From IMG/VR virus record IMGVR_UViG_2713896784_000030: a DNA stretch of 3,925 nucleotides. The stretch is one strand, 5' to 3'. How positions within the stretch are numbered: position 1 is the first letter of the stretch; every line of letters begins with the position of its first letter. The stretch comes from a virus. Lineage: Duplodnaviria > Heunggongvirae > Uroviricota > Caudoviricetes. Positions 1 to 3,925 of this stretch are shown here, in pieces. The translations under genes were made by a program, and so were the position numbers. The notes beneath the pieces are model-generated. The model had not been told where the DNA came from. It did no database searches and saw nothing but the letters and a program-made list of their open reading frames with translations.

Positions 1-162
1 ATTACGAGCCAGGGCTTCCGGATGGCTGTCGTCGTACAGTTCCGGGAACGTCATCCCCAGTTCGAAATAAGTCCGGGCTATTTCAGCTGCAGGAACTTTC
101 TCACCATCAGGATATGCCCAGGCATTCATCGCCATGCGGATGTGCTCATGTTTGATTTTCAT
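1..162 (-). CDS. ydaT: Partial CDS (first 54 codons; continues beyond window start): YdaT-like prophage protein
   Basis: Not in the ORF track because it runs off the window. Hand translation of the minus strand from ATG (plus 160-162) gives MKIKHEHIRMAMNAWAYPDGEKVPAAEIARTYFELGMTFPELYDDSHPEALARN, open to position 1. AAGAGG-like Shine-Dalgarno about 10 nt upstream. The start overlaps the last 17 nt of the upstream ydaS-like gene. Name from recalled similarity to Rac prophage YdaT and from synteny, not from a search. Confidence 0.55.
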   Translation of the reverse strand, partial: MKIKHEHIRMAMNAWAYPDGEKVPAAEIARTYFELGMTFPELYDDSHPEALARN

Positions 163-469
163 GAATCATTTGCCTCTTGATGCTTCGGGTATGATCGTTT
201 TCGTCATTTGGTTGCTTCATCGACATATTCTGCGAATAACATGACGAGCGTCGTAAGTATGTCCAATCAACATCAGGACGAAGTTCTTCACACAGGACAC
301 CACCTTTTGTTGCTCGTTCAATCGCAGGACATCTCTCAGCAGGCAACTGACGTACACCTTTGATCCATTGATTTACGCTTGGAGGAGATACACCTAAAAG
401 CCTAGCCATTGCTGATTGCCCACCGACAACAGCACAAGCTCGTTTGAATGAATAGTTATCTTTTTTCAT
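146..469 (-). CDS. ydaS: Cro/YdaS-family helix-turn-helix regulator (107 aa)
   Basis: The ORF-track entry 146..490 starts at GTG. I place the start at the internal ATG (plus 467-469) because GGAG lies 8 nt upstream on the coding strand. Product MKKDNYSFKRACAVVGGQSAMARLLGVSPPSVNQWIKGVRQLPAERCPAIERATKGG... has the HTH signature of YdaS/Cro-like regulators. Divergent from the repressor gene across an operator region. Stop is TGA at plus 146-148. Confidence 0.8.
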   Translation of the reverse strand: MKKDNYSFKRACAVVGGQSAMARLLGVSPPSVNQWIKGVRQLPAERCPAIERATKGGVLCEELRPDVDWTYLRRSSCYSQNMSMKQPNDENDHTRSIKRQMIHENQT

Positions 470-496
470 CGAATGAACTCCAAAAAACACACAATA

Positions 497-526
497 ATAT
501 TAGGCTTAGCCTAATGCAATTGTCAA
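497..526 (-). promoter_or_regulatory. Sigma70-type promoter for the ydaS/ydaT operon (pR-like)
   Basis: On the minus strand there is a perfect -35 TTGACA (complement of plus 521-526), then an 18-nt spacer and TAATAT (complement of plus 497-502). Both elements are overlapped by the operator palindromes at 499-515 and 526-540. Inferred from consensus only. Confidence 0.45.
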
Positions 527-565
527 TAGGCTATGCCTAACGCTTCGAGAGTAGGTATTGCCTAA
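499..565. promoter_or_regulatory. Operator cluster: three TTAGGC-N3-GCCTAA-type palindromes between the divergent ydaS-like and racR-like genes
   Basis: Site A, 499-515: ATTAGGCT-T-AGCCTAAT, a perfect 8+1+8 inverted repeat. Site B, 526-540: aTAGGC-TAT-GCCTAa. Site C, 551-565: TAGGT-ATT-GCCTAa, one mismatch. The palindromes are seen directly; which protein binds them (presumably the adjacent repressor) is inference. Confidence 0.55.
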
Positions 566-593
566 TGCGATGCGCATAGGAGACTATTAAGCA

Positions 594-1070
594 ATGCTTA
601 GTGGTAAAGACTTAGGCCGAGCGATAGAGCAGGCCATTAACAAAAAAATTGCATCAGGAGCCGTCAAATCAAAGGCGGAAATCGCACGTCATTTCAAAGT
701 CCAACCACCATCAATCCATGACTGGATTAAGAAAGGTTCGATAAGTAAAGACAAACTTCCAGAACTATGGCGTTTCTTTTCTGATGTGGTTGGTCCAGAG
801 CATTGGGGGCTTAACGAATACCCCATACCAACCCCATCCACTTCAGATACAAAAAGTGAACTTTTAGACATAAACAGCCTTTATCAAGCCGCCTCTGATG
901 AAAAAAGAGCAATTGTGGCTTTCCTCTTATCTGGAAATGCTACGGAGCCTAGTTGGGTTGATCATGACGTTCGTGCCTACATTGCCGCAATGGAAATGAA
1001 GGTAGCTAACTATCTGAAAAATCAAGAATCAAAACGGAAAAGCCAGAACATCACCAAGACAGGAACTTAA
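594..1070 (+). CDS. racR: Prophage repressor, RacR-like (158 aa), occupying the cI position
   Basis: ATG at 594 with AGGAG at 578-582. N-terminal HTH-like segment (...AVKSKAEIARHFKVQPPSIHDWIKKG...). The gene lies between two outward-facing promoter/operator modules, as lambda cI lies between pL and pR. Length and sequence agree with my recollection of Rac RacR; not verified by search. Confidence 0.8.
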   Translation: MLSGKDLGRAIEQAINKKIASGAVKSKAEIARHFKVQPPSIHDWIKKGSISKDKLPELWRFFSDVVGPEHWGLNEYPIPTPSTSDTKSELLDINSLYQAASDEKRAIVAFLLSGNATEPSWVDHDVRAYIAAMEMKVANYLKNQESKRKSQNITKTGT

Positions 1071-1083
1071 ACTTATATGGTCC

Positions 1084-1107
1084 GACGGGAAATTCCTAGT
1101 TCCCGTT
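1084..1107 (+). terminator. Weak candidate hairpin downstream of the racR-like gene
   Basis: GACGGGA (1084-1090) pairs with TCCCGTt (1101-1107) across a 10-nt loop, 14 nt after the racR stop. It is followed by TAGTTAACT rather than a clean T-run, so intrinsic terminator function is doubtful. Confidence 0.2.
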
Positions 1108-1164
1108 AGTTAACTCCTACTACCTCTCCCACAAACCATCACCTATTAGGTCGCACCCAAATCA

Positions 1165-1205
1165 TTAGGCGTAGCCTATTGACAAGCAATTAGGCATTTC
1201 CTATA
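1165..1205. promoter_or_regulatory. Second operator cluster (OL-like) with the same palindrome family
   Basis: Site D, 1165-1179: TTAGGC-GTA-GCCTAt, perfect core. Site E, 1190-1204: TTAGGC-ATT-tCCTAt, one mismatch. A weaker half-site-like element sits at 1146-1160. Same motif as at 499-565. Confidence 0.5.
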
Positions 1206-1207
1206 GT
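1179..1207 (+). promoter_or_regulatory. Sigma70-type promoter facing rightward toward ydaF-like, xis and int (pL-like)
   Basis: TTGACA (1179-1184), 17-nt spacer, TATAGT (1202-1207), both near consensus. The context cctaTTGACAa...TTAGGC... parallels the minus-strand promoter at 497-526, suggesting a duplicated promoter-operator module on each side of the repressor gene. Confidence 0.5.
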
Positions 1208-1307
1208 TTTCCCATACCAACCCATCCCGTCCCACACAATACAGGGCAATACCTAGAGTTACCCGGCAGTGGTCAGGGATTAAGTAGCCAGCCCGAGGCG
1301 TAAGAAC

Positions 1308-1538
1308 ATGACGGCAGGGTTCAACTTTAACTATGCAGCAGGTTTTTGTTCCGCTACCCCGGCGTTAAGGGGATATGAGGTCAGCATGGATACTCTTGAT
1401 CTTGGCAACAACGAATCTCTGGTGTGCGGCGTGTTTCCCAACCAGGACGGCACGTTCACCGCGATGACGTATACCAAAAGCAAAACGTTTAAAACCGAAT
1501 CTGGCGCGCGTCGCTGGTTAGCAAGAAACTCTGACTAA
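1308..1538 (+). CDS. ydaF: Small prophage protein, YdaF/YdfA-like (DUF1391-type), 76 aa
   Basis: ATG at 1308 with GAGG about 9 nt upstream. The C-terminal segment ...MDTLDLGNNESLVCGVFPNQDGTFTAMTYTKSKTFKTESGARRWLARNSD matches my memory of the small Rac/Qin proteins YdaF/YdfA. In K-12 this region is annotated as two short genes (ydaG and ydaF); here it is one continuous ORF. Position next to racR agrees with Rac synteny. Not verified by search. Confidence 0.6.
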   Translation: MTAGFNFNYAAGFCSATPALRGYEVSMDTLDLGNNESLVCGVFPNQDGTFTAMTYTKSKTFKTESGARRWLARNSD

Positions 1539-1652
1539 TGAAATCTGGTAATTAAGGAATCCTCCACGGGGGGAGAGTGGTGCACACGCGCCGGACACAA
1601 GCAAGCATCCGGCATGCTCTTTAACAATCTGGATATCCATAACAGTAAAAAT

Positions 1653-2144
1653 CTACAGATTGCCGTTCAGTTTTCTGGCCAACTCTTCAATAGATGGAGG
1701 TGATACGTAATCCGGATTTTTATTCATAAGAAACTGATTTTCACAGTACAGGCACCTGCTTTTATGAAAAAATTCATATTCTCTAACCGGGAATGGCTGA
1801 AGTATCGATACTATCTTTTGTCCAAAACATTTTGGACAAAGATGCATGATTATGCTGCCGCCGTTCACGGTTACCTCCTTCGAGTACACAAAAGTTCCCG
1901 ACTCAAGTTGGCTAAGGATATAACCTTCCGTCTGAGCCTCAAAGTTTTCAAATTCTGCAATTTTAGCTTTGAGAGAAGCATTTATTTCTTGATAAGTGCC
2001 CACCAGCTCAACGAGAGACACGCATTCGCGCTGAATAGATGCAAGCTTTGAGTTCAGTTCACCAATAGCCGCATTTACTTCAGCTTGAGTTTTTGCCTCG
2101 TTCATTAGTTTTGCAATCTGGGCGGTTTCACGAATAGCCGTCAT
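1653..2144 (-). CDS. Hypothetical protein: N-terminal coiled-coil plus C-terminal CxxC-X24-CxxC zinc-ribbon, no recognisable family (about 163 aa)
   Basis: The ORF-track entry 1653..2321 is trimmed to the internal ATG (plus 2142-2144). An alternative GTG start at 2168 has AAGAG 8 nt upstream. The upstream 5' extension runs through repeat-rich, noncoding-looking DNA. Product MTAIRETAQIAKLMNEAKTQAEVNAAIGELNSKLASIQRECVSLVELVGTYQEINASLKAKIAEFENF... has heptad-like hydrophobic spacing. It continues ...HLCPKCFGQKIVSILQPFPVREYEFFHKSRCLYCENQF... with two CxxC pairs. No hydrophobic stretch long enough for a transmembrane helix. Convergent with the ydaF-like gene and opposed to the pL-like operon. Confidence 0.6.
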   Translation of the reverse strand: MTAIRETAQIAKLMNEAKTQAEVNAAIGELNSKLASIQRECVSLVELVGTYQEINASLKAKIAEFENFEAQTEGYILSQLESGTFVYSKEVTVNGGSIIMHLCPKCFGQKIVSILQPFPVREYEFFHKSRCLYCENQFLMNKNPDYVSPPSIEELARKLNGNL

Positions 2145-2182
2145 TGCTGCCGTTAATTCAGCGATCACATTCAATACTCTTA

Positions 2183-2228
2183 TTGTTGTTGGGGATATCC
2201 AGATTAACAAGATCCTTGTTGTTGGGGA
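2183..2228. repeat. Two exact 13-bp direct repeats, TTGTTGTTGGGGA, 33 bp apart
   Basis: Copies at 2183-2195 and 2216-2228, each followed by (A)TA. They lie 40-85 bp upstream of the start of the minus-strand hypothetical gene. Confidence 0.6.
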
Positions 2229-2354
2229 ATAACGGGGACCACCTCGCCTGACGTGGTAAAAAGCAGGCACACAACACGAAAGCACACGGCGAGGGACACC
2301 ATTAAATGGTGGCTTAAGCAATCACGCGAAGCGCAATCTGCCATTATGACCGAT

Positions 2355-2404
2355 NNNNNNNNNNNNNNNNNNNNNNNNNNNNNNNNNNNNNNNNNNNNNN
2401 NNNN
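2355..2404. other. Assembly gap (run of 50 N)
   Basis: Fifty consecutive N characters. The true length and content are unknown, so any ORF drawn across it (ORF-track 2253..2507) is not interpretable as one gene. Confidence 0.95.
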
Positions 2405-2405
2405 A

Positions 2406-2507
2406 TTCGAAGGTGAGCGCCATAATGCACTTGATGACGCCCGTTACCAGGCAAAATACGTTTCAGTTATCTGGCAAAAACTGATCCCGAGTCAGGCTGA
2501 TTTTTAA
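2406..2507 (+). CDS. 3' end of a DnaQ-like (DEDDh) 3'-5' exonuclease gene; 5' part lies in or beyond the gap
   Basis: The post-gap reading frame gives FEGERHNALDDARYQAKYVSVIWQKLIPSQADF then TAA (2505-2507). HNALDDARY fits the Exo III motif (H-x-A-x-x-D-A) that lies near the C-terminus of DEDDh exonucleases. Only this terminal segment is visible. Confidence 0.45.
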   Translation, partial: FEGERHNALDDARYQAKYVSVIWQKLIPSQADF

Positions 2508-2518
2508 TGTTCAACCGT

Positions 2519-2550
2519 CGCCAGTTGTCGTTGATATTCTGCAACTGGCG
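2519..2550. repeat. Perfect 9-bp inverted repeat (CGCCAGTTG / CAACTGGCG) with 14-nt spacer, immediately upstream of the xis ribosome-binding site
   Basis: Plus 2519-2527 is the exact reverse complement of 2542-2550. It lies between the exonuclease stop (2507) and the GGAG (2557-2560) of xis. There is no downstream T-tract, so it is not a classic intrinsic terminator. Confidence 0.5.
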
Positions 2551-2568
2551 CGTTCCGGAGTGATAGCC

Positions 2569-2838
2569 ATGAGCGAACAGTACCTGATAACGCTCGACGA
2601 GTGGAAACCAAAACGGTTCAGTCTCCCAATAACAAACACTACCCTGGTGAAATACGGAAAACTAGGATACATCGTTCCAAGACCACAAAAAATTCGTGGG
2701 CGTTGGCTGATAGATCGCCGAGCAGTATTTGTTGGGCCTGGTGAAACGGGAATTGCGCCGGAAATTCATACTGGCGATGATGATGCACTGAAGGAGATTT
2801 TAACTCATGTCACCGAGGCCACGAAAAAACAGCACTGA
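2569..2838 (+). CDS. xis: Excisionase (lambda Xis-like), 89 aa
   Basis: ATG at 2569 with GGAG 8 nt upstream; the ORF-track start at 2560 is a GTG that overlaps the SD. N-terminus MSEQYLITLDEWKPKRFSLP... resembles lambda Xis MYLTLQEWNARQRRPRSL.... The 3' end overlaps the start of int by 32 nt, as in lambdoid phages. Confidence 0.7.
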   Translation: MSEQYLITLDEWKPKRFSLPITNTTLVKYGKLGYIVPRPQKIRGRWLIDRRAVFVGPGETGIAPEIHTGDDDALKEILTHVTEATKKQH

Positions 2839-3925
2839 CGTAGCCGGTCTTTACGAAAAGTTTGATCGCAGAACTGGCAGAGTTTACTACCAGTATAAAA
2901 ATCCTGTGACTGGAAAATTTCACGGACTCGGAACAGACAAAGGTAAGGCAGAAAAAATCGCTTCCACAGCCAATCAGCGAATAGCTGCAGCAGAAGCTGA
3001 ATATTTCATGCGCAAAATTGATGAAAGTCCGTCAGCAACAAAACGTCGGGGTATCAGATTAAAGGCATGGGTTGATCGATATCTGAAAATACAGGACACG
3101 CGACTGAAAAATGGAGATATTGCAGCTACAACTCACAAAGAAAAAACTCGAATGGCTGCATACCTGGTTTCCCGTCTGGGAAACCACCCATTGAAAGAAC
3201 TGGAAGTAAGAGACTTTGCATTAATACTGGATGAGTGGCTGGATAAAGACATGGTCAGTACAGCGAGAGTAAATCGTGGATTATGGGTTGATATTTATAA
3301 AGAAGCACAGCATGCAGGGGAAGTTCCTCCTGGATGGAATCCTCCGGAGGCTACCCGTAAACCGATCCCTAAAGTAACCAGAGCCAGGCTCACCATGGAA
3401 GACTGGCAAAAAATTTACAATGCAACGCCTGAAAAACACTTTATCCGTAACGCAATGCTTCTTGCGATTGTTACTGGTCAGCGCCGTGATGACATTTGCC
3501 ACATGCGTTTTTCAGATGTGTGGAACGAACACTTGCATATCACCCAGGGAAAAACCGGAATGCGTCTGGCGTTACCGCTTACACTACGCTGTGATGCCAT
3601 TGGGATAACGTTAAAAGAAGTTATTGATGGGTGCCGAGACAGAATATTAAGTCCATATCTAATCCATAGTCGGCACCAGAAACAACCGAAGCCGATGAGT
3701 AAAGACAACCTGAGCGACTACTTTGCCAAAGCACGGGATCTGGCTGGGGTAATTCCACCAGCAGGAAAAACTCCGCCAACATTTCATGAACAACGCTCTC
3801 TATCAGAACGGCTGTACCGTGCACAGGGTATCGATACAAAAACATTACTAGGACATAAAGTCCAGGCAACCACCGATCGCTATAACGATACTCGAGGTCA
3901 GGAATGGGTTAAGTTGGTTATTTGA
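2807..3925 (+). CDS. int: Lambda-family tyrosine integrase (site-specific recombinase), 372 aa
   Basis: ATG at 2807 with AAGGAG at 2791-2796. Extended similarity to lambda Int as recalled: TGQRRDD vs lambda TGQRVGD, PPTFHEQRSLSERLY vs PPTFHELRSLSARLY, LLGHKVQATTDRYNDTRGQEW vs LLGHKSDTMASQYRDDRGREW. This gives the catalytic Arg, His-x-x-Arg and Tyr in the expected order. TGA stop is the last three bases of the window. Confidence 0.95.
   Translation: MSPRPRKNSTDVAGLYEKFDRRTGRVYYQYKNPVTGKFHGLGTDKGKAEKIASTANQRIAAAEAEYFMRKIDESPSATKRRGIRLKAWVDRYLKIQDTRLKNGDIAATTHKEKTRMAAYLVSRLGNHPLKELEVRDFALILDEWLDKDMVSTARVNRGLWVDIYKEAQHAGEVPPGWNPPEATRKPIPKVTRARLTMEDWQKIYNATPEKHFIRNAMLLAIVTGQRRDDICHMRFSDVWNEHLHITQGKTGMRLALPLTLRCDAIGITLKEVIDGCRDRILSPYLIHSRHQKQPKPMSKDNLSDYFAKARDLAGVIPPAGKTPPTFHEQRSLSERLYRAQGIDTKTLLGHKVQATTDRYNDTRGQEWVKLVI

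Follow-up and report, generated by a model that had tools for sequence, protein, structure and literature searches.

The stretch of DNA studied here raises the question of which protein reads the family of inverted repeats that separates two divergent genes at positions 495-601, and which promoters these repeats control. By the window we mean the whole stretch that was analysed, 3,925 nucleotides of the IMG/VR virus record IMGVR_UViG_2713896784_000030. An original prediction, made from the letters of the window, had proposed that the adjacent RacR-like protein binds the repeats and thereby shuts off the leftward ydaS/ydaT promoter. We consider it very probable that region 495-601 serves a Rac-type lambdoid prophage as the OR-type control region of its immunity module. 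The switch in the window is a rediscovery of the published K-12 switch in a near-identical allele, so that the interpretation is supported and was already known.

Identity and gene content of the window

Bases 1-2350 of the window matched many O157:H7 chromosomes at 100% identity in a megablast search, and the source of the window is the lambdoid prophage adjoining potC in E. coli O157:H7. The RefSeq annotation of strain 644-PT8 gives the gene order as replication genes, ydaT, a helix-turn-helix (HTH) gene, racR, a DUF1391 gene, an oppositely oriented hypothetical gene, a truncated 3'-5' exonuclease, xis and int. At the left end of the window the minus strand carries the 5' part of ydaT (1-162; RefSeq 'toxin YdaT family protein', the CII counterpart), which is cut by the window edge, followed by a ydaS-like gene (146-469) for a Cro-type helix-turn-helix protein. 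The product of this gene matches Pfam YdaS_toxin (E = 3.8e-30) and P22_Cro (E = 1e-8) and is 85% identical to K-12 YdaS. Pfam, the identity to K-12 YdaS and RefSeq all place a divergent ydaS-ydaT operon beside racR (594-1070, plus strand; RefSeq), which encodes a 158-aa repressor, the functional counterpart of lambda CI. The right part of the window ends in xis (2569-2838) and int (2807-3925), and in the early-left region of the O157 prophage a PHROG 1244 gene of unknown function and the truncated 3'-5' exonuclease precede xis-int.

Inverted repeats in the window

Site A (499-515), the repeat proximal to the ydaS promoter, reads ATTAGGCT-T-AGCCTAAT and is a perfect 8+1+8 palindrome of 17 bp, with the core TTAGGC-TTA-GCCTAA at 500-514 (0 mismatches to TTAGGC-N3-GCCTAA). 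Site B (526-540) reads ATAGGC-TAT-GCCTAA, has 1 mismatch and abuts the -35 hexamer of the ydaS promoter. Site C (551-565; GTAGGT-ATT-GCCTAA, 2 mismatches) lies in the racR promoter zone and corresponds to the -42 site of other genera. A degenerate fourth site (587-601; TTAAGC-AAT-GCTTAG, 3 mismatches) covers the racR ATG and corresponds to the published O3 (PMC9638921); in other genera the ATG-overlapping site is nearer to the consensus and sits at the identical offset of -7. Written as T/ATAGGC-n3-GCCTAT/A, the intergenic region holds at least three inverted repeats, starting at 500, 526 and 551, in addition to the degenerate one at 587. A lone TTAGGC half-site occurs within racR (612-617, plus strand), the K-12 counterpart of which was noted in PMC5700373 and PMC9638921.

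Two further sites were found on the far side of racR. Site D (1165-1179; TTAGGC-GTA-GCCTAT, 1 mismatch) ends on the first T of the -35 hexamer of a predicted rightward promoter, P2, and site E (1190-1204; TTAGGC-ATT-TCCTAT, 2 mismatches) overlaps the P2 -10 hexamer. A repeat finder grouped sites A to C with these two copies (given as 1164-1181 and 1189-1206) at spacings of 26, 25 and 25 bp. The two clusters of sites are ~665 bp apart and neighbouring sites 25-26 bp apart. Two other candidates were rejected: 1146-1160, with 3 mismatches, is too degenerate to call, although it is kept in K-12 and has 2 mismatches in E. ruysiae, and an 11-nt exact inverted match of site C (552-562) to 1245-1255 is not conserved in K-12.

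A pattern search of the whole window allowing up to 2 mismatches returned 5 matches against 0.12 expected, and the maximum in 2000 dinucleotide-preserving shuffles was 2. With up to 3 mismatches there were 8 matches against 1.16 expected, a number that none of 200 shuffles reached. The three palindromes originally reported at 499-515, 526-540 and 551-565 are present in the sequence and lie far above chance. When 25 kb of K-12 Rac and 20 kb of the O157 prophage were searched with up to 2 mismatches, nothing matched apart from the five sites that flank racR. The degeneracy of sites C, E and the ATG-overlapping site, and nothing else, could be taken to mean that the repeats are a chance similarity in AT-rich intergenic DNA. 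We regard such an origin as vanishingly improbable and refuted by the statistics and the conservation: 5 matches stand against 0.12 expected, 0 of 2000 shuffles exceeded 2, the 25-26 bp spacing is regular and the repeats are conserved across genera.

Promoters of the divergent region

The promoter scan detected only two sigma-70-like promoters in the whole window, the ydaS promoter on the minus strand and P2 on the plus strand. The ydaS-ydaT promoter consists of TTGACA (526-521), a spacer of 18 nt and TAATAT (502-497) on the minus strand and agrees with the consensus at 10 of 12 positions. Its -35 hexamer is identical in K-12 and shares one base with site B. Its -10 hexamer is partly made of the outer bases of site A and is identical to the hexamer mapped in K-12 by primer extension and mutagenesis (PMC9638921). 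The minus-strand TTGACA expected between sites A and B was recovered, as TGTCAA is read at 521-526 and the scan pairs it with TAATAT. The accompanying proposal of a TAATAT-like -10 inside site A was right about the hexamer but not about its placement, since only the outer 3-4 bases of A are overlapped.

The corresponding promoters have been mapped in K-12. The 123 bp between racR and ydaS hold three variant GCCTAA/TTAGGC repeats and racR itself has an additional half-site (Krishnamurthi et al. 2017, PMC5700373), and a later paper of the Wisniewska group counts four operators in the region (PMC11879457). Primer extension located a single ydaS transcription start, which leads to the TTGACA/TAATAT promoter, and mutation of TAATAT abolished promoter activity (Wisniewska et al. 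2022, PMC9638921). The same study mapped three racR promoters, the strongest of which is leaderless.

The -10 boxes of the K-12 racR promoters are not conserved in the window: in the alignment AGTAAG is replaced by TTCGAG and GAGAAT by GAGACT, so the bases aligned with both the PracR2 and the PracR3 boxes differ from K-12. The position aligned with the -10 of the leaderless PracR3 is 580-585 on the plus strand (alignment and figure legend of PMC9638921), and GAGACT is the majority allele there among the IMG/VR relatives listed. Autoregulation of racR may therefore differ in detail from K-12. In the window, divergent repressor and cro genes are split by a multipartite operator that overlaps both promoters, and the resemblance to lambda OR that had been suggested holds, the same analogy with CI/Cro being drawn explicitly in PMC9638921, where O3 is placed over the racR ATG.

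Conservation across haplotypes and genera

IMG/VR and genome loci provided 46 distinct intergenic haplotypes of the E. coli type, which we compared over the stretch 497-586. A minor allele above 10% was observed in only 1 of 36 half-site columns, compared to 26 of 46 N3 and linker columns (Mann-Whitney p = 4e-5; Fisher p = 6e-8, which is indicative only as the haplotypes are interrelated). Scans of IMG/VR with RacR and with an alignment of its N-terminal domain returned, among the matches listed, E. coli-type relatives of 92-100% identity throughout.

More distant loci, with 58-64% full-length identity or a 65-78% N-terminal-domain match to RacR, have the same arrangement. Palindromes recur at -67, -42 and -7 from the repressor start in Mixta, a Pseudomonadota MAG, Proteus, Klebsiella, Achromobacter and a Nitrosomonas MAG, and the N3 varies freely (TAC, TTA, TAA, GTC, CAC, GCC). 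E. coli has one extra operator unit, with sites at -94, -68, -43 and -7 from the racR start. Pseudomonas phages have altered sites and a different putative recognition segment (PPSVQGWINTG versus PPSIHDWIKKG), and an Aeromonas locus with 65% identity over the N-terminal domain gave no match at up to 2 mismatches. The presence of the sites tracks the RacR DNA-binding domain across genera.

The palindromes had been expected to be kept in homologous immunity regions, and they are, in Mixta, Proteus, Klebsiella, Achromobacter and the Nitrosomonas MAG. Since the sites are kept across genera, the specificity belongs to a widespread repressor family and not to this prophage. The claim that the half-sites define an immunity type is upheld in this wider sense; the restriction to this one prophage is not.

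The same data bear on the possibility that site A is an RNA or DNA hairpin, for example an intrinsic terminator, rather than a protein-binding site. The terminator scan does flag 515-499 on the minus strand, with a 7-bp stem and a T-containing tail, but this tail, ATTATTGTGT, is a poor T-run. Judged from the -10 at 502-497, ydaS transcription also starts downstream of the element, which hence is not in the ydaS mRNA, and sites B to E share the half-site sequence while being imperfect palindromes. Variation among the 46 haplotypes and 11 diverged loci is confined to the 3-nt centre; the stem sequence is constant and compensatory changes are absent, which is the pattern expected of base-specific recognition by a protein. 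We consider a hairpin highly improbable and rejected the terminator reading on position and conservation pattern.

The repressor and other proteins acting on the region

The RacR of the window is 92% identical to K-12 RacR over 158 aa and passes the NCBIfam equivalog NF049929 (246.8 bits, cutoff 200). No Pfam or PHROG family was assigned to it in the scans, the Pfam scan detected no S24 autocleavage domain, and a PDB sequence search returned nothing significant (best E = 0.63). Peptidase_S24 is present in relatives from Pseudomonas phages, Achromobacter and Aeromonas that have the N-terminal DNA-binding domain in common with RacR. The S24-containing, presumably SOS-cleavable CI repressors of Achromobacter have the same DNA-binding domain and exact half-sites as RacR.

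For K-12 RacR, EMSA resolved three RacR-DNA complexes and ChIP enriched the intergenic region (PMC5700373). The monomer motif was given as ATTAGGC and the operator as T/ATAGGC-n3-GCCTAT/A, and a DNaseI footprint covered the ydaS promoter at the lowest RacR concentration and the racR promoters at higher ones (PMC9638921). Taken over to the 92% identical protein of the window, these EMSA, ChIP and footprint results support the RacR-like neighbour as the probable binder, and the published footprint and repression likewise favour the proposal that a repressor at sites A and B would occlude the ydaS/ydaT promoter.

It could also be argued that the palindromes serve mainly the Cro-like YdaS or the CII-like YdaT as operators, an explanation that is less an alternative to binding by RacR than an overlap with it. 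In K-12 the ydaS promoter, but not racR, is repressed by YdaS itself (PMC9638921), and YdaT protects ~100 bp covering the ydaS promoter (PMC11879457). In addition the N-terminus of RacR shows weak Pfam matches to the YdaS/Cro-type HTH, which makes a shared operator plausible, as for lambda CI and Cro. Against this, RacR alone footprints the repeats and represses transcription in vitro in K-12 (PMC9638921). The published YdaT motif, ATGATT-n6-AATCAA, is a different one and its authors found none in the intergenic footprint (PMC11879457), and the sites follow the RacR DNA-binding domain from genus to genus. We therefore consider it doubtful that YdaS or YdaT is the main reader of the palindromes; a role of these proteins on the same DNA is likely to be additional rather than alternative.

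RacR is not the sole reader of the region in K-12, where YdaS and YdaT also bind or regulate it (PMC9638921, PMC11879457). In the window a YdaT-box, ATGATT-n6-AATCAA, can be read from the sequence across the ydaT start codon (152-169, minus strand), and it matches the K-12 YdaT-box of PMC11879457.

Our main explanation, in which we have high confidence, is that RacR operates an operator/promoter switch in the window as in K-12, the K-12 results being carried over to this allele. RacR dimers would bind the 15-bp TTAGGC-N3-GCCTAA palindromes. Sites A and B interlock with the ydaS-ydaT promoter, A through its outer bases in the -10 and B through one base in the -35, and because of this interlock their occupancy would exclude RNA polymerase and silence the Cro-like ydaS and the CII-like ydaT. 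The racR promoters lie under site C and the site over the ATG, which would be filled at higher RacR levels and bring about negative autoregulation.

A second cassette downstream of racR

The predicted promoter P2, the proposed equivalent of PL, consists of TTGACA (1179-1184), a spacer of 17 nt and TATAGT (1202-1207) on the plus strand. It agrees with the consensus at 11 of 12 positions, better than any other promoter match in the window, and is flanked by sites D and E; we refer to the stretch 1165-1207 as the cassette. The reverse complement of the ydaS promoter region reads GTTAGGCATAGCCTATTGACAATTGCATTAGGCTAAGCCTAATAT and P2 reads CATTAGGCGTAGCCTATTGACAAGC-AATTAGGCATTTCCTATAGT, which shows them to be copies of one design. 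The last base of the distal operator is the first T of the -35 hexamer, and the right half of the proximal operator supplies the TAA of the -10. As the hexamers share bases with the operators, bound repressor and RNA polymerase are predicted to be mutually exclusive at either hexamer.

We aligned 20 cassettes from 11 diverged loci, 11 of the ydaS-promoter type and 9 of the P2 type. The P2 -35 hexamer is conserved in 9 diverged loci, and the cassette alignment supports the -10 hexamer found by the promoter scan. The consensus was TTAGGC-nnn-(G/T)CCTA-TTGACA-n3-5-ATTAGGC-nnn-GCCTAATAT, and across the 20 cassettes the half-site columns reached at least 90%, the N3 columns 40-60%. The downstream cassette is kept from Escherichia to Achromobacter and in Klebsiella phage KpF5, and it is intact even though it lies anywhere between ~90 bp and 2.3 kb from the repressor gene. 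Escherichia, Mixta, the Pseudomonadota MAG L008 and Proteus have it at ~90-150 bp; in Klebsiella phage KpF5 a DUF450 gene intervenes and the distance is 1.4 kb. In Achromobacter 0.8-1.4 kb, with further ORFs, separate the cassette from the end of the long S24-type repressor gene.

The first gene 3' of P2 is the ydaF-like DUF1391 gene (1386-1538, plus strand; Pfam DUF1391 E = 6.6e-30, RefSeq). P2 points through ydaF towards xis and int, with a convergent gene (1653-2168, minus strand) in its path. The terminator scan found no terminator-like sites on the plus strand between P2 and xis/int. That transcription from P2 reads through to xis/int in the O157 prophage is an assumption on our part.

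Published data for K-12 fit a RacR-repressed early-left promoter. When RacR was lowered, ydaG, ydaF, ydaE, racC, kilR and ydaC went up 40- to 70-fold (PMC6765115). Depletion of RacR raised xisR and intR ~100-fold, with excision of the prophage; the authors remark that a long distance separates these two genes from racR and that a detailed characterisation of the RacR regulon is lacking (PMC11014345). The RacR literature that we searched, which did not cover a 2026 bioRxiv preprint on racR CRISPRi silencing, gave no description of the downstream D/E cassette.

The place of the cassette in the proposed mechanism would most likely be that of a PL/OL equivalent for the early-left operon, from ydaF towards xis/int. 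We put forward more tentatively, as a possibility short of an even chance, the joint reading that the 1165-1207 cassette is this PL/OL equivalent, that RacR bound there directly silences the early-left operon through xis/int, and that RacR belongs to a broad repressor family as a member without S24. By analogy with lambda CI, oligomers of RacR might in addition form a loop across the ~665 bp that separate the clusters.

Discussion

The results have a direct use in annotation, as the ydaS promoter, four RacR sites and the YdaT-box can be marked in the O157:H7 prophage. If the P2 reading is true, it would explain the 40- to 100-fold derepression of ydaG, ydaF, kilR, xisR and intR as well as the excision on RacR depletion. 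If P2 is repressed by RacR, losing RacR would lead directly to kil, recET, xis and int being transcribed and from there to excision, an event that the K-12 literature reports on RacR loss without a defined cis element. That the same half-sites occur across genera, next to repressors whose C-terminal domains differ, suggests that the immunity specificity is widely shared, and this could bear on superinfection immunity among prophages from different hosts. The PL/OL-like downstream cassette and the modular repressor family are modest additions to the known switch.

Comparison with known systems

The closest known system is K-12 Rac, with an intergenic region 93% identical to that of the window. 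All half-sites and both ydaS hexamers are unchanged and in the same positions, and the 18-nt spacer of the ydaS promoter, the ATG-overlapping site and the intragenic half-site are the same. K-12 Rac also has the same downstream cassette, in front of ydaG/ydaF. The differences concern the N3 spacers (TTA in the window versus GAC in K-12 for site A, TAT versus TGT for site B) and linker bases. YdaS has 107 aa in the window and 98 aa in K-12, with a different C-terminal tail. The O157 prophage adjoins potC, whereas K-12 Rac adjoins ttcA, and unlike K-12 Rac its early-left region is without ydaG, sieB, kilR and recET.

Lambda OR/OL shares with this locus the divergent repressor and cro-like genes and the several imperfect palindromic operators, ~2.4 helical turns apart, which lie over the -35/-10 of the lytic promoter and over the promoter of the repressor. 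Beyond the repressor gene both have a second operator pair at an early-left promoter, the function of the pair here being the one proposed above. In lambda PL/OL is located beyond rexAB, and accessory genes are sometimes found between the repressor and the second cassette in the same way. The sequence of the lambda operator half-site is unrelated to TTAGGC/GCCTAA. Unlike those of lambda, the operators here are 15-bp 6-3-6 palindromes, and the E. coli Rac-type intergenic region has four sites. RacR also departs from lambda in having neither a Pfam or PHROG family nor an S24 autocleavage domain, and homology to lambda CI was not found in Pfam or PHROG or among the best PDB matches (E > 0.6). The leaderless repressor mRNA published for K-12 is lambda-like, while the K-12 YdaS, which does not repress racR, differs in this from lambda Cro in its relation to CI (PMC9638921). 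A further likeness is found in the same host lineage: the PaaR2/YdaS/YdaT system of CP-933P in O157:H7, as it is described in PMC9638921 after PMC8630535, has a repressor/cro-like/cII-like layout and intergenic inverted-repeat operators.

A second operator-promoter cassette downstream of racR

Downstream of racR we located a second operator-promoter cassette at 1146-1207. The predicted plus-strand promoter P2 (TTGACA-17-TATAGT) is flanked by two copies of the operator palindrome, site D (1165-1179) and site E (1190-1204), and a third, weak operator match is found at 1146-1160. The downstream cassette is kept from Escherichia to Achromobacter and also occurs in Klebsiella phage KpF5. We found no description of it in the RacR literature that we searched. 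The cassette is likely the equivalent of PL/OL.

The predicted P2 transcript start coincides with the onset of a plus-strand tract of C-over-G bias (1198-1250), the strongest of the whole window, with 18 Cs and 4 Gs in 1208-1250. The C-rich tract is a candidate Rho-utilisation site, which would fit the silencing of the Rac gene kilR by Rho/NusG described in the literature. We also observed that the 13-nt sequence CCCATACCAACCC has exactly two copies, one within racR (822-834) and one at 1211-1223.

The RacR DNA-binding domain and its C-terminal partners

The N-terminal DNA-binding domain of RacR (window 594-833; loci L011, L013, L014, L017 and L018), with a mean identity of 76% over 80 aa, has different C-termini attached to it. 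Enterobacteria and phage KpF5 have the RacR-type tail, in proteins of 158-161 aa. The domain is joined to Peptidase_S24 in Achromobacter, Aeromonas and Pseudomonas phages, where the proteins are 362-366, 225 and 283-286 aa long, respectively. Exact TTAGGC-N3-GCCTAA sites are retained beside the Achromobacter S24 forms. For RacR itself no Pfam or PHROG family was found.

Comparison with the K-12 Rac prophage and other phages

The bases that align with the -10 boxes of the K-12 racR promoters PracR3 and PracR2 are different in the window. For PracR3 the K-12 box is GAGAAT, whereas the window has GAGACT at the aligned bases 580-585, which is the most frequent allele in the IMG/VR relatives; for PracR2, AGTAAG corresponds to TTCGAG at 544-549. 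The minus-strand ATGATT-CATGAA-AATCAA at 152-169, across the ydaT start codon, has the same form as the K-12 YdaT-box, 5'-ATGATT-n6-AATCAA-3' (PMC11879457).

A minus-strand gene at 1653-2168 encodes a protein of 171 aa whose function is unknown (PHROG 1244, E = 1e-57); the N-terminal half is a coiled-coil, and the C-terminal half contains Cys-rich CxxC motifs. As the gene sits antisense where K-12 Rac has sieB, it may, by analogy of position, be an accessory or exclusion gene. Further downstream, a run of 50 Ns (2355-2404) within a truncated 3'-5' exonuclease pseudogene replaces ∼233 bases (comparison with NZ_CP015831), so that window coordinates beyond 2404 are shifted by 183 relative to the genome.

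The Achromobacter loci carry additional ORFs between the repressor and the PL/OL-like cassette. The isolated phage KpF5 (locus L016, region 4649-5912) likewise has a DUF450 gene between its RacR-type repressor and PL/OL-like cassette, the position of rexAB in lambda.

Follow-up and report, generated by a model that had tools for sequence, protein, structure and literature searches.

How is the early-left arm of a Rac-type prophage kept silent? Rac is among the most studied cryptic prophages, and its repressor, RacR, is essential in K-12, where RacR depletion leads to toxicity and excision. The question arises at positions 1166-1207 of a 3,925-nt stretch of viral DNA (Caudoviricetes; IMG/VR record IMGVR_UViG_2713896784_000030; this whole stretch is referred to below as the window), where a promoter and two palindromes lie between racR and a ydaF-like gene. 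The position, orientation, operator consensus and promoter layout of this module support, at the level of sequence, its reading as a repressor-controlled early-left promoter. We consider it highly probable that 1166-1207 is the early-left promoter-operator region, that is, the pL/OL analogue, of the immunity region of a Rac-type prophage.

The prophage locus

Many complete E. coli O157:H7 chromosomes match positions 1-2340 of the window at 100% identity, and the annotation of the matching O157 copy identifies a lambdoid prophage adjoining potC. In order, the locus comprises ydaT-like and ydaS-like genes on the minus strand, racR, the ydaF-like gene, a hypothetical minus-strand gene at 1653-2168, an exonuclease pseudogene, xis and int. 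The left arm of the prophage has decayed, with ydaF, a truncated 3'-5' exonuclease pseudogene, xis and int remaining. The two genes on either side of the module are as follows.

594-1070, plus strand: racR, an open reading frame annotated as "DNA-binding transcriptional repressor RacR" in the identical O157 genomes
1386-1538, plus strand: ydaF-like DUF1391 gene, the first of the operon (Pfam PF07151, E = 1.9e-30, and annotation)

The RacR of the window is ~92% identical to K-12 RacR; a Pfam scan gave no match for this protein and otherwise agreed with the gene calls. A run of 50 Ns at 2355-2404 stands for ~233 nt of the exonuclease pseudogene that are present in complete O157 genomes, so that the window is ~183 nt shorter than the real locus.

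A promoter embedded in two operators

The module consists of the following elements, to which a solitary half-site upstream is added.

1145-1151, plus strand: solitary half-site ATTAGGT, matching the RacR monomer site ATTAGGC at 6 of 7 bases
1166-1178: operator on the -35 side (OL2 in lambda numbering), TAGGC-GTA-GCCTA, no mismatches, abutting the -35 hexamer
1179-1184, plus strand: -35 hexamer TTGACA (promoter scan)
1191-1203: operator on the -10 side (OL1 in lambda numbering), TAGGC-ATT-tCCTA, one mismatch, overlapping the -10 hexamer
1202-1207, plus strand: -10 hexamer TATAGT, TAATAT or similar in other lineages (promoter scan and alignment)

In the preliminary description, a near-consensus promoter, with TTGACA and TATAGT separated by 17 nt (1185-1201), was read as embedded in two palindromes, and every coordinate of that reading is right. 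The first palindrome, TTAGGCGTAGCCTAT, occupies 1165-1179 and has a perfectly palindromic core at 1166-1178, whose last base directly precedes the -35 hexamer; the second, TTAGGCATTTCCTAT, occupies 1190-1204, with the T for G at 1199 as the sole mismatch in its core at 1191-1203, and the last two bases of this core are the first two of the -10 hexamer. The operator centres are 25 bp apart. The module is on the plus strand, its first operator core beginning 96 bp and its -35 hexamer 109 bp past the racR stop codon.

A promoter scan finds two sigma-70-like sites in the whole window, at 1179-1207 (11/12 matches to the consensus) and at 526-497 on the minus strand (10/12), and 0.064 matches of 11/12 are expected per random window of the same composition. 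With up to 2 mismatches, TAGGCNNNGCCTA matches the window 6 times, always within 501-600 or 1166-1203; shuffled windows yield a mean of 0.92 matches, and none of 200 reaches 6 (p < 0.005). The promoter-like hexamers and the palindromes are thus confirmed as sequence features, and a chance origin is rejected.

In E. coli lineages, the mismatch in the -10-side operator is a point against the pL/OL reading. Another is the operator number: the palindromes within 2 mismatches at 1166-1203 number two, so no third tandem operator of the kind found in the OL1-OL3 array of lambda is present there; three operators are typical of lambda and do not define the class. A third operator at 1142-1151 was considered and rejected, this being a single half-site (1145-1151) that forms no palindrome. 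This half-site is kept in E. coli lineages and is absent from other lineages.

A sister module upstream of racR

The second sigma-70-like site belongs to the promoter on the other side of the repressor gene.

497-539, minus strand: ydaS promoter (pR analogue), TTGACA 526-521, 18-nt spacer, TAATAT 502-497

This promoter is flanked by operators at 527-539 and 501-513 and shares with 1166-1207 the layout of an operator, the -35 hexamer and a further operator that overlaps the -10 hexamer. The resemblance originally noticed between the downstream module and the minus-strand module at 497-530 withstands closer comparison: cctaTTGACAagcaatTAGGC, at 1175-1195, has as its counterpart cctaTTGACAattgcatTAGGC, the reverse complement of 510-530, with the same order of parts and a spacer longer by one base. 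Equally sound is the statement that racR is bracketed by two outward-facing, similarly built promoters, 526-497 on the minus strand and 1179-1207 on the plus strand. The ydaS promoter is built in the same way as 1166-1207, so one repressor would hold both arms.

The operator words on the two sides of racR are the same, in that those at 1166-1178 and 1191-1203 match the word of the sites at 501-564. The GCCTAA/TTAGGC repeats of the K-12 racR-ydaS region were noted in 2017, together with RacR binding by EMSA and ChIP-qPCR (PMC5700373). DNase I footprints of RacR subsequently yielded the consensus (T/A)TAGGC-n3-GCCTA(T/A), with ATTAGGC as the monomer site, on a 271-bp fragment that comprised the intergenic region only (PMC9638921). 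Both palindromes at 1166-1203 fit this footprinted consensus, one of them with 1 mismatch, and the K-12 racR-ydaS operators share with them the consensus (PMC9638921) as well as the succession of operator, -35, operator and -10. The published footprints, EMSA and ChIP-qPCR all pertain to the racR-ydaS intergenic region (PMC9638921, PMC5700373): the sites there have been footprinted, whereas the downstream pair lies outside the DNA fragments used. For 1166-1207, no footprint, mapped 5' end or genome-wide RacR binding data (SELEX, ChIP) were found in the literature searched, and the searchable RacR literature does not mention the module, ydaG, ydaF or a site downstream of racR. For Rac itself, we found no description of this module in the searchable literature, while modules of this kind are already known. 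Recent modelling of RacR control rests on the racR-ydaS intergenic operators only. The classical work on sbcA, by Kaiser and Murray and by Clark and co-workers, may have assigned the recE-activating control region to this place.

The racR-ydaS region itself varies among lineages. In E. coli, it contains four palindromes (at 501, 527, 552 and 588), the one at 588 lying over the racR ATG, and in the relatives outside E. coli it contains three. The ydaS-type promoter is associated with the racR-proximal pair in the latter and with the racR-distal pair (501, 527) in E. coli.

Conservation of the module across RacR lineages

The Rac prophage of K-12 contains a matching module, located between racR and ydaG. 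Comparison with the O157 copy shows differences in the 3-nt spacers, in the flanks and in the already mismatched base of the -10-side operator, and identity in the matching half-site bases and both hexamers. Beyond these, RacR homologues that are 58-92% identical, or that match over the N-terminal 77 residues only, at ~78%, occur in Escherichia ruysiae, Mixta, Proteus, Achromobacter and a metagenome bin, and in all of them the palindromes of the pair are exactly 25 bp apart. The lineages in which only the N-terminal ~77 residues of RacR are retained (73-81% identity) keep TAGGC-N3-GCCTA operators. In the pairs of these relatives, TTGACA follows the first palindrome and, in most, a TAATAT-like -10 lies over the second, with unrelated flanking sequences. 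The pair is located 91-176 bp after the repressor gene, or 1.6-2.3 kb where extra genes intervene; in the working Klebsiella phage KpF5, it follows a repressor-DUF450 operon, and Pseudomonas phage VW-6S has a version of the pair with TTTACA. At three loci (Klebsiella sp., Nitrosomonas and Aeromonas bins), no downstream pair was found within the DNA examined.

When viral contigs were scanned with a sequence pattern, at least 120 loci with the module were obtained. The search pattern fixed TTGAC (bases 1-5 of the -35 hexamer) and part of the half-sites and left free the sixth -35 base, the -10 hexamer and the 17-nt spacing. Among the matches listed (at least 120), 112 contigs encode a RacR homologue (43-100% identity), and these contain 182 module copies, of which 109 are downstream of the repressor gene on the same strand, at a distance of 91-2331 bp, and 73, of the pR type, are upstream on the opposite strand; none of the 182 occupies any other position relative to the repressor. 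When the module segments among the matches listed are clustered at 80% identity, 27 clusters result, across which conservation is confined to the half-sites, the -35, the -10 and a few As ahead of each operator. The half-sites are invariant across these 27 lineages and the 3-nt operator spacer is variable, the sixth -35 base is A in at least 80% of them, and the 25-bp operator spacing holds in every lineage with the pair. Because the search was seeded with the module, this recurrence arises partly by construction, and many of the contigs listed are E. coli prophages almost identical to one another; what carries weight is therefore the association with racR, which is independent of the search seed, together with the divergent lineages. 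An operator followed by TTGACA, 6 nt and another operator is a motif by which the borders of RacR-type immunity regions can be recognized in many Proteobacteria.

These patterns bear on two alternatives to the pL/OL reading. One is that the resemblance to a promoter-operator region is fortuitous or that the module is an inert duplicate of the ydaS promoter region, carried by a prophage in decay. The degradation of the prophage, with its pseudogene and reduced left arm, would fit such a residue, and a single 11/12 promoter match is expected by chance in ~6% of windows. Against this stand the clustering of the motif (p < 0.005), the occurrence of the module in working phages, KpF5 and vB_EcoS-683R6 among them, and its conservation across genera with flanks that are not conserved, and we hold this alternative to be extremely unlikely. 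The other is that the palindromes are genuine RacR sites that serve chiefly as an auxiliary operator, either a loop anchor or a roadblock to read-through, with the hexamers transcribing little. This is favoured by the short distance of ~630-660 bp to the upstream operators and by the octameric state of RacR (PMC11014345), comparable to that of lambda CI when it loops OL to OR, and Rho-limited read-through from racR towards kilR has been reported (PMC4150792). Against it, the sixth -35 base, the -10 and the 17-nt spacing are kept in the 27 otherwise unrelated lineages among the matches listed, and further evidence comes from phages with other repressors.

Replacement of the module in heteroimmune phages

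The region downstream of the -10 hexamer is a predicted leader.

1214-1385, plus strand: predicted transcribed leader, with the start predicted at A1214, 7 nt past the -10

The K-12 counterpart of this start is near 1,419,617-1,419,621 on the minus strand. In blastn comparison of 1140-1390 with phage genomes, where start positions were taken from the ten longest matches, ten E. coli phages match only from query positions 74-92 on (1213-1231 of the window), at 85-94% identity, with A1214 at the upstream edge of the range. vB_EcoS-683R6, an eleventh phage, encodes RacR itself, and its match extends from the first base of the query. Four of the phages, Tritos, Evi, 666R9 and 606R7, encode unrelated repressors, share the leader from ~+1 and have their own promoter and their own repeated words directly upstream of it. 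In Evi and 606R7, leader-adjacent words of at least 9 nt recur in the cI-cro intergenic region of the same phage; in 666R9, a shorter word, GTACAT, does so (by eye only), and in Tritos a search for a word common to the leader-adjacent promoter and the cI-cro region found none. Directly ahead of the leader that it shares with the window, Evi has the word GTTTAGT, which is the published PaaR2 word of CP-933P (PMC8630535). The K-12 prophage Qin shows the same arrangement between dicA and ydfA, with operators of the DicA type.

Operator specificity thus follows the repressor, other immunities placing other operators at the same point, as in these four phages. The presence of phage-specific promoters upstream of a shared leader puts the junction between immunity-specific and shared DNA at the -10/+1 boundary, which supports a start near A1214 and is expected of the left edge of an exchangeable immunity region. 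That heteroimmune phages place a promoter at exactly this point, before the shared leader, also argues against a mainly auxiliary operator, as does the activity of the homologous promoters dicBp and PL933P (PMC10448788, PMC8630535). Looping itself is compatible with promoter function, as in lambda, and we regard a chiefly auxiliary role of the sites as improbable.

Derepression of the arm and the proposed mechanism

Published expression data on the arm downstream of racR are in line with the pL/OL reading. When racR is silenced in K-12 by C.Csp231I, RNA-seq shows that ydaF, ydaG, ydaE and racC rise ~40-fold, and kilR, ydaC and ralA rise more than 70-fold (PMC6765115); low RacR leads to excision of Rac (PMC11014345). 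In Qin, dicBp, which lies upstream of the DUF1391 gene ydfA and was named a pL analogue by its authors, rises 22-fold upon deletion of dicA (PMC10448788), and reporter assays on PL933P of CP-933P have shown its repression by PaaR2 and YdaS (PMC8630535).

Under the pL/OL reading, a strong sigma-70 promoter would point away from racR, and RacR dimers would fill the two sites at 1166-1178 and 1191-1203, probably cooperatively, and exclude RNA polymerase, keeping the arm from ydaF to xis and int silent. Upon depletion of RacR, transcription would begin at or near A1214 and proceed through ydaF, antisense to the 171-codon gene at 1653-2168, across the exonuclease remnant and into xis and int, ~1.35 kb away. 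A second, downstream operator pair would explain the joint silencing and derepression of kilR, recET, ralR and xis/int. The identification of the module as a pL/OL analogue, which the preliminary description had proposed, is upheld by the occurrence of this architecture wherever the RacR-type DNA-binding domain is found, by its replacement in heteroimmune phages and by the derepression of the K-12 arm. The lambda parallel drawn there concerns the control of both early arms by one repressor; in operator number the module departs from lambda, with two strong operators instead of three. Of the recombination side ascribed to the rightward arm, this decayed prophage retains ydaF, the truncated exonuclease pseudogene, xis and int.

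A different division of labour can be envisaged, in which the promoter is real and its chief control is exerted by a factor other than RacR, for example the Cro-like YdaS, or by Rho acting on a C-rich leader, RacR having no direct effect. PL933P of CP-933P responds to YdaS as well as to PaaR2 (PMC8630535); Rho silences Rac genes (PMC4150792); and the leader, C-rich, G-poor and unstructured, resembles a typical rut site. The palindromes, however, are the words that RacR protects upstream of its gene (PMC9638921), across hosts they accompany the DNA-binding domain of RacR, and the arm is derepressed by RacR depletion (PMC6765115). Control by YdaS or Rho would supplement that by RacR and not supplant it, and we give little credence to a scheme that dispenses with RacR, even less than to a chiefly auxiliary operator.

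The silencing of kilR has been ascribed to Rho-dependent termination of racR read-through transcripts (PMC4150792). Given this Rho-limited read-through, the racR promoter could be the source of some of the downstream expression, a point against the pL/OL reading; Rho termination of the read-through and an independent repressible promoter can coexist. Between racR and the module, the window contains a hairpin.

1084-1107, plus strand: hairpin GACGGGAA-N8-TTCCCGTT, directly after the racR stop codon, folding at -10.9 kcal/mol

This 8-bp hairpin is conserved, with a compensatory change from G:C to A:U in the K-12 type; it lacks a good T-run, and the terminator scan made no call here. In many lineages, a canonical intrinsic terminator is located directly upstream of the operator pair, and the hairpin may be the counterpart of such terminators. 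It is possibly a weak terminator, analogous to t-imm, that parts racR transcripts from the promoter.

The leader RNA and boxA

The first ~40 nt of the leader are rich in C and poor in G (18 C and 2 G in 1200-1239), and the leader folds more weakly than its shuffled versions (z = +1.7). Its composition and apparent lack of structure suggest a rut-like segment. An Rfam scan of the whole window at E <= 1 returned nothing, and RNAalifold, applied to 12 diverse leaders, predicted 6 trivial pairs, without covariation. A leader hairpin with apparent compensatory changes in four lineages outside E. coli was set aside, as it does not extend to the E. coli leader. A leader of the HK022 put type was likewise rejected: a match by eye of ~17/19 to stem II of putR is present, but the hairpin cannot form, and blastn against HK022 finds no significant similarity in the leader, nor is there a conserved structure or covariation.

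A core of the form AAGTAGC-N(1-2)-GCCCGAGGCG (GTAGCCAGCCCGAGGCG in E. coli) recurs in the leaders, including those of lineages outside E. coli. Starting ydaF at an in-frame ATG at 1308 would lengthen it by 26 codons (1308-1385, plus strand); in K-12, the equivalent ATG starts an 18-codon ORF in another frame, owing to indels. Given this change of frame, 1308-1385 is probably noncoding or encodes a short leader peptide.

Further downstream in the predicted transcript, a hairpin precedes a boxA.

1590-1627, plus strand: hairpin with arms GCCGGA (1590-1595) and TCCGGC (1608-1613) separated by N12, then boxA

The boxA, TGCTCTTTAACAA at 1615-1627, is an exact rrn-type element ~+402 from the predicted start. 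Counted over the related loci examined, words resembling boxA number 18 on the pL strand and 0 on the other strand and mostly lie 0-1200 nt downstream of the module; leaders of the Achromobacter type have a boxA-like word at +55 to +120. In the window, no boxB-like hairpin follows the boxA and no N-like ORF is found between the promoter and xis. The boxA may have a function in the pL transcript.

Possible looping and escape from Rho

RacR is octameric by size-exclusion chromatography (PMC11014345), so that an OL-OR loop of ~0.65 kb is possible. We tentatively consider a scheme, one that we hold to be possible but on balance doubtful, in which octameric RacR bridges the OL pair and the upstream operators, and the pL transcript escapes Rho without an N protein, through boxA and/or the leader. 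Such a loop would enclose racR and give the OL pair a part in racR autoregulation, and the published assignment of the octamer to the four intergenic repeats would need revision; the downstream pair suggests that the octamer may be the looping species, as with lambda CI. Escape from Rho would mean that the long untranslated path to xis and int is covered by the boxA at ~+402 and/or by the leader shared across immunities.

Comparison with lambda, Qin and CP-933P

Conceptually, the module offers nothing new, being the lambda design executed with different parts. As in OL/pL of lambda, an outward sigma-70 promoter lies downstream of the repressor unit, the operator word of OR is repeated over this promoter with adjacent operators ~24-25 bp apart, one repressor governs both early arms, and the arm heads towards xis and int. 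The repressors are unrelated in sequence, RacR being 15% identical to CI (PMC5700373), and the parts differ: the operator is the 13-bp TAGGC-N3-GCCTA for RacR, compared with 17 bp in lambda; the window has two strong operators and lambda three; and lambda has an N gene and boxB, whereas the window has only the rrn-type boxA. The t-imm that precedes OL in lambda is paralleled in many RacR-type lineages by the intrinsic terminator before the operator pair.

The dicBp promoter of Qin is a positional homologue, situated between the repressor gene and a DUF1391 gene (ydfA, compared with ydaF in the window) and overlapped by operators; the first protein encoded beyond dicBp, YdfA, is a DUF1391 family member like the ydaF-like protein of the window. 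It differs in its repressor, DicA, and in operator words of the GTTAGC/GCTAA type, and in K-12 Qin most of the leader is deleted. PL933P of CP-933P comes from the same family of prophages with a ydaS/ydaT right arm and, like the module in the window, is located 3' of the repressor operon, with operator words and hexamers that also serve the right promoter. Unlike the window, CP-933P has operator words of the GTTTAGTAA type, with three OL sites described, and a toxin-antitoxin pair between the repressor gene and PL933P.

Candidate accessory genes

The 171-codon gene at 1653-2168, on the minus strand, is convergent with the pL transcript and encodes a protein with a predicted coiled coil and a CxxC...CxxC motif. 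It sits where the Rac prophage of K-12 has sieB. Pfam offers no credible match for the predicted protein, its one hit being below threshold (E = 0.0033), and PADLOC gives none; the gene could be a superinfection-exclusion or defence gene under antisense transcription from pL. In KpF5 (4649-5803) and at two Achromobacter loci, the repressor gene is separated from the operator pair by one or more extra genes, for example one for a DUF450 protein, in the position that corresponds to the rexAB slot of lambda, and these are likely to be accessory or defence genes expressed from the prophage.

Follow-up and report, generated by a model that had tools for sequence, protein, structure and literature searches.

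A minus-strand gene in the window, that is, the whole stretch of 3,925 nt from the Caudoviricetes record IMGVR_UViG_2713896784_000030, almost certainly belongs, as a divergent member, to the Rip1 (ring interacting pore 1) family, which was named and structurally solved in 2026 and which the first-pass annotation, made from the sequence alone, had not been able to name. The gene product matches phrog_1244 (E = 2.7e-56), a PHROG whose listed function is unknown and which also takes in Rip1 of phage HK446, JBD30 gp30 and HK620 HkaP. The sequence searches, fold prediction and Foldseek comparison that the first-pass annotation had proposed lead to Rip1 and to PDB entry 9oox, whose title describes a cryo-EM structure of Escherichia phage HK446 Rip1 with the Enterobacteria phage T6 small terminase and which holds 12 Rip1 chains. 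With the single sequence as query, phmmer against the PDB recovers 9oox Rip1 at E = 7.2e-7, with both CxxC pairs covered, and hmmsearch with a profile of 39 homologues recovers it at E = 9.7e-29, with the runner-up at E = 0.09. The alignment between the profile and 9oox is essentially full length, with profile positions 4-151 pairing with chain residues 14-159. At the level of fold, chains M and L of 9oox are the sole significant Foldseek matches in the PDB (all others have E ≥ 0.09), with chain M showing E = 3.9e-7, a probability of 1.0, a target-normalised TM score of 0.72 and 28% identity over 120 columns. The first-pass annotation had also considered homology to a characterised protein with a non-defence role; the match found is instead with an anti-phage defence protein, and its proposal of a single-gene, lysogen-oriented anti-phage candidate gains support from this sequence and fold homology.

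Searches of Pfam, NCBIfam and PADLOC returned nothing above cut-off for the protein, with the PADLOC version used (2.0.0, a 2023 release) being older than the description of Rip1. These searches bear on a different reading of the gene, as a nucleic-acid-binding regulator in which a zinc ribbon is joined to a coiled-coil dimerisation arm, since such proteins commonly have a long helix and two CxxC pairs and Pfam does yield weak coiled-coil matches, all below cut-off. We nevertheless regard such a regulator as very improbable, given that no Pfam or NCBIfam family is reached at cut-off, that the significant PDB matches in both sequence and fold are to Rip1 only, and that Foldseek against the BFVD viral models gives none at E ≤ 0.001.

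With respect to its relatives, the Rip1-family protein of the window shows 27% identity to HK446 gp37 in BLASTP (E = 5e-13), and tblastn against phage genomes places further relatives in HK620, HK630 and HK629 (~30% identity), in Klebsiella phages (51%) and in Pseudomonas phages of Casadabanvirus (31%; DMS3, JBD30 and MP42). Pseudomonas members and HK446 Rip1 share 31-32% identity, and the window protein is within the spread of the family because these members are about as distant from each other as it is from them. The family comprises 634 cluster representatives at 50% identity and consists of small stand-alone proteins, with members of about 145-175 aa, the one studied here of 171 aa and its cassette of 661 bp carrying a single gene; neighbouring genes vary between contexts, and there is no constant partner gene. 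The kind of system is thus already known, whereas the clade member itself is uncharacterised, at 27-31% identity to the studied Rip1s.

Likeness to HK446 Rip1 (gp37, YP_007111990.1; 9oox) extends from the shared PHROG, the full-length profile match, the fold and four cysteines in register to a similar length (164 versus 171 aa), an antisense position in the early-left lambdoid slot, and a homologous leader with a promoter at the matching position and twin repeats. The two differ in their start codon (ATG in HK446, GTG here), in the leader repeat (CCCCAACAAC in the window, CCCCTACAG in HK446 Rip1) and in the C terminus, where the window protein has a longer tail that is peculiar to its clade and bears an extra helix at residues 160-167; as noted above, identity is only 27%. 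The Rip1-type genes of Casadabanvirus (JBD30 gp30, the DMS3 homologue and D3112 orf25) fall in the same PHROG, with ~31% identity over ~88% of the protein, and are likewise reverse-oriented morons with their own expression signals, but they occupy a late-operon slot of a Mu-like phage, whereas the window gene sits in the sieB slot. HkaP of HK620, with counterparts in HK630, HK629 and an Stx1a phage, also shares the PHROG (~30% identity) and belongs to another clade; its 2001 annotation reads 'putative superinfection exclusion protein', which fits its position, and it is uncharacterised under the name HkaP, with a literature search on the name hkaP returning nothing relevant.

The activity of Rip1 itself is outlined in a review (PMC13434031), which cites Patel et al. 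2026 (Nature 651:1060) as the primary paper. In this review, Rip1 is described as a single prophage protein that is harmless on its own. Escape mutations fall in the portal protein for Pseudomonas phages, whereas for E. coli phages they fall in the small terminase. The small terminase forms an 11-mer ring around which 12 Rip1 subunits gather, with the C-terminal half of Rip1 contacting the ring and the N-terminal amphipathic helices forming the pore, for which dye release from liposomes, holes in cells and premature lysis are reported (PMC13434031). The same source describes homologues as widespread in Proteobacteria, chiefly in prophages, and reports as defensive two Rip1 members that are mutually as far apart as each is from the window protein. 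Passing mentions of Rip1 in PMC13601566 and PMC12908700 agree with this account.

The predicted architecture of the window protein follows the same division into halves (Table 1). An AlphaFold model built on the 39-homologue alignment has a mean pLDDT of 90.6 and places helices at residues 2-24 and 28-79, which agrees with the helical, heptad-like N-terminal half noticed in the first-pass annotation. The two cysteine pairs described there, CPKC and CLYC with 24 residues between them, are borne out, and the four cysteines are invariant in all 39 homologues, as are G91, V94, Y95 and L123; a SILQP motif is also present in the alignment. We read these cysteines as a predicted zinc ribbon made of two CxxC pairs. 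No 19-residue stretch exceeds a Kyte-Doolittle mean of 1.13, in line with the earlier observation that there is no membrane-spanning segment; the model is wholly of the soluble type, and the hydrophobic moment is moderate, reaching at most 0.44 in the first N-terminal helix.

The reading frame reported previously, a minus-strand ORF of 163 codons at 1653..2144, is real and does give 163 aa from the ATG at 2144, but its start codon needs correction. The true start is most likely the GTG at 2168, 24 nt 5' of that ATG, which would give a protein of 171 aa, because homologue N termini, codon conservation, Shine-Dalgarno spacing and the PGAP annotation agree on it. The N-terminal sequence M-I-A-E-L/F-S/T-A-A is common to every homologue, residue 1 pairs with residue 1 in alignments with library homologues, the GTG is kept in all five diverged loci aligned, and PGAP starts the gene at this codon. 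The AGAG of the Shine-Dalgarno-like element upstream of the GTG is likewise kept in five of five loci. The codon at the position of ATG 2144 is ATA (Ile) in the Salmonella homologue, and upstream of ATG 2144 there is no Shine-Dalgarno sequence comparable to that of GTG 2168.

Table 1. Features in and around the Rip1-family gene, in window positions
Feature	Position	Strand	Basis or remark
ydaT fragment, then ydaS-like cro analogue		-	start of the window order
racR		+	NCBIfam RacR equivalog, E = 8.8e-74
pL-like early-left promoter, TTGACA-17 nt-TATAGT	1179..1207	+	11/12 consensus; transcripts would run antisense through the gene
DUF1391/ydaF-like gene		+	Pfam; the Rip1-family gene converges on it
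Mobile cassette: leader, gene and 37 nt of 3' flank, 661 bp	1616..2276	.	blastn boundaries
Rip1-family CDS, 171 aa (most likely start)	1653..2168	-	GTG start 2168-2166, TAG stop 1655-1653; phrog_1244, PDB 9oox, dN/dS
C-terminal beta and zinc-ribbon domain, aa 84-150 (predicted)	1719..1919	-	model strands; counterpart of the Rip1 part that contacts the small-terminase ring
CLYC, cysteine pair 2 (C139, C142)	1743..1754	-	read from the sequence; CHRC in HK446 Rip1
CPKC, cysteine pair 1 (C111, C114)	1827..1838	-	read from the sequence; CAQC in HK446 Rip1
N-terminal helical half, aa 1-79 (predicted helices 2-24, 28-79)	1932..2168	-	AlphaFold; counterpart of the Rip1 amphipathic pore helices
Conserved non-coding sieB-type leader, ~105 nt	2169..2276	-	more conserved than the CDS; intergenic in every context
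Shine-Dalgarno-like AAGAG	2177..2181	-	8 nt 5' of GTG 2168; AGAG kept in 5/5 loci
Direct repeat copy 2, CCCCAACAACAA	2183..2194	-	at the predicted transcript start; 33 nt separate it from copy 1
Candidate weak sigma-70 promoter	2201..2229	-	-35 TTCCCC (2229-2224), 17-nt spacer, -10 TAATCT (2206-2201)
Direct repeat copy 1, CCCCAACAACAA	2216..2227	-	overlaps the -35 element
Pseudogene of a 3'-5' exonuclease (truncated), followed by xis and int		+	after the Rip1-family gene in the window order

The ORF is intact and, judged from its alleles, under purifying selection, with dN/dS values of 0.14-0.31 between five alleles that come from different prophages. The first-pass annotation had named degeneration or frameshifts in relatives as a possible objection to its proposal; frameshifts are absent, and dN/dS is well below 1. 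For the O157 copy itself, selection is not demonstrated by these values, because the host prophage is decayed and the comparison is between copies in other prophages. Of 5426 complete E. coli genomes, 646 (~12%) carry the gene, hundreds of O157:H7 genomes among them, and its product (RefSeq WP_000559928.1) bears the name 'hypothetical protein' in all of the RefSeq records listed for the E. coli copies; the present assignment would turn it into a Rip1-family defence candidate.

Many E. coli O157:H7 chromosomes match bases 1-2354 of the window at 100% identity; in strain 644-PT8, these bases correspond to the integrase end of a Rac-type prophage adjoining potC. This host prophage is decayed, with its early-left operon represented by an exonuclease fragment. 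As had been proposed from the sequence, the gene lies antisense to a near-consensus pL-like promoter and converges on a DUF1391/ydaF-like gene, and the statement that sieB sits beside ydaF in K-12 Rac is correct, the order there being racR, ydaG, ydaF and then sieB, converging on ydaF. Aligning the locus with Rac, a comparison suggested at the same time, we observe homology over 139-1519 that halts within the ydaF-like gene, with Rac continuing into sieB. The claim of a different cargo in the sieB slot therefore holds, with no similarity to SieB, the same slot, a movable cassette and a homologous leader. The cassette, whose boundaries come from blastn, recurs at 93.6% identity in a CPS-53/yfd-type prophage of O103:H2 and in phage PhiR49_1, the partner backbone being an unrelated prophage; literature searches on PhiR49, PhiR29 and ECOR13 returned nothing relevant.

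Positions of the relatives show a similar pattern. HK446 carries rip1 on the opposite strand in the interval from N to ral/cIII, the position that sieB takes in lambda. Among other relatives, a Rac/Qin-type prophage has the gene between dicB and ydaF, a Salmonella prophage has it between cro and the replication genes, and in Citrobacter it is flanked by xis and cI. Homologues in these contexts are always antisense to the adjacent lytic operon and next to the immunity region. In Casadabanvirus, the gene is a reverse-oriented insert directly 5' of the large terminase gene, between terminase genes. Tab has been described as a moron in this same slot.

SieB of lambda, P22 and K-12 Rac shares with the window gene its slot, its orientation and a homologous promoter and leader, and is reportedly an abortive-infection function expressed in the lysogen. 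The shared slot and leader could suggest that the window gene encodes a SieB-like membrane exclusion protein as well, but we find this hardly credible, as the proteins are unrelated and SieB is a membrane protein, whereas the window protein lacks a hydrophobic segment. Membership in the SieB family was rejected on three counts, with BLASTP against K-12 SieB giving no alignment (E = 40), the PHROG being different (phrog_6399 versus phrog_1244) and a hydrophobic segment being absent.

The leader upstream of the gene is more widely shared than the protein that it precedes. It is 77-90% identical across loci whose proteins share only 59-70%. Its identity is 60-65% with the leaders of HK446 rip1 and lambda sieB and drops to 48% with that of K-12 Rac sieB, and it is also homologous to the region upstream of HK620 hkaP. 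Within it, a positional weight scan across seven loci identified a candidate promoter that scores at its position in all seven and is below the threshold of a consensus scan; the pattern across loci is a -35 of T(T/A)CCCC at -61, a spacer of 16-17 nt and a -10 ending at -32/-33, with the -10 reading TATAAT in locus L009 and TAAAAT in HK446 and HK620. The -35 element is poor. From this candidate promoter, transcription would be predicted to start near 2193, leaving a 5' UTR of about 26 nt. The leader also carries a pair of direct repeats, 33-35 nt apart among the leaders compared, with two copies of CCCCAACAAC in the clade of the window and two of CCCCTACAG in the leaders of HK446, lambda and Rac, so that both copies differ alike between clades. 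An ACCAC...GTGGT hairpin-like element was discarded as a terminator, as no T-run follows 3' on either strand. RNAalifold of five leader sequences only suggests weak structure with a positive, that is, penalising covariation term, and Rfam gives no match in the window at E ≤ 1.

A scan of 1200-2354 for consensus promoters and terminators found none, and the prophage is degraded right beside the gene, where the exonuclease pseudogene is truncated. Both observations would suit an inert remnant, that is, an intact ORF that is no longer expressed or functional in a decaying O157 prophage. We think this improbable, however, as hundreds of O157 genomes share the ORF and leader at 100% identity, frameshifts are absent, dN/dS is low and the leader is more strongly conserved than the coding sequence.

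The leaders of Shigella phage SfIV and E. coli phage Kati are of the window type (87-88% identity over 92 nt) and are followed by an unrelated 144-aa phrog_5286 protein of unknown function (gp36 in SfIV). Judged from such sequence comparisons, the slot behaves like a hotspot for cargo genes that is anchored by a promoter and leader held in common, because the sieB-type leader precedes SieB, Rip1 and the unrelated phrog_5286 gene. It is conceivable, although on the whole doubtful, that the leader and its co-varying repeats form a portable platform for the expression and recombination of these unrelated cargos, in which the repeats would be regulatory (for example, controlling the cargo while the prophage itself is induced and thereby giving self-immunity) and the phrog_5286 gene would be a further, unrecognised defence gene. 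The shared sieB-type leader offers a sequence handle for finding more cargo genes in the hotspot.

Family membership is directly supported by both sequence and fold, as are the conservation of the cysteines, the position in the sieB slot, the leader homology and purifying selection; on this basis, we consider it likely that the window protein defends by the Rip1 mechanism, in which expression in the lysogen leads to ring sensing, pore formation and abortive infection. By analogy with the family, the lysogen would produce a small amount of transcript from the gene's own sieB-type promoter and leader, against the direction of the repressed pL-type operon, and the resulting soluble 171-aa protein would be harmless alone. 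Late in superinfection, its C-terminal zinc-ribbon and beta domain may bind the assembled small-terminase or portal ring of another phage, which would act as a template for a Rip1 ring as in 9oox (12 Rip1 around an 11-mer small terminase). The N-terminal amphipathic helices would then bundle into a membrane pore, and the inner membrane would fail before progeny are finished, resulting in abortive infection. Lysogen expression, trigger, oligomerisation, pore formation and phenotype are all carried over here from the family, and the specificity for a given ring is not transferable, because identity to either studied Rip1 group is only 27-31%; at this distance, retained activity is not certain either. 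As a matter of speculation, induction of the resident prophage might damp expression of the gene, with antisense transcripts from the pL-like promoter running through it.

The low identity to the characterised Rip1s, together with the clade-specific C-terminal tail and its helix at 160-167, could also mean that the Rip1 fold serves another role here, such as modulating the prophage's own packaging or lysis timing, or sensing a different oligomer with an output other than a pore, and the location between terminase genes in Pseudomonas phages could suit a role in packaging. We judge this to be unlikely, as the pore-forming and ring-binding halves are both conserved end to end and the two equally distant family members are reported as defensive in the review cited above (PMC13434031). 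Furthermore, the gene is always antisense to lytic operons, and its persistence in a prophage that is missing much of the early region speaks against a role in the prophage's own lytic cycle.

The proposed Rip1 mechanism resembles that of two other small prophage proteins, Tab (JBD26 gp31) and TerI (Listeria phi10403S), in hitting late assembly components of the invader, with Tab blocking tail assembly and TerI targeting the terminase complex and blocking packaging. Unlike Rip1, neither is described as pore-forming, and both come with self-immunity genes (anti-Tab and anti-TerI), whereas a partner gene was not seen here.

If the Rip1 mechanism does apply, it would add a layer of abortive infection to a cryptic O157 prophage that could affect the propagation of lambdoid, Stx and T-even phages, with relevance to phage therapy, biocontrol and Stx-phage traffic. 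In addition, the clade is as far from the two studied Rip1 groups as those are from each other, and it could provide a third point for working out how ring specificity is encoded.

With respect to base composition, the first-pass annotation had contrasted a low G+C content of the ORF with about 47% in the racR-like gene, which does not stand: the ORF has 41.9% G+C and racR 42.6%. These values rule out an argument for foreign origin from G+C, with a dip to about 39% being confined to the 3' half of the ORF.

With respect to the region upstream of the Rip1-family gene, we observe in alignments that its non-coding leader shares homology with those preceding HK446 rip1, HK620 hkaP, lambda sieB and K-12 Rac sieB, despite SieB and Rip1 being unrelated proteins. 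The promoter scan covered seven loci of the Rip1 family, and the sieB leaders of lambda and K-12 Rac were compared by alignment only. All seven loci carry a weak promoter at a constant distance from the start codon, with the candidate elements T[T/A]CCCC and TAATCT, TATAAT or TAAAAT separated by 16 or 17 nt. The window-type leader is found in Shigella phage SfIV and phage Kati (87-88% identity over 92 nt), where it is followed by the gene for a 144-aa protein (SfIV gp36; phrog_5286) unrelated to the other two cargos, and this position behind the leader makes the gene a candidate lysogen-expressed or defence gene.

The leader contains a direct repeat, one copy of which (2216-2227) overlaps the -35 element while the other (2183-2194) lies at the predicted transcript start. 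The window clade has CCCCAACAACAA in both copies, and the clade of HK446, lambda and Rac has CCCCTACAG in both; the two copies thus show the same change from one clade to the other. The repeats may serve as an operator, as part of the UTR or as an anchor for recombination.

The Rip1 family occupies two very different hotspots, that of the Mu-like Pseudomonas phages, which adjoins the large terminase gene and holds Tab in related phages, versus that of the lambdoid phages, which is the sieB slot. In both (JBD30, HK446), the gene lies antisense to the lytic operon around it.

Divergent, near-consensus early promoters, pL-like and pR-like, lie on both sides of racR, each surrounded by TAGGC/GCCTA palindromic operator-like repeats (about 1160-1200 and 500-560, respectively). 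Compared to K-12 Rac, the window lacks about 140 nt comprising most of ydaG, and therefore a 76-codon ORF (1308-1538) continues into the DUF1391/ydaF-like gene, of which PGAP annotates the ydaF part only (51 aa, 1386-1538). Comparison with O157 shows that the sequence under a run of N is an internal part of a 3'-5' exonuclease pseudogene without its N-terminus (about 2289-2507), which, the ydaF-like gene aside, is the sole remnant of the early-left operon between the candidate defence gene and xis.

Coordinates of the features compared (window positions unless a phage or locus is named)
Feature	Location	Strand	Details
Conserved non-coding leader	2169-2276	-	~105 nt; upstream of Rip1-family gene
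Leader counterparts	HK446 (L008) 3841-3961; HK620 (L002) 3862-3982; lambda (L015) about 1380-1482; K-12 Rac (L007) 7551-7671		compared with 2169-2276
Window-type leader plus third cargo	SfIV (L016) 2501-3042; Kati (L017) 2501-3042		
Direct repeat pair	2216-2227 and 2183-2194	-	33 nt apart
pL-like promoter	1179-1207	+	TTGACA-17-TATAGT; 11/12 consensus matches
pR-like promoter	526-497	-	TTGACA-18-TAATAT; 10/12 consensus matches
ydaG gap	1373-1398		against K-12 Rac (L007) 8300-8466
Rip1-family genes compared by slot	JBD30 (L004) 3971-4465; HK446 (L008) 3962-4456		
Run of 50 N	2355-2404		233 nt in O157 chromosomes (L001 11355-11587)

Follow-up and report, generated by a model that had tools for sequence, protein, structure and literature searches.

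In the Rac prophage of Escherichia coli K-12, the interval between ydaF and xisR contains sieB, kilS, kilR, ydaE, racC, recE, recT, ralR/ralA, and rcbA. The C-terminal domain of RecE, the protein encoded by the sixth of these genes, is a 5′–3′ exonuclease. Exonuclease VIII (Exo VIII)-type recombination genes were also described by Asadulghani et al. (2009) in seven prophages of E. coli O157:H7 Sakai, including Sp6, with an intact system found only in Sp10 (PMC2669165). Table 1 of the same paper scores Sp6 as ‘D’ (defective) for recombination and ‘+’ for both Int and Xis, and the spontaneous excision of Sp6 and its transfer to K-12 were demonstrated experimentally (PMC2669165). Sp6 is the prophage located at potC (PMC8190617). 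A further described system that bears on this locus is Rip1 (ring interacting pore 1), which PMC13434031, citing Patel et al. 2026, presents as a single-protein defense that generates a pore upon assembly around the small-terminase or portal ring of a phage.

We analyzed a stretch of 3,925 nucleotides from IMG/VR record IMGVR_UViG_2713896784_000030, read 5′ to 3′ and referred to in its entirety as the window, following up a prediction made earlier from its sequence. The window is the integrase-proximal (left) arm of the lambdoid prophage Sp6 of E. coli O157:H7, at potC. Apart from an assembly gap, it differs from the closed O157:H7 genome TR01 (locus L001) by one base, at position 520. Comparison of annotations places its Sakai counterpart at ECs_1501–1507, beside potC, a series that starts with an integrase (ECs_1501) and an excisionase (ECs_1502), continues with an ‘exodeoxyribonuclease VIII’ of 114 amino acids (ECs_1503), a hypothetical protein (ECs_1504), and ECs_1505, and ends with a repressor (ECs_1506) and ydaS (ECs_1507). 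The genes that surround the gap are as follows.

146–469, minus strand: YdaS/Cro-like helix-turn-helix gene with a YdaS_toxin Pfam match (ECs_1507)
594–1070, plus strand: RacR-type repressor, 92% identical to K-12 RacR
1386–1538, plus strand: DUF1391 (YdaF/YdfA-like) gene, WP_001414141.1 (PF07151, E = 2e-30)
1653–2168, minus strand: gene of 171 amino acids with a GTG start, rip1-like; WP_000559928.1, ECs_1504, annotated as ‘hypothetical’
2569–2838, plus strand: excisionase (xis), WP_000003742.1, ECs_1502
2807–3925, plus strand: lambda-type integrase (int) with an Arm-binding domain, ECs_1501; the prophage adjoins potC

By annotation, a gene of the YdaT family adjoins this series in TR01. An Rfam scan of the window at the gathering threshold gave no match. 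The start of the DUF1391 gene is annotated differently in different sources: the Sakai product, ECs_1505, has 76 amino acids (231 nt, 1308–1538) versus 50 amino acids in the PGAP annotation (1386–1538), and the Pfam match is confined to the last 48 residues.

The gap falls between the minus-strand gene and xis, in a region that comprises the following features.

2208–2292, plus strand: open frame extension upstream of the junction, not derived from an exonuclease gene; holds GTG 2253
2293–2294, no strand: probable deletion junction, with a 2-nt GG microhomology
2293–2507, plus strand: exonuclease-derived 3′ end, the terminal 398 nt of the gene (215 as written, with the gap), corresponding to parent residues 682–813
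2289–2507: pseudogene annotated by PGAP as ‘3′-5′ exonuclease; incomplete; missing N-terminus’
From ATG 2346: ECs_1503, annotated in Sakai as a coding sequence of 114 amino acids
2355–2404, no strand: run of 50 N, the sole N-run of the window, read as a scaffolding placeholder
2421–2438, plus strand: Exo III motif H-x4-D (HNALDD) of the DEDDh fold

A megablast search of positions 1540–2900 against 5426 complete E. coli genomes identified 267 genomes that carry both flanks of the gap at 100% identity, with a match length of 1544 bases in the genomes versus 1361 in the query. In TR01, the flanks lie at L001 3756–3815 and from 4049 onward, separated by 233 nt (L001 3816–4048). This filling, GAAATCCCGTTAGATG...ACGGCTATTCC, encodes residues 50–127 of a 133-codon remnant, including the Exo II motif. 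The identical 233 nt are present in Sakai and in three independently assembled IMG/VR contigs, all of which are closed across this position. A 40-mer spanning the junction is present in these three IMG/VR contigs and is absent from species-representative genomes; when sought among phage records, the junction was carried by none. The run of 50 N is best read as a scaffolding placeholder for these 233 nt, and the gap is an assembly artifact that public closed genomes have already filled. Since 233 and 50 both leave a remainder of 2 when divided by 3, one frame runs across the gap. We also considered a deliberate mask; a mask would be expected to keep the length of what it covers, yet the N-run measures 50 rather than 233, and a placeholder is the likelier explanation, if not a proven one. 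Sakai ECs_1503 shares with the window its locus, its junction, its 233-nt filling, and its neighbors ECs_1501–1507 by potC, and differs solely by the 50-N placeholder in the window assembly.

Closed genomes also provide the gene order between ydaF and xis, which the original prediction had regarded as unresolved: the DUF1391 (ydaF-like) gene is followed by the 171-residue minus-strand gene, the exonuclease remnant, xis, and int. The distance of about 1 kb proposed between the ydaF-like gene and xis agrees with the window as written (~1.03 kb from the stop at 1538 to the ATG at 2569) and grows to ~1.21 kb once the gap is closed. The same prediction had the gap hide at least 300–400 bp, which would allow a complete DEDDh domain of ~170 residues, or even a full gene, in the real genome. 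This reading draws on arithmetic alone, from the number of residues that a full domain needs, and on the arbitrary length of N-runs in scaffolds. We assign it almost no probability, and for the sequenced O157:H7 lineage it is already refuted: all closed versions place exactly 233 nt between these flanks, Exo I would fall upstream of 2293, where the DNA is unrelated and intergenic, and Pfam coverage begins only at profile position 46.

Short-read assemblies commonly break into separate contigs at dispersed repeats whose copies are near-identical. The 233-nt stretch is present in 4064 of the 5426 E. coli genomes, reaching 7 copies in a single genome and 4–5 copies in the O157:H7 strains listed. 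In TR01, the 3′ end of the exonuclease gene matches at seven places and the left flank at one. That the hidden bases belong to a sequence with several copies per O157 genome is the likely cause of a short-read assembly break at 2355–2404. An exonuclease 3′ end present in 4–7 copies per O157 genome is also the setting in which scaffolders misjoin, and the flanks could in principle be contigs from different prophages brought together in error. The probability of such a misjoin is negligible, because the rip1-like gene, junction, remnant, xis, int, and potC follow one another in the same order in the closed O157:H7 genomes TR01 and Sakai, the part from the rip1-like gene to the integrase is common to the 267 complete genomes with flanks 100% identical, and the window and TR01 disagree at only the single base noted above.

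Downstream of the gap, frame 3 encodes FEGERHNALDDARYQAKYVSVIWQKLIPSQADF and terminates at the stop codon 2505–2507. The Exo III motif and the end of a 3′–5′ exonuclease gene at 2507 had been recognized from this portion of the sequence, and both HNALDD and the stop are indeed present. Upstream, the frame is open only from 2208, as predicted, preceded by a stop at 2205–2207; the possible starts GTG 2253 and ATG 2346 are both found, and the 20 nt before each contain no Shine-Dalgarno sequence of the GGAG/AGGA type, in line with the earlier view that none was convincing. When the gap is filled, the open reading frame matches Pfam PF16473 (Rv2179c-like 3′–5′ exoribonuclease domain, a DEDDh fold) far above chance level, with E = 1e-46 over positions 46–177 of 177, which corresponds to 132 of the 177 profile positions. 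Exo II (N-x2-x-F-D; WGNGANFD) lies inside the hidden 233 nt and aligns with the GMSFD motif of 8KEL (‘Exodeoxyribonuclease’, 227 amino acids), the closest solved relative. Exo I (D-x-E), which provides two metal-binding carboxylates, is absent, as the remnant begins at parent residue 682 and the parent DLET motif is located at residue 636. Like the PF16473 DEDDh exonucleases, the remnant has both Exo II and Exo III, together with the C-terminal two-thirds of the domain; without Exo I and the initial ~45 profile positions, however, it is an incomplete member of the family. The original prediction had named a remnant as one of its two options, and this option holds, the closed domain being still without Exo I. 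An NCBIfam search with the remnant yielded no match, and a scan of the closed locus for promoter and terminator consensus sequences found 0 sites, no more than in shuffled sequences.

Lacking a native start codon, a complete domain, and a Shine-Dalgarno sequence, the remnant reads as a pseudogene. It should have no 3′–5′ exonuclease activity: of the four acidic residues that bind metal only two remain, the fold has lost its first part, and neither the RecE-like body of the parent nor a ribosome-binding site is present. The truncated exonuclease is an already documented defect of a well-studied O157:H7 prophage (PGAP; PMC2669165). The open frame ahead of it (2208–2292) is former intergenic DNA, from roughly the first 125 nt of the region that separates the minus-strand gene from dicB in relatives without the deletion. 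In two such relatives, L003 and L004, the counterpart runs on into unannotated intergenic DNA, and the segment is open in the exonuclease frame by chance.

The intact parent gene was found in three related prophages, at the following positions.

L002 (strain AR_0151), 6957–9398
L003, 10646–13117
L004, 10626–13097

The prophage of AR_0151 occupies the same potC site and encodes an ‘exonuclease’ of 813 amino acids (WP_000102136.1) directly upstream of an excisionase whose protein accession is identical to that in O157; more generally, the excisionase protein is identical in the relatives with an intact exonuclease. The last 132 codons of the AR_0151 gene are identical at the nucleotide level to the remnant, with 0 differences over 398 nt. 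The 813-residue parent consists of an Exonuc_VIII region (PF06630, residues 57–189) and a C-terminal DEDDh domain (PF16473, residues 632–803), whose Exo I and Exo II motifs align with the IDFET and GMSFD of 8KEL, and the breakpoint falls at residue 682. Compared with the intact exonucleases of 813–823 residues in lambdoid E. coli prophages and phages, annotated as ‘exonuclease’ or ‘exodeoxyribonuclease VIII’, the window is devoid of residues 1–681, that is, the PF06630 RecE-like body, the linker, and Exo I. Among PHROG families, the domain matches the C-terminal ends of profiles of 264, 530, and 823 residues.

The parent gene occupies the position of recE, and its product is 59% identical to K-12 RecE over residues 58–615 (~560 N-terminal residues). 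Beyond this point the two proteins are unrelated: the BLASTP alignment stops at RecE residue 591, and the C-terminal nuclease region of RecE, from about residue 592, is replaced in the parent by an unrelated DEDDh domain. Against the RecE equivalog NF007259, the parent aligns with model positions 1–602 of 877 and scores 944 bits, below the cutoff of 1269; lacking model positions ~603–877, it falls outside this equivalog. From these comparisons, the intact parent is a domain-swapped relative of RecE, with a RecE-like N-terminus of ~600 residues joined to a C-terminal DEDDh domain. Roughly three in four complete E. coli genomes contain the exonuclease, and our literature search returned no functional study of the intact RecE-like/DEDDh protein.

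Four independent searches placed the breakpoint at 2293/2294. In a three-way alignment, the left parent matches through G2294 and the right parent, the exonuclease gene, from G2293, and the two overlap in the GG dinucleotide. To the right of the breakpoint, window 2293–3925 is 99.8% identical to L002 and 99.7% identical to induced phages such as vB_EcoS-640R1, where an intact exonuclease gene likewise lies directly upstream of the same xis and int. To the left, window 1220–2294 is 99% identical to L003. Past the junction, L003 continues with ~550 nt of intergenic DNA, dicB, a DUF1482 gene, the 823-residue exonuclease, xis, and int, and L004 presents this whole undeleted layout at potC. Relative to L003, the window is missing the interval 9756–12719, which measures 2964 nt (~2.96 kb). 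The small RNA gene dicF is classically found upstream of dicB in dicB operons. In the ~550-nt stretch that precedes dicB (L003 9630–10177 and L004 9629–10156), neither DicF nor any other Rfam family was detected at the gathering threshold; the scan of L003 and L004 as a whole returned sok only, outside the deleted interval.

An illegitimate deletion of ~2.96 kb very probably made the Sp6 remnant, with the N-run standing as a scaffolding placeholder for 233 nt of the resulting pseudogene. A single event of this kind would bring codon ~681 of the exonuclease gene next to the intergenic DNA that precedes the rip1-like gene. It would take out dicB, the DUF1482 gene, and the start codon, RecE-like body, and Exo I of the exonuclease, leaving its last 132 codons and stop as a pseudogene with Exo II and Exo III. 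Downstream, xis and int would be left intact; Sp6 excises and transfers, and therefore the integration module was not disabled by the deletion. The remnant is undecayed because the deletion is recent, the 267 junction-bearing genomes being near-identical in this region. Among the sequences searched, we found no genome with both sides at least 99% identical to the window and the interval intact, and the immediate ancestor is therefore reconstructed from two mosaic relatives.

This mosaicism invites a different origin, in which illegitimate recombination between two prophages, rather than a deletion within one, generated the junction. The best left relative, L003 (99%), occupies another attachment site and has an exonuclease of its own that is only 87% identical; the best right relative, L002 (99.8%), differs in its immunity region; and recombination among O157 prophages is known (PMC2669165). 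L004, however, carries all the parts in the right order at potC, so that an internal deletion suffices, and we regard an origin from two prophages as unlikely, although it deserves some weight. A dead, truncated gene results under either origin. With the internal deletion as the favored reading, one ~3-kb event at a 2-nt microhomology would explain precisely how the recombination and dicB genes of Sp6 were lost, with xis and int to one side and a putative defense gene to the other being spared.

The comparison with Rac requires several corrections. The original prediction put the K-12 interval at ~8 kb; the distance from ydaF to xisR is ~5.7 kb, and sieB, kilS, and ralA are present in addition to the genes it had listed. 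It further proposed that the locus is strongly compacted or rearranged, or that sequence is missing from the assembly. The compaction is real, and the locus is compact because ~3 kb were deleted from an interval of ~4 kb; an 8-kb Rac recET block, on the other hand, was not lost. In the undeleted relatives (L002, L003, and L004), no recT, ralR, or ydaC/rcbA lies between the exonuclease gene and xis, and dicB, the DUF1482 gene, and an exonuclease of 813–823 residues stand directly ahead of xis. The likeness to Rac in the window is restricted to the immunity genes, RacR and YdaS, with a gene of the YdaT family adjoining in TR01. The integrase of the window is unrelated to IntR, the insertion is at potC and not at ttcA, and the order kilR-racC-recE-recT-ralR-rcbA does not occur in this type of prophage.

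Could the fragment nonetheless be expressed as the 114-residue ECs_1503, from ATG 2346, with a residual or new role? It is an annotated coding sequence in Sakai, and phrog_8783 is a family of 114 residues that starts at the same methionine; gene callers therefore accept the fragment as an open reading frame. It is also encoded in the sense orientation ahead of xis and int, whose expression follows from the excision of Sp6, and its sequence is undecayed. Against these points, the fragment has no Shine-Dalgarno sequence, neither Exo I nor the N-terminal third of the fold is present, its intactness is explained by the recent deletion, and PGAP classifies it as a pseudogene. A role for ECs_1503 is accordingly improbable to a high degree. 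A narrower version, in which the undecayed ECs_1503 is translated and acts without catalysis, is more improbable still; if true, the fragment, in which Exo II and Exo III survive along with the C-terminal two-thirds of the DEDDh fold, could bind the ends of nucleic acids, or it could pair with and modulate full-length paralogues encoded by other prophages of the Exo VIII type that share its O157 host cell. A pseudogene left by the internal deletion remains the reading we adopt.

The junction lies 126 nt upstream of the start of ECs_1504, and therefore the deletion spared this gene and the sequence just ahead of it. ECs_1504 gave no significant match in Pfam (only a sub-threshold coiled-coil), NCBIfam, or PADLOC (2023), and is still ‘hypothetical’ in the complete genomes inspected; every source that names the family labels it in this way. 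The gene occupies a slot like that of sieB, and we considered SieB as its identity, but BLASTP against K-12 SieB gave E = 39, and this candidate was rejected. ECs_1504 was identified solely by searching with its fold and by comparing a family profile with PDB sequences. Its family extends across Enterobacterales, with a long helix at the N-terminus and four cysteines that are invariant (CxxC...CxxC). The AlphaFold (AF2) model, with a pLDDT of 90.8, consists of helices (residues 3–79) and a β-rich domain (residues 84–150), in agreement with the Rip1 fold of an N-terminal helix followed by a ring-binding C-terminal domain. In Foldseek, this model matches 9oox_M with a probability of 1.0 and a TM-score of 0.70 normalized to the target; chain M of 9OOX is the Rip1 protein of phage HK446 bound to the T6 small terminase. 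The family profile aligns with the same chain at E = 7.4e-24 over positions 6–151, with both CxxC pairs in register. Searches with tblastn connect ECs_1504 to HK446 gp37 (7e-6), to the Mu-like Pseudomonas phages JBD30, DMS3, and D3112 (2e-11), and to HkaP of HK620 and HK630.

Judged by sequence and modeled fold, ECs_1504 is a clear full-length homologue of the anti-phage protein Rip1. With Rip1 of HK446 and of the Mu-like Pseudomonas phages it shares homology in sequence and fold over its full length, an N-terminus formed by a long helix, and both CxxC pairs. Its genomic setting is also similar: the gp37 gene of HK446 lies next to N on the strand opposite to the early-left operon, ECs_1504 has the same place by the immunity region, and distant family members in Edwardsiella and Klebsiella likewise sit in an opposite-strand slot. 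The two proteins differ in that ECs_1504 is only ~27–28% identical to HK446 Rip1, and its roles in defense and pore formation are putative.

The gap itself has little biological weight. Its value is cautionary, in that the length of an N-run is uninformative about the content it hides, and a motif visible past a gap may come from a pseudogene. ECs_1504, by comparison, is a testable candidate defense gene in a major pathogen and a more useful outcome of this analysis than the gap.

Two minor observations concern the wider Rip1 family. Many E. coli Rip1-like entries in the databases are ‘partial’ (109–141 amino acids) and located at contig ends; draft assemblies therefore often break in or near the gene, which fits a repeat-rich neighborhood. 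In an Edwardsiella prophage (L010), a gene with a GmrSD_N domain and a partner of 208 amino acids (8105–9785) lie within ~3 kb of the Rip1-family gene. This pair also adjoins an N-peptide gene, and a DnaB-like gene is found at the equivalent position in a sister prophage (L009), which makes the position look like a variable slot for defense genes.
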